Assembly (NCBI GenBank): GCA_017847835.1
Contig: JAGASH010000001.1
Coordinates: 7,270-71,269 of the forward strand
Direction: 5' to 3'
Source of the DNA: Oscillospiraceae bacterium
GTDB lineage: Bacteria > Bacillota > Clostridia > Oscillospirales > Ruminococcaceae
DNA: 64,000 nt
Part shown: piece after piece, positions 1-64,000 of the stretch
How the letters are laid out: the number at the start of each line of letters is the position of its first letter
Position numbering within the stretch: the first letter of the stretch is position 1
The notes under the pieces: model-generated
What the model saw: only the letters and a program-made list of their open reading frames with translations
Told to the model about the DNA's origin: nothing
Databases searched by the model: none
Translations under genes and position numbers: made by a program

Positions 1-1099
1 TTTTATCTTTTATTCTCAATGCCAGATCAGATATTGCATATGTTTTGCCCGAGAAGCTGCGTCCTGCTATTATCTGGAAAGGAAATTTGTTAATTCCTTT
101 CAGAACTGATTTCATGCAATTTCTTTGGATTAAGAAACACGGAATTATAAATTTATTTTTGGATTTATCAATTAATCCTTTTCCGTGAAAAAGAAAAGGT
201 TTATTATCATTAAAGTCAAACTGAAGTTTCGTTTGTTTCAGACTAGATATATCGTTAATTTGGTCGGCTACAAGTTTTTGTGCTTCTTGACCAGCTTCAT
301 ATAGTTTCTGATATATATCTTCATAGTCGTCAAATAACACGCAATGCGTAATTCCGTAATTTTCCAATTTGTTTTGCTGAACAAACGAGGGTTTCTCGCA
401 AGTTATAAAATATCTTGAATTAGAGTATTCTTCAGAGGACTTTAAGTAAATTGACAAATCAATCTCATCATCTAAACTACATCCGATAAATATCAAGTTG
501 TTTATTTCACTATCGTGGTAGAGCCTATTAAGCAATTGATGATTTGAAGATATACTTTCGATATACTGCCTTTTGGTAAATATTTCACTTATCGAATCTG
601 TATAAGAAACTATTTCTGATACATCTCCATGAAGCTTAATTACACACTGACATGTTTCGAATATGCTGTCATCAACAGGTCTGTTTGAATATACAACATT
701 ATAAGGCGCATTGTTTTCGACTGCATCATCTATGTTAAGTGAATAAATATAAGGCCATGGCAAGGACAAAAAAAGCATCTTCACCTTAGGCAATTGAACT
801 TGAGTAAAGTTATCAGTCAGATACTTTTTTTGAAAACTCAAAGGAACACTTTTGTGATATATATCTGACACTTCTGAAAATGATTCCTTAGCAATTGAAT
901 CTTTTTCGATTTCAGGTATTATTTTTAAAGCAAATAACTGTTCAATCATATACTCTTTGTAAGTCCTTCCGGATGGAACTTTTCCATTATGGGCCTTGCA
1001 TTGATGTGAAAAGCCAGAACCAATGCAAGGAATTAACGATTTCCTGCGAAAATTTTGAATGATCTCATTTTTAACGTCACTGAATTTAACAATTTTCAT
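1..1099 (-). CDS. SIR2-like domain + P-loop NTPase protein (Avs/STAND-like defence candidate); 3' end runs off the window
   Basis: Not in the ORF track. ATG at 1099 with GGAGG RBS; frame open to the window edge. SIR2_2-type motifs (LIPCIGSGFS, IYSLNIDD, VIKLHGD, IFIGCSLDDE) and a Walker A motif IIAGRSFSGKTY near position 40-80. Confidence 0.8.
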   Translation of the reverse strand, partial: MKIVKFSDVKNEIIQNFRRKSLIPCIGSGFSHQCKAHNGKVPSGRTYKEYMIEQLFALKIIPEIEKDSIAKESFSEVSDIYHKSVPLSFQKKYLTDNFTQVQLPKVKMLFLSLPWPYIYSLNIDDAVENNAPYNVVYSNRPVDDSIFETCQCVIKLHGDVSEIVSYTDSISEIFTKRQYIESISSNHQLLNRLYHDSEINNLIFIGCSLDDEIDLSIYLKSSEEYSNSRYFITCEKPSFVQQNKLENYGITHCVLFDDYEDIYQKLYEAGQEAQKLVADQINDISSLKQTKLQFDFNDNKPFLFHGKGLIDKSKNKFIIPCFLIQRNCMKSVLKGINKFPFQIIAGRSFSGKTYAISDLALRIKDK

Positions 1100-1772
1100 A
1101 TATTTTTTTCCTCCAAAGATTAAAATATGTTTTTTATTATTAAGCTTAGCCTAAGTTTTGTCAATATGCAAAATTCTGTGCTAAGCCAAAACCGCATTCA
1201 TTTTTTAAAAGAAAGTATATATAACTTACCAGAATAAAATAACTGAGCAAGTCAATAAAACAATTCAAGCGAGCCTCGATGCCTTTTCTTTAGTTGAGTT
1301 AATGAAGAGCATAGACGAGAAGAGAAAAATGATTCTGAGCCTTACCGATGAAATGCTTATCTTCTAAAGCGGATATGGCGCAGTTTAAATGATTCTTCTT
1401 TTCCTCGACAAGCGACTAAAAGCTTGGCGCTAAGACGCAGGTTGGATTACTTCCTAACAATAGATTGCCGAAAAACATAGTGTGTTTGCCGTGGACGATA
1501 TCGCATGTTTACAAAACTGACAATACTCTTGCCAAGGTGCGATTCATTAATCATGGGTGAAATCTATGAACAATTTCTCAAGTTTTGGTAGGTACCAGTT
1601 CATATAATCGCCTACGAAAAATATCAAGCCAGCTTTATCAACAACATCGTGCAATCAGAGAGAACAGAAGCTCACACAAATTGTAGATGATTTATAAAAC
1701 AATGAAAAGCCGCAACAGAGATAATCTGCAACGGCCTACCCCATTAGTGAGGATTTTTTCTAAAAAAGTGTA

Positions 1773-1910
1773 TCATTTGATACGCTCTTTTAAATTCGCG
1801 GGCTCTTTGGGCTGATAAGGTCCATAATAAGATGCCGCACCACAAGCAGCCTTCGCATTTTTAAGAGCTGTTTTTGCAATGACATTTGCAACTGCCTTTT
1901 TAACCTTCAT
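1773..1910 (-). CDS. agrD: AgrD-like cyclic lactone autoinducer precursor, 45 aa (MKVKKAVANVIAKTALKNAKAACGAASYYGPYQPKEPANLKERIK)
   Basis: Manual translation. Overlaps the agrB stop, has a GGAGG-type RBS, an amphipathic N-terminus and the YQPKEP motif typical of clostridial AgrD. Hairpin plus U-run downstream (about 1705-1740). Confidence 0.88.
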   Translation of the reverse strand: MKVKKAVANVIAKTALKNAKAACGAASYYGPYQPKEPANLKERIK

Positions 1911-2490
1911 GATATCCCCTCCTTTGCAAAAAAGTTTCTACTAATATCAATACTGATATCATAGCAACAGTAGTGATAATCATAGCCCCAAAAGAAATCC
2001 CCAAAGCAATCAGCGCTAATCCAATCACAGATAATGCCGATGCAATTATAATTGACAGAACAAATGAGTTTTTCCTCTGTTTATCGCTTAATTGTTTGTG
2101 TTTGTTTGGCACCGGAGAAAACAACATAATCGGTATTAAGCTCACAAATGCCAACGTTCCGCATATGTAAATCGAAAATTGACAGCCGGAAATGATGTTA
2201 TACGCAAAAAACGTTATGATGAAAGTTAATACAATTGTGAGGTTACACCTAAAATATGTAGTCGCGTGATAACCGCCCGAAAAAGAACGCAGGAAAATAA
2301 AAATAAACAAATATAATAAACCTGCTAATATATTGCCCAAAATCAACGAGCATAGCAGAACAAGGGTCACGTTAAGCATAGAAGAAATTGTTATTTCAAT
2401 GCCGTACTGATATACATCTTTCATTTCAGGAGAGATATCCAGGTGTTCTGAAGTAAATTTCAAAATTTTCTCCGATATCTGACATATCAT
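1900..2490 (-). CDS. agrB: Accessory gene regulator B (AgrB) membrane peptidase
   Basis: 196 aa multi-TM protein with YQYGIE, LRSFSGGYHATTYFRC and SPVPNKHKQL motifs; adjacent to agrD. Confidence 0.93.
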   Translation of the reverse strand: MICQISEKILKFTSEHLDISPEMKDVYQYGIEITISSMLNVTLVLLCSLILGNILAGLLYLFIFIFLRSFSGGYHATTYFRCNLTIVLTFIITFFAYNIISGCQFSIYICGTLAFVSLIPIMLFSPVPNKHKQLSDKQRKNSFVLSIIIASALSVIGLALIALGISFGAMIITTVAMISVLILVETFLQRRGYHEG

Positions 2491-2514
2491 ACAGCACTCC
2501 CCCTTTTGGGGTAG

Positions 2515-2579
2515 TATACACTAAATGTGAATGCTTGTCAACAGGTTTGTGAAGTTTGGTAGGATTTTGTGAAGTTTGG
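2515..2579 (-). promoter_or_regulatory. agrBD promoter with tandem CCAAACTTCACAAA direct repeats (LytTR-type site)
   Basis: Minus strand reads ccaaacttcacaaa-N6-ccaaacttcacaaa-cctg-TTGACA-17 bp-TATACT. Repeats at 2546-2559 and 2566-2579. Confidence 0.8.
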
Positions 2580-2603
2580 CATTATCTAAATAATTACATA
2601 TAA

Positions 2604-2642
2604 AAACAGTCCATACCGCTGCAAATTCGAGCGTATGGACTG
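2604..2642. terminator. Inverted repeat downstream of the XRE gene
   Basis: cagtccatac ... gtatggactg stem. Confidence 0.55.
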
Positions 2643-2691
2643 TGAAATATACTTGACAATGCCGTCATTTTGTGGTAGTATAAAACTAAAA

Positions 2692-3045
2692 TTACTTTGT
2701 ATTATTGTTATCGGCTTCGATGTAGTATAACATTTTTACAAGGTCTGCACAATGATTGTTATCCAGCCGAATTATTGATTCGAGCAATTTCCCGACAGAA
2801 GAGTTCTTCCCAATCTTCTTTTTCAGCGAGTGATTTGGCAAATTGAAGTCACTTCTTCCAACCAGATAATCCAGTGAAACATCAAAAATATCCGCAATAG
2901 CACAAAGTATGTCCAAGTCGGGCATACTGATATTTCTCTCATAATGAGAGATTGAATTTTTGGTGACGTGAAGTGCATCGGCAAGCCGCTGCTGCGTATA
3001 ACCGTGCTTTTCACGGAGCATTTTAAGAATTTCTGAAAAGTTCAT
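2692..3045 (-). CDS. XRE/Cro-C1 HTH transcriptional regulator
   Basis: LKMLREKHGYTQQRLADALHVTKNSISHYERNISMPD...IADIFDVSLDYLVGRS. Confidence 0.92.
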   Translation of the reverse strand: MNFSEILKMLREKHGYTQQRLADALHVTKNSISHYERNISMPDLDILCAIADIFDVSLDYLVGRSDFNLPNHSLKKKIGKNSSVGKLLESIIRLDNNHCADLVKMLYYIEADNNNTK

Positions 3046-3200
3046 TTTGTCAGACTCAAATCAACGATTATTTCTTATTTATATTGTACACCTTTTGATA
3101 CGGCGAATACACAAAAATATATTAGAAATGCGATTTCTCGACAAATTTTGACAAACAGTCGCAAGCTGAATATACATAGGTGAAAGGAGAATATACCAAG

Positions 3201-3929
3201 ATGATAAATGCTGCAATTTGCGATGATAATGAAGCTATGCTAAATTTCCTGTCCGGCAAAATCGGCGAAATTTTCACGGAAATCGGAATGGAATTTGAGC
3301 TTCAAAAGTTTCATTCGGGAGAGGATTTTCTAAAAAATCATGAAAACTGCCCATTCGACGTAGTTTTTATGGATATTGTAATGCCGGATATGAACGGTTT
3401 TGATGTGGCAAAACAGATGAGAAGAATTTCAAAGGACACTTACCTGATTTTTATCACAACCGAAAGCAGTCTGGTGTACGAGAGTTTTGATTTTCAGCCG
3501 TTCTATTTTATCCCAAAGGGCAAGCCGCTGGTAGTTGAGGAACGTCTGCGGCATGTTGTCGGCAAACTTGCTCTGCATACTGCCGCAAACGAGAAAATAC
3601 TGATTGACGGGGCTTATGAGAACAAATTCTATGTTTCACCAAGCGATATTTTATATATCAAAAGCAGTTCAAATCATGTTACGTTTCATTTTGTTGATGG
3701 TAAAACCGTGCAGATTAGGAAGAAGCTCGCTGAGTTATTTGACACTCTTAATCAATATATTTTCGTGCGAACTCACAACAGAATTGTAGTTAATATGAAA
3801 CGCATCGAGCGTGTGGACTATCCGAATATGGAAATTCTGCTTGATAACGGCGAGATTGTTCCTATCAGCAGAAGCTGCAAAAAGGACTTTGAGGTCGCTT
3901 ATATCAGGTTCACGAGGAATTTTAGTTAG
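3201..3929 (+). CDS. LytTR-family response regulator (AgrA-like)
   Basis: REC domain (AICDD, VFMDIVMP..NG) plus LytTR domain (FVRTHNRIVVNM, VPISR). Start moved to ATG 3201 after an AAAGGAG RBS. Confidence 0.92.
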   Translation: MINAAICDDNEAMLNFLSGKIGEIFTEIGMEFELQKFHSGEDFLKNHENCPFDVVFMDIVMPDMNGFDVAKQMRRISKDTYLIFITTESSLVYESFDFQPFYFIPKGKPLVVEERLRHVVGKLALHTAANEKILIDGAYENKFYVSPSDILYIKSSSNHVTFHFVDGKTVQIRKKLAELFDTLNQYIFVRTHNRIVVNMKRIERVDYPNMEILLDNGEIVPISRSCKKDFEVAYIRFTRNFS

Positions 3930-3940
3930 GAGCATAAATT

Positions 3941-5269
3941 ATGCAAAGTGTGTTATGGTTTCTTATTGAAGCGGCAGCAAATTTGTGCGAGTCTTTTTTG
4001 TGTGTTCATTTTATAATCAATTCGTTTGATGGAAAAGTCAAAGTCCTGTCTTCAAGAGTCGTTCAATTAATCGGCACTCTGGCAATGACAACTGTTGTTA
4101 CGGTTCTTAACAAAATGACAGTATATGAGGGCTTGCTTGGCTTGATTTATGTTTTGTGTTTTTTTGTTTTCGAAATTATATTTCTTCGAGGTACTGTTTG
4201 CAAGAAATTCTTCATCTCGATTCTAACCAATATTTGTCTGATTAGTACTGCGATGTTATCCGGAAATATTCTGTCTGTTATATTTAACAATCATTTGCAG
4301 CTTTTCTCCGAGCAAACATTGGAGAGATTTGCATATATGATTTTCGGAATAGCATTTGCCGCCTATATTTTTACGATTTTATCGAGGTTTACCTATGGAA
4401 ATAGATTTTCGCTTAATATAAAAGAATGGGCGTTGATTTTGTCGGTTTTGTTAATATCATCTTTGATAATTGCTGCAATTCACACAAATATACTCAATGG
4501 AAACATAAACAAGGAACAATTATATTTGCTTATGTTATCGGAACTCGGCTTGATTTTAATAAACATAATTTGCTTATACATAACCTCAAATCTGAGTGAA
4601 ACTCACAAGCGCGAGGAACATCTGCTTGTTGAGAAAAAACAGAATGAGTACACTCAAAAATATGCTCAGACAGTCAAGGAACAATACGAGCAAACCCGAA
4701 GGCTTCGACACGATATGAAGCAATACTGCACAGTTTTGGACGGATTGATTGTCGACAAAAAGTATGACGAAGCAAGGGCGTTCATCTCGGAGAATTACAA
4801 GAGCATTTCTCGTTCAGAGGTTGTGGTTGATGTGGGAAATGATTTTGTGAACTCGATTTTGAACGCAAAACTCACTCTGGCAAAATCTCTCGGAATTGAA
4901 GTTATATGCAGCGTGGAGAAAGAATTGTCGGGGATTGAGAGCGCGGATTTGTGCAATTTGCTGGGCAATATGCTTGACAATGCGATTGAAGCGGCGCAAA
5001 GATGCGAGCTTGAAAAACGCTCGATTGAGCTGAATATATCTTCTGTGGGAAACCGCTTGAACATCGCAATCAGAAACAGTATTATCCATTCCGTTCTAAA
5101 AGAAAACCCAAGCCTTGCAACCTCAAAGCCAGACAAATTTGAGCACGGTTTTGGTATAAAAACAATAAAAACCATTGCTGAAAAATATGGCGGAACAACA
5201 GATTTCTATGAGGATAATCTAACGTTTGTTTGCCGTGTGGAACTGCAAAAATCCGCAAAAGAAGAATAA
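3941..5269 (+). CDS. AgrC-like GHKL sensor histidine kinase
   Basis: Multiple N-terminal TMs, RRLRHDMKQ H-box, LLGNMLDNAIEA N-box, HGFGIKTI G-box. Confidence 0.92.
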   Translation: MQSVLWFLIEAAANLCESFLCVHFIINSFDGKVKVLSSRVVQLIGTLAMTTVVTVLNKMTVYEGLLGLIYVLCFFVFEIIFLRGTVCKKFFISILTNICLISTAMLSGNILSVIFNNHLQLFSEQTLERFAYMIFGIAFAAYIFTILSRFTYGNRFSLNIKEWALILSVLLISSLIIAAIHTNILNGNINKEQLYLLMLSELGLILINIICLYITSNLSETHKREEHLLVEKKQNEYTQKYAQTVKEQYEQTRRLRHDMKQYCTVLDGLIVDKKYDEARAFISENYKSISRSEVVVDVGNDFVNSILNAKLTLAKSLGIEVICSVEKELSGIESADLCNLLGNMLDNAIEAAQRCELEKRSIELNISSVGNRLNIAIRNSIIHSVLKENPSLATSKPDKFEHGFGIKTIKTIAEKYGGTTDFYEDNLTFVCRVELQKSAKEE

Positions 5270-5273
5270 CAAA

Positions 5274-5310
5274 ATTCCCGCTCGATTGAAAAATTGGCGG
5301 GATTTTTGCG
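5274..5310 (+). terminator. Intrinsic terminator after the kinase
   Basis: aattcccgc ... gcgggatttttg stem followed by Ts. Confidence 0.6.
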
Positions 5311-5340
5311 CTCTATTTACAAAAAAAAGATGAAATTTCT

Positions 5341-5408
5341 GCCAAACTTCACAAGATACGGCCAAACTTCACAAAGCGGTTGACAATGAAAAACGAATGT
5401 GATATGCT
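5341..5408 (+). promoter_or_regulatory. Promoter with tandem GCCAAACTTCACAA repeats (same box as the agrBD promoter)
   Basis: Repeats at 5341-5354 and 5361-5374, then gcgg, TTGACA (5380-5385), 17 bp, and TG-n-TATGCT (5403-5408). Confidence 0.8.
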
Positions 5409-5502
5409 GTAATTGCAAGGTTGACTTTGTAGTACTTACAGGCTATGGATACAATTATGTTTGTACACCATGATTGTATCTCATCATATTAGGAGGTTTA
5501 CT

Positions 5503-5907
5503 ATGAAAGGTATTTTTAAAAAGCTCGCGGCATCTGCTTTGGCTGCAGTAACACTTATTACAGGTACATTAACGGCGTCGGCTGATGTGGTTGTTCTTCG
5601 TGCCGGAAACTATCAGGACACATCGAACAACGCAACCATGAAGTGGGGAGTATGTTATTGTGAGATGATTAACAATTCAACCGTTGTCAGAAAAGCACAG
5701 ACATATGTAAAAGTATATAAAGACTTAACAGGAGTGCTGGTTGACCAAACATCGAGCGAAGGCTCAATCGGTTATGGTGAAAGTGTTCGAGCAGAGCTTA
5801 ACGGATATTATTCAAACGGATATAATTTTGAGTTAACTGGGATAATCTACAACGGCAATAGTACTTATTCCGGCGTTTCGTGGAGCAAAACAGCATATCT
5901 TGAATAA
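5503..5907 (+). CDS. Small Sec-secreted protein (134 aa), possible bacteriocin/effector
   Basis: AGGAGG RBS before ATG 5503. Signal peptide MKGIFKKLAASALAAVTLITGTLTASA|D; mature part is beta-rich with many Tyr/Gly/Ser. Confidence 0.75.
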   Translation: MKGIFKKLAASALAAVTLITGTLTASADVVVLRAGNYQDTSNNATMKWGVCYCEMINNSTVVRKAQTYVKVYKDLTGVLVDQTSSEGSIGYGESVRAELNGYYSNGYNFELTGIIYNGNSTYSGVSWSKTAYLE

Positions 5908-5925
5908 TTCAATATTAATAAAATG

Positions 5926-5965
5926 GCAGATTGTGGAGCGGGATAATCCCGTTCCACAAAAATCT
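5926..5965 (+). other. Strong stem-loop between the secreted-protein gene and the ABC genes
   Basis: cagattgtggagcggga-taa-tcccgttccacaaaaatctg. Confidence 0.6.
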
Positions 5966-5976
5966 GGAGGATTAAT

Positions 5977-7137
5977 ATGAAGTACATTCTACGCAACATA
6001 CGCTCTCTTATCAAAAACGAGCCGCTTATTTTCGCGGTAATGATTGTATGCGTTTTCGCTTCATCATGGGTACTGACGTTCGCTTACGGGCTGTATCAGA
6101 ACTACAACGTGCAGAAAACCGAGGCGGATATCGAGAGCAAGGAATTGGTTTTGAGTCTGCGTGAGGACAAGTCGGTCACGAGGACGGATTTGGAGCGGTT
6201 TTTCGCGGAAATAAGCGATGAAACCCTCAACGCGGCAAACCTCCTGTACTGCGACGCAGAACTTCCCGGCTTTCCGACAGAGCGTGGAGATTACGGCAGG
6301 GCTGCATTCCGTTTTACTATTCATAACGGACAGTATCAATCCTCCTCATACATAAAGGAACAGTGGGAGAAAAAAGGACAGATAACCTCCGGACGCTTTT
6401 TCAGCGATGATGATGAAAAAAACGGTGCAAACGTTGCGTTGATTAATACCGATATGGGAGAGTGGAACGAAGCTACACTTGCAATTAAAACGGGAGAAAA
6501 CACCATAAGATTGTTCGACAAGGAATACGAGATTATCGGCACATACGACGGCTTTGGCGGGGTTCCGCTGATACCGTTTTTATCAATTCCCGAGGATTTA
6601 GAGCTTTCCGCGCCGGCATTTATGTTTGAAAAAAATCTGACCAAGTCGCAGTATGAAGAAATCAGAAGCGCCGCGAGAAGAGCTGTTCCGGAAACGTTTG
6701 TTTTCCCGGATTTGGCGTTCCCCGATACTGAAAACATTTATATTTACAACAACATTATGCTTATCTGCGCGCTTATTGCCATGCTCACCGTGATAAACTT
6801 CGCTTCACTTTACAATTACATCATCAGCAAAAGAATACGTCAGCTTGCTGTGTTTAAGCTGTGCGGCTGTACCTCTTTCAAGGCAACGGGCTTTTATCTT
6901 GCGGAATGTGCGATTATCTGCGTTCCCGTGTTTATGATAGGGACGGCGAGCTATATACCCGTGATGAAATTCTTCCTCTCGCCGATTTTCCCGTATATGA
7001 AGGACGCTTATTCGCCTGTTATTTATACGGTAATTTTCGCTTTGTATATAATAATTCTTGTGATTATTATGAGCTTTACGCTAATCCGTTCCGTCAAGAA
7101 AAACACCGCGGCAATCTGGAAGGAGGGAGCATTATGA
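5977..7137 (+). CDS. FtsX/MacB-like ABC transporter permease
   Basis: N-terminal TM, extracellular GRFFS..D motif, C-terminal RIRQLAVFKLCGC plus three TMs. Confidence 0.85.
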   Translation: MKYILRNIRSLIKNEPLIFAVMIVCVFASSWVLTFAYGLYQNYNVQKTEADIESKELVLSLREDKSVTRTDLERFFAEISDETLNAANLLYCDAELPGFPTERGDYGRAAFRFTIHNGQYQSSSYIKEQWEKKGQITSGRFFSDDDEKNGANVALINTDMGEWNEATLAIKTGENTIRLFDKEYEIIGTYDGFGGVPLIPFLSIPEDLELSAPAFMFEKNLTKSQYEEIRSAARRAVPETFVFPDLAFPDTENIYIYNNIMLICALIAMLTVINFASLYNYIISKRIRQLAVFKLCGCTSFKATGFYLAECAIICVPVFMIGTASYIPVMKFFLSPIFPYMKDAYSPVIYTVIFALYIIILVIIMSFTLIRSVKKNTAAIWKEGAL

Positions 7138-8366
7138 TACTGTTTAAAACCGCGCTTCGCGAGTTGAAGAATAACATCAGAATGGTTGTGATAATGCTGC
7201 TTCAGATAGTTGTCGCTTTAATGATTACGGCGGTTATGGTGTCGGCTGTGCTGCTGAAATATCAGACCTACGAGCCGTTTAAGGATTATTTCGAGAGCGA
7301 GGGACTGTTCCTGAACTATGGAACGGAAGCTCGCGAAAACCCTGACCCTGATGATGTAATGAGCGTATTTCACGACAGTCAAAAACTGCTTGAAAAGACG
7401 CACGGAAGCGAAATTATAGCCGCTCATCATCTTTATATGTATATGGATAAAAGGGTTTTGGATTTAGCCTATGACGATGAGATAATCCACCGTTATACAC
7501 CGCCTTTGAAAGAAGGGCGCTGGCTTAATCCAAATGCTGAGGAACTCGAAATTGTGGTTTGCGAAAATAACGAATACGGCTGGAAGCTTGGAGATATGGC
7601 GGACATTCGACCCGGCTGGCATTTTTCCAATGACAATACGAAAAGCGTTTGGTGCAAGGCAAAGGTTGTCGGAATTGTTAAGGAGAACGCGGAAATTTTC
7701 GGAGATACAAACCGAAAGTGGACTACTCCGACCTACAAGAACGCATACCGACCATTCAATGCCGAAGTTGAAGAGAGAACACTTATTATTATGTCGCAAT
7801 CGGTTGTTAAGAGGGTTGACCCGCATTATACCACGCCGATATGCGGCACAGTAATGATAAAATATCCCGAAGGCACACCTGCGGAGGTTATCAAGGAAGA
7901 CCGAAATCTGCTTTCGGAATATGGAGATGTTATTTCAATGACGCTCCCCGAAATGGATATTAACAGTAAGGTGTATCTTTACGAGCAGCTTTATCAGATG
8001 CTTCCGATAATTGTAATTCTGCTTATTCTTGTAATGGTAAGCTCAATCAGCACCTCGGCAATTTCCGCACGGCGGCGGCTCAAGGATTACGCGAAATATT
8101 ATGTGCTGGGACTGAGGTGGCGGCAATGCGCGTTTGTGAACTTTTTCCAGGCGCTCGTTATAAGCGCGGCTGCTCTGGTTATTTCCTGCGCGGGACTGCT
8201 TGTAATCGGTAACACGGCATTGTCCGAAACATTTGTTGTAATCTGGAACGCGCCGATGATTTTATGCCTGCTCGGAATACTTTTTATGTATCTTGTATTT
8301 TCGATGATAATGCCGATGATTATGCTGCGCTCCAACACGCCTAAAGCGCTTCTGCAAGCCGAATAA
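7134..8366 (+). CDS. FtsX/MacB-like ABC transporter permease
   Basis: ATG 7134 overlaps the upstream stop, after a GGAGGGAG RBS. LKEGRWL motif; RRRLKDYAKYYVLG plus three TMs. Confidence 0.85.
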   Translation: MILFKTALRELKNNIRMVVIMLLQIVVALMITAVMVSAVLLKYQTYEPFKDYFESEGLFLNYGTEARENPDPDDVMSVFHDSQKLLEKTHGSEIIAAHHLYMYMDKRVLDLAYDDEIIHRYTPPLKEGRWLNPNAEELEIVVCENNEYGWKLGDMADIRPGWHFSNDNTKSVWCKAKVVGIVKENAEIFGDTNRKWTTPTYKNAYRPFNAEVEERTLIIMSQSVVKRVDPHYTTPICGTVMIKYPEGTPAEVIKEDRNLLSEYGDVISMTLPEMDINSKVYLYEQLYQMLPIIVILLILVMVSSISTSAISARRRLKDYAKYYVLGLRWRQCAFVNFFQALVISAAALVISCAGLLVIGNTALSETFVVIWNAPMILCLLGILFMYLVFSMIMPMIMLRSNTPKALLQAE

Positions 8367-8376
8367 GGAGGACAAA

Positions 8377-9045
8377 ATGATAGAAGTATCGAACTTAACG
8401 AAAATCTACAATCCCAAAAAAGCCAACGAATTTACCGCACTGAAAAACATCTCTCTGAAGATAAACGACGGCGAAATGTCCGCGATAATCGGCAAATCGG
8501 GCGCGGGAAAATCCACGCTTTTGCACATTCTCGCGTGCATTGACGACTATCAGGGCGGCGAATATAAAATCGATGAAACGCTTGTAAAACAGCTCTCCGA
8601 GCGGCAATCGGCGCGTATCCGCAATGAAAAAATCGGTATGGTTATGCAGGATTTTGCGCTGGTGGAGGACTTCACGGCGATTGAAAACGTGCTGCTTCCG
8701 CTGGAGTTTTCAAAGCACAAAAAATCCAACCGACAGGAAAAAGCGTTGAACGCGCTGAAATCGGTTGGAATGGAGCAGTACGCGAAAAAGCCCGTAAACA
8801 AGCTCTCCGGCGGTCAAAAACAGCGTGTTGCAATCGCTCGCGCAATCGTAAACGAGCCGTCGCTTATCCTCGCGGACGAGCCGACCGGCGCTCTTGATAC
8901 CAAAACCTCCGCTGAAATTATGGACGTTTTCAGGAAGCTGCACTCCGAGGGAAAGACGATTGTTATCGTCACTCACGACCCGGGAGTTGCGGAGCAATGC
9001 GAGAGAATTATCGAGATTTCGGACGGAAAAATAATTTCGCAATAA
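8377..9045 (+). CDS. ABC transporter ATP-binding protein (LolD/MacB type)
   Basis: GKSGAGKST, LSGGQKQRVAIARA, ILADEPTGALD, VTHD. Confidence 0.96.
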   Translation: MIEVSNLTKIYNPKKANEFTALKNISLKINDGEMSAIIGKSGAGKSTLLHILACIDDYQGGEYKIDETLVKQLSERQSARIRNEKIGMVMQDFALVEDFTAIENVLLPLEFSKHKKSNRQEKALNALKSVGMEQYAKKPVNKLSGGQKQRVAIARAIVNEPSLILADEPTGALDTKTSAEIMDVFRKLHSEGKTIVIVTHDPGVAEQCERIIEISDGKIISQ

Positions 9046-9047
9046 AT

Positions 9048-9078
9048 CTTGCGGCAGTTTTCGGGCTGCCGCATTTTC
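9048..9078 (+). terminator. Terminator after the ABC operon
   Basis: tgcggcag ... ctgccgca followed by tttt. Confidence 0.6.
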
Positions 9079-9086
9079 ACTAACCC

Positions 9087-9153
9087 AAATTCCCGAAAAA
9101 CGAAAACCCATTCCCGAAATTCGGGAAAAATGCCTGTTAAACCCTGTTATAAT
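9087..9153 (+). promoter_or_regulatory. Promoter module A: TTCCCGAA half-sites plus extended -10
   Basis: Half-sites at 9090 and 9111 (21-bp period), palindrome TTCCCGAA-A-TTCGGGAA at 9111-9127, TG-T-TATAAT at 9145-9153. Confidence 0.65.
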
Positions 9154-9245
9154 AAATGCAGAGCATTTATTATAGATTTAATATCCTCGCACATACGCAA
9201 ATCATAGATTTGCTCCGTGCGTATCGGATAGCAGGGGGTGATATT

Positions 9246-9581
9246 TTGAAAGAGAGGGCTAACAGGCTTTATGAATTGCGTAAAAGCCGCAACCTCACAC
9301 AATCGGCTGTGGCGTTACGGCTGAACCTTTCTCTGTCGAGATTATCTGCCTATGAGAATGGCGAAAACATTCCTTGCGATGTGTTGAGGAGTTTTGCCGA
9401 TTTCTACGGTGTGTCCATTGACTACATACTGTGCTTCTCGGACGATAAGTCAAGCGGATTTACCGCAGGTCTTCGTCTTTCAGAACAGAAGCTGCTCGAT
9501 ATGTACAGAAATCTTGCACCTGATGCGAAAGCTCTGATTGACGGTATGGTGAACGGTTATGCCCCTCGAACAAGCAAGTAA
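9246..9581 (+). CDS. XRE-family HTH regulator
   Basis: LYELRKSRNLTQSAVALRLNLSLSRLSAYENGENIP...ADFYGVSIDYIL. Probable TTG start at 9246 after GGGGGTG. Confidence 0.9.
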   Translation: MKERANRLYELRKSRNLTQSAVALRLNLSLSRLSAYENGENIPCDVLRSFADFYGVSIDYILCFSDDKSSGFTAGLRLSEQKLLDMYRNLAPDAKALIDGMVNGYAPRTSK

Positions 9582-9731
9582 GAATGGAATAAAAGCCTGC
9601 GAACAGGGCAAAATATCACCTGCGATACCTTTTCGCAAATTATTTCCATTTATGATATTAAGACCAAATTCCGCATAACAAAGCGGGATTTTTTGTTTTT
9701 CTGACGAGAAAGTTGACGGCAAATAATCTTT

Positions 9732-10832
9732 TTAAGCAACCGAGAACAGCGCCGAAACCGACTTCATATACTCGGCTTTTTGTTCCATTGAGGAGTGAAC
9801 GTAGCGATTGAGCGTTATCTCCACACCGCTGTGTCCCAAGATTTCCGACAGAGATTTCACATCAACACCGAGTGCTATACAATTTGTGGCGAACAGATGG
9901 CGTAGCGAATGAAAAGATACATCAGACAATTTCAGTACTTTCAGAATGCGCTTGAACCGGTACTGCATAACTCGCGGCTCGACAATGCACCCTGTTCCCG
10001 AAAGAAGATAGCAGGAATTGTTAGCTTTAAACTCGGATAAAATCGGAATGATAAACTCCGGCAGAGGAATTTCCCGAACAGATGAGCTGCTCTTGGGCGA
10101 TGTCACAACCAACTTTGTAGCAGTATCTCCGTTGATGTTCTTAATTCGCTGAACGGTATTCCTGACGGTCAAAATTCTTTTTTCAAGATTGATATTCTCC
10201 CATTTCAGCGCACAAAGCTCCCCGATACGAATTCCCGTTGCTGCCGATAATAAAATACCGACATTTGAAAGTGTCGGATTTGCTATCAAATAATTGTTAA
10301 GCCGAGTCTGCTCCGTCTTGTCGAGCAGCTCTTTTTCTTTTGCCCTACCTTTGGGTATTTCCATAAATACCGATTTGTCCTCGTAACCGAAGCGTTTCTT
10401 ACCAAAGCGGCACACCGATTTGATTACTGCCACAATATCTGCGGTATATTTTGCGGAAAGCCCGCTTGACAGCTTTGCCTGAACAAAATCATTAAGTTTT
10501 TCAACCGTCAATCTTTCATAAAGCGTTTTTCCGAGCGATGAGCTGATGTGCTTTTCATATTTCATCTGATAGTTCATATAGGTGGACTCCTTGACTTTCA
10601 ACCGAATATCCGAAAACCACATTGAAAAAAGAATATTTAACGTCAAATTCTTCGGAACAGTAGAAACCGCTGTATTAACACGCTTTTCCGACAGCGCTGC
10701 TTTAACCTCTGCATATGTTTTCCCATAAATTGAGGAATATTTTGCCGTTCCGTCAGCCCTGACGCCGCTTTTATAGCGACCTTCCCAGCGACCGTCTTTT
10801 CTCTTGTAAATATTCTCTCCACGTCTTGCCAT
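9732..10832 (-). CDS. Tyrosine recombinase/integrase
   Basis: N-terminal RKDGRWEGRY arm-binding motif. Catalytic R (TGIRIGEL), K (PKSSSS), HSLRH, LGHS and RYVH all present. Confidence 0.95.
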   Translation of the reverse strand: MARRGENIYKRKDGRWEGRYKSGVRADGTAKYSSIYGKTYAEVKAALSEKRVNTAVSTVPKNLTLNILFSMWFSDIRLKVKESTYMNYQMKYEKHISSSLGKTLYERLTVEKLNDFVQAKLSSGLSAKYTADIVAVIKSVCRFGKKRFGYEDKSVFMEIPKGRAKEKELLDKTEQTRLNNYLIANPTLSNVGILLSAATGIRIGELCALKWENINLEKRILTVRNTVQRIKNINGDTATKLVVTSPKSSSSVREIPLPEFIIPILSEFKANNSCYLLSGTGCIVEPRVMQYRFKRILKVLKLSDVSFHSLRHLFATNCIALGVDVKSLSEILGHSGVEITLNRYVHSSMEQKAEYMKSVSALFSVA

Positions 10833-11073
10833 ATTGTAACCCCCGTTCTTGACAACATTTCTGACGGTAAATACGCTTGAAAAGAGCTTTTTTCTTTCCA
10901 GTTTTTCGCGTTTTTCGCTTCAGATTAGCTGTCTGCAATAAAATTCTCGTGATTTTTGGCTTTAGAATTGCGATTTTCAGTCGATTTTGCCTTTCACAAA
11001 TGGAAATAATTTGCGAAAATCCCACAATCATTATATTACAATTCACACCGGCAGTCCAACTGTGCAGAAACAG

Positions 11074-11140
11074 AAATTCCCGAAAAACGGAATATCATTC
11101 CTGAAACTCGGGATTTTTTCGGGAAAATATATGTTACAAT
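11074..11140 (+). promoter_or_regulatory. Promoter module B, homologous to module A
   Basis: aaattcccgaaaaacg is identical to 9087-9102. Half-sites at 11077 and 11098; TG-T-TACAAT at 11132-11140 with the same 37-bp offset as in module A. Confidence 0.65.
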
Positions 11141-11146
11141 AAAATT

Positions 11147-11700
11147 GCAGACGAGTTCAAACTAGTCTGATATAGCACATTGAAAATCGAATAGCAGTAT
11201 TTCAGATACTTTCCCTCGCGCAGCCTGACAAGGAGAAAGCGGCAGGCTCGATACGATGTCGAGGGGGTTACGCCAAAAGCGCTGCGGACGCAGTGCAGTT
11301 AAGCGTGACCTCAGCCTCGCGCCAAGACGTTTACTGTATCAAAAATCGGACAAGCCCTGCGTTTAGCAGAACGAGAAAACTCGTCAAAAATCCGTAAAAT
11401 GATACAAAACCGAGCGATAAAGAGCGGCTCCCGAAACCGATGTGGCAGTCGGTGCGCGATGACCTGCGCGAGGGGACAATGATACTTCCGTCCAGCCACA
11501 GTTCGACGCAATGGGGGCGGCTTCATGAGAACCATGTTGAGGTGAAAGACCTATGACGCTGCAAGGCTAAGCAGCGGTCTGAAATACTCCCATATAGTCG
11601 GGGCGCGGGGCAAATACGACAATTTTTACAGGCAAACAGCGGAGAAATCCGCTTTAACATAAGATTTCGGCTCTGTGTTTTTGCAGAGCCGAGATTTTAC
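11147..11700 (+). ncRNA. Candidate large structured non-coding RNA / leader upstream of mazF
   Basis: Perfect long-range helices 11196-11206/11578-11588 and 11213-11223/11464-11474. Loop 11441-11446 is complementary to 11495-11500 (pseudoknot). Many local hairpins and no credible ORF. Confidence 0.72.
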
Positions 11701-11703
11701 ATA

Positions 11704-12084
11704 ATGGGAGAAATGAAAATGAACAAAAAAAGAATAAAGCGCGGGGAAATCTACCTCGCAAATCTTGAACCAAAAATCGGCAGCGAACAGGGCGGCTTTC
11801 GTCCGGTGGTGATTCTGCAAAACAATGTTGGCAACAAGCACAGCCCGACTACAATCGCCGCGCCAATCACAACAAAACGTATTCCGAACAGGCTTCCCGT
11901 GCACGTTTTCACGTTCGCGGGGAGTTCGGGTTTGCCGCAAAATTCGAGCATAATGCTTGAGCAAATCCGAGTTCTCGACAAATCGCGCTTGACCGACTAT
12001 ATCGGCAAAATCAACGATTTCACAATGGACGAGGTTGACCGAGCACTGAAAATAAGCGTGGGTTTAAACTCAAAATACAACTGA
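11704..12084 (+). CDS. mazF: PemK/MazF-family endoribonuclease toxin (probable start 11719)
   Basis: KRGEIYLANLEPKIGSEQGGFRPVVILQNNVGNKHSPTTIAAPIT...LEQIRVLDKSRL. Confidence 0.93.
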   Translation: MGEMKMNKKRIKRGEIYLANLEPKIGSEQGGFRPVVILQNNVGNKHSPTTIAAPITTKRIPNRLPVHVFTFAGSSGLPQNSSIMLEQIRVLDKSRLTDYIGKINDFTMDEVDRALKISVGLNSKYN

Positions 12085-12092
12085 GGTGAAGA

Positions 12093-12233
12093 ATGGATAA
12101 CGAGGCAATTATCAACTACAAATTCTACTTGTGCAAGATTTTTCTGGACAAGATTTTAGCCGAAAAATTGATTACAAAATCACAGAGAGCAAGCCTTGAA
12201 AACGCTGTTATAAAGCGGCTTTCGGGACTTTGA
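12093..12233 (+). CDS. Small SHOCT-like protein (46 aa)
   Basis: Not in the ORF track. GAGGTG RBS; MDNEAIINYKFYLCKIFLDKILAEKLITKSQRASLENAVIKRLSGL. Such small ORFs commonly precede recombinase triplets. Confidence 0.6.
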   Translation: MDNEAIINYKFYLCKIFLDKILAEKLITKSQRASLENAVIKRLSGL

Positions 12234-12348
12234 ACTAATGTCACTTTTCGTCAATTTTGATGCAAAAATCCGCAGATATTTTGTCCGGTTTGGTGATAGA
12301 TTAAGCGAAAATTTTTCGGTATAATGTGTTGCGAAAGGAGATGAGAAA

Positions 12349-13884
12349 ATGGCTGAAATCACGATAATTCCTGCGAAAAATCAGCCGTCGGAAATTGTCC
12401 GAACTGCCGCTTACGCGCGAGTTTCAAGCGACAGCGAAGACCAGCTGAACTCGTTTGCAGCGCAAATTCGCTACTACACCGAGCTGCTCAAAAACAGCAC
12501 CGACGCGGTGCTCGTGGATATGTATGCGGACGAGGGAATCACCGGAACTTCGGCGGCAAAACGTCCGGATTTTCAGCGACTGATGAGCGACTGCCGAAAG
12601 GGAAAAATCGACCGAATTCTCACAAAATCCGTGTCAAGATTTGCGCGAAACACAACCGAATGTCTGGCGGCAGTACGCGAGCTGAAAGCGCTTGGAATAA
12701 GCGTTTACTTCGAAAAAGAGGACATCGAAACCGCCGAAATCAGCACGGAAATGCTGCTGACTTTGTACAGTCAATTCGCGCAGGAAGAGTCGATTTCAAT
12801 ATCAAAAAATGTGCGAATGGGCATCCAAAAACAAATGTCTGACGGAACCTACAAAAATCCCTCGGTGCCTTACGGTTTTATTTATGACAACGGAAAAATA
12901 ATTCCTGTCAAAGAAAAAGCAGAAACGGTTCGCCGAATTTTCAAGTGGTACGTTGATGGAATTGGAGCGGAAGAAATTTCGGTGAGATTAAACCGGATTA
13001 ACATTCCGGCACCGTACGGAAAATGCTGGCGAACAAATCAAATTCTGAGAATTCTAACCAATGAAAAATACGTCGGCGACACGCTTCTGCAAAAGAGATT
13101 CACAACAGATGCCCTTCCGTTCCGATTGGTCGAAAACCGTGGCGAGAAGCCAAAATTCTACATTCGGGAAACGCACGAGCCGATAGTTCAGCGCGAAATT
13201 TTTGACAAGGTTCAGTCGTTGCTAAAGTCAAGGAAACCAAACGTTGATTTCACATCACAAAAGAGTGTGTTCAGCGGAAAAATCAAATGCGGACGTTGCG
13301 GCTGCACATTTAGACGAAAGAAAAACCGCGAAAAAATCTATTGGGTCTGCCGAAATCACGACCATAAAAGTCTCACGGAGTGTGAAATTCGGCAAATTCG
13401 CGAAAGTGTATTTCAAGCGGCATTTGTGAGATTGTGGAACAAGCTCCAAGCGCATTACAAAGCCGTTCTTATACCAATGATAAAGCAGTTTGAAATGCTT
13501 TACGAAAAAGAAAAATCAGGTGATTTTCAGCTCGCAAATCTGCGGAGAGAAATCGCGGAAATAAAGCAGCAAATCCACTTGCTGACCGTGCTGAACTCGC
13601 AGGGAACGCTGGATGATGCGTACTTCAAATCGCGCTCGCAGGAGCTTGACAGGAAGCTGATGACAGCGCAAAAACAACTCCGCGCAAGCCTTGATGATGA
13701 GGAAAACGAACGGCTTGACGAGCTGCGAAAACTGATTGCAATTCTCGAAAAATCCGCGCAGATAACCAAATTTGACGAGATAAAATTCGGGCAAATCGTG
13801 AGCAAAATCACGGTGCTTTCGGAGTCGGAAATACGGTTCGATATAATCGGCGGAATTGGCTTTACAGAGCAGATTGAGAGGTGA
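12349..13884 (+). CDS. Large serine recombinase (resolvase + recombinase + Zn-ribbon + coiled coil)
   Basis: AAYARVSSD catalytic Ser, TKSVSRFARN, NEKYVGD, KCGRCG...WVCRNH. Confidence 0.95.
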   Translation: MAEITIIPAKNQPSEIVRTAAYARVSSDSEDQLNSFAAQIRYYTELLKNSTDAVLVDMYADEGITGTSAAKRPDFQRLMSDCRKGKIDRILTKSVSRFARNTTECLAAVRELKALGISVYFEKEDIETAEISTEMLLTLYSQFAQEESISISKNVRMGIQKQMSDGTYKNPSVPYGFIYDNGKIIPVKEKAETVRRIFKWYVDGIGAEEISVRLNRINIPAPYGKCWRTNQILRILTNEKYVGDTLLQKRFTTDALPFRLVENRGEKPKFYIRETHEPIVQREIFDKVQSLLKSRKPNVDFTSQKSVFSGKIKCGRCGCTFRRKKNREKIYWVCRNHDHKSLTECEIRQIRESVFQAAFVRLWNKLQAHYKAVLIPMIKQFEMLYEKEKSGDFQLANLRREIAEIKQQIHLLTVLNSQGTLDDAYFKSRSQELDRKLMTAQKQLRASLDDEENERLDELRKLIAILEKSAQITKFDEIKFGQIVSKITVLSESEIRFDIIGGIGFTEQIER

Positions 13885-13888
13885 CAAA

Positions 13889-14398
13889 ATGCTGAAAAAC
13901 AGAAGTATTCCGTTCGGGTATTGCGTGGTAAACGGCAGCTTTGCGGTGAACGAAATCGAAGCCGAAGCGGTACGGAAAATCTTCGCGGACTATATATGCG
14001 GGAAATCGCTGAAAACTATCGCTGCCGAAATGAAAATTCCCTACAATTCGGGCAAAACTTGGAATAAAAACACGATAAGCCGAATCCTCGACAACAAAAA
14101 ATACACCGGCGAAAACGGCTGTCCGAGGATAATTTCCGATGAGGATTTCTTGCGTGTGTCGCAAATAAAATCCGAGCGCAATAAGTGCCGTAAACCAGCT
14201 CTGCGAGCCGATTTGCAGGATAATCAACAAGCGGATTTCACGGCAACCGAATATGTTTCAAACGAAGAAATTGAACGGATTTCAAATGAGATAAAACGAC
14301 TTTTGCAAGCGGAAAATTCTGAAAAAGAAACGATTGAAAACTTGATTTTAAAGTGTGCGAAAATGAAATATTCTGCGATAATCGAGGTGAAAAAATGA
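13889..14398 (+). CDS. Small recombinase-domain protein (middle gene of the triplet)
   Basis: RSIPFGYC, EAEAVRKIFADYICGKSLKTIA, ILDNKKYTG; lacks the catalytic resolvase domain. Confidence 0.85.
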   Translation: MLKNRSIPFGYCVVNGSFAVNEIEAEAVRKIFADYICGKSLKTIAAEMKIPYNSGKTWNKNTISRILDNKKYTGENGCPRIISDEDFLRVSQIKSERNKCRKPALRADLQDNQQADFTATEYVSNEEIERISNEIKRLLQAENSEKETIENLILKCAKMKYSAIIEVKK

Positions 14399-16023
14399 CG
14401 GAAACAGACGTTGCGAATAAGCCGAAAATCATCGTAATTCCGGCGAAAAATCGCGATGAAATTCGGCGAAAAACGCGCTTGAAAGTTGCCGCGTACTGTC
14501 GCGTCAGCACCGACCAAGAGGAGCAGGAATCGAGCTACGAAGCGCAGATTTCCTACTACACCGAGAAGATAAAAAACAACTCGGAATGGGCGCTCGCGGG
14601 GATTTTCGCGGACGAGGGAATCACCGGAACTCAGGCGAAAAAACGCCCCGAATTTCTCAAAATGATTAGTCTTTGCCGGCAGCGAAAAATCGACCTCATT
14701 CTCACAAAATCTTTGTCAAGATTTGCACGAAACACGGTTGACAGCCTGAACTACATACGCGAGCTGAAAGCGCTTGGCATTGCGGTTTTCTTCGAGAAAG
14801 AGAACATAAACACGCTTGATTCGGACACCGAAATGATGCTGACGATTATGTCCTGTTTCGCGCAGGCAGAATCGGAATCAATCAGCAAAAATGTGTCGTG
14901 GGGCATTCGGCAGAGCTTCAAAAACGGCAAGGTTACGCTTCAGTTTTCCCGGCTGCTCGGGTATCGGAAGGGCGCGGACGGAAACGCAGAAATTGACGGC
15001 GATGAGGCGAAAATTGTTCAAGATATTTTTCGCTGCTATCTCGAGGGAATGAGCTTGAATCTGATTGCGGACAGGCTTAACGACAGGGGTTTGAAGACAA
15101 AGGGGAACGGCTCGCCGTACCGAAAAGAGGTTGTTCGGCGCATTCTCACGAACGAAAAATATGTCGGCGACGCGCTTTTGCAGAAGACTTTTATTACCGA
15201 TTGCATCACGAAAAAATCGCGGAAAAACAACGGAGAATTGCCGATGTATCTGGTGAAAAATCATCACGAGCCGATAATTTCACGCGTTGATTTTAACCGC
15301 GTTCAAGAGGAAATGGCGCGGCGTTCGGCGAAGCGTGTGATTGCCGATAAGCTAGGCAAAAAGGGGAAATACAGCGCGAAATATGCTCTCTCGGAGCTTC
15401 TGGTTTGCGGTGAATGTGGGGCAAATTATCGGCGGGTGACTTGGACTGCAAAGGGTTACAAGGAGATAAAATGGCGGTGCGTCAACCGTTTGTTGTATGG
15501 AAAAAAAGAGTGCAAGTGTTCGCCGACGATTGATGAGAAATCGCTTCACAAGGGGATTGTAAGTGCAATAAACGAGTTTTGTGATGTCAAGGAAGATGTC
15601 GCGAAAGTGCTTCGGGAGAGCGTTTGCGAGGTGCTTGACCCGAACCAAAACGGCAGCGTGAAAGCGGCACAGCAGAGAATTAACGAGCTTGCGATGAATA
15701 TTGACGAATTGATTAAGCTGGCGACTGAACCCGAAAATACGAAAGATGCGATGAGTGATATCGAGAAATTCAGCGAGGAAATGAAAAATCTCCGTGAGTT
15801 TATTGAGAGCGAAAAGCGAAAAAACGCTGCCGCTGAAAGTAATTCCGGGCAGCTTAACGCCGTGCTTGAACGGATTGAAAACGAGGATTTCAAGCTGACA
15901 GAATATGATGATGTAGCGGTGAGGCAGCTTGTTGAACGGGTTGTGGTTGAGAGCAAAAACTGTATAACGGTGCGGTTTAAGGGCGGGTTTGAGGTGAGAA
16001 AGGAACTGGAAAATGACGGTTGA
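14395..16023 (+). CDS. Large serine recombinase
   Basis: AAYCRVSTD, TKSLSRFARN, NEKYVGD, VCGECG...WRCVNR. Confidence 0.95.
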   Translation: MTETDVANKPKIIVIPAKNRDEIRRKTRLKVAAYCRVSTDQEEQESSYEAQISYYTEKIKNNSEWALAGIFADEGITGTQAKKRPEFLKMISLCRQRKIDLILTKSLSRFARNTVDSLNYIRELKALGIAVFFEKENINTLDSDTEMMLTIMSCFAQAESESISKNVSWGIRQSFKNGKVTLQFSRLLGYRKGADGNAEIDGDEAKIVQDIFRCYLEGMSLNLIADRLNDRGLKTKGNGSPYRKEVVRRILTNEKYVGDALLQKTFITDCITKKSRKNNGELPMYLVKNHHEPIISRVDFNRVQEEMARRSAKRVIADKLGKKGKYSAKYALSELLVCGECGANYRRVTWTAKGYKEIKWRCVNRLLYGKKECKCSPTIDEKSLHKGIVSAINEFCDVKEDVAKVLRESVCEVLDPNQNGSVKAAQQRINELAMNIDELIKLATEPENTKDAMSDIEKFSEEMKNLREFIESEKRKNAAAESNSGQLNAVLERIENEDFKLTEYDDVAVRQLVERVVVESKNCITVRFKGGFEVRKELENDG

Positions 16024-16396
16024 AAAGAAAGGAATCACGGTCAAAGTCGATGCGGAACTTCATGCGGAGGTTCGGCAGTATCTTGAGGAAAATGGGCTGA
16101 CAATGGCGGAGTTTGTTGCGAAGTCGCTTCGGGACGAGCTTCACCCGAAATTTGCGGAGGAAAAATCTATGGAAAATATGCGGACGCTGGCTTTTCAGGT
16201 GCCGGAGGAACTTTTTCGGAAAATCAAGGACTACTTGCAGCGCAATAATTTGACGCAGAAGGAGTTTGTGATTGGGCTGATTGAGAATGAAATTGAGCGG
16301 GATTTGGCGCAGAGGCAAGCCGAGGGCGAGATTGCGGAGAATCTTGAACGGAGTGAGTTTGAGGGCGACGATATGGGTATGTCGATGAGAATGTGA
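16013..16396 (+). CDS. Small protein, probably tandem ribbon-helix-helix DNA-binding domains
   Basis: Two RHH-like segments: KGITVKVDAELHAEVRQYL and RTLAFQVPEELFRKIKDYL. Confidence 0.6.
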   Translation: MTVEKKGITVKVDAELHAEVRQYLEENGLTMAEFVAKSLRDELHPKFAEEKSMENMRTLAFQVPEELFRKIKDYLQRNNLTQKEFVIGLIENEIERDLAQRQAEGEIAENLERSEFEGDDMGMSMRM

Positions 16397-16440
16397 AATA
16401 GTACAAATTATTGTGTCGCATTTTGGCGAAAAGGGAGAAT

Positions 16441-16514
16441 TTGTTACAGGTTGCGCAGGATTTTGACATCTTGCGCATTGATGGGTTGAAAAGTGAACAA
16501 GAATATATTATAAT
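16441..16514 (+). repeat. Promoter-containing intergenic module, copy 1
   Basis: 16441-16491 matches 27747-27797 at 42/51 nt with no gaps; TTGAAA-17-TATAAT. Confidence 0.7.
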
Positions 16515-16570
16515 AGTATATGAAAGCAATATTATTGTTCTCTTCAATGTATTATCAATAAGGGTGTGAC

Positions 16571-17189
16571 TTGAACGAACTCCAACTATAACGAATACAA
16601 AAGATTTTCCCTTGAAGAAGCATCGGATTGGGGAAGAAAAAACTATGGGAATTGGCTGCCGGAACTTCAAAATCAAGATTACTCGCCGCAGACTCCTGCC
16701 GAGGAATTCTTCAGGTACTATACTCAAGGTCCGAATAGTTTTTTTAGTAGACTAGCCAGACGCGATGAAATTGATACATTTGATTTTAGCGATAGCATTT
16801 TCAAAAAGGAAATGTTTGATGACAGTGTTCACGAAATCAATTCCCATCCAATTCCGGACGATATAGTTGTTTACAGATATGTTCCTAAACTACTCATAAG
16901 TTGTATGCTGGAGTGGGGTGGCTCAAAATCATTGAAAAAGAACGCTATTCTTATTGACAAAGGGTTCTTTAGTACGACATTATCTTTAGAAGCTGTTGCT
17001 GAACAGCCATACGCTACTTTAAAAAACCGTTCCTTGTTTACTGTTTATGTTCCAAAGGGAACGCCGGCTGTATATGTCGATTTGGTTTCTGATATGAACG
17101 AGCAGGAAATGCTTTTTGCTCCGGGGATAAGGCTTAAGGTGATTAGTAAGCATTTCTTGGGTAAAGTTGTAGAGTGTATCGTTTGTTAA
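16571..17189 (+). pseudogene. VIP2/C3-like mono-ADP-ribosyltransferase, frameshifted just after the start codon
   Basis: Frame open from 16575 (EEASDWGRKNYGNW...VVYRYV...GFFSTTL...NEQEMLF; R-STT-ExE). The TTG at 16571 is out of frame because of ttGAACGAACtcc; removing one GAAC gives MNSNYNEYKR. Confidence 0.75.
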
Positions 17190-17250
17190 GTTAATTTGTG
17201 AATTGGAAAACTCCTTTCAGAGTGGTTTTTCATAAAAATGTAGATGCTGT

Positions 17251-17293
17251 TTTGGCAAGCAAAAAAATTTGTGATTTTGCACAAATGCTATCT
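17251..17293 (+). repeat. Intergenic repeat, copy 1 (TTGTG-N6-CACAA core)
   Basis: tttggcaagcaaaaaaatttgtgattttgcacaaatgctatct is near-identical to 23024-23065. Confidence 0.7.
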
Positions 17294-17504
17294 TGTGTAA
17301 CTCCACTTAATCCTTGCGAAAGAGTTTAAAATCACGCATACGCTTATCCAAAAACAATTCAAATTGCAGTATATAAAAGAAAAGCAAAATAGTACTTTTG
17401 CGAGATGTGGTGTGAACAAAAATGAAAAAGTAATTGAAAAATTGCAGAATATGTGATATAATTATTATTGGATGATTGTAACCACAGCTCTGAAAGGGGT
17501 TTTT

Positions 17505-18392
17505 ATGAAATATACAACTGTTAAGCCTTTTATCAAGTGGGCAGGCGGAAAAAGCCAGCTCCTCAATGAGATACGGGCAAAGTATCCCGACAAGATAGAT
17601 AAATACTGTGAGCCTTTTGTTGGTGGCGGTGCGGTTCTGCTTGATGTCCTTGCAAACTGCCACCCTAAAGAGGTTCTGATTAACGATATTAACGCAGAGC
17701 TTGTGAACACATATATGCAGATTAAGAATAATGTTGACGAGCTGGTAAATCTTCTTTCAGATATGCAGGAGAGCTTTTGGGCAAAAAGTGATGCCGACCG
17801 CAAGGTTATGTATATTGCCAAGCGTAAGCGGTTTAATGACTTGAAGGTCAACGGCGATGATCAAGTCAACCTTGAAAAAGCCGTTTTGTTTATCTTCCTC
17901 AACAAAACCTGCTTTAACGGTCTTTATCGTGTAAACAGCAAGGGGCTTTTCAATGTTCCTATGGGCGCATACAAAAATCCGCCTATCTGCGATGCTGAAA
18001 ACCTACGACTTATCAGCAAACTCTTGCAGAACGTGCAGGTAAAATGTGGAGATTACAGCGAGTGTGCGGAGTTTATCGACAAGAACACCTTCGTCTATAT
18101 TGATCCCCCCTACCGTCCGCTTACCGCTACCGCTTCGTTTACCTCCTACTCCGAGAACGAGTTTGGAGATAAACAACAGATTGAGCTGGGAAAGTTTATT
18201 GATGATATTACTGCCGCAGGGGCAAAGGTAGTCGCAAGCAATTCCGATCCCAAAAACTCCGATACCGGTGATGATTTCTTTGATGATCTCTACTCGTCAT
18301 ATTCTATTTCAAGAGTATCGGCAAAGAGAATGATAAACAGCAAGGCAAGCAACAGAGGCAGCATAAACGAGCTGCTTATCTGTAATTTTTGA
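17505..18392 (+). CDS. dpnM: Dam/DpnM-like N6-adenine methyltransferase (GATC)
   Basis: VKPFIKWAGGKSQLL, YCEPFVGGGAV, LINDIN, FNGLYRVN, YIDPPY. Confidence 0.92.
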   Translation: MKYTTVKPFIKWAGGKSQLLNEIRAKYPDKIDKYCEPFVGGGAVLLDVLANCHPKEVLINDINAELVNTYMQIKNNVDELVNLLSDMQESFWAKSDADRKVMYIAKRKRFNDLKVNGDDQVNLEKAVLFIFLNKTCFNGLYRVNSKGLFNVPMGAYKNPPICDAENLRLISKLLQNVQVKCGDYSECAEFIDKNTFVYIDPPYRPLTATASFTSYSENEFGDKQQIELGKFIDDITAAGAKVVASNSDPKNSDTGDDFFDDLYSSYSISRVSAKRMINSKASNRGSINELLICNF

Positions 18393-18401
18393 GGTGGTAG
18401 T

Positions 18402-19265
18402 ATGACTGAAAAGAGAAATTTTGCTGACTGGCTTTCAAAGTTTCGCAGCAGCATAGCCAACTACGGTTACTACATAGATTTCGACAAGGTTTACCGCAAT
18501 GTCAACGACATCAAGGTTGAGCTTAACATCTTAAACTCCCTCATAGGTTCAAGGAACATTGAGGACGAATTCAAGAGCATTCTTGCAAAGTACCCCGAAA
18601 CGCTGAAATGTATCCCGATTTTGCTTGCTGTAAGAGCAAACGAGATTTACGCTATCGACGGCGATGGCGAGTTTACATACGATTTCAAGAAAGCAAACCA
18701 CCCCACCGACGAGTATGTGGTGTTTATGAGGAAAACGGGCTTATTTGACTTGCTCCAAAATCATATCATCAGCAATCTTGTTGACTATGTAACTGGCGTT
18801 GAAACAGGGCTTGACTCCAATGGTCGCAAGAACCGTGGCGGTCATTTGATGGAAGACTTGGTTGAAAGCTATATCAGAAAAGCAGGCTTTGAAAAGGGCA
18901 AGACCTATTTCAAGGAGATGTATATTCACGAGATTACCGAGAAATGGGGCATTGACCTTTCAGCTATTTCCAACAGCGGTAAAATGGAAAAGCGTTTTGA
19001 TTTTGTTATCAAGACCGATAGTTGCATTTACGGCATTGAAACGAATTTCTATGCAAGCGGCGGCTCAAAGCTGAATGAAACAGCACGAAGCTATAAGCAG
19101 ATCGCACAGGAAGTTGCTACTATTGACGGCTTTGAGTTCGTATGGTTTACCGATGGACAAGGCTGGACGAGTGCAAGGCACAACCTTGAAGAAACATTTG
19201 ATGTTACGGAGCACATTTACTCTATTGATGATTTGGAGAATGGAATAATTTCAAAATTACTCTAG
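18402..19265 (+). CDS. dpnB: DpnII/MboI-family type II restriction endonuclease
   Basis: DYVTGVETGLDSNGRKNRGGHLME, KRFDFVI, ETNFYASGGSKLNETARSY, FVWFTDGQGW. Confidence 0.92.
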   Translation: MTEKRNFADWLSKFRSSIANYGYYIDFDKVYRNVNDIKVELNILNSLIGSRNIEDEFKSILAKYPETLKCIPILLAVRANEIYAIDGDGEFTYDFKKANHPTDEYVVFMRKTGLFDLLQNHIISNLVDYVTGVETGLDSNGRKNRGGHLMEDLVESYIRKAGFEKGKTYFKEMYIHEITEKWGIDLSAISNSGKMEKRFDFVIKTDSCIYGIETNFYASGGSKLNETARSYKQIAQEVATIDGFEFVWFTDGQGWTSARHNLEETFDVTEHIYSIDDLENGIISKLL

Positions 19266-19276
19266 GGGAACGAAAA

Positions 19277-19801
19277 ATGTATACAAAACAAAAACATAAT
19301 GTTTTTATTAGTTTCTATCATGCCGATGATCAGAAATATAAAAATTATATTGATAAATTTCTAAGCAAAAATATTATTAATAAATCTGTGGTTGCAGGAG
19401 AGTATAATCCGGATAATAGTGATGAATACATTAAAAGGCTTATACGTGAAGAGAAAATCACTTCTTCATCTGTTATAGTTGTTTTAGTTGGTCAAAATAC
19501 CAAGAAAAGAAAGCATGTGGATTGGGAGATATATGCTGGGCTCGATGAAAACATAAATGGCAACTCTGGTCTGATTGCAGTTATGCTCCCTTCTATTAAC
19601 AAAACACCGAATGGAGGCTACTATTACAGAGATATGCCACAGCGTTTAGCAGATAATGTAAGAACTGGATATGCATCTATTTATGACTGGGAATATGCAG
19701 TAAGAAACTTTGATAAAATAATTGAGATAGCATTTGAGAATAGAATAGTAAAAAAGGCTTTACTAGATAATAGCAGGAAACAGATGCGACGTAATTTGTA
19801 A
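19277..19801 (+). CDS. TIR-like protein (ThsB / MTH538-DUF1863 type)
   Basis: KHNVFISFYHADD, SSVIVVLVGQNTKKRKHVDWEI. Confidence 0.85.
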   Translation: MYTKQKHNVFISFYHADDQKYKNYIDKFLSKNIINKSVVAGEYNPDNSDEYIKRLIREEKITSSSVIVVLVGQNTKKRKHVDWEIYAGLDENINGNSGLIAVMLPSINKTPNGGYYYRDMPQRLADNVRTGYASIYDWEYAVRNFDKIIEIAFENRIVKKALLDNSRKQMRRNL

Positions 19802-19815
19802 GAGGAGTATAATAA

Positions 19816-20445
19816 ATGAATATCTTTTATATAAAGCTTGACGAGTGGAATACAATACTAATATCAATTAACTGGATTGCATTAATTGTTTTGATTGTTT
19901 TGATTTCATTTATCGCTTTCTTGACAAAGAAAGCTGTAAAATATGCGCGAAAAAAAAGAATGATAATTGAGGAGATTACCCTCGGGATTGGTAATAATAG
20001 TTTAAAACTTACCTATAATGAAAAGGATCGTGAAATAGCATACAAGATATGGGTTGAGCTCACTACGAGAAAAGTTGGAATAGATTTTGAAGAAGAAAAT
20101 GATGTTATTGTTGAAGTGTATAATTCGTGGTATAATTTTTTTAAAACAGTAAGAGAACTTATGAAGGATGTTCCATCAGCTCAAATAACTAATTCACAAA
20201 ATTTGATTTCCCTCACTGAACAAGTTTTAAACAAGGGATTAAGGCCTCATCTTACAAAATGGCAAGCAAAGTTCCGAAAATGGTATGAAAATGAGTCAAA
20301 AAAAGAAGAAAACTCATACTGCACACCGCAAGAGCTCCAGAGGAAATATCCAGAATACATTGCACTTGTAAAGGATTTGCTGGAAACCAACAAAAGAATA
20401 ATTGCTTATAAATTATTATTGCAAAAGATAGCATTTAAAGAATAA
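19816..20445 (+). CDS. Hypothetical membrane-anchored protein, 209 aa
   Basis: One N-terminal TM (NWIALIVLIVLISFIAFL) then a helical domain; tightly coupled to the TIR genes. Confidence 0.7.
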   Translation: MNIFYIKLDEWNTILISINWIALIVLIVLISFIAFLTKKAVKYARKKRMIIEEITLGIGNNSLKLTYNEKDREIAYKIWVELTTRKVGIDFEEENDVIVEVYNSWYNFFKTVRELMKDVPSAQITNSQNLISLTEQVLNKGLRPHLTKWQAKFRKWYENESKKEENSYCTPQELQRKYPEYIALVKDLLETNKRIIAYKLLLQKIAFKE

Positions 20446-20448
20446 GGG

Positions 20449-21657
20449 GTGATTTCATTGTCGGGAGTAACAAAACATATTTATGATCATGAAATAAGGG
20501 ATATTCATTCAATGTGGAATCAGGAAATAAAGAGCATTTCTGCATTGCTTCCCAAAGAATATACATTTTATGATGTTGTTGCGTTGTTAAAAAAATACTA
20601 TCCACATGAATGGAATTCTGTACAATTCAAATATGAATACTATAAGAAAAAGGACCAATATTTAAAGCGTAGATTTGGTAAGGCTCGTTATAATATGAAG
20701 TCTGCAGAAGTTCTCCTGCAATCTAATCCAGAATGTCGTAAAATAATGTCTAAAAAATTTATGAGAAATCATAGTGATAAATTTAATGATTTAGAATCTC
20801 AGAAAGCAGAAACTGCATTATGGGCAAAGCGAGAACCGAAGATTAATCGTATCAATTCAAAAATAGAATTAGCAAAATCAAAAACACAGCAGGTAACTCC
20901 TGAATTCATTGATAAGTTAATAGGTTTGTATAGTAGAAAAAACACAAGTCAGAAAGACAAGGTTTATATAATCTATGAATTGAAAAAATATTATAACAAA
21001 AAAGTGATTAATTTCTTTTTTAAGCAGAATGACACTGAAATCAACAAACAACTACGATTGATAGCTTTTTATCATTTGCAAAGCTTTAATTATCAGCCGA
21101 GATTAAGAAGACAAAAATATATGCAAATACATAAAAAAAATAAGAAGAAAAAGAATTATCTTAAGTATGAATATGCCAATCAACAATATACACTTCTCCA
21201 GAATCCGCAAGAACTTGAATATCGAATTGAAAACGGTCCAGAACAGAAAATAAAAGAATATGATTACTTTATTTCGCATAGCAGCATGGATAGTTCTGCC
21301 GTTCAACAATTGATAATTTATGAAAACAGTTTGGGAAAATACATTTTCTGTGACTGGATAAATGATGCAGATTATTTAAAGCGCCATTTAGTTTGTGATG
21401 CAACTCTAAAAGTCATTGAAATGAGATTGGAAAAATCGAAATCATTGATATTTGTTAAATCTGAAAATTCAATGTCATCTATTTGGTGTAAATATGAGTT
21501 GAATTACTTTAATGAATTAGGCAGGCCAATCTATGTAATAAACAAAGATGAAATTGAGAATGCAAATTTTTCAATGAAACTTATGGATAAAAATTTATTC
21601 TTAGGTCCAAATTTTAAAGCGCTTGCATTATTTAACAGTAACAAACCTTGTGAGTAA
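20449..21657 (+). CDS. Hypothetical protein with C-terminal TIR domain
   Basis: Lys-rich N-terminus; C-terminal YDYFISHSSMD...IFCDW...SIWCKYELNY. Confidence 0.8.
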   Translation: MISLSGVTKHIYDHEIRDIHSMWNQEIKSISALLPKEYTFYDVVALLKKYYPHEWNSVQFKYEYYKKKDQYLKRRFGKARYNMKSAEVLLQSNPECRKIMSKKFMRNHSDKFNDLESQKAETALWAKREPKINRINSKIELAKSKTQQVTPEFIDKLIGLYSRKNTSQKDKVYIIYELKKYYNKKVINFFFKQNDTEINKQLRLIAFYHLQSFNYQPRLRRQKYMQIHKKNKKKKNYLKYEYANQQYTLLQNPQELEYRIENGPEQKIKEYDYFISHSSMDSSAVQQLIIYENSLGKYIFCDWINDADYLKRHLVCDATLKVIEMRLEKSKSLIFVKSENSMSSIWCKYELNYFNELGRPIYVINKDEIENANFSMKLMDKNLFLGPNFKALALFNSNKPCE

Positions 21658-21673
21658 TATAGGATACAACGCA

Positions 21674-22417
21674 ATGAAAAAAATCACCAAATGGCAACCC
21701 GACGATTTTGAGCTTGAAATGACCACCCACTGGTCATTCCCCAAGCGTGGCGATTGGGCTACCCACGACGCAAAATGGCGAGGAAACTGGTCGCCGTATA
21801 TTCCGAGGAACATCATTCTCCGCTACTCGCAAGAGGGGGATTTGGTTCTCGATCAGTTCGCAGGCGGCGGGACAACGCTCGTTGAAGCGAAACTACTCAA
21901 CCGTGATATTATCGGCATTGACATAAACAATGTTGCTCTTGAACGCTGTCGGGAAAAGGTTGACTTTGATTACGAACCAGCAAAAGGTAAAGTGTATATC
22001 AATCAAGGTGACGCTCGCAACCTCGACAAAATTCCCGATGAGAGCATCGACCTAATCTGCACTCACCCGCCCTATGCTGACATAATCAAGTACAGCAACG
22101 GCATTGATGGGGATTTATCACAACTGAAAGTCAAGGATTTCCTTGAACAGATGAAACCGGTTGCACAAGAATGTTTCCGTGTCCTGAAGAAAGGCAAATT
22201 CTGCGCTATCCTTATGGGCGATACTCGTCAAAAAGGGTGTATGATACCGATGAGCTTTGATGTGATGAAGATTTTTCAAGGTGCTGGCTTTACACTCAAA
22301 GAGCTTATCATCAAGGAACAGCACAACTGTAAAGCTACGGGTTATTGGAAAACTAACAGTGTTAAGTATAACTTCCTGCTGATTGCACACGAGTATCTTT
22401 TTGTTTTCAAAAAGTAA
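21674..22417 (+). CDS. Second DNA methyltransferase (N4/N6 type; DpnA-like role inferred)
   Basis: LVLDQFAGGGTTLVEA, IGIDIN, LICTHPPY. Codon style resembles dpnM/dpnB. ATG at 21674. Confidence 0.85.
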   Translation: MKKITKWQPDDFELEMTTHWSFPKRGDWATHDAKWRGNWSPYIPRNIILRYSQEGDLVLDQFAGGGTTLVEAKLLNRDIIGIDINNVALERCREKVDFDYEPAKGKVYINQGDARNLDKIPDESIDLICTHPPYADIIKYSNGIDGDLSQLKVKDFLEQMKPVAQECFRVLKKGKFCAILMGDTRQKGCMIPMSFDVMKIFQGAGFTLKELIIKEQHNCKATGYWKTNSVKYNFLLIAHEYLFVFKK

Positions 22418-22489
22418 CGTGGTATGTTGTATTATTAATATAAGTAGCCACTTGACACCTTAAAAACTATTTATGAAAGGAAAAACTGT

Positions 22490-22945
22490 ATGATGAATGA
22501 AATTTGCAAAGAAACGCAAGAATTGTGCTGCTGTCTTGACGAAAGAACGCAGATTTTGATGGCAGACGGCATGAGGAAAGAAATCTGGAAAATCACTATT
22601 GGAGATTACATATTCTCCGCAGATGGAAAATTCTGCATGGTGGAAAATATTATGCAGAGTAGGGAGGAAAACTGCCTCAAAATAAGCTGCGAGAACGGTT
22701 TTTCCGTTATCGCAACATCCGAACACCGTTTTTTGACGACGCAAGGTTGGATAACCGCTTCCGCAATTAGTTCTGATACAATGCTGCTGGACGAGCTTAA
22801 TAATCCGGTTCGTGTTGCCCGTATAGATAAAAAAGATGAAACACATAATGTGTTCAATCTGCTGTTTAAGTCGCCGACAATTCTTATAGCAAACGGCTTG
22901 CAAAGCGGAGATTTTGCTATACAGAACGGTCGTATGCCCGAATAA
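22490..22945 (+). CDS. Stand-alone Hint (intein-like) domain protein
   Basis: CLDERTQILMADG (block A), ATSEHRFLTTQGW (block B TxxH), VFNL...IANG. Confidence 0.8.
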   Translation: MMNEICKETQELCCCLDERTQILMADGMRKEIWKITIGDYIFSADGKFCMVENIMQSREENCLKISCENGFSVIATSEHRFLTTQGWITASAISSDTMLLDELNNPVRVARIDKKDETHNVFNLLFKSPTILIANGLQSGDFAIQNGRMPE

Positions 22946-22967
22946 TTTTTGCCGACAAATTGAAATA

Positions 22968-23002
22968 GTTTCGCCCCGAGTTAATTCTTGGGGCGTTTTT
23001 TT
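22968..23002 (+). terminator. Terminator after the Hint gene
   Basis: cgccccgag ... cttggggcg followed by a T-run. Confidence 0.6.
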
Positions 23003-23023
23003 GCGCTTAAAAATACTCGTTAA

Positions 23024-23065
23024 TTTGGCAATCAAAAAATTTGTGATTATGCACAAAAACTATCT
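23024..23065 (+). repeat. Intergenic repeat, copy 2
   Basis: tttggcaatcaaaaaatttgtgattatgcacaaaaactatct. Confidence 0.7.
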
Positions 23066-23271
23066 CGCTTTTCTAAAATATCACCCACGAAAGCACATTA
23101 AATCAAGCAAAATCGTGTTCAAAAACTCGCTCTATCCGCAATTATTTTGACCGTAAAATTTGCTAATCAATACCTTGAAACGAAAAATCAAAACTTCACT
23201 TTCTTGAATTATGTCGGATTTTGTTGTAAAATACGGAAAAACGGACAAGATTTCGGAGGTGTGGGAGCGGT

Positions 23272-24006
23272 TTGGTGAAGTTTGCGGTGTGTGATGACGA
23301 ACGGGAAATTGCTGATTTGGTTTCGGAAAAGCTGCGGGAGTTTTACCCCGATGAATGTGAGATAAAGTCATATGTTGACGGGAAAACTCTGCTTGCAGAC
23401 AGCGTTCGTGAACTCTTTGACGCGTTTTTCCTCGATATCGAAATGCCCGGTCTTGACGGGTTTACGCTTGTCGAAAAAATCCGCGCAGACAATCCTTTCG
23501 CGAAGATTATTTTTGTAACGAAAAATACCGAACTCGCCCACATCGGATACCTGTACGGCGCGTTCAGATATGTGAGAAAATTCGCGTTGGAGGAAGAATT
23601 GCGCGAGGCAGCTTTGAGCCTAAAACGCGAATTTGACTTGCAAAGCGAGTTCCTTCTTCTCAAAACACCGTTCGGAGAGGTCATAAGAGCGGTAAACAGT
23701 ATCCGATATTTCGAGGTGAAAGGACACCAAGTCACCGCCTTCTTCGGCGATACCGAGGAGCGCGTGAGCGGCACTATGAACGAGTATGAGGCACGTTTGA
23801 AGAATGTCGGTTTTATTCGGATACATAAAAGTTTTCTCGTGAATTTTCGGTTTATCGAGTATGTCGGGAAAACCACCGTGACTTTGATAGACGGCAGTAC
23901 GCTTGCGTTAAGCAGAAACAGAGTTGCCGAAACCAAGAGAAAACTGCTGATTTTTTCGAGGAATAAAGTGCAGCTTTGTTCAAATAACCCTGTAAAAAAT
24001 TTTTAA
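23272..24006 (+). CDS. Orphan LytTR-family response regulator
   Basis: FAVCDDE, FFLDIEMPGLDG, FIRIHKSFLVN, LSRNR; no adjacent kinase. Confidence 0.9.
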   Translation: MVKFAVCDDEREIADLVSEKLREFYPDECEIKSYVDGKTLLADSVRELFDAFFLDIEMPGLDGFTLVEKIRADNPFAKIIFVTKNTELAHIGYLYGAFRYVRKFALEEELREAALSLKREFDLQSEFLLLKTPFGEVIRAVNSIRYFEVKGHQVTAFFGDTEERVSGTMNEYEARLKNVGFIRIHKSFLVNFRFIEYVGKTTVTLIDGSTLALSRNRVAETKRKLLIFSRNKVQLCSNNPVKNF

Positions 24007-24018
24007 GGAGGAACTCAA

Positions 24019-24519
24019 ATGAAAACATTGCAGGAAACCGAAAAACCGCAGCTCTCGGTAGGGCTGGAATTCACGTTTATGGGCGTTGACCTCGGCGCGT
24101 TTTACACGAAAAAGCCGGGCGGCTTTCAAATTTTCGTGGCGCCGATGAGCGTTGATAACAATGTTGGAATTACGCTGGGCGAAATGGTTGCGCAGTTCAA
24201 TAAATTGGCAGGCGATGGCGCGCTTGATGCTGATGACGTAAAAAAGAAAATCGAGAGCGAAGAATCCCCCGAAAATCTCGCCGGTATTGAGTGGGACAAA
24301 GTAAAATTCTGCTTAAAAATGCTGTTCCTGAATATTAACCGGGAAACAGGCAAAGAGGACATAACGGAATACGCGCTGTCGCTTCAAATCCTCGCGGACG
24401 GGCTTATTCCGAAAGAAATTACTATGTTCAACGTCAAATCCTTGAGTTTCAACATCTGGAACACGAGGCGCCAAAACGTGCTTGACAAAATGTCGCTGAT
24501 GACTCCCGAATCATTTTAA
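24019..24519 (+). CDS. Hypothetical protein, 166 aa
   Basis: AGGAGG RBS; co-oriented and closely spaced with the 1040-aa gene. Confidence 0.7.
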   Translation: MKTLQETEKPQLSVGLEFTFMGVDLGAFYTKKPGGFQIFVAPMSVDNNVGITLGEMVAQFNKLAGDGALDADDVKKKIESEESPENLAGIEWDKVKFCLKMLFLNINRETGKEDITEYALSLQILADGLIPKEITMFNVKSLSFNIWNTRRQNVLDKMSLMTPESF

Positions 24520-24531
24520 GGACGTGATTTT

Positions 24532-27500
24532 TTGAGCGAGAAGGATTTTTCGCTGAGCGTCGGCGTGCGCGGCACTCTGCTCGGCTACGATGCGGCTGCT
24601 GCGTTTAATCGTCAGCACGGCGTGAACTGCTTTCAGGGGCAAGTGAGCGTAAACGGCGGCGCGAACGGCCTTATATCGCTGCTTGACGAGGATTTGTCGG
24701 AGAAGCTGCGCGCGGTTTTGCCGGAGTTTTTGTCACGCGTAAACTCTGAAGTGAGCTTCAGTTTCGGTTACGACCACTCGCTTTTTTCTGTTGATACCGA
24801 CACGCTGAAATTCACCGCAATTTCATTGAAAAACGAAAGCGGCGAGGCAACCGGAAGCGGCTTTCTATGCGAAGTTTCGGACGGCAAGAGCAGCGGAATT
24901 GTCGCGGAAATTATCAAACCCGCGAAGGATTTTATCGGCATAGACAATTTTTATCTGTACATTTCAAACGGACGGCAGCCTGTCGATATCGGCAGACTGC
25001 TAAATCCGTTTGACAAAAAAGATACGATATCACCGCCCGCGAAGCTGTTTAACGGCGGTTTTTGTCTTTACTCGCGATATGATTTTTCCGAGTCGCGCGG
25101 GGGCGTTTTGGACAAGTTTCTCGGCGAGCTGCTCGGGGTAAAAAGCCTTGCTTTTTTCGCGGGAAAGGACGCAGAAAATGCGGCGTATTTCGCGCTGTCG
25201 CTGCCGCGGCTCACAAACGAAATTCTGAGCGTTGAGGACTTAATTCTGAAATTCGCGAGAGGAAAAACGGGCGTTTGCTTCGAGGTATCGGGAACGCTCT
25301 CGTTAAGCGCAATTCCGCAAACCCGCTTCGCGCTCGACTGCACCTTGTCGCCCGAACGCGTAATGCTTTCGGCGGCGGTTGTATCAAAGGAATTCGTCAA
25401 CCTTATCGGCGATTTTTACGTTGGTGACGTGGTGCTCTCAATCGGCTTCAACAAAGGCTTGACGTTCGGAATACTTGGAGAAATTCAGCTGCGAAAGCTG
25501 TTTTTGTTTGGCGCGGTTCAGCTGACTTACAGCGGTGTTCTGAACGTGCAGCTGATAAGCCTTGCGACCGGAAAACTCACGATTTCCTCGCTCGTTGAAA
25601 ACATCACGGGGCTTTATATTTCGCAGCTCAACGTGCTCGACAATATTCTTTGTGTTGACTATTTCAAAATCGATTTTGCAAAAAAATTCCAAATTGATTG
25701 GTTCAAAAACGGCGATGTAACGCGGATTGTGAGCTTTTTTAACGACAACATCAAGTCGGAGCAATTATCGCTTCACGATGATTATGTTGCCGTCAAAAAA
25801 GAGCCGCAGGGTGACGGTTATTACCTCACGGATAAGTTTCGTATGCGGCATTATTACGTTGACGGCGGCGGAAATTTGTCGCTTCGACCACAGTTTTACT
25901 ACTCAAATGTTGCTGAGCCGTTTGAGCTCGCGAACGGAATGGTGGTCAGCGCGGGAATTTTCTTTTGCGCAGAAATTCGCGTATTTGAGATAATTTCGCT
26001 GAAAGCGCTGTTTTCGTTTCGACAAAACGAGGGTGCGCTTGCGTTCGGAATGTTGTCGGAAATTGATTTGGGAATAATAAAAATTTCCTCATCGAATTTC
26101 GGTGAAGAAAACCCTATCCCGTTGCCCGAAAACAGCGTTCTGAAGCAGTTTCTCGACATTTCATCAAAGGGCGTTGCGTTCTTTTTTCAAACCTCCGCAA
26201 ATGAAACATCGTTCTATTTTGACGGAATAATTTCGATTGCGGGATTGCTGAAATGTCAGGCGCGGCTGTTTTATCAAAAGGGTTTGATTTCTGTCAACGC
26301 GGAAAGCACGCTTTGCGGAATGACCACGAAAATTTCGCTTTCTGCGGATTATCGGAGCTTCAAAACCGCGAGCTTTTCAATCGCGCTCTCGTTCGATACA
26401 TACAAGCTCGAAGAAACGCTGGCGGCGGTGAAAAACCGCTTAACGCGCGCGATTGAGGTGTGCAGGAAAAAGATTAACAACGCAAATCGTTCGCTTGAGG
26501 ACGCGAAAAATAAGGTGCGGAAGTTGTACGGCGAGATTGACGTTTTGAACGGAAAAATCAACGATTGCCGGAACAGGCTCAGCCGTATGAGCTGGTGGAA
26601 AAAGATTTACTATGCGCCAATTATCGGCTGTGAAATCGCGGGTTTGGAGATTGCAAAGGGCGCGATTTACGCCGCGATTGCCGTTGCTGAAGCGGCTCTG
26701 ACAGTGGCACAAGCGGCGGTTAAGTTCGCTGGAACACTCGGCGAGGGCGTGCTGAAACTCGTGAACGGCGTCATCGATTCCGTCACTTCGCTGTTCTTTA
26801 TACGCAAGCTCGAGGCGGTTTTGTCGGCTGACGTGAACGAGATTTATATGCGGCTTGGCATCGAATTTGTCGCGCTTGGCAAGGAGTACAGTTACAGCTG
26901 GTCGGTCGAGAAGAAGATTATGGGCAGCACCGAGCAAGGTCGCGCCGCGATTTCGCACGCGATGATTAACAAGATGGAACCCGATGTGAGCGATTTGGAA
27001 AATGGCGTTGTTTCGGGCGCACGGCTGATGAATAAGTATGCGAACGTTAAGGCGTATTTTGAGCAGCCCGCGAAGCTTTCCGACGCGGCGGCGGTGCTTG
27101 AAAGAAACGCCGAAATGATGCGGTTTATTCAGAACAGATACGTTGAGGAATTTGGCGAGGAGCTGACCGATTTCGATGAAATGAACGCGCGGCTGATTGA
27201 AAATATTGGCGTTATAAAAGCGAATATCGACGTTGCCGAGAGGTCGGCGGCGCTCTCCGAGATGAAAGATACGGTTGACAAGCTACGCGAGATTTCCAAA
27301 ACCGCAAACGGCGGTGATAGCGAAACAGCCGCGGAAGCTGTTGAAAAATACGATAAAGCTGTCGAGCTTTCCGGTGAAATGCGGGAGCTTCTCGAACGGC
27401 TTGACGAAACGCGTGACGCGATTTGCTCGATAAGGGACGAGCGCCGCCTAAATGCCCGAAAAGCCGTGAAATCGCGTGGGATTTACGGCGAGCAATATCG

Positions 27501-27654
27501 CGGGAGTATGTACGAATACGCGAAAAGTGTTCGCGAGAAGATGGAATCGACCTACAAAGACCTTCCGAAAAACGGCTACATTAACCTTTGGAACGACGAG
27601 CAAATTCGCGAAACGGTGCTTCAGGCGGAGGAGTATTTTAGGACGAATGGGTGA
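24532..27654 (+). CDS. Large hypothetical protein (1040 aa): beta-rich N-terminus, coiled coil + hydrophobic hairpin, helical C-terminus
   Basis: Long ORF with host-like codon use. Heptad region KKINNANRSLEDAKNKVRKL followed by an Ala-rich hydrophobic segment. Confidence 0.75.
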   Translation: MSEKDFSLSVGVRGTLLGYDAAAAFNRQHGVNCFQGQVSVNGGANGLISLLDEDLSEKLRAVLPEFLSRVNSEVSFSFGYDHSLFSVDTDTLKFTAISLKNESGEATGSGFLCEVSDGKSSGIVAEIIKPAKDFIGIDNFYLYISNGRQPVDIGRLLNPFDKKDTISPPAKLFNGGFCLYSRYDFSESRGGVLDKFLGELLGVKSLAFFAGKDAENAAYFALSLPRLTNEILSVEDLILKFARGKTGVCFEVSGTLSLSAIPQTRFALDCTLSPERVMLSAAVVSKEFVNLIGDFYVGDVVLSIGFNKGLTFGILGEIQLRKLFLFGAVQLTYSGVLNVQLISLATGKLTISSLVENITGLYISQLNVLDNILCVDYFKIDFAKKFQIDWFKNGDVTRIVSFFNDNIKSEQLSLHDDYVAVKKEPQGDGYYLTDKFRMRHYYVDGGGNLSLRPQFYYSNVAEPFELANGMVVSAGIFFCAEIRVFEIISLKALFSFRQNEGALAFGMLSEIDLGIIKISSSNFGEENPIPLPENSVLKQFLDISSKGVAFFFQTSANETSFYFDGIISIAGLLKCQARLFYQKGLISVNAESTLCGMTTKISLSADYRSFKTASFSIALSFDTYKLEETLAAVKNRLTRAIEVCRKKINNANRSLEDAKNKVRKLYGEIDVLNGKINDCRNRLSRMSWWKKIYYAPIIGCEIAGLEIAKGAIYAAIAVAEAALTVAQAAVKFAGTLGEGVLKLVNGVIDSVTSLFFIRKLEAVLSADVNEIYMRLGIEFVALGKEYSYSWSVEKKIMGSTEQGRAAISHAMINKMEPDVSDLENGVVSGARLMNKYANVKAYFEQPAKLSDAAAVLERNAEMMRFIQNRYVEEFGEELTDFDEMNARLIENIGVIKANIDVAERSAALSEMKDTVDKLREISKTANGGDSETAAEAVEKYDKAVELSGEMRELLERLDETRDAICSIRDERRLNARKAVKSRGIYGEQYRGSMYEYAKSVREKMESTYKDLPKNGYINLWNDEQIRETVLQAEEYFRTNG

Positions 27655-27746
27655 GTGACGAATATCGGCGTTTTTTGTGTATCGAAACCATAGTTGCGGT
27701 GAACTTACACAAAACCTATCTGCGAATTTTGTCGAAACGTATGAAA

Positions 27747-27820
27747 TTGTTACACGTTGCGCAGGGTTTCTACATCTTGGGAAATGGCGGGTTGAAATGG
27801 GAATGAAAGGGTGGTATAAT
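27747..27820 (+). repeat. Promoter-containing intergenic module, copy 2
   Basis: 42/51 identity to 16441-16491; TTGAAA (27792)-17-TATAAT (27815). Confidence 0.7.
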
Positions 27821-28035
27821 GGGGTGTGGGTAAGATTACACAGTGTGTGACAGTTGTATATTATTAAACTATTAAAGAATTCCAATATACATTAAAAAAT
27901 TTATATAAAGTTAAAATGCTTTTGGTTACTTGATAAACTTGAGACAAATTTAATTCGTTGATTCAATCATGGTATGGATTAGGCAAATGATTCTAAAAAG
28001 GTTGGTAAAATATATGGAAAAGAAGATTATGAAAT

Positions 28036-28944
28036 ATGGAAAAACATAAAATATGGGCTCCAATAGATAAGGTTGAACAAGAGAAGTATCTATATCATTA
28101 TACTTCTTTTGAAAACGCATTAAAAATCCTTTACCATAATACATTGAAATTTTCAAAGTTGAGTGCTTCCAATGATTCATTTGAGCGGAAACCCAAAGTT
28201 AAGTTGGATTGCAAAGATTTAAAGTTGCATCAAATATATTCGTATATCCATGATGGCTTGGAAAAAATTAGATGCAATATAAGAATTCTATGTTTTTCAA
28301 CAGATGCTGACTATGATAAGATTAAAAGTCAATATGTGGAAATGAACTCGTTATTTTCAAAAGATATGATTAGAGAAAATGTGTTGGGGCGAGGATTTGC
28401 ATTGCCAAGGATGTGGGCCCAATATGCAGACAACAATCATGGTGTTTGTTTAGTTTTTGATAAGAAAAAGATTGAAGATTGTATAAAAAAATGCCAAATT
28501 AATTTTTATGGTCAAAATGTAGAATATAAAGCTTATTACCAACCTATTATAATAACAGAAAATCAATTGGATCAAATAATAAAAGGAATTAATACGAACC
28601 CGTTGGATTTTGTAAAACAAATTTCAACAAGCGACTTCAATTATATAGTGTACAACTATTTTACCAAACTTGATGATTGGAGTAGTGAGAACGAATTTAG
28701 ATATATAACATTTAGTGACAGTTCTATTGAGGGTGATGTAGAAATTTCTTCAATTTCATCTGCTCTTTGCGGTATTGTAATTGGTGAAAGAATGGGCGAT
28801 GTTGAAAAATACATTTTAGAATTACTGTTAGCAGATGGATTTAATGAATTACAATTGAAGCAGATTGTTTTTGAAGACTTAACAACTAGAATAAAAGCTA
28901 TCCCTTGTTCGAGTAAAAAGAAAGGAAGTGCGGAGTATGTCTAA
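28036..28944 (+). CDS. DUF2971-family protein
   Basis: YLYHYTS, NDSFE, ILCFS, MWAQYADNNHGVCLVFD, WSSENEFRYI. Confidence 0.82.
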   Translation: MEKHKIWAPIDKVEQEKYLYHYTSFENALKILYHNTLKFSKLSASNDSFERKPKVKLDCKDLKLHQIYSYIHDGLEKIRCNIRILCFSTDADYDKIKSQYVEMNSLFSKDMIRENVLGRGFALPRMWAQYADNNHGVCLVFDKKKIEDCIKKCQINFYGQNVEYKAYYQPIIITENQLDQIIKGINTNPLDFVKQISTSDFNYIVYNYFTKLDDWSSENEFRYITFSDSSIEGDVEISSISSALCGIVIGERMGDVEKYILELLLADGFNELQLKQIVFEDLTTRIKAIPCSSKKKGSAEYV

Positions 28945-30439
28945 AAATAGAAAAAACAGAAAAGAACCGGCGTATCTCAGAAATTTTACTAGAGATGTTT
29001 TACAAAGAAAAATATGGCTCGAAGAAAGCTATGCAAAAGAACACAGCAATACTATCGATGGCTTAAAAGTTTTAACGGAAACTTTAAATAAATACATTCA
29101 AGATTTGAATCTTGAAATTTGTAGGAATATTCCTTACATATCATTAAAGCCAACTACCGGAGCGGATGATGCGGTAAGAATGTTTATTAGACAGCAAGCA
29201 CAATTTGATGAGCCAAGTTTTATGCTTCAGATTGGAGAGCATTATATTGGTCTTACCCATTTTATTGATTTGTTTGTAAGTGAAGGTGTTTTTGAACTTG
29301 ACCATCCTTCAAATGAAGTTTTTGATGCAGAAATTATTTTCAATTCAGACTATACTAGAATGGTCATTATTGATATCTTTCTTGATGTTGCGATGTTTAA
29401 TTCATATTCCTTTCTTCGCGATGCAGATACTGAAGAAAAACAAGCTTTTAGTAAGAAAAAATATGAGTATTTTAGGAGTCATCATTTATCCACTTGCTTT
29501 GATGAAGTTGGTGAAAACCTTGATTATTATTCATTTGCATTTTCTTGCCATGACATATCCGAAGAAACCACTTTTTCGATCAACCTTGAGAAGTATAGGA
29601 ACATTTGGGAAGACTTTATCCATGAGTATTATCCCAATTCTGTCCACAAAGAAAGACCGATTGAACAACAACTTAAAATGAGAGTGGACAAACATTTGCC
29701 AAGTGATTACCACAATGAGTTTGATGATAAAGAACCCGGTATTTATTTTGTGCTTAGATTAAATAGAGCAGATTTGTCTCCTGATATTCATGGACAACTT
29801 CTTCCAATTCTGGGTGGAAAAGATGTGGGGTTTTCTAACCTTAAAATAGTAACTAAAACTGAACTAAGTAAATATGGAAAATTATTAAGGGAGTTGTATA
29901 TCTCTGCATTCAAAGTCGTAAAACAAGAAAAAGACAGCATAAAAAGTGTCGCTAAAAATGAAGAAGCAAAGCCCCAAAAATCGGGAAATAATCACTGTTA
30001 TAAAATAGCGGTTTCTTTTACTTCAAAATATCGGGAAAAATATGTTGAGCCGTTTTGTAATGCGTTGCTCAAATTAGGCTATTCGAAAGATGACATTTTT
30101 TATGACAATTGGCATAAAGTACGTTTTAATGGACCAAACGGCGGCGAAATTATGCAGAATATATACAAGAATGATTGTAGGATGATAGTTGTTCTGCTTT
30201 CCCCCGATTATATTGAAAGAAGGTGGACAGGAATAAATGAATGGCCCGTGATAGAAGGACTCATTAATTCAAGACAGTCAGATAAAATTTGTCTTTTGAG
30301 TGTTGATTCTGTTGATTTGGAATCCATAAGCGCTTATATTAAAACATATGGCATTGTTGAAGATGTTAGTAATATGCGTCCTGATGAAATTGCCAAATTT
30401 ATTAACGATTTCTACAACGACAGAATTATTAGCCACTAA
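28937..30439 (+). CDS. Hypothetical protein with C-terminal TIR domain
   Basis: YKIAVSFTSKYRE...IFYDNW...VVLLSPDYIERRWTGINEW. Confidence 0.8.
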   Translation: MSKNRKNRKEPAYLRNFTRDVLQRKIWLEESYAKEHSNTIDGLKVLTETLNKYIQDLNLEICRNIPYISLKPTTGADDAVRMFIRQQAQFDEPSFMLQIGEHYIGLTHFIDLFVSEGVFELDHPSNEVFDAEIIFNSDYTRMVIIDIFLDVAMFNSYSFLRDADTEEKQAFSKKKYEYFRSHHLSTCFDEVGENLDYYSFAFSCHDISEETTFSINLEKYRNIWEDFIHEYYPNSVHKERPIEQQLKMRVDKHLPSDYHNEFDDKEPGIYFVLRLNRADLSPDIHGQLLPILGGKDVGFSNLKIVTKTELSKYGKLLRELYISAFKVVKQEKDSIKSVAKNEEAKPQKSGNNHCYKIAVSFTSKYREKYVEPFCNALLKLGYSKDDIFYDNWHKVRFNGPNGGEIMQNIYKNDCRMIVVLLSPDYIERRWTGINEWPVIEGLINSRQSDKICLLSVDSVDLESISAYIKTYGIVEDVSNMRPDEIAKFINDFYNDRIISH

Positions 30440-30503
30440 ACACCTTATTGTGGACAATAATAAAACTTCAATTGAAGGAAGCATTGTTTTATGGAGGTAT
30501 AAA

Positions 30504-31184
30504 ATGGGCAGAAAAATTTTTGTATCTTACAAATACGCTGACGATAGTGTAAAGGACCTTGGCAATTGTACTTCAACAGTAAGAGACTATGTTGATAAAT
30601 TTGTGAATATGGTCAATTCAACAATGGATATTTATAAAGGGGAGAACGATGGAGAGGACCTAAGTGACTTGTCTGATGATACTATTTGGGAAAAGCTCAA
30701 GGATAGAATATATGATAGCTCGGTCACTATTGTTTTTATTTCACCCAATATGAGAGAAAAAGGTAAAAGGGATAAGTCACAATGGATTCCGTGGGAGATA
30801 TCATATTCTCTGAAGGAAACATCAAGAAGAGATAAAAGTGGAAAGTCGGTTAAAAGTAAAACAAACGCGATGATTGCAGTTGTGCTTCCTGATAAAAACG
30901 ATGATTATTCATATTATCTCCAAGAAAACATCTGTTGTTCGTCGCGGTGTGTTACACATAGAACAAAGAAACTATTTCAAATATTGAGGGACAATAAATT
31001 TAACCTTAAAAATCCGCGTCAATCTGATTGTGATAATGGCAAAGTAATTTGGCATGGAGACGCATCGTATATCGAAGCGGTGAAATGGTGCGACTTTATA
31101 GAGGATTATAATAAATATATTGACAAGGCGGTAGAAAGGCAAAAAAATCAAGACAATTATGACATCATTACAGAGATTAAATAA
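30504..31184 (+). CDS. thsB: Thoeris ThsB-like TIR protein
   Basis: MGRKIFVSYKY, SSVTIVFISPN, WIPWEISYSL; directly upstream of thsA. Confidence 0.85.
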   Translation: MGRKIFVSYKYADDSVKDLGNCTSTVRDYVDKFVNMVNSTMDIYKGENDGEDLSDLSDDTIWEKLKDRIYDSSVTIVFISPNMREKGKRDKSQWIPWEISYSLKETSRRDKSGKSVKSKTNAMIAVVLPDKNDDYSYYLQENICCSSRCVTHRTKKLFQILRDNKFNLKNPRQSDCDNGKVIWHGDASYIEAVKWCDFIEDYNKYIDKAVERQKNQDNYDIITEIK

Positions 31185-31235
31185 GTGAATAGTTTATAAT
31201 AAATCGCGAGATTTTCTAAGGAAAGGAATGCTTTT

Positions 31236-32681
31236 ATGGATAATGAATTATCGGCATTTATAACCAGATATGTAAAGGAAATTCAAAACAATAATGCTGC
31301 TGTTTTTATTGGGGCAGGTCTCTCTAAAGACGCGGGATTTGTTGATTGGAAAAGCTTATTGGAAAATATGGCGAGCGAATTACGCCTGGATATTTCTAAA
31401 GAGCAAGACCTGGTTGCATTAGCTCAATATTATTGTAACGAAAACGGCAGCCGAAGTATAATAAATGATACAATATTTGAAGAGTTTTCTCGAGAAAGCG
31501 GAATAACCGATAATCATAGGATATTAGCACGGTTACCTATAACCACTTATTGGACAACGAATTATGATACTCTTATTGAGGACGCTTTAGGGGAAGCTCA
31601 GAAGGTTGTTGATGTAAAATACAATAATTCCCATTTTTCTATTACCAAACCTCAAAGAGATGCCATTGTCTATAAAATGCATGGTGATAAAAGCTTGCCG
31701 AATGAAACGGTAATCATAAAGGACGATTACGAGAAGTATTACCGTGACCATGCTCCATTTCTGACTGCTTTAAGCGGAGATTTAATTTCCAAAACATTTT
31801 TGTTTTTGGGATTTAGCTTTTCCGATCCTAATATTGATTACATACTCAGTAGGGTTAGGATTGATTATGGCAAAGAATGTTCAAAGCAGCATTATGCAAT
31901 TATGAGAAATGTACAAGAATCTGATTATCCCGATAATAAAGCCGATTTTGAATATGCAAAGCGCAAGCACGAGCTGTTTGTCTCCGATCTAAAGCGGTAT
32001 AATATCAAGGTGTTGTTAATAGATGAATATGCTGGAATAACTGATATTTTGCGTGAAATTGAAAAGCGTATAAATCGAAAGAACATCTTTATTTCCGGAA
32101 GCGCTGCAGAATATGGAGAATTTACTGAAAAAGAGGCTTCTGAATTCATACAGTTGTTGAGCAAATCTCTTATTCAAAAAGGGTATAATTTGATCTCGGG
32201 ATTTGGTTTGGGTGTTGGAAGTGATGTTATAATCGGAGCTTTAAGCCAAATTTATATGGGCAGTAAAACCATAAATAAAGACAGACTGCTTTTGCGTCCA
32301 TTTCCGCAGGGAATAGAAAACGATGATACGCGCAAAAAACTATGGTCTAAGTACAGGGAGGATATGATTTCAAGAGCTGGCATATCAGTATTCATGTTTG
32401 GAAACAAGAAAGACAGAACGAGCGGAAATGTTGTTAATGCGAGCGGTGTTGAGGATGAATATGAAATTGCAAAACAGAACGGTAATCTAATCATTCCGAT
32501 TGGCTGCACCGGGTATGTTGCAAAAGAAATTTGGAACGAAGTTTTGGAAAATCTCGATGATTTTTACCCCGGAATAGACAGCGAACAATTAAAAAGTGCA
32601 TTTTACAGCTTAAATAATAAATGCGTTCTCGAAAAAATAGTTCAGAACGTGGTTAATTTTATTGTTTTGATTAGCCAGTAG
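31236..32681 (+). CDS. thsA: Thoeris type I effector ThsA (SIR2 NADase + SLOG)
   Basis: VFIGAGLS, WTTNYD, YKMHGD, FLGFSFSDPN (SIR2); IFISGSA, LISGFGLGVG (SLOG/STALD). Confidence 0.92.
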   Translation: MDNELSAFITRYVKEIQNNNAAVFIGAGLSKDAGFVDWKSLLENMASELRLDISKEQDLVALAQYYCNENGSRSIINDTIFEEFSRESGITDNHRILARLPITTYWTTNYDTLIEDALGEAQKVVDVKYNNSHFSITKPQRDAIVYKMHGDKSLPNETVIIKDDYEKYYRDHAPFLTALSGDLISKTFLFLGFSFSDPNIDYILSRVRIDYGKECSKQHYAIMRNVQESDYPDNKADFEYAKRKHELFVSDLKRYNIKVLLIDEYAGITDILREIEKRINRKNIFISGSAAEYGEFTEKEASEFIQLLSKSLIQKGYNLISGFGLGVGSDVIIGALSQIYMGSKTINKDRLLLRPFPQGIENDDTRKKLWSKYREDMISRAGISVFMFGNKKDRTSGNVVNASGVEDEYEIAKQNGNLIIPIGCTGYVAKEIWNEVLENLDDFYPGIDSEQLKSAFYSLNNKCVLEKIVQNVVNFIVLISQ

Positions 32682-32763
32682 AATGTATATGTCAGAGCAT
32701 TTTCTTTGCTATTTCTGTATGGATTAAGGCAATAATCATGATATTTTAGGAGGATATTTTACG

Positions 32764-33348
32764 ATGTTTATAAATAAGGAAATGTTAAGAGAAAGAGTAA
32801 TTTTGGAGCATTCTGAATTTACAAATTGGGAAAACAGAATTTTTATTGAGAACAGACAGCTTTATAACAGAACAGATCAATACGATCTTTTTTTGTCACA
32901 TAGTTATTTAGATAAAGACTTGGTCTATTCTCTTGTTAATCTTTTTAATAAAGCCGGATATAGTGTATATGTTGATTGGATGGTGGACACGCAGCTTGAT
33001 AGGTCAAAGGTTAATGCCGATACAGCTGATCAGCTGCGTACGAGAATGAAGATGTGTAAAGGACTTGCATATGTTTCAACTACTAATATCACACAGTCCA
33101 AATGGTGCCCTTGGGAGTTAGGTTATGTAGACGGAAACAAGAACGGACGCTGTGCGATTATGCCTGTTTTGGAAACAAATGCCGGAAGCTTTACGGGGCA
33201 GGAATATCTTGGATTATACCCCTATATTGATTATGCAGAAGTTGGAAATAGTAATAAGTATGAATTTTGGGTTAATGATCCTAGTGATAAGAAAAAGTAT
33301 GTTAAATTAAGTGATTGGCTAAAGGGAGTTGATCCGCATAACCATTAA
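32764..33348 (+). CDS. thsB: Second ThsB-like TIR protein
   Basis: YDLFLSHSYLD, YSVYVDW, SKWCPWELGY. Confidence 0.85.
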   Translation: MFINKEMLRERVILEHSEFTNWENRIFIENRQLYNRTDQYDLFLSHSYLDKDLVYSLVNLFNKAGYSVYVDWMVDTQLDRSKVNADTADQLRTRMKMCKGLAYVSTTNITQSKWCPWELGYVDGNKNGRCAIMPVLETNAGSFTGQEYLGLYPYIDYAEVGNSNKYEFWVNDPSDKKKYVKLSDWLKGVDPHNH

Positions 33349-33889
33349 TAGAAAAAGCTTTTTAAAGAGTGGAATATACTTACACCTATATCTATTATGA
33401 CTTGAATTAATGTCGAGATATTTCGCAATACCACTGCCGGAGTGATTAACAGCATATTTTGCCCCAGGGATTGTCCTGGGGTAATTTTTCGACTACTTTT
33501 GTGCACGAAAATCAAAAGGCCGAAATGCGTTTTTGATATTCACCAAATCTTTACGAGCCATTTTTTCACACGTGTTGTATTTTTCGCTTTTTTTAAGAAG
33601 ATAGTCATATTAGGCCTAATATGTCTTGCGCTACTCTTTTTTGGAATACACCAGCCGGATTAAAAAAGCTTTATTGACAGAATGGGTTATATTCCCAAAA
33701 ACATGAACACAATATAATTGCAACAAAAAATATACAAGAAGCAGGCAATTCTGGTCTATTTTTGCAGAAAACGCTCTCAAAATATCATATTTTCTTTCGT
33801 TTTTGTTATTTTTTATAACATTTTTTGAAAAAACTATTGACATGATAAATGTTTTTATATATAATTGTATTATAGAAAGGGTGATTAAT

Positions 33890-35221
33890 ATGTTCACATA
33901 TCTGAAACTTCACAATTTTAAGTCCTTTGGAAATATTGAGTTTAATTTCAAAAAAACAAAGAAGGAAACGAAGAAATTTATTGCCATCTATGGAGAAAAT
34001 GGATGCGGAAAGACAAATTTTGTCAGTGCATTTGAATTCCTTTATTCTTCTATGACGGCATTTATGATGAGAAAAGCTTTTGAACAAGTTTTTTCAAATA
34101 GAAGTGAAGACAAAGCATTTACCCCTTTTGCTGAAGCAATTAGGAATAGTATTGTTGACTTTTCGGATTATAGGATGCTGGAATGCACAGAACCAACAGT
34201 TGTTGAATACGGCTTTGAGCACAATGGTACAGATGGCTACTATAAGATTGTGTTCACTGACAGCATAATTGAAGAAGAACTGTATCATCTTATTGGTACC
34301 AGGCGTGGTAAGCTTTTTTCTGTAAAAAAGAAAGATAATGATATTGATATTATAATCAACAATTCGACTTTTTCCGCTGAGTATAAGCAAGAGTTTGAAA
34401 AAGAATTAAAAAAATACTGGGGAAATAATTCCTTTGTGAGCATTTTTTTTAAAGAGCTCAGCGAAAAAAACAAGCTATATATTGATGAAAATGTTTCAAA
34501 ATTATTTACAGAGATAATGATGTCTTTTTTGAATACAGGTGTATTCAAAGTGCAGGATTTAGATATCGGCTCAGTGTTAAGAAAGATAAAATTTCCTGGT
34601 CGTGTTAGACTTATTTCGGCTTCCGGTATAACTGATCCCGACGGTGAAACTGTTCTTGATGAAAATGCTGAGATTATCCGCACCTATTTTACACAGATAT
34701 ACTCAGATGTAAGAAATGTTTATTATGAAAAGAACAAGTATGAGGACCGTATTGAATATAAGCTGCATATTCAAAAGATGATTTCCGGTAAGGTTCGTGA
34801 TGTACTTTTTGATTATGAATCCACAGGAACTAAAAAAACACTTGAGATAATCAACGCAATGGTAGGCGTAATGAATGGCGCTACAGTAATCTACGATGAG
34901 ATTGATGAAGGCATTCACGACCTTCTGATGAAATCAATTGTATCCTCACTTAATAACAGCGCAAAAGGTCAGCTCATAATCACAACCCACAATACCCTGC
35001 TTCTTGAAACAATCGACCCTCAGTCTGCATATGTTATATATGTGGATTGCGATGGCAATAAGGAGGCGCGCTGCTGCGCTGATTACGGAATCAGGGTTCA
35101 AAAGACCAATAATATGCGTAATCAATATCTTAAGGGAATGTTTGGAGGAATTCCTTATGCATCTGACATCGACCTTTCGTACATGACATTTGAGGATGGC
35201 GGTGATGCGGTTGAAGAGTAA
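33890..35221 (+). CDS. AAA/ABC-type ATPase (RloA / AbiLi / AAA_21-like)
   Basis: LHNFKSF, YGENGCGKT, ESTGTKK, IYDEIDEGIH, QLIITTHN. Confidence 0.88.
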   Translation: MFTYLKLHNFKSFGNIEFNFKKTKKETKKFIAIYGENGCGKTNFVSAFEFLYSSMTAFMMRKAFEQVFSNRSEDKAFTPFAEAIRNSIVDFSDYRMLECTEPTVVEYGFEHNGTDGYYKIVFTDSIIEEELYHLIGTRRGKLFSVKKKDNDIDIIINNSTFSAEYKQEFEKELKKYWGNNSFVSIFFKELSEKNKLYIDENVSKLFTEIMMSFLNTGVFKVQDLDIGSVLRKIKFPGRVRLISASGITDPDGETVLDENAEIIRTYFTQIYSDVRNVYYEKNKYEDRIEYKLHIQKMISGKVRDVLFDYESTGTKKTLEIINAMVGVMNGATVIYDEIDEGIHDLLMKSIVSSLNNSAKGQLIITTHNTLLLETIDPQSAYVIYVDCDGNKEARCCADYGIRVQKTNNMRNQYLKGMFGGIPYASDIDLSYMTFEDGGDAVEE

Positions 35222-35819
35222 GTTTCAATGTCAATATTGTAAAGCGCTGGCAGTTGTTCACGGAGCATCAGAACTACAGATAGTACGATATGTGAAAAGC
35301 ATGCTCCACCTCCCATTGGAAATATACAGCAGAGATAATGGTGGAAATAGCATCCAGATTAATGGACTGATGAATATTCTCAACAACTCCAGCGATTTTA
35401 ATAAGCCTAAAAATTTCCTTAAGAAATACAGTAACATTGAAAGCAAGAAGGGAATGCCTGTGAATTTCAAGGTTTTTCCTATTATGGACACCGACGATTG
35501 TGCAGATGACGAAATCCGAGAAGATTATATCGATGGAACGCTTTTTGATGGGCATTGGATGAAGCCTTACTTAAAATCAATATATAATTCTCCTTCGCTT
35601 GAAGATGTCATGTTGGGTTGTGAGCTTATCGAGAGAAAGCCATCTGATAAAGAGAAAACATCGACCTATAAGGAACTATTTCCGATTACAAATTGTAATA
35701 ATACCAATTACGAAGAAATAGAAGAATTGTATAATCGCTTTAAAGGGTGTAACAAAACAAACTTCGAATTGTTTATTGAGTATTGCCTTGAATGGGCACG
35801 AGGCAATAAGATAAAGTAA
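35205..35819 (+). CDS. TOPRIM-like partner protein (RloB / AbiLii-like)
   Basis: VVHGASE and IMDTDD acidic motifs; overlaps the ATPase stop. Confidence 0.65.
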   Translation: MRLKSKFQCQYCKALAVVHGASELQIVRYVKSMLHLPLEIYSRDNGGNSIQINGLMNILNNSSDFNKPKNFLKKYSNIESKKGMPVNFKVFPIMDTDDCADDEIREDYIDGTLFDGHWMKPYLKSIYNSPSLEDVMLGCELIERKPSDKEKTSTYKELFPITNCNNTNYEEIEELYNRFKGCNKTNFELFIEYCLEWARGNKIK

Positions 35820-35906
35820 ACTGAATACCTGTCGAAATCCGAACCCTCCACAGTTCGGGCAGAGGCAGGTATTCCGCATTTTCCCTATAAAAGTTGCGAC
35901 GAAAAT

Positions 35907-36620
35907 TCATTCTTCGCTTGAAAGCCTTTTCTTGACCATTTTATCAAAATCAGAGTTAATCTTCTGCTTTTTGTTGAATTCATCGTACTCGGCTTCGGCT
36001 TTTTTTACGGCAGCTTTGTGCGATACCGAGCCTTTGCCTTCGAGAATATCGTACCTCCTGAATGCCAGAAATTCGTTTATACTCTTTTCAAATTCCGCCA
36101 TAGTGAAAGTGTTTTCGCGTTCAATCAAGTCTTCGATATAATCAAAATTACCGCTGACGGTGCGCTCCAGTTGCCTTATTTGCTTCTCGTCAAGATAGTT
36201 TTTGGCAACGGACACATCGGATTTGAGAACTCTTCCGTCCGGAGCATTCTTCAACGTTGTAAGGCCCATGTGTTCTTTGTTGCTCTTTGAGAATTTACAC
36301 GGTAGCCAACCGAAATAATGGCGTCAAGGTTGTAGATATTTACATCTTTTGTCTGCGTTTTTCCTTCAATAGCGCCGTGCTGAGTGGTTGTTGCAATTTT
36401 TGCAATAACCACTTTTTCATCAAACTCGCCTTCGTCAAATACATTAGCCAACCGAAATAATGGTGTCAAGATTATAGAAAGATAGTTTCCTTTTTACTTC
36501 TCTTTCTACCTCGGTTTGAACTATTTCCATTTTGGATACAGTTGCGTACTCAGTAAGTTCCCCATCTTCATATATGTTGGATAAGTGCTTGTTAATTGCT
36601 TATGTATTCACTCCAAACAT
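35907..36620 (-). pseudogene. rhuM: Mosaic/deleted RhuM-family gene remnant
   Basis: Fragments HLSNIYEDGEL...YNLDTIISVG*, then VFDEGE...YNLDAIISVGYRVNSQRAT, then MGLTT..NAPDGRVLKSDVSVAKNYL, with stops and frameshifts. Confidence 0.75.
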
Positions 36621-36772
36621 TATATAGGGAAAATCCACATAGTAACTATCCCACACCAGGCAAGCCTGGACTTATCCGAGGGTAGGTTCAGGCTTATTTT
36701 TATGTTTTCTCCCGCCGCTGGTTTGAAAATCTATTTTGTCACGATACCACAGCCGGTGCGACCGGCAGCGTA

Positions 36773-36805
36773 TTTCGCCCCTAGATTGTTCTAGGGGCGA
36801 TTTTT
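36773..36805. terminator. Hairpin at the island/backbone boundary
   Basis: tcgcccctag ... ctaggggcga followed by ttttt. Confidence 0.55.
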
Positions 36806-36866
36806 GTTCACGTCCGCCTTCTTTTTCTTCGACAAATCAAAAAAATTTTAAAAAAATTTCCAAATG

Positions 36867-36924
36867 CCTATTGACAAAGTAGGTGAATAGTGTTATAATC
36901 ATATTAGCCTACTAAACAGATAGG
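36867..36924 (+). promoter_or_regulatory. sigma-A promoter with two CCTAY-N7-RTAGG operator boxes
   Basis: TTGACA 36871-17-TATAAT 36894. Palindromes at 36867-36883 and 36908-36924. Confidence 0.75.
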
Positions 36925-36949
36925 AAAATTGAATTTGAGGAGGCTCATT

Positions 36950-37024
36950 ATGAAAAGCCCGCGAATTACCCGAATTTACGAACGATGTATGAAGATTTCC
37001 TCTTTGCGTGAACGAATGTGTTGA
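36950..37024 (+). CDS. Putative leader peptide MKSPRITRIYERCMKISSLRERMC
   Basis: GAGGAGG RBS; sits between the promoter and metY; ends in Met-Cys. Confidence 0.55.
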   Translation: MKSPRITRIYERCMKISSLRERMC

Positions 37025-37074
37025 CGGAGAAAAAGTGAAGTTTAAAAAATTATATTATTCAGGAGGAAATCACA

Positions 37075-38376
37075 ATGTCTGATATTAAAAAACCCGAAAA
37101 CTGGAGCTTTGAAACAAAGCAGCTGCATGTTGGTCAGGAAACCGCTGACCCGACAACCGACGCGAGAGCCGTGCCGATTTACGCGAGCACTTCTTTCGTT
37201 TTCCACAATTCACAGCACGCTGCCGACCGCTTTGGACTGCGCGATGCTGGCAACATTTACGGCAGACTTACAAATCCCACTCAGGATATTTTTGAGCGCA
37301 GAGTTGCCGCTCTCGAAGGCGGTACAGCCGCTCTGGCAACTGCTTCGGGCGCTGCCGCGATAAATTACACAATTCTGGCGCTTGCGAGAAGCGGCGAGCA
37401 TATCGTGGCTTCAAAGACAATCTACGGCGGTACATACAACCTTCTCGCGCACACTCTCCCGCTTTCTTCGGGAATTACCACGACTTTCGTTGACCCCGAC
37501 GAGGAAAATGCTTTTGAGAAGGCAATTCAGCCGAATACCAAGGCAATTTACATCGAAACTCTCGGTAACCCGAATTCAAACATCATCGATATCGAGGAAG
37601 TGGCAAAGGTTGCTCACAAACACGGTATTCCGCTTGTTGTTGACTCGACTTTTGCAACGCCTTACCTTATAAACCCGCTGAAGCACGGCGCAGATATCGT
37701 CGTTCACTCGGCAACAAAGTTTATCGGCGGTCACGGCACGGCAATCGGCGGTGTTATCGTTGACGGCGGCTTTGACTGGGCGGCTTCGGGCAAGTACCCG
37801 TGGATTTCCGAGCCTAACCCGAGCTATCACGGAGTTTCTTTCGCGGCAGCTGCGGGAAGTGCTGCTTTCGTGACTTACATTCGCGCAATTCTGCTTCGTG
37901 ACACGGGCTCGACGCTTTCGCCGTTCCACGCGTTTATCTTTCTGCAGGGACTTGAAACGCTGTCGCTTCGTGTTGAGCGTCACGTTGAAAACGCGCTGAA
38001 AATCGTTGAATATCTCAACAATCACCCGCAGGTTGAAGCGGTTCATCACCCGTCCCTTGAAACCGAGCCGAGCCACAAGCTGTACAAAAAGTACTTCCCG
38101 AACGGAGCGGGCTCGATTTTCACATTTGAAATCAAGGGCGACGACAAAACCGCACAGAAATTTATCGATAATCTCGGCATTTTCTCGCTGCTTGCGAACG
38201 TTGCCGATGTGAAATCACTTGTAATTCACCCCGCGAGCACAACCCACTCGCAGCTCACCGAGGAAGAACTCGCCGAGCAGGGTATCAAACCTAACACTAT
38301 TCGCCTGTCGATAGGCATTGAGAACATAAATGACCTTATTGCGGCGCTTGATGAAGCGTTTAAGGCTGTGCAGTAA
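37075..38376 (+). CDS. metY: O-acetylhomoserine/O-acetylserine sulfhydrylase
   Basis: GNIYGRLTNPT, ASGAAA, HSATKFIGGHG (PLP Lys), IRLSIGIE. Confidence 0.95.
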   Translation: MSDIKKPENWSFETKQLHVGQETADPTTDARAVPIYASTSFVFHNSQHAADRFGLRDAGNIYGRLTNPTQDIFERRVAALEGGTAALATASGAAAINYTILALARSGEHIVASKTIYGGTYNLLAHTLPLSSGITTTFVDPDEENAFEKAIQPNTKAIYIETLGNPNSNIIDIEEVAKVAHKHGIPLVVDSTFATPYLINPLKHGADIVVHSATKFIGGHGTAIGGVIVDGGFDWAASGKYPWISEPNPSYHGVSFAAAAGSAAFVTYIRAILLRDTGSTLSPFHAFIFLQGLETLSLRVERHVENALKIVEYLNNHPQVEAVHHPSLETEPSHKLYKKYFPNGAGSIFTFEIKGDDKTAQKFIDNLGIFSLLANVADVKSLVIHPASTTHSQLTEEELAEQGIKPNTIRLSIGIENINDLIAALDEAFKAVQ

Positions 38377-38395
38377 TTGAAAAGGAGAGATTGAT

Positions 38396-39328
38396 ATGGC
38401 TAACATTTACAAATCCGCTGATGAACTTATCGGAAAAACCCCGCTTCTTGAACTCACTCACATTGAAAAGGAGCTCGGACTTAACGCGAAGCTTATTGCA
38501 AAGCTTGAATATTTCAATCCCGCGGGTTCTGTCAAGGACAGAATTGCAAAAGCGATGATTGACGACGCTGAGGCAAGGGGTGTTCTCAACAAGAACTCGG
38601 TTATAATCGAGCCGACGAGCGGAAACACGGGTATCGGTCTTGCGTCCGTTGCGGCAGCGCGCGGTTATCGCATTATCATAGTAATGCCCGAAACGATGTC
38701 CGTTGAGCGCAGACAGCTTATGAAAGCTTACGGCGCAGAGCTTGTCCTCACAGAGGGCGCAAAGGGAATGAAGGGCGCGATTGCCAAGGCTGAGGAGCTT
38801 GCCAAGGAAATTCCCGGCGGCTTTATCCCGTCGCAGTTCACAAACCCCGCAAACCCCGAGGCTCACCGCAAAACCACCGGTCCCGAAATCTGGGAAGACA
38901 CCGACGGCAAGGTTGATATCTTTGTTGCGGGAGTAGGCACAGGCGGCACGATTACGGGTATAGGAGAGTATCTGAAGTCGAAAAATCCGAACGTGAAGGT
39001 TGTCGCGGTTGAGCCGAAGAGCTCTCCCGTGCTTTCCGAGGGCGTTGCGGGAGCGCACAAAATTCAGGGTATCGGCGCAGGCTTTGTTCCCGAAATCCTG
39101 AACACAAAGGTTTACGATGAAATTATTCCCATTGTAAACGAGGACGCTTTTGAAACAGGCAGACTTATCGGCAGAAAAGAGGGAATTCTTGTGGGAATTT
39201 CTGCGGGAGCGGCTGTTCACGCGGCAATTGAGCTTGCAAAACGTCCCGAAAACGCGGGCAAGAACATTGTTGTTCTGCTTCCCGACACGGGCGACAGATA
39301 CCTGTCAACACCGCTGTTTGCCGAATAA
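38396..39328 (+). CDS. cysK: Cysteine synthase A
   Basis: [33 protein letters not shown]. Confidence 0.97.
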
Positions 39329-39352
39329 TTTTCACCGAAAAGGGAGAAGTTT

Positions 39353-39763
39353 ATGATAACGACGCGCGGACGATATGCTTTGAGGGTTCTCATAGACCTT
39401 GCCGAGAACAACAGCGGCAGTTACACGCCGATGAAAGAAATCGCGGCGCGTCAGGGACTTTCGCAAAAGTATCTCGAACAGATTATGCCTGTTCTTATCA
39501 AGAACAGAATTGTTGACGGAATGAGCGGAAAAGGCGGCGGCTATCGGCTTGTCCGTTCACCGGAGGAGTATGTTGTCGGGGAAATTCTCTCGCTCACCGA
39601 GGGCGGTCTTGAACCGGTTTCCTGTCTTGGGTGCAGCGCAGATAAATGCGAGCGTTCCGACGACTGCCGGACTCTCCCGATGTGGAAAAAGTACAACGAG
39701 CTTACGCAGGATTTCTTTAACGGGATAACTCTTGCCGACCTGATGAAATCCGACAAAATCTGA
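39353..39763 (+). CDS. Rrf2-family regulator (CymR/IscR-like)
   Basis: ITTRGRYALR, SQKYLEQI, GKGGGYRL, three Cys (CLGC...C...C). Confidence 0.92.
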   Translation: MITTRGRYALRVLIDLAENNSGSYTPMKEIAARQGLSQKYLEQIMPVLIKNRIVDGMSGKGGGYRLVRSPEEYVVGEILSLTEGGLEPVSCLGCSADKCERSDDCRTLPMWKKYNELTQDFFNGITLADLMKSDKI

Positions 39764-39913
39764 ATAACACGGGCGCTCTTATCGGGGAGCGCCTGTGTTA
39801 TTTTTTACAAAAAACAGAACAGTTTGCTTGACAACGGAAGTATTATTGTGGTATAATTATGTATATATGTACCATTACAGGCGATAATTTGCAGAGAAAA
39901 CGGAGATAAGAAA

Positions 39914-42343
39914 ATGACAACTGTTTTAAAGCTTGTTGCAGTAGGACTGCTTCCCGTAGCGGTCAGCGTTATATTATATATAATCGACAAACACACGGCT
40001 TTCGGAAAGATGAAGTATTACCCGAAGCAAATTGTGCTGGGACTGATTTTCGGTGTGCTGGCGGTTTGTGCGACGGAATTCGGAGTTGACATCGGCGGTG
40101 CGATAATAAACGTCCGCGACAGCGCTCCGATTTGCGCGGGACTTATCTTCGGTGCGCCCGCAGGTATAATTTCGGGTGTTATCGGCGGCGTGGAGCGCTG
40201 GTTTTCGACAATGTGGGGCGGCGGTGAGTACACAAGACTTGCCTGCACAGTCGCGACAATTCTCGCGGGACTTTTTGCGGCTGCCTGCCGAAAATATATG
40301 TTCGACAACAAAAAGCCGACGTGGTATTTCGGGCTTGCTATCGGTATGATTACCGAGGTAATCCACATGCTGATGATTTTCCTTACGAATATGTCCGATG
40401 TACACGTTGCGTTCTCGTTTGTGAAATTCTGCTCGATACCGATGATTTCTCTCAACAGCCTTTCGGTAATGCTCTCGGTGCTTTTGATTTCAATTCTCGG
40501 CAGTCAGCACAAGAAAAAGCAGCACGAGCTTAAACAAATCGCGCAGACTTTTCAGCGGTGGCTGCTGGTGTGTCTGATAATCGGATTTTTGTGTACAACC
40601 GTCTTTTCGTGGGTGCTTCAGACGCAGTTGTCCGAGAGCGACGCGGAAAACCTTGTCAGACTTAATCTCACGGACGTAAAACAGGATATTTCGGACGCTT
40701 CCGACAAGAATTTGCTTTCGATAACGCACAAGGTTGCCGATGAAATCAAAAAAACGGAAAATGTTGATAAGCAGAAGCTGATTGAACTGAGCGAGGTTTA
40801 CGATGTTTCCGAGATAAATATCGTGGATAAACGCGGAGTTATAACCGTGTCAACCTATGACGCTTTTCTGAATTACAATATGAACAGCGGTGAACAGTCG
40901 GCGCAGTTCCTTGTCCTGCTTGACGGAAAGACAACCGAGTTTGTTCAGAGCTATCAGCCTACCGCGTCAAATCCCGATATATGGAGAAAATACGCGGGAA
41001 TTTCGCTGGAAAACGGCGGGTTTGTACAGGTCGCTTATGACGCGGAACGTTTCCGTAAGGACATCGACGAGCAGGTTCTCGGAGCAGCCCGAAACCGTCA
41101 TATCGGTGAAAGCGGCTTTATTATCATTGCCGACGAGGACAGAAAAATTGTGAGCAGCCGTGCTGACGGAGAGGATATTCCGCGCGATTTTTCGGGGTTC
41201 AGCCTTAACGGAAATAGCATTCCCGAGGGACAGCGCGCCGACTGCGAAATCGGCGACAGAAAATATTTTATGATGTACACCACGACCGAGGGCTATTACA
41301 TAATCGCGTTTATGCCCGTCGATGAAGCGGTGTTCTCGCGCGATGTTTCGGTTTACGTCACGGTATTTATGGAGTTCATCATCTTCGGAATGTTGTTTGT
41401 GCTGGTTTATGTTCTAATCAAGAAGCTGGTTGTGGACAACATTGACCGCGTGAACGACTCTCTTTCGCAAATCACAAACGGCGATTTGAACGTTGTGGTT
41501 GACGTGCGCTCGAACAGCGAGTTTGCGTCGCTTTCCGACGACATAAATTCAACCGTAGTCACGCTGAAAAGATATATTGCCGAAGCAGCCGCGCGAATTG
41601 ACAAGGAGCTTGAATTTGCAAAGGCAATTCAGCATTCTGCGCTCCCGAGCGTTTTCCCGCCGTTCCCGAACAGAACGGAATTTGACATTTTCGCGTCAAT
41701 GGATACTGCGAAGGAAGTCGGCGGAGATTTCTATGATTTTTACTTTGTCGGCGAGGATAAGCTCGCGTTCCTTATAGCGGACGTTTCGGGCAAGGGAATT
41801 CCCGCGGCAATGTTTATGATGACGTCAAAAACGCTGCTGAAGAGCTTTGCGGAAACGGGAAGCGAGGTCAACGACGTGTTTACGGCGGCAAACGCGAAGC
41901 TCTGCGAAAACAACGAGGCTGCGATGTTCGTAACCGCTTGGATGGGCGTTCTTGACATTAAAACGGGGCTTGTTGAATTTGCGAATGCCGGTCATAATAT
42001 GCCGCTTGTTCGTCACAAGGACGGCAGCTTTGAGTATCTGAAATCGCGCGCGGGCTTTGTTCTTGCGGGAATGGAGGGCTTGAAGTTCCGCAAAAACGAG
42101 CTTACTCTCGGCGAGGGTGACGAGATTTTCCTGTACACCGACGGTGTGACTGAGGCTACAAATTCGCAAAACGAGCTGTACGGCGAAGAACGCTTGCTTG
42201 CCTTTATGAACACGCTTCGCGATGTGCCGCCGAGCGAAATCTGCGGATTGGTAAAGGCTGACGTGGACGCTTTTGTCGGAGAAGCGCCGCAGTTTGACGA
42301 TATCACAATGGTTTATCTGAGATTTAACGGCGACAAGCGCTGA
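39914..42343 (+). CDS. Membrane PP2C/SpoIIE-type phosphatase (LytS-like 5TM, sensor, HAMP)
   Basis: NVRD..PICAGLIFG 5TM region; EVGGDFYD, IADVSGKG, YTDGVTE, DDITM. Confidence 0.92.
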   Translation: MTTVLKLVAVGLLPVAVSVILYIIDKHTAFGKMKYYPKQIVLGLIFGVLAVCATEFGVDIGGAIINVRDSAPICAGLIFGAPAGIISGVIGGVERWFSTMWGGGEYTRLACTVATILAGLFAAACRKYMFDNKKPTWYFGLAIGMITEVIHMLMIFLTNMSDVHVAFSFVKFCSIPMISLNSLSVMLSVLLISILGSQHKKKQHELKQIAQTFQRWLLVCLIIGFLCTTVFSWVLQTQLSESDAENLVRLNLTDVKQDISDASDKNLLSITHKVADEIKKTENVDKQKLIELSEVYDVSEINIVDKRGVITVSTYDAFLNYNMNSGEQSAQFLVLLDGKTTEFVQSYQPTASNPDIWRKYAGISLENGGFVQVAYDAERFRKDIDEQVLGAARNRHIGESGFIIIADEDRKIVSSRADGEDIPRDFSGFSLNGNSIPEGQRADCEIGDRKYFMMYTTTEGYYIIAFMPVDEAVFSRDVSVYVTVFMEFIIFGMLFVLVYVLIKKLVVDNIDRVNDSLSQITNGDLNVVVDVRSNSEFASLSDDINSTVVTLKRYIAEAAARIDKELEFAKAIQHSALPSVFPPFPNRTEFDIFASMDTAKEVGGDFYDFYFVGEDKLAFLIADVSGKGIPAAMFMMTSKTLLKSFAETGSEVNDVFTAANAKLCENNEAAMFVTAWMGVLDIKTGLVEFANAGHNMPLVRHKDGSFEYLKSRAGFVLAGMEGLKFRKNELTLGEGDEIFLYTDGVTEATNSQNELYGEERLLAFMNTLRDVPPSEICGLVKADVDAFVGEAPQFDDITMVYLRFNGDKR

Positions 42344-42585
42344 AGACGCTGCACCAAAACAAAATCACCGAAAACGGCTCTGATTTACTTCAAGAATAAT
42401 CCCGTCCGAAATCAGGACGGGATTTTCCGTAGGAAATGCGGGAATATTTCCTCAAATCGCTCCTAATATTTGAATAAGTGGTTGACAAAAGCTGTGGTGT
42501 GCGGTATAATTAAAGAAGATTATTTTGTAAAAAAAGGTCGCAAACGCGGCCGTTCAGATAAAAAGCTGAAAATTTGGGGTGCAAT

Positions 42586-44061
42586 ATGGTTTTTTCGGAT
42601 TTATTTTTCCTGTATATTTTTATTCCTGCCGTGGCAATTTGCTATGCGCTGGCACGGTGCGGTGACAGAGCGAGGCTGAAAGCAGCCGAAACAGGCAGAG
42701 CTCCGCGATATGCAAACGCAAATCTCTGCCCGTACACAAACGCTGTGCTGATAGTTTTCTCGCTGATTTTTTACGCGTGGGGCGAGCCGATTTACATATT
42801 CCTTATGCTCGCAAGCGTTGTGATGAACTATTTCGTCGGCTTGTTTATCGCGCGGGGAAAGCAAAGCTCAAAGCCTGCGCTGGTTGTGGGACTTGTGCTG
42901 AATATCGCTATTATCGGTGTGTTCAAGTACGCGGATTTTCTCGTTGACACGCTCAATCTCACGGGAATAGGCATTCCAAAGCCCAACATCGCGCTCCCGA
43001 TAGGAATAAGCTTCTTCACATTCCAGTCCATTTCTTACCTGATTGACGTTTACCGCCGCGAGGTAAAGGCTCAGCGTAATTTCTTCTCGCTTTTGCTGTA
43101 TATTTCGATGTTCCCGCAGCTGATTGCAGGACCTATCGTGCGTTATTCCACAATTTCCGAGGAAATAAGCAATCGCACAATCAACTTCAACGATATCTCG
43201 GAGGGCTCTTTCCGTTTTCTTATCGGTCTTGGAAAGAAGGTTATCCTTGCAAATCAGCTTGCCGAGATTTCCTCGAAATTCCTTGACGGAAACCTTTCTT
43301 CGCTTACAACGGGCGGTGCTTGGCTTGGAATTTTCGCGTACACCTTGCAGATTTACTTCGACTTCTCGGGCTATTCGGATATGGCAATCGGAATGGGACG
43401 CTGCTTCGGCTTCCACTTTGACGAGAACTTCAATCACCCGTATATTGCCCGCACAATCACGGATTTCTGGAGGCGCTGGCACATCTCGCTGGGCAGCTTC
43501 TTCCGCGACTATGTTTACATTCCTCTAGGCGGAAACCGCAGGCATCAGCCTCTGAACATACTCATAGTGTGGTTTATGACGGGCTTGTGGCACGGCGCAA
43601 GCTGGAATTTCGTGCTCTGGGGACTGTATTTCGGCGCGATTATAATGCTTGAAAAATACACAATCCTTAAAATCAAGGACAAAATCCCGCCGATTTTCCT
43701 GCATTTGTACAGCATTTTTGTGATTGTATTCGGCTGGGTTATTTTCTATTTCGTGGATTTCTCGCGGCTTGGAGAGTTTATACCGATACTTTTCGGCGGC
43801 GGAAAAGCAGGCGGCTGGGACGCTGTGGTTCACGGTGAGCTTATGGGCAACATCTGGCTGCTGATTGGCGCGGTGATTTGCTGCTTCCCGATTTCAAAGA
43901 TTATCGGCTATTTTTACGACAAATCTGCTTCAAGCGACAGCGCAGGAGGCGAGGTTGTCCTCACGGGACTGAAAACGATTTGCTCTCTTGCAATTCTTGT
44001 CGTAAGCACCCTGCTGCTTATCGGAAGCACCACAAACCCGTTCCTTTATCTAAGATTTTAA
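42586..44061 (+). CDS. MBOAT O-acyltransferase (AlgI/DltB family)
   Basis: LPIGISFFTFQ, FPQLIAGPIVRY, DFSGYSDMAIG, FWRRWHISL, TGLWHGA. Confidence 0.94.
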   Translation: MVFSDLFFLYIFIPAVAICYALARCGDRARLKAAETGRAPRYANANLCPYTNAVLIVFSLIFYAWGEPIYIFLMLASVVMNYFVGLFIARGKQSSKPALVVGLVLNIAIIGVFKYADFLVDTLNLTGIGIPKPNIALPIGISFFTFQSISYLIDVYRREVKAQRNFFSLLLYISMFPQLIAGPIVRYSTISEEISNRTINFNDISEGSFRFLIGLGKKVILANQLAEISSKFLDGNLSSLTTGGAWLGIFAYTLQIYFDFSGYSDMAIGMGRCFGFHFDENFNHPYIARTITDFWRRWHISLGSFFRDYVYIPLGGNRRHQPLNILIVWFMTGLWHGASWNFVLWGLYFGAIIMLEKYTILKIKDKIPPIFLHLYSIFVIVFGWVIFYFVDFSRLGEFIPILFGGGKAGGWDAVVHGELMGNIWLLIGAVICCFPISKIIGYFYDKSASSDSAGGEVVLTGLKTICSLAILVVSTLLLIGSTTNPFLYLRF

Positions 44062-44070
44062 GGTGGCAAA

Positions 44071-45552
44071 ATGAAAGAAAACAACTCAAAAAAGTATAGA
44101 GAAAAAACGCCGAAGCGTCGTAAAATTTCGAATATCGTTTATCTTTCGACGGTTTTGATAGCGTTTGAGTCAATCGGTCTTGCGCTGCTTATTTTCCCGC
44201 GCAGCACCGTCAGCATTACCGAAAAACGCGAGCTGAAGAAATTTCCCGAATTCACCCTTGACAGCTATTTCAGCGGCGAGTTCACAAAAGGGGTTTCCGA
44301 GTGGTTCAGCGATACCGTGCCTTTCCGCGATGAATTGACGAATGCGGCAACGGCAATCGGTGAGCTTAACGGCTTCAGAGTAGGCGGAATTCGTCTGCAC
44401 GGCGTCGAATCGCTTCCCACGGAAAGCTCCGATACGAGCACGAGTTCCTCGGAAAGCACAAGCTCAACGGAAAGCTCCTCGTCAAGCTCCTCGTCAACGT
44501 CAAGTTCATCATCGTCAAGCTCCGAGAGCACTCACGAGAGCACAAGTTCTTCAAGCGAGCAGAAAAAGGACGACCCTAATATTCAGGACCACCTCAACAT
44601 CACAAATAACGGAATTGCCGTTGTCGGCGACCGCGCGCTTATGATGTACGGCGGAAGCTATTCTGTCGGCGAGAGATACGCAAAGGTGATGAACAAGTAC
44701 AAGCAGGCTATGCCTAACGTCAACGTGTACAGTATGATAATTCCGACGTCCTGCGAGTTTTATTCACCGTCCGAGCTTAACGGCTATCACGCAAGCGAGC
44801 TTGACAACATAAACCACGTCAACAGCTTCCTTCAGGGTGTAATTCCCGTTGACGCTTATTCGGCTCTTGCCGCGCACACAAGCGAGGATATTTACCTGCG
44901 CACCGACCACCATTGGGCGCCTCTCGGAGCATACTATGCGGCTCAGCAGTTTGCAAAGACCGCGGGAGTGCCGTTCAAGGATATTTCGGAGTACAGTCAG
45001 GAGGTTGTTCACGGCTTTGTCGGCACGATGTACGGATACAGCGGTGATATCGTCCTCAAAAACAACCCCGAAGACTTCGTGTATTACGTTCCCACAACGG
45101 TTGAATACACGACAACCTACTATGAATACGAGCTCAGCGGCGGAAGTATTGTCGGCGCAAGACCTGAGTTTGACGGCAAATTCTTCGTGAGATACAGCGA
45201 CGGCAGCGGTATGGCTTATTGCACGTTTATGGGCGGCGACTCGCAGATTGTCAAGGTCAAGACAAACGCGGGCACGGGCAGAAGGCTTGCAATTCTGAAG
45301 GACAGCTATGGAAACGCGCTTCCCGGTTATCTGTTTGGCTCGTTTGATGAGATTATCGTTATCGATATGCGCTATTTCACGCACAATGTTGTTGATTTCC
45401 TCACGGAAAACGGCACGACTGATATTCTCTTTGCAAACAACGCTTTCCACGCAGCAACCGCTTCTACCGTGACTTATTACGAAACCTTCCTCACTCAGAA
45501 GGATTGGGGCTATTGGCAGACGAAAAAGCCCGAAGCGGACGCAGCTCAATAA
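44071..45552 (+). CDS. AlgJ/AlgX-like (DHHW) SGNH acetylation protein with Ser-rich linker
   Basis: YLRTDHHW, KDSYGN; poly-Ser linker at about 44425-44555. Confidence 0.88.
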   Translation: MKENNSKKYREKTPKRRKISNIVYLSTVLIAFESIGLALLIFPRSTVSITEKRELKKFPEFTLDSYFSGEFTKGVSEWFSDTVPFRDELTNAATAIGELNGFRVGGIRLHGVESLPTESSDTSTSSSESTSSTESSSSSSSSTSSSSSSSSESTHESTSSSSEQKKDDPNIQDHLNITNNGIAVVGDRALMMYGGSYSVGERYAKVMNKYKQAMPNVNVYSMIIPTSCEFYSPSELNGYHASELDNINHVNSFLQGVIPVDAYSALAAHTSEDIYLRTDHHWAPLGAYYAAQQFAKTAGVPFKDISEYSQEVVHGFVGTMYGYSGDIVLKNNPEDFVYYVPTTVEYTTTYYEYELSGGSIVGARPEFDGKFFVRYSDGSGMAYCTFMGGDSQIVKVKTNAGTGRRLAILKDSYGNALPGYLFGSFDEIIVIDMRYFTHNVVDFLTENGTTDILFANNAFHAATASTVTYYETFLTQKDWGYWQTKKPEADAAQ

Positions 45553-45689
45553 TCAACTTTATAAACATTATGCCCTCGGAGGTCAAACTCGGAGGGCAGT
45601 TTGTTTAAAAAATACAAATTTATGTGAAAGCAATTCCGAAAAAATACATCTTAATGAGTAGAAAAGCTTTTCTGAAACGGAGGTGTACA

Positions 45690-46244
45690 ATGGACGACGG
45701 GAAAATAATCGGGCTGTTTTTTGACAGAAACGAGGCGGCAATCTCCGAAACCGAGAAAAAATACGGCAGACTTTGTCTGAGCGTTGCAAACAGAATACTC
45801 GACAGCACCGAGGACAGCGAGGAGTGCGTAAACGACGCATTTCTGAAGCTCTGGGACTCAATCCCGCCGACAAAGCCCGTGAGCCTGAAAGGTTTCGTGT
45901 GCAAAATAACGCGAAATCTCGCTCTTATGCGGGTGCGTTATAACAACAGTCAAAAGCGCTCGGCGGAGCTTACGGTATCGCTGAATGAGCTTGAAGAAAT
46001 CCTGCCCGACAACCGTATAAGTTCAGATGTCGGCGACGAGGAAATCGGAAAAGCAATCGACGCGTTTCTCAGAAAGCAAAGTGCGATTGTCCGCAAGGTT
46101 TTCGTGCTGAAATATGTATATTTCTACACGCAGAAGGATATCGCAAAGCATTTTTCGTTCACCGAGGACAAAGTAAATTCAATGCTTTTCAGAACACGGA
46201 AAAAACTGCGGGAATATCTCATTAAGGAGGGAATTGAAGTATGA
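45690..46244 (+). CDS. ECF sigma-70 factor
   Basis: DSEECVNDAFLKLW, region 4 YTQKDIAKHF...LFRTRKKLR; GGAGGTG RBS. Confidence 0.92.
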   Translation: MDDGKIIGLFFDRNEAAISETEKKYGRLCLSVANRILDSTEDSEECVNDAFLKLWDSIPPTKPVSLKGFVCKITRNLALMRVRYNNSQKRSAELTVSLNELEEILPDNRISSDVGDEEIGKAIDAFLRKQSAIVRKVFVLKYVYFYTQKDIAKHFSFTEDKVNSMLFRTRKKLREYLIKEGIEV

Positions 46245-47503
46245 AAGACAGCAGAATTTCAAAGGCTCTGGGCTATATCGGCGATGATATCAGCCGCGAA
46301 GCCATAGAAGAATTTGACAAAAAATCGGTAAAAATTTACAGCACCGTTCCCGAGGAAAAGCCGAGGGTTATCCGCGATGAAAAGTCGCACAAAGCGCCGT
46401 TTATGATAGCTCTCGCAGGACTTTGCGCGGCTGCGATTGCGGCTCCGCTGGTGCTGAAAAACGTGGGAAACAGCCCGATTATTTTGGGAGCTGCGGCTTC
46501 GCCCGATAATTCTTACGCCGAGTCGGTCGAAAGTGCCCTTGACCTCGGGAAAAGTATCGCGGCAAATGTTGTCAAGCTGAGGGTTTCGATGGACGGCGAC
46601 GAGGTTTCGGCAGTGCGCGATGATGAAAACCCGAACGTAAGATTTTTCACCGTCAAGTTTGACAAGACATTTAACAACAGGTTCGGAATTATTGCAGGCA
46701 AGGACGGAACAATTGAGCTTTTCGAGGGTGACAGCGTTTCCGAGGAGAAAATCATCGAAAATCTGCCCGACGACAAGTTTGGATTTATATGGACTTTTGA
46801 AGACGGCGGTAATCAGACAAAATGCTCCGAAACCTCTAACACTCGGCTTTATCACAATACATCGATTGTAAGTGAAAAAGACGGACTTGTTACCACGCAG
46901 TTCTGGCTGGCTGAACGAAGCGATATTAAGGACGTTTTGAATATGCTTTCTGCACAGGGCGGCTCGATTGAAATTATCGACAACGGTGACGGAACATACG
47001 AGTCATATATTGGTTTGACCGACGACACAGGAATTTCCGTAAATGTCAAGGAAGTGAAAATAACCCTGACCGATGACAAGCAGCTTTCAGTCCGCGATGA
47101 TGAAAACCCGAACGCAAGGATTTTCACAATAAATTTGGATAAGTCAAAGGCAAAGGTACAAGCGTTTGTGATAAACAAGGACGGCACATATAAAACGTTT
47201 TCGGGCGATGATATTACCAAGGAAGATATTCTGAGAGAATGTCCCGAAGGTGTGAGCGGAGTTATGTGGTCGAGTTATACTAAAACGGAATCGGCTTTGT
47301 TTGACGGTGAAGGTTCAAATCCTGCTTTCAATGGCACGTTTGAATATAAAGGAAACGATTTGTGGAGCTATGAGTACTGGTATTCTGATGATGAAGAGGT
47401 TAAGCGTGCGTGTTGGGATTACGGATTTGACGAAAGCGGCTATCCGCTTCGCTTGAAAGACAACGGCGACGGCACATACACGGTTTATCCGGACGTTCCA
47501 TAA
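46241..47503 (+). CDS. Putative anti-sigma factor with two ~159-aa extracellular repeats
   Basis: N-terminus ISKALGYIGDD, single TM; repeats begin VRDDENPN and end DNGDGTY. Confidence 0.75.
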   Translation: MKDSRISKALGYIGDDISREAIEEFDKKSVKIYSTVPEEKPRVIRDEKSHKAPFMIALAGLCAAAIAAPLVLKNVGNSPIILGAAASPDNSYAESVESALDLGKSIAANVVKLRVSMDGDEVSAVRDDENPNVRFFTVKFDKTFNNRFGIIAGKDGTIELFEGDSVSEEKIIENLPDDKFGFIWTFEDGGNQTKCSETSNTRLYHNTSIVSEKDGLVTTQFWLAERSDIKDVLNMLSAQGGSIEIIDNGDGTYESYIGLTDDTGISVNVKEVKITLTDDKQLSVRDDENPNARIFTINLDKSKAKVQAFVINKDGTYKTFSGDDITKEDILRECPEGVSGVMWSSYTKTESALFDGEGSNPAFNGTFEYKGNDLWSYEYWYSDDEEVKRACWDYGFDESGYPLRLKDNGDGTYTVYPDVP

Positions 47504-47700
47504 GGCAAAATCAAGCGTTCCCACAACATTTTCATAATCGCTTACAACAACGCAATTCTCCCAATCGGAGCGCTTGAATAAAGCACGGCGGGCTTAACGG
47601 TCCGCCGTTTTTTGCGCAAATTACGGATTTTTTAAAAAAATTTTCGGTTACTACTGTACAGCCGCAGAAAAATGTGTTATAATTAAGTTATAAACCAAAA

Positions 47701-47774
47701 GAGGGAAGACTTGACGCGACAACCGCCCGGTCTTTGAAATGACAAGTTTTTCGGATATACCGGTAATTGAGTGA
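47701..47774 (+). pseudogene. Internally deleted STAS anti-sigma antagonist remnant
   Basis: EGRLDATTA joined out of frame to VFEMTSFSDIPVIE*, immediately upstream of the RsbW-like gene. Confidence 0.65.
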
Positions 47775-47839
47775 ATAATCGGACAAAGCCTCACGTCTGA
47801 TTTCAGCCGTTGAGGATTACTGTAAATGGTGGTGTGAAT

Positions 47840-48247
47840 ATGACCGAGAAAAATTATCCTGCGGACGACAGCGCATTGGACGACGTTCTTGCATTTGTTG
47901 AAGAGGAGCTTGAAAAGGCTGATTGTCCGATGAAAACCGTTATGGCGATTACGGTTGCCATTGAAGAGGTTTTTGTGAATGTGTCGCATTATGCTTATCC
48001 GAACGGTTCGGGAGAAGCAAGCCTTTCCATTGATTTTGACAGCGAAAGCCGCCTTATGACATTTGTTCTGAAAGACAGCGGAATACCGTTTAATCCGCTT
48101 GCAAAGCCCGACCCCGACATCACCCTGTCAGCCGAGGAAAGGCAGATTGGCGGTCTTGGGATTTATATGATGAAAAAGACAATGGACGAGGTAAGCTACG
48201 CCTATAAAGACGAAAAGAATATTCTCACAATGAAAAAAACAATATAA
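47840..48247 (+). CDS. RsbW/SpoIIAB-like anti-sigma Ser kinase (HATPase_c)
   Basis: AIEEVFVNVSHYAY, DSGIPFNP, IGGLGIYMM. Confidence 0.92.
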   Translation: MTEKNYPADDSALDDVLAFVEEELEKADCPMKTVMAITVAIEEVFVNVSHYAYPNGSGEASLSIDFDSESRLMTFVLKDSGIPFNPLAKPDPDITLSAEERQIGGLGIYMMKKTMDEVSYAYKDEKNILTMKKTI

Positions 48248-48300
48248 TGCGAAACTCCCGACGAGCAAAAACTGTCGGGAGTTTTTCTGTGAAATTGAGA

Positions 48301-48795
48301 TTAATTCACGCTGCCATAAAAATCGAGAACGCTTTTCAGATTTTCCTCGCTTACATAATTTTCGTCATTCTGAAGAAGATACAGCATTCTTTCGTCCTGC
48401 TCGGAGCGCTGCTGCTGACCGGAAAGGCCTTTCGTGAGCGCCGAGATAAGCAGCTTATCCAGACCTTTGAGCTTGCTGTGGTTAATGCCGCCCTGAAGTG
48501 TGAAAATCGGGATATTTTCGGGGATTGCTGTTGCTTTGCGGGTTTCTTCGAGCAGCGTTCCCGTATCGCAAAGTCCCACTCCACAGACCGCGCACACCGA
48601 AAAACGCTTTGCTGCGCGTGAAAATCCCTTTATTTTGTTCGCGTGTATCCACCCGAGATAGATAATCTCGCTTCCTGCGGGAATATTCGCTTCTTTGAGA
48701 GAAAAGACGGGAAGAGCGGTTTTCTCGCCGAGCATTTTCGCATACTGCTCGGTGTGTCCTGTTGCTGATGTGTAAACGATTGCTGTCAGTTTCAT
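48301..48795 (-). CDS. Flavodoxin-like protein
   Basis: IVYTSATGHTEQYA. Confidence 0.75.
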   Translation of the reverse strand: MKLTAIVYTSATGHTEQYAKMLGEKTALPVFSLKEANIPAGSEIIYLGWIHANKIKGFSRAAKRFSVCAVCGVGLCDTGTLLEETRKATAIPENIPIFTLQGGINHSKLKGLDKLLISALTKGLSGQQQRSEQDERMLYLLQNDENYVSEENLKSVLDFYGSVN

Positions 48796-48922
48796 TTTCT
48801 TCTCCTTTAAAATAATGCCCTTGATACTTGTTATTATAGTTTATTTCGTCGGTTTTGTCAAGCGTTTTCGGGGTATTAATTTCTTGCAAAATCACTTGAC
48901 AGAAGCGGGAAAATGATTTATA

Positions 48923-50818
48923 ATGTATAGAAGCGGAAGAACACTTTCTGCTGTATTTATTGACATCGGGAGTAATGATTTGAAGAGTAGTACAAAGCAC
49001 ATCAAATTCGGCAGAGTTGCGCTGATTGTATCTGCGGCAACGGTACTGCTGGTTATTCTCACCTATTTTGTCCTCGTGTACAACAACGAGAACAACGCTC
49101 GGAGAACGTGCGATGTTATGGCAAATCAGGTTATCGGAATACTTGAGAAAAACAAATCGGCTGAGGAAACGCTTCTCGCGTCGCTCAAGGACGATTACAT
49201 AATCCGCGCGAAAACAGTAGCCTATATGCTTGAACACAATGCTTCTGCGGAGTATGATATAAACGAGCAGAAAAAAATCGCGGAGCTTATGTCAATCGAT
49301 GAAATCCACCTGTTTGATACGACGGGAAAGATTTATTCGGGAACAAGACCGAAATATTATGGTTTCGGCTTTGATTCCGGCGAGCAAATCGGTTATTTCA
49401 AGCCTATGCTGAACGACAAAACCCTGTCGATGTGTCAGGACGTCACACCGAATACCGCCGAGGGCAGAAGTATGATGTATGCGATTACCTGGGACAGCAC
49501 GGGAAGCAAGATGATACAGGTCGGAATTGAGCCGAAAAGACTGCTCCGAGAGCTGAACAAAAACCAGATAAGCAATGTCGTAGACAGTATTCCCATATAC
49601 GAGGATATGAGAATATTCGTGGCGGACGCTCGGACAGGCGAGGTTTTAGGTTCGTCGGACAGCAGAAACGTGAAGACGCTTCGGGATATCGGAATTGATA
49701 TCGAAAGCGCAAAACCGAACGAGGTTTCTCACTTTAAAGTCGTTAATAACGGGCTTATGAACGAGTGTTCTCTTGCTTTTGACGACGAGTACGCTGTCTG
49801 CGTTGTACAGGTAAACACCGCGGCAAAGCGCGAAACGATGTTTTCTATGCTTATTGTGGTGACTTGCCTTGCAATTGCCGCAGGAGTGCTTCTTATCGTC
49901 ATAAACCGTATCCTTATCATAAAAAAAGAGCAGATGGAGCAGCTTAATATTCTCACCTCAATGGCGGGAATTTATTACAGTATGCACCTGCTTGATATCA
50001 AAAAGAATACGATTGTTGAATATTCCGCGCGAAATCAAGTCAAGGAGATTGTGGAGAAAAACCGAAAATCAGACGCTGCCGAGGTTGTTCACGAGGTTAT
50101 GAAAGCTACGATGTCCGAGCAGTATCTTGAACAGGGACTTGAATTTTCGGAGCTTACAACGCTTGCCCAAAGACTTCGCGGAAGAAAGGTTATTTTCAAG
50201 GACTTACTCGGAAAGAATGTCGGCTGGATTAGAATGTCGTTTGTTTCGATAACCGCAGACGCCGAGGGTTTCCCCGAAAAGGTTATCTGTACAACGCAGA
50301 TTATCGACGACGAAAAGCGCCGCGAGGAACGTCTGATACGCGAGTCCACGACAGACAGACTTACTCACTGCTATAACCGCAGAGCCTATGAAAATGATAT
50401 TCGCAGTTTCTCGGATAAGCTGAGCGATGATTTCGTGTTTGTTTCGATTGACGTAAACGGTCTGAAAATGGTGAACGACACAATGGGTCACGCTGCGGGA
50501 GATGAACTTCTTTCGGGCGCTGCAAAATGTATGCGGCGCTGCTTTGAGGACGTCGGAAAGGTCTATCGCACGGGCGGAGATGAATTTGCGATTATTCTCT
50601 TTGCCGATGACGAAAAGCTCGCTGAGCTAAGGCAAGCGTTTGATAAAGCGATAAACGAGTGGTCGGGAGAAACCGTGAAGAGCCTGTCGGTGTCCTGCGG
50701 ATATGTAATGGCAAAGGAATATCCCGATTTCAGCGCAGTGGAAATCGCAAAACTTGCCGATGTGCGAATGTACGAGGCAAAAGCAGAGCATTACAGCAAA
50801 ATGCCGAGCAATGAATAA
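48923..50818 (+). CDS. Membrane diguanylate cyclase (probable start TTG 48980)
   Basis: Two TMs flanking a sensor domain; DRLTHCYNR, IDVNGLKMVND, RTGGDEF. Confidence 0.92.
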   Translation: MYRSGRTLSAVFIDIGSNDLKSSTKHIKFGRVALIVSAATVLLVILTYFVLVYNNENNARRTCDVMANQVIGILEKNKSAEETLLASLKDDYIIRAKTVAYMLEHNASAEYDINEQKKIAELMSIDEIHLFDTTGKIYSGTRPKYYGFGFDSGEQIGYFKPMLNDKTLSMCQDVTPNTAEGRSMMYAITWDSTGSKMIQVGIEPKRLLRELNKNQISNVVDSIPIYEDMRIFVADARTGEVLGSSDSRNVKTLRDIGIDIESAKPNEVSHFKVVNNGLMNECSLAFDDEYAVCVVQVNTAAKRETMFSMLIVVTCLAIAAGVLLIVINRILIIKKEQMEQLNILTSMAGIYYSMHLLDIKKNTIVEYSARNQVKEIVEKNRKSDAAEVVHEVMKATMSEQYLEQGLEFSELTTLAQRLRGRKVIFKDLLGKNVGWIRMSFVSITADAEGFPEKVICTTQIIDDEKRREERLIRESTTDRLTHCYNRRAYENDIRSFSDKLSDDFVFVSIDVNGLKMVNDTMGHAAGDELLSGAAKCMRRCFEDVGKVYRTGGDEFAIILFADDEKLAELRQAFDKAINEWSGETVKSLSVSCGYVMAKEYPDFSAVEIAKLADVRMYEAKAEHYSKMPSNE

Positions 50819-50957
50819 AATTACAGCGGACTGTGCCGACAGCCCGCTGTTTTCTGCAAAAAACGGTATTTTTATGGAATGATACAGTTTTCTGCGTCAA
50901 ATTATACAAAACAGGCAAACAGAGTTGAAATATTATTGTGCGATAATTTTGATAAAA

Positions 50958-50990
50958 CCTATTGACAATATAGGAAAAGTGTGATATAAT
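50958..50990 (+). promoter_or_regulatory. metNIQ promoter with CCTAT-N7-ATAGG operator over the -35
   Basis: cctattgacaatatagg at 50958-50974; TTGACA 50962-17-TATAAT 50985. Confidence 0.78.
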
Positions 50991-51022
50991 ACAAACATAA
51001 TCAAACGAAAGGAGCAGACGGT

Positions 51023-51079
51023 ATGAAAATGATGTGTATGATGAAAAAATTGAATATTCTTGCCGTGTGCTGCGGATAA
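51023..51079 (+). CDS. Met/Cys-rich leader peptide MKMMCMMKKLNILAVCCG
   Basis: AAAGGAG RBS; 5 Met and 3 Cys in 18 codons, directly upstream of the terminator and metN. Confidence 0.8.
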   Translation: MKMMCMMKKLNILAVCCG

Positions 51080-51098
51080 ATTCCTTTAAGGATAATTC

Positions 51099-51134
51099 TG
51101 ACAGGCATTGCAAGGTGCTTGTCATTTTTTATTT
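51099..51134 (+). terminator. Attenuator terminator upstream of metN
   Basis: tgacaggcat-loop-gtgcttgtca followed by ttttttattt. Confidence 0.75.
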
Positions 51135-51148
51135 CGGGAGGAAAAAAC

Positions 51149-52126
51149 GTGATTGAACTGAAAAATTTAAGCAAGACCTATCCTAACGGAGTGACCGCTC
51201 TGAATGATATCAACATCACCATAAACGACGGCGAAATCTTCGGGATAATCGGTCTTTCGGGAGCTGGCAAAAGCACGCTTATCCGATGTATAAACTACCT
51301 TGAAAAACCCACCTCGGGAGATGTAATCATAGACGGGCAAAACCTCGGCGAGCTCTCGAAAAAAGAGCTTCTCAAAACGCGTCAGAATATCGGAATGATT
51401 TTTCAGGGGTTTAATTTGCTGTCCCAGCGAAACGTCATCGGAAACATCTGTTATCCGCTTGAAATCGCGGGCGTGAAAAAAGTCGACGCAATAAAACGCG
51501 CTGAGGAGCTGCTGGAGCTTGTCGGGCTTACCGACAAAGCAAAAGCGTATCCGTCGCAGCTTTCGGGCGGTCAGAAGCAGAGAGTTGCCATAGCGAGAGC
51601 GCTTGCGGCAAAGACGAGCTATCTGCTCTGCGACGAAGCAACGAGCGCGCTCGACCCCGACACGACAAGCTCAATTCTGGAGCTTATGCGTAAAATCAAC
51701 AAAACGCTCGGCGTCACGATTGTCGTGATAACGCACGAGATGAAGGTTATCGACAAAATCTGCGACAGGGTTGCGGTTCTCGACCAAAGCACGGTTGCGG
51801 AAATCGGAAACGTCCGCGATGTTTTCACGACACCGAAATCGGCGATTGCGAAAAAGCTGGTTCTTCCCGAAGCGAAGGCTGTCGAGGAGATTACAGGCGG
51901 GAAGAAAATCAGAATTGTGTTTAACGGGGAGAATTCCTTCAAGCCCGTAATCGCAAATCTCGTGCTGGAATGCGGAGTTCCCGTGAACATTCTGCACGCT
52001 GATACAAAGGATATCGACGGAAAGGCTTTCGGGCAGATTTTGCTCGGGCTTCCCGACGACGACAGAAGCGCAGAGAGAATACGCGCTTATCTGAACTCAA
52101 ACGAGATAAGCTATTCGGAAATCTGA
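51149..52126 (+). CDS. metN: Methionine ABC transporter ATPase
   Basis: GLSGAGKST, LSGGQKQRVAIARA, CDEATSALDP, C-terminal NIL domain; GTG start. Confidence 0.95.
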   Translation: MIELKNLSKTYPNGVTALNDINITINDGEIFGIIGLSGAGKSTLIRCINYLEKPTSGDVIIDGQNLGELSKKELLKTRQNIGMIFQGFNLLSQRNVIGNICYPLEIAGVKKVDAIKRAEELLELVGLTDKAKAYPSQLSGGQKQRVAIARALAAKTSYLLCDEATSALDPDTTSSILELMRKINKTLGVTIVVITHEMKVIDKICDRVAVLDQSTVAEIGNVRDVFTTPKSAIAKKLVLPEAKAVEEITGGKKIRIVFNGENSFKPVIANLVLECGVPVNILHADTKDIDGKAFGQILLGLPDDDRSAERIRAYLNSNEISYSEI

Positions 52127-52143
52127 GGAAAGGAAGATGAAAA

Positions 52144-52821
52144 ATGAACGGCGACCTGCTTTCACAGCTTATCGACAAGGGCATTTTGCAGCTTGGTGTA
52201 TGGGAAACCATTTATCTTACCTTTATTTCCGCGTTTTTCGCGTATCTTTTCGGACTTCCGCTGGGAATTCTGCTGAGCGTCACGGATAAAGGCGGGATAA
52301 GACCGATACCGTGGCTGAACAAAATTCTCGGCTTTATCGTCAACATTTTCCGCAGTATTCCGTTTGTGATTTTGATGATTGCGGTACTTCCCGCGGCAAA
52401 GCTTATCGTGGGAACGGCACTCGGAAACAAGGCGGCTATTGTGACGCTGATAATTGCGGCTGTTCCTTATGTCGCGCGAATGGTTGAAAGCTCGATAAAA
52501 GAGGTTGACAGCGGCGTTATCGAGGCGGCTCAGGCAATGGGCACGTCCTCGTTCAAAATCGTATTTAAGGTGCTTATTCCCGAGGCAAAGCCCTCGCTGC
52601 TTGTAGGCTCGGTTATTTCGCTGGTAACCATTCTCGGCTACTCGGCAATGGCTGGAACAATCGGCGGCGGAGGACTTGGAATGATTGCCATAAACTTCGG
52701 CTATCAGCGCTTTAATGACAATGTAACCTGGATTTGCGTTCTGCTCACGGTTATAATCGTGCAGATTATTCAGGAAGTCGGAATGCTTATCGCAAGAAAA
52801 ACCGACAAACGCACAAAATAA
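52144..52821 (+). CDS. metI: Methionine ABC transporter permease
   Basis: FRSIPFVILM, EAAQAMG, GGGGLG. Confidence 0.95.
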   Translation: MNGDLLSQLIDKGILQLGVWETIYLTFISAFFAYLFGLPLGILLSVTDKGGIRPIPWLNKILGFIVNIFRSIPFVILMIAVLPAAKLIVGTALGNKAAIVTLIIAAVPYVARMVESSIKEVDSGVIEAAQAMGTSSFKIVFKVLIPEAKPSLLVGSVISLVTILGYSAMAGTIGGGGLGMIAINFGYQRFNDNVTWICVLLTVIIVQIIQEVGMLIARKTDKRTK

Positions 52822-52954
52822 GGAGTGTGAAAAAATGCTTCATTTACTTGAACGGCTTTTGAGAGAGAATTACAGGTTCGGACGAATGCAAAAGTGTTGC
52901 CGATAATCGAACCGAAAATAACAAAATACAATTGAAATTAAGGAGAAATTTATT

Positions 52955-53788
52955 ATGAAAATCAAATCTTTTGCTTCTGCGTTTATCGCAGCAACTCTTT
53001 CTGTTCTTGCGCTTACGGGCTGCAACAATGCTTCAAAACCCGCCGAAAAGACCGTTATTAAGGTTGGCGCGACTTCCACACCGCACGGAGAAATCCTCGA
53101 ATATATCAAGGAGGACCTTGCAGAACAGGGCTATGACCTGCAGATTACCATTTATGACGACTATGTTTTGCCGAACAAGGCTCTTGCTGACGGCGAGCTT
53201 GACGCAAACTACTTCCAGCACACGCCTTACCTCGACAGCTACAACAAATCCAACGGAACCGACCTTGTTTCTGCGGCTTCTATTCACTACGAGCCGTTCG
53301 GACTTTACGGAAACGGTGTTGACAGCGTGAAGAACGTGGCTGCGGGCGCAAGCATTGTCATTCCTGCGGACGACAGCAATGAAACCAGAGCGCTTCTGCT
53401 TCTCGCACAGGAAGGACTTATCACGCTTCCCGAGGGTGCAAACGCGGTTGACGGTGTGACAACGCTCGATATCGTGGACGACCACGGCTTCAAGATTTCC
53501 ACGGTTAAGGCAGACACGGTTGCCGCACAGTTCAACAACAGCGACAAGGGCTCGCTTGCCGTAATCAACGGAAACTACGCTCTTGCAGCGGGACTTAACG
53601 CAAAGGAAGCGCTTGCCGTTGAGGACGCGTCGGGCTCGGCTGCACAGACCTATGCGAACATAATCGCAGTAAGAAAGGGCGAGGAGAGCTCAGACAAGAT
53701 AAACGCGCTTATAAAGGCGCTCAAAACCGACAATGTTAAAAAGTATATCGACGAAACCTATAAAGGTGCGGTAATCGCAATCTTCTAA
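52955..53788 (+). CDS. metQ: Methionine-binding lipoprotein (NlpA family)
   Basis: Lipobox LTGC, DANYFQHTPYL, NETRALLLL, INGNYA. Confidence 0.94.
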   Translation: MKIKSFASAFIAATLSVLALTGCNNASKPAEKTVIKVGATSTPHGEILEYIKEDLAEQGYDLQITIYDDYVLPNKALADGELDANYFQHTPYLDSYNKSNGTDLVSAASIHYEPFGLYGNGVDSVKNVAAGASIVIPADDSNETRALLLLAQEGLITLPEGANAVDGVTTLDIVDDHGFKISTVKADTVAAQFNNSDKGSLAVINGNYALAAGLNAKEALAVEDASGSAAQTYANIIAVRKGEESSDKINALIKALKTDNVKKYIDETYKGAVIAIF

Positions 53789-53909
53789 AGTTTTTCGCTC
53801 TATCACAGCAGAGCCTTCGGAGAAATCCGGAGGCTTTGCTGTTTTTTGCATTTTTTGAAAAAATTTTTATAAAACTATTGACAAATCGAAAAATGCGTGC
53901 TATAATAAC

Positions 53910-53930
53910 TGTACTAGGACGAATAATACA
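53910..53930 (+). promoter_or_regulatory. YtrA/GntR-type operator
   Basis: TGTACTA-N7-TAATACA palindrome just after TTGACA...TATAAT. Confidence 0.6.
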
Positions 53931-53968
53931 GATAATACAAATAAAACAGATTTGAGAGGAGGATAAAA

Positions 53969-54355
53969 TTGCTGAATTTACGGTTTGAAGGTAAAACTCC
54001 GATTTACGAGCAGCTTTTTCGCGGAATAGCGCGGCTTGTGTCGTCGGGGGAGCTTTTGCCGAATGAAAAGCTGCCTGCTGTGCGAGAAGTCGCGAAGCAG
54101 TTCGGGATAAATCCGAACACGGTTCAGAAAGCCTATGCGCAGCTTGAACAGGCAGGGCTGATTTACTCAATTCCCGCGAAAGGGAGCTATGTTTCGGACA
54201 GAAAGGAAACGGCTGCCGCTGTGAAGGAAGAAGCGCTGCGAAATGCCGAAAAATCGCTTTGTGAAGCGTTTTCGGCGGGGGTTGGTTTTGATGAAATAGT
54301 ATTGCTTGCCGAGAGGATAGTAAGCGAGGAAAGGGAAGGTGGAACAGATGATTGA
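53969..54355 (+). CDS. GntR (YtrA subfamily) regulator
   Basis: PIYEQL, LPAVRE, INPNTVQKAY, GSYV. Confidence 0.93.
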   Translation: MLNLRFEGKTPIYEQLFRGIARLVSSGELLPNEKLPAVREVAKQFGINPNTVQKAYAQLEQAGLIYSIPAKGSYVSDRKETAAAVKEEALRNAEKSLCEAFSAGVGFDEIVLLAERIVSEEREGGTDD

Positions 54356-55244
54356 AATCAAGAACGCGGTTATGCAGTTTGACGAGAAAAACGCGCTCGA
54401 CGGGATAACGCTTTCGATACCCGCGGGCTGTGCCTACGGACTGCTCGGCTCAAACGGCGCGGGAAAATCCACGCTTTTGCGTCTGTTGTCGGGTATTTAC
54501 AAGCCTGCTTCGGGAGAGGTACTGATTGACGGAAACGTGGTTTTCGACAACGCGGCGATGAAAGAACGCGTATTTTTCATCAACGATGAAACAGCGCAGT
54601 TCAACAATATGACGCTCACGGATATGAAAAACTATTTCAAGCGGTTTTACGGCACTTTTTCCGAGGAGCTGTGGCAAAAGCTATATTCAACGCTGAATTT
54701 GCCTCTTAAAAAGCGCCTGAGCACGTTTTCAAAGGGAATGAAGCGACAGGCTGTTGTAATCTGCGGAATTGCCTGCAAAACGCCGTATTTGTTCCTAGAC
54801 GAGGCATTTGACGGACTTGACCCGACAATGCGTATTATCGTGAAGCAAATGCTGATTGACGCGATGATGGACACGGGACTTACAGTTATTTTCAGCTCGC
54901 ACAATCTCGGCGAAATCGACGAATTCTGCGACAGAGTGGGGCTGCTCCACGCGGGAAAGGTTGTCTTTGACCGCGAGCTTGACAGCGTAAAAGGCAGCGT
55001 GTTCAAAATCCAGACGGCGTTTGACGCGCCCGTCACCAAAGATAGCTTCGCGGGAATTGACGTTCTGCACACCGAAAACACCGGCAGCATAACTCACCTG
55101 ATTGTCCGCGGAGAGCGCGAAGAAGTTCGCGCGGCGGTTGAAAAGCTCTCACCGAAGTTGTACGATGAAGTTCCGCTTTCGCTTGAGGAGATATTTATTT
55201 ATGAAATGGAGGTGCTCGGATATGACAGCTCAAAGCTCGGTTAA
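54348..55244 (+). CDS. ABC transporter ATP-binding protein
   Basis: GSNGAGKST, FSKGMKRQ, FLDEAFDGLD. Confidence 0.94.
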   Translation: MIEIKNAVMQFDEKNALDGITLSIPAGCAYGLLGSNGAGKSTLLRLLSGIYKPASGEVLIDGNVVFDNAAMKERVFFINDETAQFNNMTLTDMKNYFKRFYGTFSEELWQKLYSTLNLPLKKRLSTFSKGMKRQAVVICGIACKTPYLFLDEAFDGLDPTMRIIVKQMLIDAMMDTGLTVIFSSHNLGEIDEFCDRVGLLHAGKVVFDRELDSVKGSVFKIQTAFDAPVTKDSFAGIDVLHTENTGSITHLIVRGEREEVRAAVEKLSPKLYDEVPLSLEEIFIYEMEVLGYDSSKLG

Positions 55245-57186
55245 TCTGCAAAACAAGCCGTTCTACAAGTTTTTGCCGTATTTTCTCACAAAGCTGCGCT
55301 TCCTGCGCCCGCAGATGATAATGACGGGAATTTTCGCGCTGTTAAGCTATCCGCTGGTTGGTTTTTTCGTGAATATGTGGCTTGACGCGGGTATCAGAGT
55401 TTATGAATTGCGCGCGTCGCAGAATTATGCAGCTTGGGAAATGCAGAATGCGATGAACGCGGCAAATATGGCGCAATCCCTTGCGACAATGAGCATTGTC
55501 ATCGGTTTAATCTGCCTTGTGGGACTGTTCGTTTTCACGTTCGTGACAACGCTTCGCGCGTTCCGTTATCTTTACAACAAAAATGCCGTTGATATGGATT
55601 ACGCGCTCCCCGTTAACCACAACACGCGCTTTTTCGCGGACTTGGCGGCGGTTTTCACGACAAGCATTATCCCTCATTTTATCTCGGTTATAATCGGCGT
55701 GATTTTCACAAACGTGATTTCCGAGAAAGCGAAAGTCTATGTGGGCGCGATGAATATCGAAATAGTTGAAACGCTTACTTCGATTGTCTTGCAGTGTATG
55801 TTCGTGGGACTTTTCGCGTGCTTTATGCAGATTGCTTTCAGCCTGCTTATGATATCGACAAGCGGCAGAAAAGCGGTTGCTGCGGTTTTCCCCGTGCTTA
55901 TAAATATTGCAATTCCGATAATCCACGCGCTTGCGCTTTTCATCACAGAAAACAACACCTACGGCTCAAGTTCCTACGGAGAAACAATTTTTTACCCCGC
56001 CACGGCGACTTCTCCCGTAGGAATGCTGGCAATCTCAGTACTTTTCTGTATAAATTTCCTTGTTGGCGGTCTGTATAGCAACAGCAGCAATCTCATCAAA
56101 CTTGACAGCACTTTACCAATCTGGCGCGTGGATTATCTTGTTTTAGCAATTCTTTTGACGATAATTTTCTTTGTGGGCGCGTATTTCCTGATAAAATTCC
56201 GCAGAAACGAGCGCGTCGGAAACGCGTATGTTTTCAAGGGAATGTCGGTTATCATACCGGGAATTGTGGTTCTGGCGATGTCGCTGCCGATGTGGAATAT
56301 GGTTTTCGCGCCGCTTGCAAAGAGCAGACAAAACAACTCTCAGAACGACGCAATGGCTTGGATTATGGGTCTGCTCATCTCAACGTTTATCGTGTATGTA
56401 ATCCTTGAACTTATCAGCGGAAAAGCGTTCCGCAAATTCCACCTCACCGTGGCAAAATGGGCGGGAAGCGTTGTCGTATGCGCGGGAATAACGGCGGTGT
56501 TTGTGTTCTCAAACGGCTTCGGAAAAGCGGAGTTTGTTCCCGCACCCGATAAGGTTGCTTGCGCGTACGTTTATGTTATGGGGGACTATAATAAATACCC
56601 CGACAAAAACACCTCGTTCAGTATCTACGATACCACGGATAAAGACACAATCACCGAAATAATCGAGCTTCACAAAAAAGTACCGAAATACAAAACAGAG
56701 GACGCCTCGGACTTTGAAATCTCGCTCAGTTATCTTCTCACAAGCGGTGAATTAGTTTCGCGAAACTATCTGATTTCACACGAGCTTTATTCCGAGATTA
56801 TGACGGAGATTGTCACTCCCGAGAATTGGTACGAAGGAAACTTCGGCTCGTTGGAGAGGGCTCTTGATGAAACGGGCGCAGAGGTCGGACAAATTATTCT
56901 TGGTGAAATAAACGACAGCAGCGACCCCAAATACAGCGCCGCAAACGAGGTTTATCTGAAGCCGTCCGAATTTGACGTAAACCGCTTCCTTGAAGCAATC
57001 CGCAAGGACAGCGAGAAGATGAATTTCGAGCTTTATTGGAACAACAGAGAAAAATATGTTTGCACGGCTGAAATTATCATCAGAAACAAAACCACAAAAG
57101 ATAAACACACTTACCACTATTTTGTCGAAGGTTGGATGGAGAACACGATTGCTTTCATCGAAAACTGCGTGACATCGCAAGCATAA
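55222..57186 (+). CDS. ABC transporter permease
   Basis: Multi-TM protein; GGAGGTG RBS at ATG 55222. Confidence 0.8.
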   Translation: MTAQSSVNLQNKPFYKFLPYFLTKLRFLRPQMIMTGIFALLSYPLVGFFVNMWLDAGIRVYELRASQNYAAWEMQNAMNAANMAQSLATMSIVIGLICLVGLFVFTFVTTLRAFRYLYNKNAVDMDYALPVNHNTRFFADLAAVFTTSIIPHFISVIIGVIFTNVISEKAKVYVGAMNIEIVETLTSIVLQCMFVGLFACFMQIAFSLLMISTSGRKAVAAVFPVLINIAIPIIHALALFITENNTYGSSSYGETIFYPATATSPVGMLAISVLFCINFLVGGLYSNSSNLIKLDSTLPIWRVDYLVLAILLTIIFFVGAYFLIKFRRNERVGNAYVFKGMSVIIPGIVVLAMSLPMWNMVFAPLAKSRQNNSQNDAMAWIMGLLISTFIVYVILELISGKAFRKFHLTVAKWAGSVVVCAGITAVFVFSNGFGKAEFVPAPDKVACAYVYVMGDYNKYPDKNTSFSIYDTTDKDTITEIIELHKKVPKYKTEDASDFEISLSYLLTSGELVSRNYLISHELYSEIMTEIVTPENWYEGNFGSLERALDETGAEVGQIILGEINDSSDPKYSAANEVYLKPSEFDVNRFLEAIRKDSEKMNFELYWNNREKYVCTAEIIIRNKTTKDKHTYHYFVEGWMENTIAFIENCVTSQA

Positions 57187-57228
57187 TATACAAAGAGCGG
57201 CTGCCTTAACTGACAGCCGCTTTTCGGT

Positions 57229-59964
57229 TTATTCGCAAGAACACTTTGCTTTTTCACAGGCAACAGCAAGACGTTTCAGGCGCTCTGTAAGGATTTCCCA
57301 GTCGGCGGGTTTTGTGATGAAATCCGCTGCTCCCGCACGCAGACATTTGAGCTGAGTTTCCTTGTTGTCGTCGGAGCTGTACATCACCACGGGAATGTGG
57401 CTGTAAAGAGCGTTTGAACGCAGCTTTTTGAGAAGTGAAATTCCGTCTGAACCGCTGAGATTGAGGTCAAGCAGGATAACGTGAGGCAAATCGGGCACCG
57501 TTTTATTTTCCTGCGCAGCCGAGGTCATAGAATTTAGCATTTCAAGCGCTTCCTCGGCGGACTGTTTTACGGTAATTTTTCCGAAGCCGTCGCGAAGCAT
57601 TCTCTTTACAAGACTTCTGTACATAAGGTCGTCGTCAACGTAAAGTACGTTAAGCCCGCAGCATTCGGTCTTTTCCTCGGGCGGTTTAAGAGCGGCACCG
57701 ATACGGTCGAGAAGCTCGCTGTATTCTTTCAGCAGCGCTTCGGTATTTTCGAGAATGAAATCGGTTTCGTTGTTTCGCGCAGCCATTTCAAGCGCGAGAG
57801 CGTGGTCGGAAAGCTCACCCGCGCCGATTGTCCGAGAGCCGCTTTTCAGCGCGTGGACTTGAATGCGGTAGTTCTCGAAATCCTTCTCCTTGTAATAATT
57901 CCTGATATCTTCCAGACGGTTTTCGGAATAATATGTGTTGACGATATTCAGGTAAAGCTCCTCGCTGTTGAGGCAGAAAGCCATAGCCGATTTGATATCC
58001 AGAAACTCCGAAAGCCTCTCAACAGCGCCGTTTTCAAAGAAGCTCGGTTCGTTGTCAATGGACCGGTCGAATGTTTCGGGCTGGATAAGGTTCTGAGGAA
58101 GATATTTCTTCACTGCTTCGAGAAGCTGACGGCTGGAAACGGGCTTTGACAGATAGTCGTCGAAGCCTGCGTTGAGGTAAATGCTCTTTTCTCCGGGCAC
58201 GGCATTTGCGGTTATCACGAGGATAGGCACACCCTGACAGAGATTTTGCTTTTTAATGGTTTTGAGCGTTTCCATTCCGTCCATAAGCGGCATCATATGG
58301 TCGAGGATTATCAGGTCGTACTTGTAGCGGCTGATAAGCTCCAGCGCTTCGACGCCGTTTACTGCGGTATCGATTTGAATTTTTGTATCTTTCAGACTGC
58401 CGCGATAGAGCTCCAGATTCATACTGTTGTCGTCAACAGCGAGCAGTCTAGCCGACGGCGCGGTAAATCCCGCACGAAGCGTGTCCTTCTCGGGAATGGC
58501 GCAAAACGCATCAATCTCACCCATAGGCGCAGGGTCTACAACCCCCTGAAGCAGGCGGAATTTGATAGAAGTGCCTTTTCCGTACTCACTTTCAATACTG
58601 AGGCTGCTTCCCATCATAGCGAGAAGCTTTGTGACAATGGTAAGACCGAGACCAAGTCCCTGAATATGCTGAGTACGCTTTTTGTTTGCACGGTGGAAAG
58701 CCGAGGTTATTCGCTCAATATCCTCGGCGCGAAGACCGATACCCGTATCGGTGACTTCTGCGTTTATCCAGCCCGAAAACTCGGTTTTCTGCTCCCATTT
58801 TATCACAATTCCGATATGACCGAAATCCGTGTATTTAACGGAGTTTGACAGCAGGTTGCTGAAAACTCTTGTTATGCGGGCGCTGTCGCCGTGAAGCGTT
58901 TTAGGCATTGAAGAATCAATGCTGACCTGCATTTCAATGTCTTTTTTCTCGGCAAAGTACTTTCCGCAAGTCATAATATCCGAAACCATTGAAGCTGTGG
59001 AGTAGTTTGCTTCTTCGAGATTTATGCTGCCCGATTCCATTTGGGTATAGTCCATCATATCGTTTATCATGGACAAAAGCGTTTTTCCCGCGCTTTGAAT
59101 ATTCGTGCAGTAATGTGCGATATCATCCTTTTCTGTATCTCTCAGCACCATATCGTTGTATCCGAGAATTGCGTTAATGGGAGTACGGATTTCGTGCGAG
59201 ATATTTGAAAGGAAGTCGGTTTTCGCCTGGCTCGCCGTCTGAGCTGCCGCCATAGCTTCTTCAGCCTCGTCGCGGGTTTGGCGCAGCTCGTCCATAGTTT
59301 TTGTGAGCGCCTGATAGTCGGGCGTTTCCATCGCGAACATAAGCAGCATAAGTCCGATAGAAACCGTAAACAGGATAAACAGCACTTCGGGGTTGAGAAT
59401 TTGCACAACCGGTCCTGTTGAAAGAACGAGAATATAAAGAAAAATGGAAATGCGCTGTTTTTTTGTGAATTTTTTGAAATTAATCAGCATCATTCCTGCC
59501 GTGAGGGACTCCTCGACAATCGGCAAAATGTGGACAACCATATAAATAGGACCGTGCTGATAGCCGTCCTCGTTGAAGGAGAACACAAATCCCGTGAATA
59601 TGTTTGCAACCAGCATAGCTCCGCATAGACTCGCAAGCACGCCGGCAATCTGTGGGATATGCCATATGTCCTTTGTGCCAAAGGTCGCGCACGCGCAGTA
59701 CATCACGAAAACGTATTCCATAACGATATCTGTGGCAAAATATATCGTGTTTAGCGTCACATTTGCCCATATCGGCACAAATTGATGATAGCTTATGGTA
59801 ACCGCGGTTATTACGTCCATAATAACCGCTAAAAGCATCATCGCGGCAAGCCGTCGGAAATACTTGTTGCTCTGAGAATTATTTGAAAACTGAAGTCTTA
59901 TGTAGATGTTCAGGACAACAAGGTAAGCAATAGCCGCCGCCTCAAAGTAGATGTTATACTTCAT
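57229..59964 (-). CDS. Hybrid sensor kinase (7TM-HisKA-HATPase-REC-Hpt-REC)
   Basis: SHEIRTP, NLLSNSVKYT, GLGLGL, LDHMMP, HALKSG. Confidence 0.94.
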   Translation of the reverse strand: MKYNIYFEAAAIAYLVVLNIYIRLQFSNNSQSNKYFRRLAAMMLLAVIMDVITAVTISYHQFVPIWANVTLNTIYFATDIVMEYVFVMYCACATFGTKDIWHIPQIAGVLASLCGAMLVANIFTGFVFSFNEDGYQHGPIYMVVHILPIVEESLTAGMMLINFKKFTKKQRISIFLYILVLSTGPVVQILNPEVLFILFTVSIGLMLLMFAMETPDYQALTKTMDELRQTRDEAEEAMAAAQTASQAKTDFLSNISHEIRTPINAILGYNDMVLRDTEKDDIAHYCTNIQSAGKTLLSMINDMMDYTQMESGSINLEEANYSTASMVSDIMTCGKYFAEKKDIEMQVSIDSSMPKTLHGDSARITRVFSNLLSNSVKYTDFGHIGIVIKWEQKTEFSGWINAEVTDTGIGLRAEDIERITSAFHRANKKRTQHIQGLGLGLTIVTKLLAMMGSSLSIESEYGKGTSIKFRLLQGVVDPAPMGEIDAFCAIPEKDTLRAGFTAPSARLLAVDDNSMNLELYRGSLKDTKIQIDTAVNGVEALELISRYKYDLIILDHMMPLMDGMETLKTIKKQNLCQGVPILVITANAVPGEKSIYLNAGFDDYLSKPVSSRQLLEAVKKYLPQNLIQPETFDRSIDNEPSFFENGAVERLSEFLDIKSAMAFCLNSEELYLNIVNTYYSENRLEDIRNYYKEKDFENYRIQVHALKSGSRTIGAGELSDHALALEMAARNNETDFILENTEALLKEYSELLDRIGAALKPPEEKTECCGLNVLYVDDDLMYRSLVKRMLRDGFGKITVKQSAEEALEMLNSMTSAAQENKTVPDLPHVILLDLNLSGSDGISLLKKLRSNALYSHIPVVMYSSDDNKETQLKCLRAGAADFITKPADWEILTERLKRLAVACEKAKCSCE

Positions 59965-59979
59965 CGGCGAATACCCCTG

Positions 59980-60366
59980 TTATTTCTTTACATCGGAAAG
60001 CAGCTGAGCTACTCTTTCGGACAGCTCCTCGGGCAAAAACGGCTTTTTGAGGTAAGAAGTAACCCCGAGTCTTATTGCCTCTTTGACTGTATCGGGAGTT
60101 GCGGTAGCTGTGAGGAACATTACGGGTATTTTCATCAGCTTTTCGGAATGACGAATGCTGGACAGCGTTTTAAATCCGTTGAGAAGCGGCATTTCGATAT
60201 CCAGAAGAATGCAGTCTACGGGGGGATTGCTTTCATCGCGCAGATATTCCAGACAGCGTTTTCCCGACTCCACGGAAACGACCTCGTAATCCAGATTTGT
60301 CAGAATAAACTCACACATCATCAGTATAAGTTTATCATCGTCCACAACCATAATTCTTTTCTTCAT
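59980..60366 (-). CDS. Single-domain response regulator
   Basis: VVDDD, LLDIEMP, FLTA, KKPF. Confidence 0.92.
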   Translation of the reverse strand: MKKRIMVVDDDKLILMMCEFILTNLDYEVVSVESGKRCLEYLRDESNPPVDCILLDIEMPLLNGFKTLSSIRHSEKLMKIPVMFLTATATPDTVKEAIRLGVTSYLKKPFLPEELSERVAQLLSDVKK

Positions 60367-60368
60367 TT

Positions 60369-62582
60369 TTACTTATCTCCCTCGGAATTATTGCTGAAAA
60401 GATAATTGTTCGCGGCTTTTTCCAAGCTGTGACAGCAGTCTATCAGCATTCTGTGATTTTCGCGTATATAGGTAATTTCGCCTGATTTAACGTGTTTTTC
60501 CATTTTTGCCGCAAGATATGAAAGTCTTTCTCCGCCGACTGTTTTTGAAGTGCTTTTCAGACCGCAGCAAAGCCGCTCGTAAGTGCTCCAGTCGTTGTTT
60601 CTGAAAGCATTGTCGAGCTGAATTGCTCTAGTGTCGATATCAACCATACAGAGTATCTTTCGGTACAGCGACCTGTCACCGCAGCACCATTTAAGACCTG
60701 CTTCGCTGTCAAATTCGGGAATATCGTCCGAGCGCGAGGAGCTCTTTTTCTTGGGACTGGGAGTATCCTCTGCGGGGATAATAAGGTCGGACGGGAGATA
60801 TTCCATAAGAAGCTGTTCCAGCAAATCGCTCTGAACAGGCTTTGCGAGGTAATCCGCAAAACCGAGCTGTGTATATTCTTCCTTTGCGCCTGCCATAGCG
60901 TTTGCCGTAAGCGCGATAACGGGCACGTTGTGGTTCGGGCAGTCAACCAGCTTACGCATATAGTTGAACGTCTGAACGCCGTCCATTTCCGGCATAACGT
61001 GGTCCATAAAAATCAAGTCATAGCTGTTTTTCTGAACAAGACCAAGACATTCTCTTCCGCTGTATGCAGCGTCGACGCGAACCTTTGTGCTTTTCAGCAG
61101 TCCCTTCAGAACGTCAATATTCAGCTTTACATCGTCCACGACAAGAATTCTTGCCGCGGGAGCCTGAAAACGCTCGTGATATTCTTGGGTTATTTCCGTG
61201 GAGCTTCGTTTGTTCGGTGTGAAATAACCCATCGGTGTTTTTGAAGCGACAAGCTGCGGTATTTCAAAGCGGAATTCCGAGCCTACTCCAAGAGTGCTCT
61301 CGACGCTGATTTTTCCTTTCATCTTTTCGACAAGCCGCTTTGTGATACTAAGTCCCAGACCGGTGCCCTCGATGTTTTTGGTGTTTGTTTCGTCAAGACG
61401 GTTGAAGTCGCTGAAAAGTTCCTGCTGGTTTTCGGGTGAAATACCCATACCTGTATCTCGGACGCTGACCTTCAGAATAATCTCCTCCTCGGAAACCTTT
61501 TCGCAGCCAAGCGTCATTGTAATCTTACCCGCAGAGGTGTACTTAACCGCATTTGTCAGCAGGTTGATTATCATCTGTCTTACGCGGATTTCATCTCCGA
61601 CAAGCCTTGACGGGATTGACGGGTCGTTTTTAACCTCCAGAAGCAGGTTTTTCTTTTCCGCGCGCATAATTATGATATTGTAGCAGTCGTTCATCAGCTG
61701 ATGAATACTGTATTCCTCGGGGAAAAGCTCCAGCTTTCCCGACTCAATCTTTGAGAAGTCAAGCACGTCGTTGATTGTGGCGAGAAGAAGCTGTCCCGCA
61801 GACTGAATATTTGTGGCATATCCGAGAATTGTTTCGTCGCTGCTCTCGCGGAGTATCATCTCGTCCATACCGAGCACGGCGTTGATAGGAGTTCTGATTT
61901 CGTGGGACATACGCACAAGGAAGTCGGTTTTTGCCGCGTTTGACTTGTCGGCAAGCTTCATTGCCTGTCGGAGCTGTTCTTCCTGTTTGAGCATTTTCGC
62001 CTGCTGACGGTCGAACACATAAGCCTGATATTTGATTGCCATTCCGAGAATAACCGCGACAACCAGCGCAACCTGAAGGCTGTCGAGAACAATCCACTGC
62101 GTCAGATTGTCCTCAGCGGGAGCGACAAACCACTCCGGAAAGAAATATTGAGTTGTAAAGCAGCCGACCGTAACCAGAGTGTTGAGAATGAACATTACAA
62201 TGCACATTGCTCCCTCGCTTACCATCCACGGGTAAATCAGCCCGAAGGCAAGCCAGATTGGCATTCCGCTGTATACACCGCCGTTGGTGTAAAACAGCAG
62301 CGGGAACAAAATGATATTGATAACAATGAAAACAATCATTGTTCCTGCTTTTCTCTTTTTGAGAACCGCAGAAACAAAAAATGCAAAAATCTGCATAATC
62401 AGAGCGGAAACCGACAAAATCTTGCTCTCAAAACTGTTGTTGAGAACAAACGCGGCAGTAACGGTAAAAAATCCTCCGATTATGCTTATTGCGAGCAGCA
62501 TATTCTGGAGCTTGTGCTTTATATCGAAACCGTCGCCCATTATGAGCTCGTGAAGATATCTGACAAATCTCGGTTTTTTCAA
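60369..62582 (-). CDS. Hybrid sensor kinase (TM-HisKA-HATPase-REC-degenerate Hpt)
   Basis: SHEIRTP, NLLTNAVKYT, GTGLGL, FMDHVMP; the Hpt-like region reads CCGLKST. Probable TTG start at 62582. Confidence 0.92.
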   Translation of the reverse strand: MKKPRFVRYLHELIMGDGFDIKHKLQNMLLAISIIGGFFTVTAAFVLNNSFESKILSVSALIMQIFAFFVSAVLKKRKAGTMIVFIVINIILFPLLFYTNGGVYSGMPIWLAFGLIYPWMVSEGAMCIVMFILNTLVTVGCFTTQYFFPEWFVAPAEDNLTQWIVLDSLQVALVVAVILGMAIKYQAYVFDRQQAKMLKQEEQLRQAMKLADKSNAAKTDFLVRMSHEIRTPINAVLGMDEMILRESSDETILGYATNIQSAGQLLLATINDVLDFSKIESGKLELFPEEYSIHQLMNDCYNIIIMRAEKKNLLLEVKNDPSIPSRLVGDEIRVRQMIINLLTNAVKYTSAGKITMTLGCEKVSEEEIILKVSVRDTGMGISPENQQELFSDFNRLDETNTKNIEGTGLGLSITKRLVEKMKGKISVESTLGVGSEFRFEIPQLVASKTPMGYFTPNKRSSTEITQEYHERFQAPAARILVVDDVKLNIDVLKGLLKSTKVRVDAAYSGRECLGLVQKNSYDLIFMDHVMPEMDGVQTFNYMRKLVDCPNHNVPVIALTANAMAGAKEEYTQLGFADYLAKPVQSDLLEQLLMEYLPSDLIIPAEDTPSPKKKSSSRSDDIPEFDSEAGLKWCCGDRSLYRKILCMVDIDTRAIQLDNAFRNNDWSTYERLCCGLKSTSKTVGGERLSYLAAKMEKHVKSGEITYIRENHRMLIDCCHSLEKAANNYLFSNNSEGDK

Positions 62583-62873
62583 GCTGTTTTCCCGCCTTTC
62601 ACATAAAGGGTATAAACGCACATAGTAATTGTATCATATTTTTGCAAATATTTCAACATAGATTTGTAAAAAAATGAAAAAATATTAAGAAAATTTAAAT
62701 ATTTTTTTGCACTGTTGACAAGCAAACGAGCGTTATCCACAATATATGCAAACAAGCGGCTTCGGAGCATTTTCCCCTCGGTGCCTAAATAAAAAAACTC
62801 CCTGCAAAAGAATAAGCAGGGAGCGTTTTTTCGGTAAAAACGAGTATGGTTTTCAAATCGTAATTTGCGAAAA

Positions 62874-63131
62874 TCAGAGATTTTCCGAGAAGAATTTCTC
62901 CATTTCCGCCGCAGCTTTTTCCTCGTCCGAGCCCTCGACAGTCACCGTGACGGTTTCGCCGCATTTTACACCAAGTCCCATAAGCGCCATAAGCTTTGTT
63001 GCCGAGGCGGTTTTGCCGTTTCTGTCAACGGTGATAACGCTTTCAAACTCCTTTGCCTTTTTCACGAGAAGACCTGCGGGTCTTGCGTGAATGCCAACCT
63101 CGTCCTTTATGGTATAAGTGAATGATTTCAT
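62874..63131 (-). CDS. ptsH: Phosphocarrier protein HPr
   Basis: GIHARPA, SATKLMALMGLG; ATG at 63131. Confidence 0.93.
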   Translation of the reverse strand: MKSFTYTIKDEVGIHARPAGLLVKKAKEFESVITVDRNGKTASATKLMALMGLGVKCGETVTVTVEGSDEEKAAAEMEKFFSENL

Positions 63132-63153
63132 TTCAAAATTCCTTTCGTTTTGA

Positions 63154-64000
<847 letters not shown>

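Follow-up and report, generated by a model that had tools for sequence, protein, structure and literature searches.

Binding of a LytTR regulator to tandem repeats upstream of the -35 element, combined with autoinduction of agrBD, is already a textbook principle. Circuits of the ComE/BlpR/PlnC type bring together a quorum-sensing two-component system, direct repeats and neighbouring bacteriocin operons with ABC transporters, and they use linear double-glycine peptides and dedicated exporters. Published LytTR sites consist of two repeats of 9-11 nt, 11-13 nt apart (PMC4847170). VirR boxes sit just upstream of the -35 element (PMC2838878), and RgaR directly activates agrB1D1 via such repeats (PMC10602386). 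Dependence on AgrA in S. aureus comes from suboptimal spacers of 18-20 nt, and shortening to 17 nt leads to AgrA-independent transcription (PMC4227749). The locus described here was analysed within a 64-kb stretch of DNA (the window) of an uncultured Oscillospirales bacterium from an animal gut. As an instance of LytTR-family regulation, the locus is ordinary.

A complete agr-type set (AgrBDCA) was found, consisting of AgrB, AgrD adjoining agrB, a LytTR regulator and a polytopic GHKL kinase. The agrD gene (1773-1910, minus strand) encodes a 45-aa autoinducer precursor of the AgrD family TIGR04223 (24.8 bits; cut-off 19). AgrD is conserved in 6 orthologous loci, and its orthologues retain AKxACGAAS-xxxx-YQPKEP, in which four residues vary. 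The membrane peptidase predicted to process AgrD is encoded by agrB (1900-2490, minus strand; PF04647, 111.7 bits against a cut-off of 23); it carries a GGYH75...C82 motif (His75/Cys82) and several hydrophobic segments, and no other intact AgrB is encoded in the genome. The response regulator (3201-3929, plus strand) contains a receiver and a LytTR domain (PF00072, PF04397), and its FVRTHNR sequence fits the LytTR FxRxH motif. Its match to the S. aureus AgrA LytTR structure 3bs1 was weak (E 5e-4). Since it scored 42.6 with the NCBIfam AgrA equivalog, far below the cut-off of 400, we describe it as AgrA-like and not as an AgrA orthologue. The genome encodes five LytTR proteins, i.e. four besides this one. 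The AgrC-like histidine kinase (3941-5269, plus strand; PF14501 GHKL, HATPase_c_5, 81 bits) has about 6-7 hydrophobic segments in residues 1-220 by hydropathy, and an H-box RRLRHD at His257. An XRE-family HTH regulator gene (2692-3045, minus strand; PF01381, 64.9 bits) is located between agrB and the regulator gene. The agr region is flanked by conjugation and recombinase genes, and an Rfam search found no known RNA in it.

These components are the same as in the S. aureus agr system, where AgrA acts at P2/P3. However, in S. aureus a single agrBDCA operon holds all of them, which brings the receptor genes under autoinduction too, whereas here agrBD and the regulator/kinase genes are separate units with the XRE gene between them. 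Unlike VirSR and RgaSR, which are unlinked to agrBD, the regulator and kinase genes adjoin both agrBD and the targets.

An earlier note on this DNA had described two promoters, each preceded by the box CCAAACTTCACAA twice at a 20-bp period and each with the same spacing to its core elements. Direct reading and a pattern search bore out both points. At either promoter, the box pair is followed by 5 nt, TTGACA, 17 nt and TATACT or TATGCT, and the 64-kb window contains four exact copies of CCAAACTTCACAA, two per strand, with no copy at 1 mismatch and the next best at 2-3 mismatches. The boxed promoter of agrBD occupies 2579-2513 on the minus strand, with the distal box at 2567-2579 and, at the 20-bp period, the proximal box at 2547-2559, 5 nt upstream of the -35 element. 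The layout in the earlier note was right, and its minus-strand end of 2515 stops 2 nt before the -10 hexamer does, a trivial difference. The core promoter (2513-2541; TTGACA 2541-2536, 17 nt, TATACT 2518-2513) matches 11/12 consensus positions and is the best-scoring one in the region, and the agrB ATG lies ~15 nt downstream of the predicted transcription start. The boxed promoter of the secreted-protein (Sec1)/ABC operon occupies 5342-5408 on the plus strand. Its distal box is at 5342-5354, its proximal box at 5362-5374, and its core promoter (5380-5408) reads TTGACA, 17 nt, (TG)..TATGCT (5403-5408), matching 10/12 positions plus the TG. Compared segment by segment outside the boxes, the -35 and the -10, the likeness of the two promoters is 29-60%, the 60% belonging to the short 5-nt spacer. 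Both are insulated from read-through by terminators on their 5' sides, namely the terminator hairpin of the XRE gene (2606-2643, minus strand; dG -20.2 kcal/mol, z -5.0, then UUUUU) and an intrinsic terminator 3' of the kinase gene (5270-5308, plus strand; dG -19.6 kcal/mol, z -5.15, then UUUUU).

As for VirR of Clostridium perfringens and RgaR of Clostridioides difficile, two direct repeats of 12-13 nt lie 7-8 nt apart immediately before the -35 element, the site position is fixed at every target and the regulon is small (PMC2838878, PMC2688746, PMC10602386). The period is 20 bp here and 21 bp for RgaR, whose critical G residues are at -51 and -72, and the present boxes do not follow the 21-bp register. 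An sRNA target was not found here. The box sequence, C[CA]AAACTTCACAA, also differs from those of VirR and RgaR. The S. aureus agr system shares with this locus the tandem direct repeats before the signal-synthesis promoter, which are predicted to give autoinduction here as well; its repeats are at 21-22 bp with suboptimal 18/20-nt spacers (PMC4227749), whereas here the repeats are at 20 bp and the spacers are 17 nt. The earlier note correctly called this period slightly short, yet it is within the published LytTR range (PMC4847170), and a 9-nt core ACTTCACAA plus 11 nt makes up the 20 bp. TTGACA, which resembles TTCACA, was considered as a third regulator half-site and rejected: its distance from the proximal core is 12 nt instead of 20, and it stays constant where the 3' half of the box changes. 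A single box with 2 mismatches at 23273-23285, near another LytTR gene, was also rejected, as it has neither a tandem partner nor a promoter.

A genome-wide scan for the box, one of the checks proposed in the earlier note, confined it to three promoters. The whole genome (2,177,254 bases) contains five exact copies of CCAAACTTCACAA, all within these promoters inside ~7 kb, while the chance expectation for a 13-mer on both strands of 2.18 Mb is ~0.07 copies. The third promoter (G000:C1 5646-5580, minus strand) is ~1.6 kb upstream of the window, has the same design with 3 mismatches in the distal box, and drives a second secreted-protein/ABC cassette. No further tandem pair with a period of 18-23 and better than 6/26 mismatches was found in the 2.18-Mb genome, and the regulator/kinase operon itself has no box. 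In this genome and in related ones, box-like AAATTTCAAAAA-N5-TTGACA sites turned out to be A/T-rich upstream regions of strong tRNA-type promoters; they have no distal box and were dropped as regulon members. Since the Sec1 and Sec2 promoters share a leader sequence, their likeness is partly paralogy.

The outputs here are adjacent protein/transporter cassettes, in contrast to the divergent RNAIII effector of S. aureus. Sec1 (5503-5907, plus strand) is a 134-aa protein with a Sec signal peptide and a modelled Ig-like beta-sandwich (AF2, pLDDT 83.7, eight strands), and it has 35 cluster representatives. Neither Sec1 nor Sec2 matched a family in Pfam or NCBIfam, and a PDB fold search with Sec1 returned only generic beta-sandwich domains at TM 0.3-0.4. 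With no Pfam match even at E 10 and only these generic folds, the idea of Sec1 as a lactococcin 972-type Sec-dependent bacteriocin found no support, and Pfam did not confirm Sec2 as DUF2712, an Atlas lead. A strong hairpin without a U-tract (5927-5966, plus strand; dG -25.6 kcal/mol, z -6.4) is located between Sec1 and the permease genes. The ABC transporter (5977-9045, plus strand; PF02687, PF12704, PF00005) consists of two FtsX/MacB-type permeases (5977-7137 and 7134-8366) and an ATPase (8377-9045), and is followed by a terminator at 9050-9073. Sec1 and the transporter genes are covered in assembled RNA contigs of related strains and the agrBD and regulator/kinase genes are not, although such contigs prove neither transcription nor a start site. 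As in the ComE/BlpR/PlnC type, neighbouring operons with secreted products and ABC transporters stand behind direct repeats, their switching being predicted here. Unlike that type, the signal is of the AgrBD type, and the secreted products are ~100-aa Sec-dependent beta-sandwich proteins without a bacteriocin family match.

Conservation in homologous loci was another check proposed in the earlier note, and there the boxed design is kept at agrB and the outputs while the flanks diverge. The arrangement box-N7-box-N5-TTGACA was found at 20 promoters, spread over 12 genomes or contigs with LytTR regulators of 36-79% identity, and each of these promoters drives agrB or a signal-peptide/lipoprotein gene. 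The spacing is invariant. In pairwise comparison the distal boxes are 75% identical, the proximal boxes 87% and the -35 elements 98%, compared with 29-51% for spacers and flanks, although these figures are partly inflated because the instances were chosen by similarity to the box. The box pattern of the clade is C[CA]AAACTTCACAA twice at a 20-bp period, 5 nt from the -35. Two more loci keep the 20-bp period and the 5-nt gap with variant boxes, CTKTTTTTCACAA (regulator 46% identical) and CAAAACTTCCCTA (37%), and a ACTTCACAA-type core plus 11 nt is present in both of them and in all 20 instances. In the genomes of five relatives, the proximal box plus -35 is confined to agr loci. The exact full tandem pattern had no match in metagenome contigs. 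A looser, blind motif scan gave 118 matches, mostly chance; the distal box was present in six, five of which are directly upstream of agrB and beside regulator/kinase homologues. Two loci (L039 and L035) encode homologous regulator/kinase pairs, yet their kinase gene is not followed by a boxed output promoter. In L037, the Sec1-type gene is inside a longer operon, for which a promoter was looked for and not found.

The architecture of these promoters, their uniqueness in the genome, their conservation and their co-occurrence with the regulator point to an agr-type peptide quorum-sensing module in which the LytTR regulator would act on box pairs at three promoters, with the whole predicted regulon readable; we give this reading a probability of about 0.75. 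AgrB would process the 45-aa AgrD into a secreted autoinducer, and the polytopic kinase would sense it and phosphorylate the regulator. Next, a pair of regulator molecules would occupy the 13-bp direct repeats upstream of the -35 (about -73 to -61 and about -53 to -41), each repeat taking one LytTR domain, and would help RNA polymerase at the adjoining TTGACA-17-TATAnT promoter. The predicted targets are agrBD, where production of the signal would feed back positively on itself, the Sec1/MacB-type ABC operon and the upstream second cassette. The regulator/kinase operon itself is probably either expressed constitutively or controlled by the XRE protein encoded next to it. Comparative evidence supports the interpretation in the earlier note that the regulator/kinase pair would autoactivate agrBD and switch on the outputs. 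Its description of a complete output module holds for the four agr-type components and missed the third boxed promoter outside the window. The predicted autoactivation applies to the boxed agrBD; since the regulator/kinase operon has no box, only signal production would be in the feedback loop.

Because the core promoters are near consensus, with a perfect TTGACA and a 17-nt spacer, their basal activity could be high and the effect of the regulator modest or different. It is unlikely, though worth weighing, that the boxes are real regulator sites at intrinsically strong promoters where the LytTR protein modulates or represses, e.g. when unphosphorylated, and is not an essential activator. Nearly all 20 instances combine the perfect -35 and 17-nt spacer with a good -10, and such a spacer makes the S. 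aureus agr promoters activator-independent (PMC4227749), but the boxes lie wholly upstream of the -35 (about -41 to -73), as for the activators VirR and RgaR, a position poorly suited to steric repression, and the insulating terminators fit tight on/off control.

Binding of the boxes by the XRE-family protein, or by another of the five LytTR proteins, appears quite improbable. In eight loci the XRE gene keeps its place between agrB and the regulator gene, and the genome encodes four other LytTR proteins. Synteny of the XRE gene extends to L032, L033, L034, L035, L038, L218 and L166; the gene is absent in L036 and L037, and these two loci, like L228, L233 and L258, keep the boxes without an adjacent XRE gene. 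Hence, the LytTR regulator is the likely binder. The boxes are always beside homologues of this regulator, and their sequence shifts as the regulator diverges. XRE proteins typically bind inverted, not direct, repeats, which also counts against this protein. It is hardly credible that promoter duplication on a mobile element left the repeats behind as non-functional remnants: the Sec1 and Sec2 promoters have a common leader sequence and conjugation and recombinase genes flank the region, but the agrBD promoter has only boxes, -35 and -10 in common with the other two, and the architecture is kept at regulator identities of 36-79% while the spacers are near random.

Beyond LytTR control of the three promoters, we tentatively raise a broader and rather doubtful possibility: a portable, self-contained quorum-sensing unit, carried on mobile DNA in gut Oscillospirales and made up of the agr module together with its boxed cassettes. 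In every cassette, a separate box pair would be accompanied by a conserved leader hairpin, a small Ig-like protein secreted via Sec and an ABC transporter of its own, and shuffling would exchange at least two types of cassette among agr loci. The secreted proteins might then represent a new class of effectors, under density control and acting in competition or at the surface, while the transporter would serve in self-protection or export.

For a clade of agr systems, found in uncultured gut Clostridia, the boxes provide a cis-regulatory code that is clean and can be tested. The predicted regulon is tiny and local: these agr systems would control only one to three adjacent operons, encoding uncharacterised secreted proteins and ABC transporters. 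Reporter fusions, footprinting and synthetic autoinducer thereby offer direct access to the quorum-sensing output of these commensals.

The 13-mer box CCAAACTTCACAA was found as four exact copies in the 64-kb window by direct reading and pattern search, at 2547-2559 and 2567-2579 (minus strand) and at 5342-5354 and 5362-5374 (plus strand), and the pattern search of the window found no copy with one mismatch. Both pairs have a 20-bp period; 5 nt separate them from TTGACA, and after another 17 nt comes a -10 hexamer, which is TATACT (2518-2513, minus strand) for the signal genes agrBD and TATGCT (5403-5408, plus strand) for the operon of the secreted protein Sec1 and an ABC transporter. The repeat-box architecture which the earlier note described at these two operons is therefore confirmed and extended. 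The two boxed promoters are the top two sigma-70-like promoters of the region, and outside the boxes, -35 and -10 they share 29-60% identity per segment, the 60% being that of the 5-nt spacer. A Rho-independent terminator lies just upstream of each (2606-2643, minus strand; 5270-5308, plus strand). A promoter-like site, TTGACA-17-(TG)TAGTAT at 2653-2681 (plus strand), was also observed right after the terminator of the XRE-family gene, antisense and directed toward the 3' end of that gene.

A genome-wide scan for the box, suggested earlier, returned five exact copies in the source genome (2.18 Mb, 48% G+C; the window covers 7270-71269 of its contig G000:C1) versus about 0.07 expected by chance, while the reversed box as a control pattern had zero genome copies. 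Scanning the whole genome for tandem pairs with periods of 18-23 gave only three real pairs. The fifth exact box (G000:C1 5614-5626, minus strand) is about 1.65 kb before the window and is the proximal box, nearer to the -35, of a third promoter of the same design (L009:5580-5646, minus strand; L009 is the surrounding source-contig DNA). Its distal box, CCAAAAATAACAA, has three mismatches and is exactly 20 bp upstream, and the boxes are followed by N5, TTGACA, N17 and TATACT. The genes under it (L009:1488-5485, minus strand) encode Sec2, a 163-aa protein with a signal peptide, and four more proteins, the last an ABC ATPase. Sec2-type promoters with the same degenerate distal box were also found in comparison loci L038 and L218. 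Since their leaders are alike, the Sec1 and Sec2 promoters are paralogous. Both leaders start with GCAAGGTT and carry a hairpin right before the ribosome-binding site (window 5445-5484, plus strand; L009 ~5505-5541, minus strand), with a 13-15 bp stem, a 9-nt loop and compensatory differences between the paralogues; fold z-scores of these hairpins were not significant, and they had no Rfam match.

The receiver-LytTR regulator (3201-3929, plus strand) is patchy within its GTDB family, being present in 12 of 200 sampled genomes (E<=1e-30) with a best identity of 46%. Eight loci with the regulator at 57-79% identity were found in public genomes, all of them from gut MAGs that carry the label Ruminococcaceae, Oscillospiraceae or Clostridia. 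The gene order in homologous loci is agrD-agrB, XRE, regulator-kinase and a variable output cassette. From the synteny loci and the metagenome and genome matches, 20 boxed promoters were collected in 12 genomes or contigs, answering the question of conservation raised earlier: all read box-N7-box-N5-TTGACA-N17 plus a -10 element, with invariant spacing. Pairwise identities are 75% for the distal box, 87% for the proximal box, 98% for the -35, 59% for the -10 and 29-51% for spacers and flanks, values subject to ascertainment bias because box similarity guided the choice of instances. The boxed sites nonetheless sit where synteny predicts, with a box pair upstream of agrB in 9 of 9 further loci having sequence there and downstream of the kinase gene in 9 of 11, the exceptions being L035 and L039. 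In every case the gene under the boxed promoter is agrB or encodes a product with a signal peptide or a lipobox.

The 3' core of the box is also part of an inverted repeat, TTGTGAA-N7-TTCACAA, which stands right before the Shine-Dalgarno sequence of the regulator in L034 (8210-8240), L035, L038 and L218 (alignment A2, columns ~120-142) and is absent from the window (3140-3180) and L032. This inverted repeat may serve in autoregulation or form a leader hairpin. One relative, G201, has an orphan regulator/kinase pair of 57% identity (L039:10001-12062) with no agrBD or boxes nearby, and a complete, boxed agr locus on another contig (L233); the orphan pair might act as an eavesdropping receptor.

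When metagenome contigs were scanned blind with the proximal box and -35, 118 matches were usable, and only six of them had a distal box that could be recognised. All but one of the six are directly upstream of agrB and adjoin regulator/kinase homologues of 36-57% identity. Across the genomes of five relatives, the proximal box and -35 were confined to agr loci, with 1-3 sites per genome. One locus with variant box CTKTTTTTCACAA and a regulator 46% identical, and one with CAAAACTTCCCTA and a regulator 37% identical, keep the 20-bp period and the gap of 5 nt; the box sequence therefore shifts with regulator divergence, which is what would be expected if the regulator reads the boxes. Binding by the XRE protein (gene 2692-3045, minus strand) is argued against by boxes in loci without an adjacent XRE gene.

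The agr locus comprises agrB (1900-2490, minus strand; PF04647, 111.7 bits), agrD (1773-1910, minus strand; 45 aa, TIGR04223 score exceeding the cut-off), the XRE-family HTH gene, the regulator with receiver and LytTR domains, and a GHKL-domain kinase (3941-5269, plus strand) that has an H-box at His257 and about 6-7 hydrophobic segments. The genome encodes five LytTR proteins and only one intact AgrB. In the AgrD orthologues, invariant AKxACGAAS and YQPKEP flank four varying residues (YYGP, FFCS, FYAS, GYGP, YFGP, CYCF, CHGW), a pattern that fits a specificity-determining ring beginning at the conserved Ser.

In the proposed circuit, the autoinducer would activate the kinase, which would phosphorylate the regulator; the phosphorylated regulator would bind the tandem boxes and switch on agrBD and two secreted-protein/ABC cassettes. 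Strong comparative evidence supports this predicted binding and activation. No box was found in the XRE/regulator intergenic region, so in this genome the predicted feedback loop leaves out the receptor genes. The boxes are at about -73 to -61 and -53 to -41, the same placement relative to the -35 as VirR boxes, which have a fixed register immediately upstream of it (PMC2838878). They also match the positions of the repeats through which RgaR activates agrB1D1 and spoZ, with critical G at -51 and -72 (PMC10602386), although the period is 1 bp shorter. LytTR sites generally have two 9-11-nt repeats with 11-13 nt between (PMC4847170); with a 9-nt core and 11 nt between cores the period comes to 20 bp, the low end of this range, in agreement with the earlier remark that the period is slightly short. 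The main caveat is the core promoter. AgrA-dependent promoters of S. aureus have suboptimal 18-20-nt spacers, and a 17-nt spacer makes them activator-independent (PMC4227749), whereas the window promoters have a perfect -35 and a 17-nt spacer, and hence their basal activity may be substantial.

After the Sec1 promoter comes Sec1 (5503-5907, plus strand; a 134-aa protein with a Sec signal), then a strong hairpin, and then the genes for two FtsX/MacB-type permeases and an ABC ATPase (5977-9045, plus strand). This MacB-type transporter may serve in export or self-protection. Sec1 is one of a small family of secreted proteins of about 125-135 aa (35 cluster representatives), one match being a repeated domain of a 2,780-aa protein, and it had no match to any bacteriocin family. 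AlphaFold models it as a beta-sandwich of eight strands (pLDDT 83.7), for which the PDB gave only generic matches. Sec1 homologues are immediately 3' of agrD homologues in two unrelated short gut-metagenome contigs (L259:530-1077; L260:8-809) and beside a PermA homologue in a third contig, which tightens the link between agr and the cassette; the gap of ~40 nt in L259 suggests co-transcription with agrBD. The DNA comes from animal-gut metagenomes, and RNA libraries gave assembled fragments of related strains only, which covered Sec1 and the transporter genes and included none covering agrBD or the regulator/kinase genes. These fragments would fit Sec1 as the most abundant transcript and are no proof of it.

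The DNA between the two output cassettes contains a SIR2_2-domain gene (window 2-1099, minus strand, continuing at L009:5924-7384). A TraG/VirD4-like T4SS coupling protein is encoded upstream (L009:35-1438, plus strand), and a tyrosine integrase and a serine recombinase downstream (9732-10832, minus strand; 12349-13884, plus strand). The agr locus is probably on an integrative or conjugative element. An Rfam pemK RNA (RF02913; 11476-11556, plus strand; 56.3 bits, gathering score 34.8) is directly upstream of a PemK/MazF gene (11704-12084), so part of the structured RNA flagged there earlier is a known cis-regulatory motif.

The system belongs to the well-known LytTR/agr type. Particular to it are the invariant 20-bp register, the consensus core promoters, an XRE gene embedded in the locus and a predicted regulon that is strictly local and consists of secreted-protein/ABC cassettes, on DNA that is probably mobile.

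Follow-up and report, generated by a model that had tools for sequence, protein, structure and literature searches.

The question raised by this locus is what occupies the 554 nt between positions 11147 and 11700, and what this stretch does for the toxin and recombinase genes behind it. The stretch belongs to 64,000 nt of DNA from an Oscillospiraceae bacterium (GCA_017847835.1 JAGASH010000001.1:7270-71269), referred to here as the window, from whose first letter all positions are counted. An earlier, sequence-only reading had described a long, ornate, cis-located RNA with nested long-range helices and no credible ORF, and these points hold. The + strand of the stretch contains no ORF of at least 40 aa. 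It folds with a minimum free energy (MFE) of -206.4 kcal/mol (z = -6.3 relative to dinucleotide shuffles), with both long-range helices present in the MFE structure, and the - strand folds more weakly (z = -3.9 relative to shuffles). Every complementary segment that had been listed occurs at its position, and the two long-range helices, P1 and P2, covary across homologues. The elaborately folded RNA of this gene-free stretch is real.

The locus and the extent of the RNA

Domain annotation bears out the placement of the RNA ahead of pemK/mazF and the recombinase genes. The pemK/mazF toxin gene lies on the + strand at 11719-12084 (PF02452, E = 6e-32), with a likely ATG at 11719 that follows GGGAG at 11706-11710 and stands 21 nt past the end of a terminator stem at 11698. 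It is followed by a 46-aa ORF and serine recombinase genes (recombinase genes at 12349-16023). Farther on, from 17.4 to 57 kb, all ORFs of at least 150 aa, apart from those nested within a larger + strand ORF, are on the + strand, and a further strong + strand terminator is found at 22972-22995.

A second copy of the locus in the same genome (G000:C8:19830-21480) shares 94.7% identity with positions 11178-12830 and encodes a PemK of 121 aa from the same start. Among the 146 homologous loci, a pemK homologue lies within 2.5 kb downstream of the RNA in 94 and is absent from 52, including Tn916. The scanned representatives without pemK carry small ORFs (HTH_17, DUF3789) with a serine recombinase or tyrosine integrase, and others carry ArdC, RepA_N, ParA or Fic genes downstream. 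The gene context is shown to be that of the recombination and maintenance modules of mobile elements. A homologue of the 46-aa ORF (61% identity) directly follows the RNA in the relative L049, which has no pemK there, so this ORF is not a pemK-specific partner.

Transcription of the RNA may begin near 11147, as predicted from a putative extended -10 promoter (TG-n-TACAAT, 11132-11140, + strand) that was read by eye and is not among the sites listed by a two-hexamer promoter scan. The MFE fold then forms a hairpin, P0, at 11148-11169 on the + strand. The earlier claim that the RNA extends from 11147 stands only in part: a hairpin recurs at this position, but the sequence of 11147-11169 is unconserved and conservation starts at 11178. 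Homology between the two genomic copies likewise begins sharply at 11178, and the second copy has an unrelated hairpin in the place of P0. Across 94 homologues, the 45 nt preceding the first conserved box fold with a mean of -10.4 kcal/mol, compared with -6.0 kcal/mol for shuffled sequence, and most homologues have a hairpin of some sequence ahead of it.

The conserved RNA starts with this 5' box, TTGAAAATCGAATA, at 11180-11193 on the + strand (family consensus TTGAmAAnnGAATA). In most of the ~146 loci the box lies 141-300 nt upstream of the core sequence AAUGAUAC, and the spacing of 298 nt in the window is of the largest class. The TTGAmA of the box was rejected as a -35 element because the 5' strand of P1, which covaries as RNA, sits between the box and any -10. 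A possible pairing of the box sequence CCUUGA with a 3' UCGAGG has 69-91% standard pairs, with variation that is nearly all one-sided transitions, and in the window only four of the six positions pair. In 81 of 105 loci, a small protein with sigma-70 region 4, resembling Tn916 orf7, is encoded on the same strand and ends 60-85 nt before the box. The window has no such sigma-like gene upstream and carries an opposite-strand tyrosine integrase there instead.

Family membership and conserved architecture

The sequence-only reading had recognised no known consensus and regarded the RNA as an undescribed system, and neither view survives. A cmscan search of the whole window gave a single Rfam match, the pemK RNA (RF02913), at 11476-11556 on the + strand, which scores 56.3 bits (E = 1.9e-7) where the gathering score is 34.8 and covers model positions 1-61 of 61. 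The second genomic copy has the same score. With a threshold as loose as E = 10 the region still matches no further Rfam family, and readings of the RNA as a group II intron, a riboswitch, an OLE/ROOL/GOLLD-type RNA or a CRISPR were dropped. In the window the motif consists of a single-stranded ACAAUGAUACUUCC followed by three hairpins. The family comes from a survey of 224 candidates (Weinberg et al., 2017; PMC5737381), and the main text of that paper does not mention pemK. Rfam lists it as cis-regulatory, with no function assigned. A full-length match to a described family had been expected to remove the novelty of the RNA, and it does so in part. The match is full-length, but the model spans only 81 of ~450 structured nt. 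The whole architecture is, however, common to canT of Tn916. Membership in the pemK/canT family means that this RNA is a further copy, of large size, of something known; judged by its sequence, it is a new, unusually large member of the family.

Homologues were collected by several routes. BLAST found matches in 28 of 200 genomes of the same family, and an exact-pattern scan for the core yielded at least 119 loci among species-representative genomes and 17 IMG/VR contigs. Most loci are in Oscillospiraceae, Lachnospiraceae, Ruminococcus and other Clostridia, and some are in Peptococcaceae, Syntrophomonadaceae, Desulfosporosinus and Paenibacillus. A few metagenome-assembled genomes with RNA loci are labelled outside Bacillota. 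BLAST of the 554 nt against phage records gave no match, and against plasmids only a 92-nt match to the core, the conserved part, on a Cohnella plasmid. After near-duplicates were dropped, 94 full-length representatives remained. MAFFT, RNAalifold and permutation tests were used in place of a covariance model of the whole RNA. With 57 compact members, MAFFT and RNAalifold recovered P1, P2, P4, the three pemK hairpins and hairpin B. The covariation alignment, made automatically, added Tn916 (A2) to these members, and RNAalifold on the resulting 58 sequences gave 38 consensus pairs, 32 of which have changed on both sides with pairing kept. This is more structure than chance would give.

The long-range helices carry much of this signal. 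P1 joins 11196-11207 to 11577-11588 on the + strand and closes ~390 nt, with exact complementarity between 11196-11206 and 11578-11588. At seven of its eight consensus pairs, between 9 and 31 of the 58 sequences have changed on both sides with the pair kept, as in one pair that is AU in 14, CG in 12, UA in 11 and GC in 7. In a second alignment P1 has 11 pairs, which are 62-98% standard and show three to six pair types each. P2 joins 11211-11223 to 11464-11476 on the + strand (13 bp), closes ~250 nt, and has its 3' strand just after a conserved GCGAUGA (11457-11463). Its six core pairs are 93-97% standard (96-98% in the second alignment), with 11-33 of the 58 sequences changed on both sides; one of them is UA in 27, CG in 24 and AU in 4. 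Both helices stay paired among ~90 non-redundant homologues as their sequences vary freely. Two consensus pairs are U-G in 47 and 45 of the 58 sequences, respectively. Read from the opposite strand these positions would be A-C, so it is the + strand from which the RNA is made.

Between the strands of P2 lies a further conserved helix, P4. Its 5' strand (11316-11322, + strand) is part of the conserved CGCCAAGAC and pairs with 11414-11416 and 11422-11424 of GAGCGAUAAAGAG (11412-11424). The family consensus is auaCGC...GCGanaaaUAU, in which CGC/GCG is 96-100% standard and the flanking pairs covary; the relative L098 has CUACGC.../GCGACAAAUAG. Single-sequence folding differs here, the MFE structure pairing 11317-11322 with 11455-11460. 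A conformational switch had been suggested in which CCTCGCGC (11315-11322) competes for 11466-11473. This idea was abandoned: the segment contains the P4 motif CGCCAAGAC, the comparison gives no sign of alternation, and its role as a conserved P4 strand makes a competitor unnecessary.

Two hairpins outside the Rfam model appear to be joined through their loops. Hairpin A, ACCGA-UGUGGCAG-UCGGU (11436-11453, + strand), has three differing stems in the window, in the second copy together with L113, and in L098; from the window to the second copy, three pairs have changed on both sides (CCGAU...GUCGG to CUUGC...GCAAG). Hairpin B, CGCUGC-AAGGCUAA-GCAGCG (11557-11576, + strand), has five consensus pairs, at which both sides differ in 18-26 of the 58 sequences. 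The best complementary run between the two loops has a mean of 4.82, compared with 3.84 +/- 0.15 when loops are permuted; the observed mean is reached in none of 2000 permutations, which are uncorrected for kinship. The pairs include CAGCU/AGCUG, UAGCA/UGCUA (Tn916), UUGCU/AGCAA, UGCA/UGCA, GAUGA/UCAUC, CGGCUG/CAGCCG and UGGCA/UGCCA. These comparisons support a predicted kissing contact between hairpins A and B across the family, although in the window the contact is weak, at 4 bp (UGGC 11443-11446 with GCUA 11566-11569).

The pseudoknot that the sequence-only reading had proposed for the same loop has no family-wide support. In the window, GCCACA at 11495-11500 complements UGUGGC of hairpin A over 6 bp. 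However, the CCA of GCCACA already pairs with UGG in a covarying helix of the pemK core (UA 37 / CG 21), loop A in the family is mostly the non-complementary AYAGCW (mean best run 3.4), and a loop substitution in L098 splits the pairing. The contact is therefore possible only as a lineage-specific extra. Another of the listed hairpins, AGGT-GAAAG-ACCT, is an exact complement at 11540-11552 on the + strand.

Downstream of P1, the + strand segment 11589-11623 forms a 3' domain around the conserved GGGGCAAAUA (11607-11616). Stem S1 pairs CCC 11589-11591 with GGG 11601-11603. It has the form UCCN/NGGR and covaries among G-C, C-G and U-A (UCCG/CGG, UCCC/GGGG, UCCU/AGGG). Stem S2 pairs the S1 loop with the bases that follow the conserved GGAYAAAUA, in the window GUCG 11597-11600 with CGAC 11617-11620 and in L049 UUUUAUCG/CGAUAAAA. 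Its best run has a mean of 5.93, compared with 3.62 +/- 0.16 for permuted sequences (uncorrected for kinship), and runs of at least 6 occur in 25 of 42 loci, where 3.4 are expected. Covariation of S1 and the permutation test for S2 thus support an H-type pseudoknot as the probable fold of this domain.

Farther 3', an AGGCAAA box and a GNRA hairpin occupy 11630-11652 on the + strand, the hairpin, GCGGA-GAAA-UCCGC, being an exact complement at 11639-11652. AGGCAAAA is found again in many homologues, and the hairpin has a GUAA cap in L098 and the form GCGG-GAAA-CCGC in L049. An intrinsic-terminator-like hairpin with a U tract follows at 11661-11702 on the + strand (stem 11661-11698, -20.7 kcal/mol) and runs into UACAU at 11698-11702. 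In L098 the terminator stem has another sequence but the same position and tail. Of 138 unique loci, 65 have a terminator-like hairpin behind the RNA according to a crude detector, compared with 31 of 138 shuffles. TTTACAT follows the RNA in 19 of the 138 loci (14%), compared with 2.5% of shuffles, and is a trait of a subfamily and not a constant one.

The large size of the window RNA is due to two inserted domains on the + strand, 11224-11312 and 11336-11405. The first consists of a hairpin (11224-11233), a conserved AAGCGGC, a hairpin at 11247-11263 (CTCGA/TCGAG, an exact complement) and a compound hairpin (11264-11312) with an inner stem at 11281-11297. The second, as drawn from the MFE fold, is closed by GUAUCA/UGAUAC (11336/11400) and contains an inner CGGA/UCCG helix (11347-11350/11391-11394) and hairpins at 11357-11369 and 11371-11384 (ACGAG/CTCGT). 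Both are complete only in the second copy and L113 and are partial in L098 and L049; L098 lacks 11247-11313. The hairpin position 11224-11233 covaries in the class of L022, L060 and L115, and one pair of the inner stem differs in the second copy (CUGC/GCAG to CCGC/GCGG). In the second insertion, relatives show compensatory changes (CUGC/GCAG versus CGGC/GCCG) and hairpin variants (ACGAG/CUCGU versus CAAG/CUUG versus CAAA/UUUG), although these relatives are few and the support is thin.

Proposed function and its alternatives

The function of the window RNA can be approached through Tn916, whose canT is the conjugation-associated cis-acting processive antiterminator RNA of that element, as described by Wirachman and Grossman (2024, PLoS Genet; PMC11658703). 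In Tn925/Tn916 on pCF10 (NC_006827), the - strand carries orf7 (sigma-70 family, 42432-42854), orf8 (42205-42435), xis (41541-41744) and then int. The gap between orf8 and xis contains RF02913 at 41922-41822 on the - strand (55.0 bits, E = 6e-9). In the same order as in the window, the gap also holds the 5' box (from 42079), P1 (AAUCGAA/UUCGAUU), P2 (CGAUAAG/CUUAUCG), CGCCAUGAC/GAGCGA and hairpins A and B, the loops of which form a perfect 5-bp kissing pair. By these sequence comparisons, the predicted window RNA and canT are shown to belong to the same family. A paper linking canT with the pemK motif was not found in the searchable literature.

The genetics reported for canT can be placed on this architecture (PMC11658703). 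A 452-bp fragment, nt 126-577 after the orf8 stop, is sufficient for antitermination, and nt 126 is position 42079, the first T of the 5' box. The S3 change, AUA to UGC at nt 283, abolishes antitermination and maps to Tn925 41922-41920, the AUA where P2 meets AAUGAUAC. The equivalent site in the window is ACA 11476-11478, and both GAUAAUG and GACAAUG are common in the family. A 162-bp deletion (nt 229-390) takes out hairpin A through hairpin B. canT is orientation-specific, remains active when the promoter or the terminator is foreign, also acts on distant terminators, requires no further gene of Tn916 and is inactive in trans. Its authors found the structure uninterpretable from single-sequence folds and presented no comparative analysis (PMC11658703).

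On this basis, the stretch 11147-11700 is probably the leader of a mobile-element operon and acts as a large processive antiterminator RNA of the pemK/canT family in cis. Transcription would start at or near 11147, and the nascent RNA would fold into a compact body closed by P1 and P2 and braced by the loop-loop contact and the 3' pseudoknot. This body may display AAUGAUACUUCC, in single-stranded form, along with the three pemK hairpins. By homology with canT, it would stay on the polymerase that made it and render this polymerase resistant to intrinsic terminators. Such a polymerase would ignore the terminator at 11661-11698 and go on to transcribe pemK, the 46-aa ORF and the serine recombinase genes. 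Beyond these it would probably travel a long way through the ~45 kb of genes on the same strand, perhaps past the terminator at 22972-22995. Polymerases that enter from outside, and so have not made the RNA, would be stopped. The window copy itself is thus presumed to be transcribed, to antiterminate and to override particular terminators. The usefulness of a terminator right after an always-active antiterminator is not obvious. The functional reading rests on one characterised relative, which shares the core and not the ~160 nt of insertions or the 3' pseudoknot domain.

A different kind of leader is unlikely, namely a local attenuator or riboswitch-like RNA in which a ligand, a protein or the state of translation sets only the terminator at 11661-11698 and tunes pemK and the recombinases non-processively. 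The strong terminator directly after the RNA and the conserved AGGCAAA box do resemble a classical expression platform, and the classification of pemK RNA as cis-regulatory in Rfam agrees with this. However, the terminator stem is wholly different among relatives in which the RNA body is conserved, a terminator-like hairpin occurs in only about half of the loci, and the relatives compared show no conserved alternative pairing. Moreover, the action of the homologue canT on heterologous and distant terminators is not that of a local device (PMC11658703). The proximity of pemK suggests another role, in which the RNA is a type III-style antitoxin or decoy for an antitoxin-less PemK/MazF, which would be neutralised by binding or cutting the RNA or its single-stranded AAUGAUACUUCC/UACAU segments. 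The gene follows the RNA in 94 of the 146 loci, and the window has no protein antitoxin gene between the two. Additionally, UACAU, at which several MazF enzymes of Bacillota cut RNA, stands at 11698-11702, and TTTACAT is enriched after the RNA. Nevertheless, this antitoxin role, which the sequence-only reading had entertained, is disfavoured and appears highly unlikely. The 52 loci without pemK within 2.5 kb have xis-like, recombinase, ArdC, RepA or ParA genes instead, the conserved core is alike in loci with and without pemK, and TTTACAT occurs in only 6 of 55 loci where pemK directly follows. The RNA is also a single non-repetitive fold of ~450 nt, and neither the alignment nor the fold shows direct repeats inside it. 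A combination of the two ideas, in which the leader antiterminates and its insertions, or the UACAU that immediately precedes the ribosome-binding site, are bound or cut by the PemK that it controls, is decidedly unlikely. If true, the toxin would be kept in check by the antiterminator RNA of its own operon and would in turn feed back on that RNA, a protein antitoxin having no part in this.

Two readings would take the locus away from control in cis. The putative promoter and strong terminator would give a discrete product of ~550 nt, which could be a free-standing non-coding RNA that ends at 11661-11698 and acts in trans on element copy number or host targets. The chance of this is very remote, since orientation and position relative to the downstream genes are fixed in ~146 loci and canT is inactive in trans (PMC11658703). 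The 11-bp inverted repeats 390 nt apart, which adjoin three recombinase genes, could in turn be a DNA-level feature such as recombinase sites or an invertible segment. This possibility is practically negligible. The repeats vary freely yet stay complementary, their U-G pairs would become A-C mismatches if read from the opposite strand, covariation extends to many nested helices and loop-loop pairs, and both genomic copies are in the same orientation.

Several consequences follow. canT was previously defined genetically in a single element, and an alignment of ~90 members now gives it a covariation-backed architecture with P1, P2, P4, the kissing loop and the 3' pseudoknot. The "orphan" Rfam motif RF02913 is tied to a demonstrated function, and this control device is shown to stand at the head of operons for recombination and maintenance in many mobile elements from gut Clostridia. 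For annotation, the pemK-recombinase operon of the window, perhaps with the long defence-gene array behind it, is best treated as a single transcription unit controlled by antitermination, and an RNA antitoxin should not be assumed for the lone PemK.

Comparison with known systems

As in the pemK RNA motif RF02913, the window sequence covers all 61 model positions and precedes a pemK gene encoded in the same direction. The model describes the core only. The conserved structure in the window reaches ~300 nt further 5' and ~70 nt further 3', and P1, P2, P4, hairpins A and B, the two pseudoknots and the 5' box lie beyond the model. With type III toxin-antitoxin RNAs the window RNA shares a terminator before the toxin gene, but neither its fold nor the alignment shows their tandem repeats of a short antitoxin unit.

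The closest relationship with a characterised system is to Tn916 canT. The two share the full-length core (55.0 and 56.3 bits in Tn916 and the window, respectively) and the order of 5' box, P1, P2, CGCCAnGAC/GAGCGA helix, hairpin A, AAUGAUAC core, hairpin B and the 3' strand of P1, and both precede the recombination genes of their element, with which they share a strand. They differ in size, the distance from box to core being ~157 nt in Tn916 and 298 nt in the window owing to the two inserted domains (~160 nt). Tn916 lacks the GGACAAAUA domain, the 3' pseudoknot domain that in the window contains GGGGCAAAUA. Moreover, the window RNA has a strong terminator immediately downstream, unlike Tn916 canT. 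The genes that follow are pemK and serine recombinases in the window and xis and a tyrosine integrase in Tn916, and the sigma-like/HTH regulatory pair upstream of canT, orf7 and orf8, has no counterpart in the window. Lastly, the operon in the window points into a gene array, whereas that of Tn916 points out across the end of the element, so the logic of insulation until excision may differ.

Other RNAs resemble the window RNA in their proposed action, by analogy only. The eps-associated RNA (EAR) of Bacillus subtilis, put of phage HK022 and conAn2 of pLS20, as listed in PMC11658703, are each proposed to act as a folded nascent RNA that heads a long operon and makes its own polymerase resistant to terminators. 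The put RNA of HK022 is far smaller than the window RNA.

A module common to two elements of one genome

Positions 11178-12830 of the window are 94.7% identical to a second copy in the same genome (L002, G000:C8:19830-21480). This stretch comprises the leader RNA, pemK, a small ORF and, of the first recombinase gene, the 5' portion. In contrast, the further recombinase genes of the two elements share only 71-75% identity, and upstream of position 11178 no match between the elements was found. This pattern of identity suggests that the segment running from the RNA into the first recombinase gene is a recently exchanged module, whose sharp left edge would lie just ahead of the 5' box, the conserved start of the RNA (11180-11193).

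Genes downstream of the leader

An ORF of 46 aa follows pemK on the + strand (12093-12233) and had no match in Pfam. At the homologous locus L049, its counterpart (61% identical) lies at approximately +309 to +446 past the RNA core, the pemK RNA motif that occupies 11476-11556 in the window. Because L049 has no pemK there and the ORF directly follows the RNA, the 46-aa ORF travels with the RNA/recombinase module. Its product is perhaps not an antitoxin for PemK but a recombination directionality factor.

The middle 'recombinase' ORF (13856-14398, + strand, 180 aa) possesses the Recombinase domain only, lacking both the resolvase catalytic domain and the zinc ribbon, and it overlaps the neighboring ORFs on both sides. 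This ORF may be a remnant or a fragment produced by a frameshift; the complete serine recombinases of the operon would then number two, not three.

Near the leader, the ORF at 16224-16727 is on the - strand. From 17400 to 57200, across ~40 kb downstream of the leader, every ORF of at least 150 aa is on the + strand, leaving aside those contained within a longer + strand ORF. In the first 20 kb, just one strong terminator was detected on the + strand (22972-22995). Such an arrangement would be well suited to long-range antitermination.

Distribution of the RNA and its upstream region

The RNA core also occurs on contigs of MAGs labelled, by record title, Alistipes (L112), Micrarchaeota (L142), Desulfobulbaceae (L059) and Melainabacteria/Gastranaerophilaceae (L032/L047), reflecting either transfer of the element past the Bacillota or binning contamination. 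Likewise, 17 IMG/VR contigs classed as viral (L150-L166) carry the core, which in most of them lies upstream of pemK. Either phage-like elements use this leader too, or integrative elements have been wrongly filed under viruses.

In many members of the family, a shared promoter-like block lies just past the sigma-like gene, which encodes a small sigma-70 region-4 protein. The block, CCGnATAyA or TATTAT followed by GnGARRGG, lies 20-45 nt ahead of the 5' box in L004, L005, L017, L018, L049, L060, L115 and L002, and its GnGARRGG opens P0, the hairpin preceding that box. It may be the recognition site of the sigma-like protein. Unlike these members, the leader in the window (11147-11700) is preceded by an unrelated, putative extended -10 in place of the block.

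Follow-up and report, generated by a model that had tools for sequence, protein, structure and literature searches.

We conclude that three AT-rich genes in the genome of this Oscillospiraceae bacterium very probably constitute a type VI Thoeris anti-phage system with two TIR sensors, inserted into a DpnII-like M-R-M operon. The cassette is a new copy of a known system in an unusual place, not a new system. Positions are those of the window, the whole stretch of 64,000 nucleotides that was analyzed.

A DpnII-like restriction-modification operon with three inner genes

The locus (window positions 17505 to 22417) consists of six co-oriented ORFs on the + strand separated by 9 to 16 bp; with corrected gene starts, the successive gaps are 9, 11, 14, 12, and 16 bp. 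The features are as follows.

17262 to 17293 (no strand): 32-nt palindrome-containing repeat, copy 1, with a TTTGTG-N6-CACAAA core, about 170 nt upstream of the operon promoter (repeat search)
17434 to 17462 (+): promoter-like site before dpnM, TTGAAA, 17 nt, TATAAT, with an upstream TG (11/12 matches; consensus match only)
17505 to 18392 (+): dpnM-like Dam-family (D12 class) N6-adenine DNA methyltransferase, M1 of the restriction-modification (R-M) operon (PF02086, 8e-66; TIGR00571 dam, 5e-87; PADLOC MTase_II, 1e-97)
18402 to 19265 (+): dpnB-like DpnII-family restriction endonuclease (PF04556 DpnII, 5e-113; PADLOC REase_II, 9e-104)
19277 to 19801 (+): thsB1, 174-aa ThsB-type TIR protein (PF08937 ThsB_TIR, 1e-20; homologous to a validated ThsB)
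19816 to 20445 (+): thsG, predicted 209-aa single-pass membrane effector (homologous to a validated ThsG)
20458 to 21657 (+): thsB2, 399-aa accessory ThsB with a C-terminal TIR domain (full-length match to PADLOC ThsB model PDLC00426, 4e-118)
21674 to 22417 (+): dpnA-like N6_N4 DNA methyltransferase, M2 of the R-M operon (PF01555, 4e-27; PADLOC MTase_II PDLC03376, 1e-143)
22490 to 22945 (+): 151-aa ORF between dpnA and the terminator (RBS seen; sub-threshold Hint/intein-like matches, PF05203 6e-7, under the gathering score)
22972 to 22995 (+): intrinsic-terminator-like hairpin, 9-bp stem with 7 G-C pairs and a T7 tail, the first on the + strand downstream of the promoter
23034 to 23065 (no strand): 32-nt repeat, copy 2, 91% identical to copy 1, just past the terminator and upstream of a LytTR operon
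30348 to 33348: complete type I Thoeris in the same island (ThsA at 31236 to 32681 with its own ThsBs)

The outer genes encode a DpnII-family endonuclease, a Dam-like D12 methyltransferase, and a second N6_N4 methyltransferase in one operon, which is the composition of a DpnII/MboI-like type II R-M system, putatively of GATC type. The first-pass annotation had described dpnM-dpnB, three inner genes, and a second methyltransferase with gaps of a few base pairs, beginning at 17505. This layout stands: all six ORFs are present on the + strand, and ATG 17505 (giving a 295-aa product) is preceded by an AAAGGGG RBS. The same annotation was right about the C-terminal TIR domain of the third inner protein but probably not about its length of 402 aa. 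The thsB2 start is most likely TTG 20458, giving 399 aa, because homologues begin MSGVTK. The second methyltransferase most likely starts at ATG 21674 (247 aa), and the 151-aa ORF may be where the transcription unit has its final gene.

As had also been noticed at first pass, the inner genes are more AT-rich (GC 0.29 to 0.32, GC3 0.25 to 0.29) than the three R-M genes (GC 0.42 to 0.45, GC3 0.49 to 0.51). Between the promoter-like site and the hairpin at 22972 to 22995, the scan detected nothing terminator-like on the + strand; promoter-like sites also occur within the AT-rich DNA of the cassette region. The short gaps and the lack of an internal terminator make it most likely that the cassette is cotranscribed with the R-M operon from the R-M promoter, and to this extent the original proposal of coexpression with restriction is probable. 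Evidence of transcription consists of two short contigs, at 100% identity, from one metatranscriptome, and these could be contaminating DNA.

Two inner genes match a validated type VI Thoeris pair

A preprint of December 2025 introduced type VI Thoeris (Yirmiya et al., bioRxiv 10.64898/2025.12.03.692087). A peptide of its type VI ThsB (Table S1), back-translated, retrieved the metagenome scaffold Ga0209396_1000232 (here L098), on which a ThsB gene at 405 to 965 is followed by a 214-aa TM gene at 956 to 1600. This pair, listed in Table S2 as "DUF6650 and TM", type VI, protects E. coli against SECphi18, and 2'cADPR specifically arrests the growth of cells that carry it (bioRxiv 10.64898/2025.12.03.692087). 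A second preprint employs the system as a 2'cADPR reporter (bioRxiv 10.64898/2026.06.15.732069).

ThsB1 is 50% identical (E = 2e-59) to the validated ThsB, Ga0209396_100023224 (L098:405-965); both contain the motifs RKHVDWEI and RLADNVRTGY, and the putative catalytic Glu84 of ThsB1 lies in HVDWEI. The inner cassette thus has a TIR protein with a putative catalytic glutamate that is related to validated ThsBs. The 209-aa protein, encoded 14 bp downstream of this TIR gene, aligns over its full length with the validated ThsG (L098:956-1600; 45% identity over 209/214 residues, E = 1e-63). The arrangement recurs widely: of 78 bacterial, archaeal, and CPR loci that carry a ThsG-like gene, 55 have a ThsB1-like TIR directly next to it (upstream in 45, with a median gap of -1 bp, and downstream in 10), and 13 have one within four genes.

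The earlier reading of a TIR signal generator with a membrane effector is therefore retained, as is its remark that the cassette has no SIR2, Macro, or caspase effector. Its label "uncharacterised" is not, as the pair matches type VI Thoeris at 50% and 45% identity; a match to an already named system was the outcome that the annotation itself had set against its proposal.

Properties of the membrane protein ThsG

The 209-aa protein has no match in Pfam, PADLOC, or NCBIfam. One TM helix is predicted at about residues 20 to 46, followed by a cytoplasmic helical domain (69 to 207), and the AF2 model (pLDDT 92) consists of a TM helix and a helical bundle, with no PDB match at an E value below 0.5 and no Macro hit in Pfam. 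ThsG is predicted to self-associate. The model of a four-copy complex scores 0.52 (best control, 0.00). Of proteins solved as pairs of one chain, 20 of 30 reached the mark set by the tool, as did 1 of 23 solved as single chains, counts that hold only roughly here because our own alignment and four copies were used. The modeled interface is head-to-tail and would contain the family-conserved residues R85, R113, K152, and W156. The published AF3 hexamer of ThsG is a homo-oligomeric ring in which positively charged pockets lie between the protomers (bioRxiv 10.64898/2025.12.03.692087).

DUF6650 is the label that the authors of that preprint give to ThsG (bioRxiv 10.64898/2025.12.03.692087). The Pfam DUF6650 model (PF20355), to which the 209-aa protein does not belong at the gathering score, matched neither this protein, nor 52 + 72 family members, nor the validated TM-type ThsG, even with E values up to 10. 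This miss has no bearing on the type VI assignment, because the reference TM-type ThsG fails too. Profile-profile comparison (hhalign) of the ThsG family with true DUF6650 proteins gave a probability of 0.3%; only a weak language-model lead from the Atlas, in clusters with PF20355 in 13% of members, ties the two families. The TM-type family comprises 589 clusters at 50% identity across bacteria, CPR, and archaea. It is invisible to the Pfam DUF6650 model, and Pfam-based counts would therefore miss TM-type ThsG.

A second ThsB and the neighboring type I Thoeris

The 399-aa protein is an accessory second ThsB. It consists of an N-terminal domain of about 260 aa and a C-terminal TIR domain with the catalytic Glu347 in CKYELNYF; across the homologue alignment, FISHS...W..E is invariant. 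In a structure search of the Atlas, the N-terminal domain turned up in ThsB-like proteins and in a few short ones that have no Pfam family. Homologues of the 399-aa protein occur together with ThsB1 and ThsG in three arrangements: B1-G-B2, B2-B1-G, and B1-B2-G'.

The island has five TIR proteins, and the first-pass annotation had suggested that the inner ones might be additional sensors for the ThsA at 31236. ThsB1 is unlikely to have this role, because 2'cADPR, the type VI signal, fails to activate B. cereus ThsA (bioRxiv 10.64898/2025.12.03.692087). For ThsB2 the suggestion deserves more weight: it could make 3'cADPR for the type I ThsA (SIR2-SLOG) 9.6 kb downstream, leaving only ThsB1 to serve ThsG. 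Its TIR domain resembles type-I-like ThsBs more closely (33% identity with the type I ThsB encoded at 32764 to 33348), its best PADLOC models carry the label ThsB1|ThsB, a complete type I system shares the island, and one TIR cluster can serve several effector types, with types V and IX also using 3'cADPR (bioRxiv 10.64898/2025.12.03.692087). However, ThsB2 homologues lie directly beside ThsG-family genes in at least nine distinct other loci, in three gene orders, with no ThsA homologue found within 6 kb, and in three loci (L058, L063, and L064) the gene directly after a ThsG-like gene encodes a short TIR of that type-I-like clade. We therefore consider service to ThsA unlikely and treat ThsB2 as a second sensor of the type VI cassette.

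Insertion at the R|M2 junction and conservation of the composite

At least 14 of 19 related loci have dpnM-dpnB-dpnA in direct succession, with an M2 start that adjoins or overlaps the R stop; dpnA homologues at 73 to 86% identity directly follow dpnB in other genomes. As the three genes are uninterrupted in related genomes, the cassette is an insertion at the R|M2 junction. One relative has another insert between M1 and R. The best explanation is that the cassette entered as foreign low-GC DNA exactly at the R|M2 junction of an operon on a mobile element, and that the composite was then inherited as a six-gene module.

The module is 75 to 93% identical to those at two related loci (L017 and L018), with dN/dS of 0.02 to 0.11. 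Pig and fecal metagenome contigs span R-cassette-M2 at 95 to 98% identity, and the insertion persists in at least two MAGs as well as in gut metagenomes from pig and sheep. The composite is under purifying selection. The cassette might nonetheless be an inert passenger of the R-M module or mobile element that gives no defense in this host; its composition is foreign, and half of the operons tested heterologously gave no defense (bioRxiv 10.64898/2025.12.03.692087). Yet none of the three ORFs is disrupted, the catalytic Glu residues are retained along with the residues invariant in the ThsG family, and the cassette itself has dN/dS of 0.06 to 0.11 against a relative that is 75 to 81% identical, so that we regard a passenger role as very improbable.

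Predicted function and relation to restriction

If the cassette acts as its validated homologue does, ThsB1, and probably also ThsB2, would sense phage infection. The TIR domains (Glu84 and Glu347) would convert NAD+ to a cyclic ADP-ribose signal, for ThsB1 presumably 2'cADPR by homology, and the signal would bind the cytoplasmic helical domain of ThsG. This single-pass membrane protein may assemble head-to-tail into a ring with conserved Arg, Lys, His, and Trp residues at the protomer interfaces, and active ThsG would cause membrane damage or another growth arrest such that the phage cycle is not completed. We predict from sequence homology that ThsB1 is the 2'cADPR synthase and phage sensor, although at 50% identity it might yield a product other than 2'cADPR; the nature of the signal, growth arrest, and defense are inferred for this cassette from the published homologue.

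Its position raises the further idea that the cassette is functionally tied to the DpnII-like enzymes and is triggered if restriction is blocked or evaded, as PrrC does in EcoprrI. In diverged relatives the cassette occupies the same intra-operon junction under purifying selection, PrrC (embedded in a type IC R-M locus) and TgvAB (within a type I R-M operon; PMC11411939) set precedents, and ThsB2 carries an N-terminal domain without an assigned function. In most loci, however, the ThsB1-ThsG pair has no adjacent R-M gene, the validated homologue works in E. coli as a two-gene system with no DpnII present, and a permissive insertion site with linked transfer explains the embedding equally well (cf. 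Payne et al., bioRxiv 10.1101/2024.01.29.577857). We thus hold such coupling to be highly unlikely. There is a similarly slim chance that ThsB2, through its N-terminal domain, might detect when a phage escapes GATC restriction or when this restriction is inhibited, or that ThsB2 might bridge type VI and type I Thoeris via a second signal.

A false lead to a new system is thereby removed: the TIR and single-pass membrane pair, blank in Pfam, NCBIfam, and PADLOC v2, is type VI Thoeris, very probably in this operon too. Embedded defense cassettes can occur at the gene junctions not only of type I R-M, BREX, and Hma but also of three-gene type II DpnII-like operons. With type I (3'cADPR) and type VI (2'cADPR) Thoeris and five TIR proteins, the island is a natural case for the study of signal specificity and cross-talk.

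Comparison with known systems

The cassette resembles the Ga0209396_1000232 system in that a short ThsB-type TIR gene lies directly upstream, with a tight junction, of a gene for a protein of about 210 aa with one N-terminal TM helix and a helical cytoplasmic domain. It differs in its second, 399-aa ThsB downstream and in its setting, a type II R-M operon on a mobile element in an animal-gut bacterium, whereas the reference is a two-gene unit beside an IS-type transposase on a metagenomic Gammaproteobacteria scaffold. The soluble DUF6650 ThsG of Bacillus-type type VI Thoeris shares the system type and effector name in the preprint and is likewise TIR-adjacent (L015), but it has no TM helix, and its similarity to TM-type ThsG is undetectable by HMMER or hhalign.

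Type I Thoeris (ThsA SIR2-SLOG with ThsB) shares TIR ThsB sensors, several ThsBs per effector, and signaling by cADPR isomers. Its effector, in contrast, is a soluble NADase activated by 3'cADPR, whereas that of the cassette is a membrane protein with a different fold. The cassette lacks a ThsA with SIR2 and SLOG/STALD domains, and none was found in the other ThsG-family loci. Type II Thoeris (TM and Macro effector, His-ADPR) likewise pairs a small membrane-anchored effector with a TIR sensor, but its effector has an alpha/beta Macro fold, whereas ThsG is modeled as an all-helical bundle. Type II was rejected for the cassette on the AF2 bundle that follows the TM helix and the lack of a Macro hit.

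Embedded defense genes are known from PrrC in EcoprrI, from TgvAB in a type I R-M operon (PMC11411939), and from systems within Hma, BREX, DISARM, and type I R-M (Payne et al., bioRxiv 10.1101/2024.01.29.577857). The main text of that survey, which covers only those four hosts, makes no mention of Thoeris (bioRxiv 10.1101/2024.01.29.577857). Like these examples, the cassette is a second defense system that lies in the same orientation between genes of its host operon and travels with it; unlike them, its host is a three-gene type II operon of the DpnII/MboI-like kind.

Results

The gene pair at 19277-20445 is a predicted type VI Thoeris system

The six open reading frames of the operon were identified with Pfam, PADLOC and NCBIfam profiles. 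They are co-oriented and, as the first-pass annotation had described, tightly packed; its dpnM start, an ATG, also stands. The thsB2 start was placed at a TTG because homologues begin MSGVTK. With starts refined in this way, the successive gaps between the six genes are 9, 11, 14, 12, and 16 bp.

Features of the operon and its immediate flanks
17434-17462, + strand, near-consensus promoter with an extended -10 (sequence match)
17505 (ATG start), + strand, dpnM (M1), Dam-like D12 methylase, with AAAGGGG in front
Between dpnM and thsB1, + strand, dpnB (R), DpnII-family endonuclease (Pfam, PADLOC, NCBIfam)
19277-19801, + strand, thsB1, ThsB-type TIR protein of 174 aa (Pfam, PADLOC, NCBIfam)
19816-20445, + strand, thsG, 209 aa, no family match in Pfam, PADLOC, or NCBIfam
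20458-21657 (TTG start), + strand, thsB2, 399 aa, full-length match to PADLOC ThsB model PDLC00426 (4e-118)
21674 (ATG start), + strand, dpnA (M2), N6_N4 methylase of 247 aa
22490-22945, between dpnA and the terminator, 151-aa ORF, no domain beyond sub-threshold Hint/intein-like matches (PF05203, 6e-7; PT-HINT, 8e-5)
22972-22995, + strand, terminator, 3' of the 151-aa ORF and the first on this strand after the promoter

Thoeris was extended to types I to XI in a preprint of December 2025 (Yirmiya et al., bioRxiv 10.64898/2025.12.03.692087). That study lists the TIR domain of Ga0209396_100023224 in its Table S1. This protein is a type VI ThsB, its partner effector is described as "DUF6650 and TM", and the system protects E. 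coli from SECphi18. When a 21-residue peptide of this TIR domain was back-translated and scanned against JGI metagenome contigs, the scan returned the scaffold Ga0209396_1000232 itself (here L098) and one twin. The L098 ThsB gene (405-965) runs into the start of the next gene (956-1600), whose 214-aa product has one TM helix. ThsB1 is 50% identical to the L098 ThsB (E 2e-59) and retains Glu84 of the WEI motif, and the 209-aa ThsG is 45% identical to the L098 effector across its entire length (E 1e-63). Because both genes are homologous to the validated pair, we assign 19277-20445, on sequence grounds, to type VI Thoeris. The first-pass annotation had proposed an uncharacterized TIR plus membrane-effector system; the TIR and membrane-effector part of that reading holds, and "uncharacterized" gives way to a named type. 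Growth arrest by the L098 system is specific to added 2'cADPR, and the published model of its ThsG is a ring-shaped hexamer in which basic pockets separate the protomers (bioRxiv 10.64898/2025.12.03.692087). By homology, 2'cADPR is also the product expected of ThsB1. The same system serves as a 2'cADPR-dependent reporter in a June 2026 preprint, where ThsG is called "a membrane-spanning protein" (bioRxiv 10.64898/2026.06.15.732069). The embedding in a restriction-modification (R-M) operon and a candidate second sensor are the only unusual features of the copy in the window.

The original authors annotated ThsG as DUF6650 (PF20355; bioRxiv 10.64898/2025.12.03.692087), and several tests gave no support for Pfam DUF6650 membership of the TM-type protein. 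With E values up to 10 allowed, PF20355 still failed to match the window ThsG, 52 and a further 72 relatives, and the validated TM-type protein, and a profile-profile comparison of the ThsG family with true DUF6650 proteins from two genomes returned a probability of 0.3%. The sole link is a weak language-model neighborhood to clusters that have PF20355 in 13% of their members. TM-type ThsG and soluble DUF6650 may have a common fold; type VI membership is independent of the Pfam label because it is based on homology to a validated TM-type system. The true DUF6650 genes of two Bacillota genomes (L015 and L016) have differing neighbors: one adjoins a DUF4391 gene and a gene encoding a TIR protein of 308 aa, and the other comes 3' of a gene for a SNaCT14-domain protein of 424 aa, with no TIR. 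DUF6650 may thus have partners that lack a TIR domain as well.

ThsG belongs to a large unannotated family that mostly accompanies TIR genes

The ThsG family is unannotated and large: clustering at 90% identity gives more than 2,100 groups, and at 50% there are 589 representatives. The AlphaFold2 model (pLDDT 92, from an alignment of 52 homologues) begins with a short hairpin at the N terminus and continues through a single TM helix (approximately residues 20-46), a stretch rich in Lys and Arg, and another hairpin to a helical bundle (69-207) that, by the positive-inside rule, should be cytoplasmic. Type II Thoeris (TM plus Macro) was rejected on the basis of this all-helical model and the lack of a Macro match. 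Foldseek searches of the PDB gave nothing below E 0.5, the AFDB clusters and ESM Atlas yielded only relatives without a name, and PADLOC v2.0.0 has models for neither the TM nor the soluble DUF6650 form. The positions that are invariant or nearly so in 72 family members are mostly basic or aromatic (R85, K86, R113, R143, H145, W149, R154, and W156). A four-copy complex model scored 0.52, compared with 0.00 for the best control; of 30 proteins solved as same-chain pairs, 20 attained the mark set by the tool, as did 1 of 23 solved as single chains, a calibration that is only approximate for ThsG, for which a custom alignment and four copies were used. The modeled interface is head to tail and packs residues 69-100 and 161-172 onto 109-159; several conserved residues lie within it. 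Such a predicted arrangement is consistent with a ring whose ligand pockets lie between protomers.

Every one of the first contexts examined had a thsG homologue among TIR genes. We then surveyed 80 loci, gathered with a tighter family alignment, from Bacillota, Pseudomonadota, Planctomycetota, CPR phyla, and archaea, and a ThsG-like gene was called in 78. A ThsB1-like TIR gene directly precedes the ThsG-like gene in 45 of these 78 (median gap, -1 bp), directly follows it in 10, and lies no more than four genes away in another 13; none was detected in the remaining 10, 4 of which are at contig ends. From these counts, the conserved core of the family is a two-gene unit of TIR and membrane protein.

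Longer operons with a ThsG-like membrane gene (L005 to L008, L019, and L028; e.g., L005:2888-7802) run in the order 151-aa TIR, Nmad2, HMUDK_hel, thymidylate-synthase-like, ThsG-like, and TIR, and those of L005 to L008 lie directly 3' of MutH/Dcm/DpnII-MboI R-M genes. In L001 to L004 (L001:4871-9957), the ThsG-like gene is beside one for a type IX-like TIR plus SLOG protein. Two further loci (L013 and L014, 7760-8245) encode, after ThsB1- and ThsB2-like genes, a 161-aa TM-less protein that is distant kin of the ThsG cytoplasmic domain (27% identity, E 1e-9) and is likewise missed by Pfam DUF6650; from its sequence, it looks like a soluble effector form.

ThsB2 is a candidate second sensor

ThsB2 retains the FISHS...W..YE motif (Glu347), and its 260-residue N-terminal domain has no recognizable fold beyond resemblance to ThsB-like and a few short Pfam-less proteins. 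Homologues accompanied by ThsB1 and ThsG are 44 to 75% identical and occur in three gene orders, among them B1-G-B2 (L017, L018, and L029) and B2-B1-G (L021 and L022). In L013 and L014, B1-B2 precede the distantly ThsG-like protein, and a 29%-identical relative of ThsB2 lies near the ThsG-like gene in L001 to L004. No ThsA homologue was found within 6 kb of any of these ThsB2 loci; therefore, ThsG is the likeliest partner of ThsB2, which would give a two-sensor Thoeris. Systems with multiple ThsB proteins are known for other Thoeris types (bioRxiv 10.64898/2025.12.03.692087). The TIR domain of ThsB2 more closely resembles that of a type I ThsB, the one at 32764 (33% identity). Cross-talk of ThsB2 with the ThsA at 31236 would be a less likely reading, given that its homologues occur at loci without a nearby ThsA. 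No member of the ThsB2 family was found in 400 other genomes sampled from the phylum, so our view of its partners is not unbiased.

The cassette is an insertion into an M-R-M operon

The three inner genes are more AT-rich than the R-M genes around them, as the first-pass annotation had stated (GC, 0.29 to 0.32, and GC3, 0.25 to 0.29, versus 0.42 to 0.45 and 0.49 to 0.51 for the R-M genes). In other genomes, dpnA homologues (73 to 86% identity) sit directly 3' of the endonuclease gene. Of 19 such loci, at least 14 have the order dpnM-dpnB-dpnA, and the R stop codon abuts or overlaps the M2 start (e.g., TAATG). In the window, precisely this R/M2 junction is occupied by 2.4 kb of low-GC DNA; the cassette was therefore inserted into an ancestral M-R-M operon.

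The six-gene arrangement beside a serine recombinase also occurs in an Oscillospiraceae MAG and in a second MAG, where R-M proteins are 83 to 93% and Thoeris proteins 75 to 81% identical to those of the window. Estimates of dN/dS are 0.02 to 0.11 for all six genes, approximate values given that dS is saturated. Pig and fecal metagenome contigs span R-cassette-M2 at 95 to 98% identity. A contig joint in sequencing run X7 (19205>21695; depth 2, with only 21 nt on one side) might represent an empty-site variant but is too thin to be given weight. The M1/R junction is a second embedding slot of the same R-M operon: an Oscillospiraceae relative (L010/L011/L017; L017:3237-4574) has a 445-aa gene, without Pfam or PADLOC match, between dpnM and dpnB, and L018 has an 85-aa ORF there.

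Because dpnA lies downstream of the cassette with no terminator between, the simplest reading is that both would be transcribed from the R-M promoter. Two short contigs in one pig-gut metatranscriptome, identical to the thsB1 start and part of thsG, are a weak hint of expression that contaminating DNA could also explain. A 32-nt repeat with a TTTGTG-N6-CACAAA palindrome (copies 91% identical) flanks the entire operon: one copy (17262-17293) precedes the dpnM promoter by approximately 170 nt, and the other (23034-23065) comes just 3' of the terminator, upstream of the LytTR operon. The repeat may be a shared operator.

The surrounding region is a defense island on a mobile element, with serine recombinases and a broken ADP-ribosyltransferase gene. 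It also includes an AbiL-like ATPase and a complete type I Thoeris system accompanied by additional TIR proteins.

Defense genes downstream of the operon
28036-30439, DUF2971 protein (PADLOC PDC-S31) and 503-aa protein with a weak C-terminal TIR match, ahead of type I Thoeris
30348-31184, ThsB of type I Thoeris
31236-32681, ThsA of type I Thoeris
32764-33348, ThsB of type I Thoeris
33803-35221, AbiL-like ATPase, after the type I Thoeris genes

Discussion

Functional coupling between the cassette and the R-M system that surrounds it would be one explanation for the nested arrangement. We consider it unlikely, because most ThsB1-ThsG pairs have no R-M neighbor and the validated homologue functions alone. 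Embedding of defense genes within R-M operons has precedents in PrrC, which lies within EcoprrI, and in TgvAB, which is embedded in a type I R-M operon (PMC11411939). A systematic survey of the phenomenon took in Hma, BREX, DISARM, and type I R-M systems (Payne et al., bioRxiv 10.1101/2024.01.29.577857); it does not include type II systems, and Thoeris does not appear in its main text. A Thoeris cassette within a DpnII-like operon therefore modestly extends the documented embedding of defense genes.

Follow-up and report, generated by a model that had tools for sequence, protein, structure and literature searches.

Candidate ribosome-mediated attenuator with a methionine- and cysteine-rich leader upstream of metNIQ in Oscillospiraceae

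Introduction

The classical leader-peptide attenuators are trpL, hisL, pheL, leuL, thrL and ilvL of Proteobacteria. The textbook list of amino acids that leader peptides sense does not, to our knowledge, include methionine. In Firmicutes, methionine genes serve as the usual illustration of S-box and T-box regulation.

Methionine leader peptides have so far only been predicted, in Streptomyces and Campylobacter. In Streptomyces lividans TK24, metL, located before metNIQ, was annotated as a methionine leader peptide, a prediction made from a transcriptome map (PMC8079986). In Campylobacter jejuni, Ribo-seq/TIS showed translation initiation at MetL and at CJsORF19 (MMYQMR), which precedes the gene of a D-methionine-binding protein, and both were proposed as leader peptides (PMC11955535). 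Two further systems use cysteine codons. These are the polycysteine leaderless uORF attenuators of mycobacteria (bioRxiv 10.1101/834739) and the Cys motif uORFC-8-2 before cysS in Rhodobacterales, which ends in a terminator (PMC8632094). A histidine leader peptide has been reported in Bacilli, a Firmicute case (PMC2965389). Our literature search turned up no Met leader peptide described for Clostridia.

Here we analyze a window of 64,000 nucleotides from an Oscillospiraceae genome, in which a Met-rich short open reading frame (sORF) lies just upstream of the methionine importer operon metNIQ. A prior sequence-only reading of this DNA had proposed a ribosome-mediated methionine attenuator at this site. 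It took S-box and T-box RNAs to be the usual control of methionine transport in Firmicutes, and it regarded peptide attenuators as typical of proteobacterial and actinobacterial operons for other amino acids. The latter generalization holds only in part, given the his leader in Bacilli (PMC2965389).

Layout of the metNIQ leader region

All elements that had been named from sequence, including a leader with five Met and three Cys codons and a terminator at 51099-51134 directly before metN, were found in the DNA where they had been placed. The features of the region, in window coordinates, are as follows.

50958-50974, + strand: operator-like palindrome CCTATTGACAATATAGG, overlapping the -35 of the metNIQ promoter
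50962-50990, + strand: sigma-70-type promoter, TTGACA (50962-50967), 17 nt, TG-n-TATAAT (50982-50990)
51007-51014, + strand: Shine-Dalgarno (SD) sequence of the leader sORF, GAAAGGAG, 8 nt before the ATG at 51023, with AGGAG at 51010-51014
51015-51025, + strand: segment 1, CAGACGGUAUG, including the leader AUG; its partner is segment 2
51023-51079, + strand: leader sORF MKMMCMMKKLNILAVCCG, 18 codons, ATG at 51023, TAA at 51077-51079
51029-51043, + strand: regulatory codon run AUG AUG UGU AUG AUG (Met3, Met4, Cys5, Met6, Met7), the proposed stalling site
51059-51076, + strand: segment 2, the 3' end of the sORF (codons 13-18), partner of segment 1 (via 51059-51069) or segment 3 (via 51061-51076)
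51082-51092, + strand: small spacer hairpin UCCUUUAAGGA between segments 2 and 3, seen in folds
51097-51112, + strand: segment 3, the 5' arm and loop of the terminator and the alternative partner of segment 2 (candidate antiterminator)
51099-51134, + strand: intrinsic terminator, a hairpin at 51099-51124 (3:4; 11 pairs, loop of 4) followed by the U-tract TTTTTTATTT at 51125-51134
51136-53788, + strand: metNIQ, the putatively regulated operon, including the metN SD
51149-52126, + strand: metN, GTG start, SD GGGAGG at 51136-51141, Pfam ABC_tran and NIL
52144-52821, + strand: metI, Pfam BPD_transp_1
52955-53788, + strand: metQ, Pfam NlpA lipoprotein

The promoter matches the consensus at 12 of 12 positions and adds an extended -10 TG. 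Counted only from the promoter spacing, the transcript would start at about 50997, some 25 nt 5' of the leader sORF and only about 150 nt from metN. The upstream neighbor is a GGDEF-domain gene (48923-50818, Pfam) with its own hairpin and T-run at 50823-50855. The terminator hairpin before metN has a dG of -13.7. MetN, MetI and MetQ were identified with Pfam and NCBIfam, the best NCBIfam matches being MetN and MetQ/NlpA.

This layout resembles classical trpL-type attenuators. An SD-led short ORF carries a run of cognate codons, the predicted pairings 1:2, 2:3 and 3:4 exclude one another, an intrinsic terminator precedes the first structural gene, and termination would be the default. Unlike trpL-type leaders, this one has Met codons with interleaved Cys, would control an importer rather than a biosynthetic operon, and belongs to a host in the Clostridia (Oscillospiraceae/Ruminococcaceae). 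Segment 1 consists of the leader's own AUG region, not of the regulatory codons, and there is no sequence relationship.

The S. lividans metL likewise precedes metNIQ and mixes Cys with Met in a short ORF (…GARCMCRRMCAF; …CMCRRMCAF). It differs in being actinobacterial and leaderless, in its length of 29 aa and in the C-terminal position of its Met/Cys run, and its authors found no typical intrinsic terminator (PMC8079986). Homology of the two leaders is unlikely. The C. jejuni sORFs share the enrichment of Met codons before methionine genes; they differ in being epsilonproteobacterial, very short and free of Cys, and they were reported without an attenuator structure or a Met response. In the mycobacterial and Rhodobacterales uORFs, as proposed here, stalling on codons for a sulfur amino acid controls downstream genes. 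Those uORFs differ in having consecutive Cys codons only, in being leaderless (mycobacteria) or alphaproteobacterial, and in their target genes. The present leader falls outside the mycobacterial leaderless polycysteine class, with an SD, a putative 5' UTR of about 25 nt and a Met-dominated run. The T-box (RF00230) and SAM-I (RF00162) leaders of Firmicute met genes share its output, a terminator versus an antiterminator, and T-box leaders also share its position (before metN in distant orthologs) and the readout of tRNA charging. The present leader differs from both in having neither fold, in its size of about 150 nt, and in its sensor, which in our model would be the translating ribosome and not an aptamer or a tRNA-binding RNA.

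Recurrence at related metN loci

MetN was searched for over 200 genomes of the same family, and further genome contigs were scanned, yielding 110 loci. At 52 loci MetN is at least 63% identical, and at about 45 of them, read by eye, a differently spelled Met/Cys-rich sORF and a terminator occupy the same place, a count over related genomes, which are non-independent samples. A strict automatic rule that required both sORF and terminator (at least four Met or Cys within 10 codons, an SD, and a hairpin no weaker than -7 kcal/mol with a T-run behind it) accepted 42 of all 110 loci. The automatic picker missed some true leaders without its SD pattern or T-run (L047, L050-L053, L072, L082 and L083). 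One of its positives, L028, was a far-upstream sORF; it was treated as a false positive and kept out of the statistics. The same-genus genomes G195 and G051 gave no close MetN ortholog with this query.

Among the closest orthologs, an SD-led Met/Cys-rich sORF followed by a terminator is always present, and the sequences differ. Examples are MMFMRMMEMCMC…, MRMCEMCGMCC…, MLMMCMCAMCMM…, MTMMMCMMC… and the leader of Huintestinicola butyrica (MMAMMMCKCC…; MMAMMMCKCCEMN…; locus L048, leader MMAMMMCKCCEMNIEKSAVSSAFCE). Further leaders at metN orthologs are MTMMCMMRIEQNNRAVRCG, MTMMMCMMCQFVLCSRTVQ, MMFMRMMEMCMCRR…, MRMCEMCGMCCIQ…, MISCISMSMCIMSC…, MLMMCMCAMCMMRAE… and MARYAMMTGMMMCMCSMCMFC…. The equivalent of the Met/Cys cluster at 51029-51043 is present in the orthologs while the remaining peptide varies. 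By record title, the carriers are gut and rumen bacteria labeled Oscillospiraceae, Ruminococcaceae, Ruminiclostridium or uncultured Clostridia.

T-boxes appear at more distant metN orthologs. In six, the T-box lies directly upstream and passes the Rfam gathering score, and a GGTGGTACC box is visible upstream of others. Two different sensors of tRNA charging thereby share one slot before metN within one bacterial family. Since the T-box in this slot also reads tRNA charging, the arrangement at metN looks like a sensor swap. The T-boxes of these distant orthologs, together with a SAM-I riboswitch that occurs once in the genome, before metK, bear out the assumption that S-box and T-box RNAs are the usual Firmicute control.

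Probable translation of the leader

We aligned the window leader with those of its 11 closest relatives (alignment A1, 12 leaders in all). Every indel within the Met/Cys run measures 3, 6 or 12 nt, a multiple of three, and indels 3' of the stop codon are free of that constraint. The SD GAAAGGAG and the start codon are kept in all 12 leaders. Outside the run, the peptide is not conserved as a protein (…AVCCG, …AVRC, …AVQ, …ALRSL). The combination of frame-keeping indels, a conserved SD and start codon, and a non-conserved peptide points to translation itself, not the peptide product, as what matters. We infer that the sORF is translated and that ribosomes stall on the Met/Cys run. A search of public sequencing runs listed no RNA run containing this sequence, and three runs of unspecified kind contained less than a quarter of the sampled words.

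Alternative helices predicted in the leader RNA

The sequence-only reading had paired TGCCGTGT (51061-51068) with ACAGGCA (51101-51107) in the terminator. The positions were right. That exact register gives 4+3 pairs with a bulge, and it was replaced by a longer, shifted one common to the alignment, 51061-51076 with 51097-51112 (2:3). A second helix, 1:2, had been absent from that account and is added here.

RNAalifold on A1 predicts two helices, the terminator and 1:2 (51015-51025 with 51059-51069). Helix 1:2 is 91.7% paired across A1, with compensatory changes in four of its nine pairs, and has the best covariation support of all leader helices. The terminator, 3:4, is 97.9% paired with two compensatory pairs. 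For the combined 1:2 plus 3:4 structure, 95.1% of cells are paired and seven pairs are changed on both sides, for example column 15:90 (CG 5, UA 5) and column 20:85 (GC 4, GU 4, AU 3). This score was reached by 0 of 500 shuffles, and slid controls were 24-52% paired. In the window, the 1:2 duplex has an energy of -21.2 kcal/mol (z -4.4).

The 2:3 duplex is weaker. In the window (51061-51076 with 51097-51112) its dG is -14.4, marginally above chance against dinucleotide shuffles (z -2.0, p ~0.04). The same register occurs in 12 of 12 A1 leaders, with dG from -12 to -16.5, and encloses the spacer hairpin at 51082-51092. The equivalent of that hairpin, ATTATTCC...GGATAAT, is kept in A1, and L033 is altered on both sides (read by eye). 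For 2:3, 78.9% of A1 cells are paired, versus 14-48% with the partner slid. Covariation across related metN leaders, which had been proposed as a check, was found for 1:2 and 3:4; for 2:3 it was not above shuffles in the 12 leaders of A1, because the columns are too conserved. The antiterminator thus appears to be conserved as complementarity, and covariation gives no proof of it.

The geometry is compatible with an antiterminator that a ribosome at the stop codon would cover and one stalled on the regulatory codons would leave free. The last regulatory codon ends at 51043, segment 2 spans 51061-51076 in the 2:3 register, and the stop codon follows at 51077. In a wider set of 37 non-identical leaders, drawn from several lineages, the mean z is -2.5 for the best 1:2 duplex (19 below -2) and -1.5 for the best 2:3 duplex (8 below -2). 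The two duplexes overlap on segment 2 in 37 of 37. Orthologs L012 and L067 had no convincing antiterminator in the duplex-versus-shuffle tests.

Folding with and without a ribosome

We folded the window leader as a snapshot, the RNA as it exists before segment 4 emerges. Without a ribosome, segment 2 is held by segment 1 with a probability of 0.80, and 2:3 forms with 0.12. A ribosome placed on the Met codons covers segment 1 or keeps it from pairing, and the probability of 2:3 rises to 0.79-0.80. When the ribosome is placed at the stop codon, it masks segment 2, and 2:3 falls to 0. These snapshots show the switch that the model predicts.

Equilibrium folding gives a different picture. The terminator is ahead in most ribosome states (P 0.76-0.94) and roughly tied only for a stall at Met7 (P 0.42-0.53 over two masking schemes). 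Ribosome-masked equilibrium folds of eight orthologs favored the terminator in nearly all states, and the antiterminator was dominant only in L021. Thermodynamics alone, as modeled, does not show the switch. Since the terminator is at least as good once segment 4 is present, read-through would have to be kinetic and co-transcriptional. Read-through in the trp attenuator is kinetic.

The L021 leader (G126:C39; MAMTAICASAFSCSFGMRMQSS…) belongs to a more distant metN locus. Its antiterminator has an energy of -22.8 kcal/mol versus -17.0 for its terminator and is the default fold when no ribosome is present, which makes this leader a two-state version of the design.

Proposed mechanism

The elements of the locus are complete and ordered (promoter, SD, sORF, terminator, metN). 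Together with the density of Met codons, the recurrence and the helices, this leads us to read the leader, with good though not full confidence, as a trp-type ribosome-mediated transcription attenuator. It would report charged tRNA-Met, and secondarily charged tRNA-Cys, to the metNIQ importer. The original proposal of a Met attenuator is supported by the recurrence, by the frame-keeping indels, and by its antiterminator strand, which proves to be the strand that two mutually exclusive helices share.

With no ribosome on the leader, or once the ribosome has gone, segments 1 and 2 would pair, leaving segment 3 free for segment 4. The terminator hairpin and U-tract would then form, and transcription would stop before metN. 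Helix 1:2 would make termination the default state. Smooth translation to the UAA at 51077 would have the same outcome, the ribosome covering segment 2 and the terminator forming. A stall on Met3-Met4-Cys5-Met6-Met7 would occupy segment 1 or hold it apart, and segment 2 would be free. Free segment 2 could pair with segment 3 before segment 4 is made. No terminator would form, and the polymerase would enter metNIQ. The kinetic competition, and a response to the supply of Met and Cys, are predicted parts of this mechanism.

Some features of the leader can be read within this mechanism. Cys16 and Cys17 lie in segment 2, and we read them as structural rather than regulatory because a stall there would favor termination. 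The leader AUG is part of helix 1:2, so this helix may also restrict the leader to a single round of translation. Occlusion of the ribosome-binding site of a similar kind is reportedly described for the E. coli trp leader. A shortage of methionine would also limit the charging of initiator tRNA, which is a complication for initiation on the leader.

The promoter palindrome and cysteine as a possible signal

The palindrome that overlaps the -35 of the metNIQ promoter has counterparts at other sulfur genes. Those in the window are the following.

36867-36883 and 36908-36924: candidate operators of the OAH/OAS sulfhydrylase operon
37075-39763: operon of OAH/OAS sulfhydrylase, cysK and Rrf2-regulator genes
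39353-39763: Rrf2-family (CymR/IscR-like) regulator gene, best NCBIfam matches IscR and CymR, all below cut-offs

In the genome, a near-identical 17-mer, CCTATTGACAAAGTAGG, lies over the -35 at three further promoters, and in two of these three a second copy (CCTACTAAACAGATAGG or CCTACTCAAACAATAGG) lies just past the -10. The genes behind them are the OAH/OAS sulfhydrylase-cysK-Rrf2 operon, a second sulfhydrylase-like gene and a NifS cysteine desulfurase. The sites, at 36867-36883, 36908-36924 and 50958-50974 of the window and at C13:25173, C16:526324, C16:526364 and C13:13245 of the genome, follow the consensus CCTAyTnAmAnnnTAGG and overlap the -35 and/or follow the -10. At the promoter of a sulfate/sulfonate-type ABC transporter, a half-site lies behind the -10. 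The palindrome is kept at the metN promoters of relatives L033-L043, and a CATAC…ATAGG form is found at sulfhydrylase promoters across the family. The palindrome probably serves as operator for the Rrf2 (CymR/IscR-like) regulator whose gene lies at 39353-39763, in what would be an autoregulated sulfur regulon. The Rrf2 protein would then repress the regulon, metNIQ included, and a second, independent control of metNIQ at initiation through the candidate operator is likely.

The same palindrome could support a variant of the attenuator in which the architecture is unchanged and the relevant signal is cysteine, or general sulfur-amino-acid status, with methionine imported as a source of cysteine. 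The OAH/OAS sulfhydrylase, cysK and cysteine desulfurase promoters share the palindrome, near an Rrf2 (CymR/IscR-like) gene. Cys codons are also interleaved with Met in nearly all ortholog leaders, in some equally, as in MRMCEMCGMCC. However, the stalling run of the window leader has four Met codons and only one Cys, and the other two Cys codons fall in segment 2, where a stall would favor termination. The closest 12 leaders are dominated by Met, and the genes under control are those of a methionine importer. We regard cysteine as an unlikely primary signal.

Known RNA families and a possible translation-independent switch

An alternative that dispenses with the ribosome is an RNA switch that binds a ligand, a protein or a tRNA, with the open frame incidental. 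Such RNAs are common for Met genes in Firmicutes. The leader is structured, its 156 nt folding at -42.1 kcal/mol versus -29.8 ± 3.7 in dinucleotide shuffles (z -3.3), and its helices covary. An Rfam search of 50700-51300 at a permissive E of up to 10 nevertheless returned no family, only snoRNA and sRNA models far below their cut-offs. The covariance models for SAM-I (RF00162) and T-box (RF00230) gave no match in 50700-51300 even at that E value, and there are only about 150 nt between the predicted start and metN. The region that varies among orthologs is an in-frame AUG/UGY run with multiple-of-three indels, and SD and start codon are kept in every ortholog. Both argue for translation, and we consider an RNA switch improbable.

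Elsewhere in the genome, the T-box model has five matches. The sole SAM-I riboswitch, before metK, lies at C21:3795-3925 (L112 1501-1631). One T-box, at C21:3406-3673, is on the opposite strand to this riboswitch and divergent from it, and precedes an isopropylmalate-synthase-like gene.

Less likely readings: a functional peptide or a chance frame

A further alternative is that the sORF encodes a functional Met/Cys-rich peptide (metal- or redox-active, or the precursor of a modified peptide), and that the hairpin is merely its terminator, without attenuation. The good SD, the strong promoter of its own and the conserved Met/Cys-rich composition would suit such a gene. Its product, however, ranges from 18 to 45 aa and varies in sequence outside the Met/Cys run. 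The conserved 3' part follows the RNA pairing, since endings as different as AVCCG, AVRC, AVQ and ALRSL all retain helix 1:2. The sORF is always directly 5' of metN, whose SD is 12-25 nt past the terminator with no separate promoter seen, and mutually exclusive helices would be purposeless in a peptide gene. A functional peptide is therefore very improbable as the explanation.

As a census, we listed all sORFs of the 2.18 Mb genome with an ATG start, 8-60 codons and an SD-like motif (n=1325). The leader sORF alone has four internal Met in an 8-codon window; 10 others have three. With four internal Met and one Cys, its codons 3-7 show an enrichment that matches a methionine-import operon. Short ORFs are frequent and AT-rich leaders are rich in ATGs, but a chance sORF beside an ordinary hairpin is already contradicted by the comparative data, as the leader is the unique extreme of the 1325, recurs over dozens of genera with different sequences and covaries, and we give this reading almost no weight.

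Discussion

The attenuation mechanism that we propose for metNIQ is a textbook one. Its interest lies in the amino acid, in the Cys codons mixed in, in the host group and in the apparent swap with the T-box. We lean, with little more than even confidence, towards a broader view. In it, an undescribed and widespread family of Met/Cys attenuators would have replaced T-box control of methionine import in many gut and rumen Oscillospiraceae. Its stalling run would be dual, for Met and Cys, and it would act on top of an Rrf2/CymR-like operator, with initiation and elongation of metNIQ transcription reading different sulfur signals.

If this is true, the use of the ribosome as a sensor evolved for methionine too, though methionine also initiates the leader peptide. 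Within one bacterial family, a T-box and a leader peptide would be able to replace each other as the sensor at a locus. There would also be a simple annotation rule for a class of regulatory sORFs that currently go unannotated.

Other leader-like sORFs

Two other kinds of SD-led sORF were seen in this genome. The first, MTTMTMITTMTTRLRS… at C5:133771-133947, has seven Thr in its first 12 codons and may be a threonine-type leader or a product of chance.

The second kind lies upstream of sulfur genes. MKSPRITRIYERCMKISSLRERMC, at 36950-37024 of the window, is upstream of the OAH/OAS sulfhydrylase, and MNNKYLLYGRMCCQNRC, at C13 ~13290-13345, is upstream of an ABC transporter; this kind of sORF is also found in relatives L122-L139. 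The fold of the window copy is no better than shuffles (z -0.8), and most such sORFs in this genome are without an obvious terminator. About 15 of 20 family members examined share a conserved Arg-Met-Cys motif, nearly always spelled CGA-AUG-UGY, in forms such as GRMCC, SRMCR, ARMCCCCC, NGRMCRC and RYCRM. This may represent a separate type of leader that senses cysteine, or a stalling motif.
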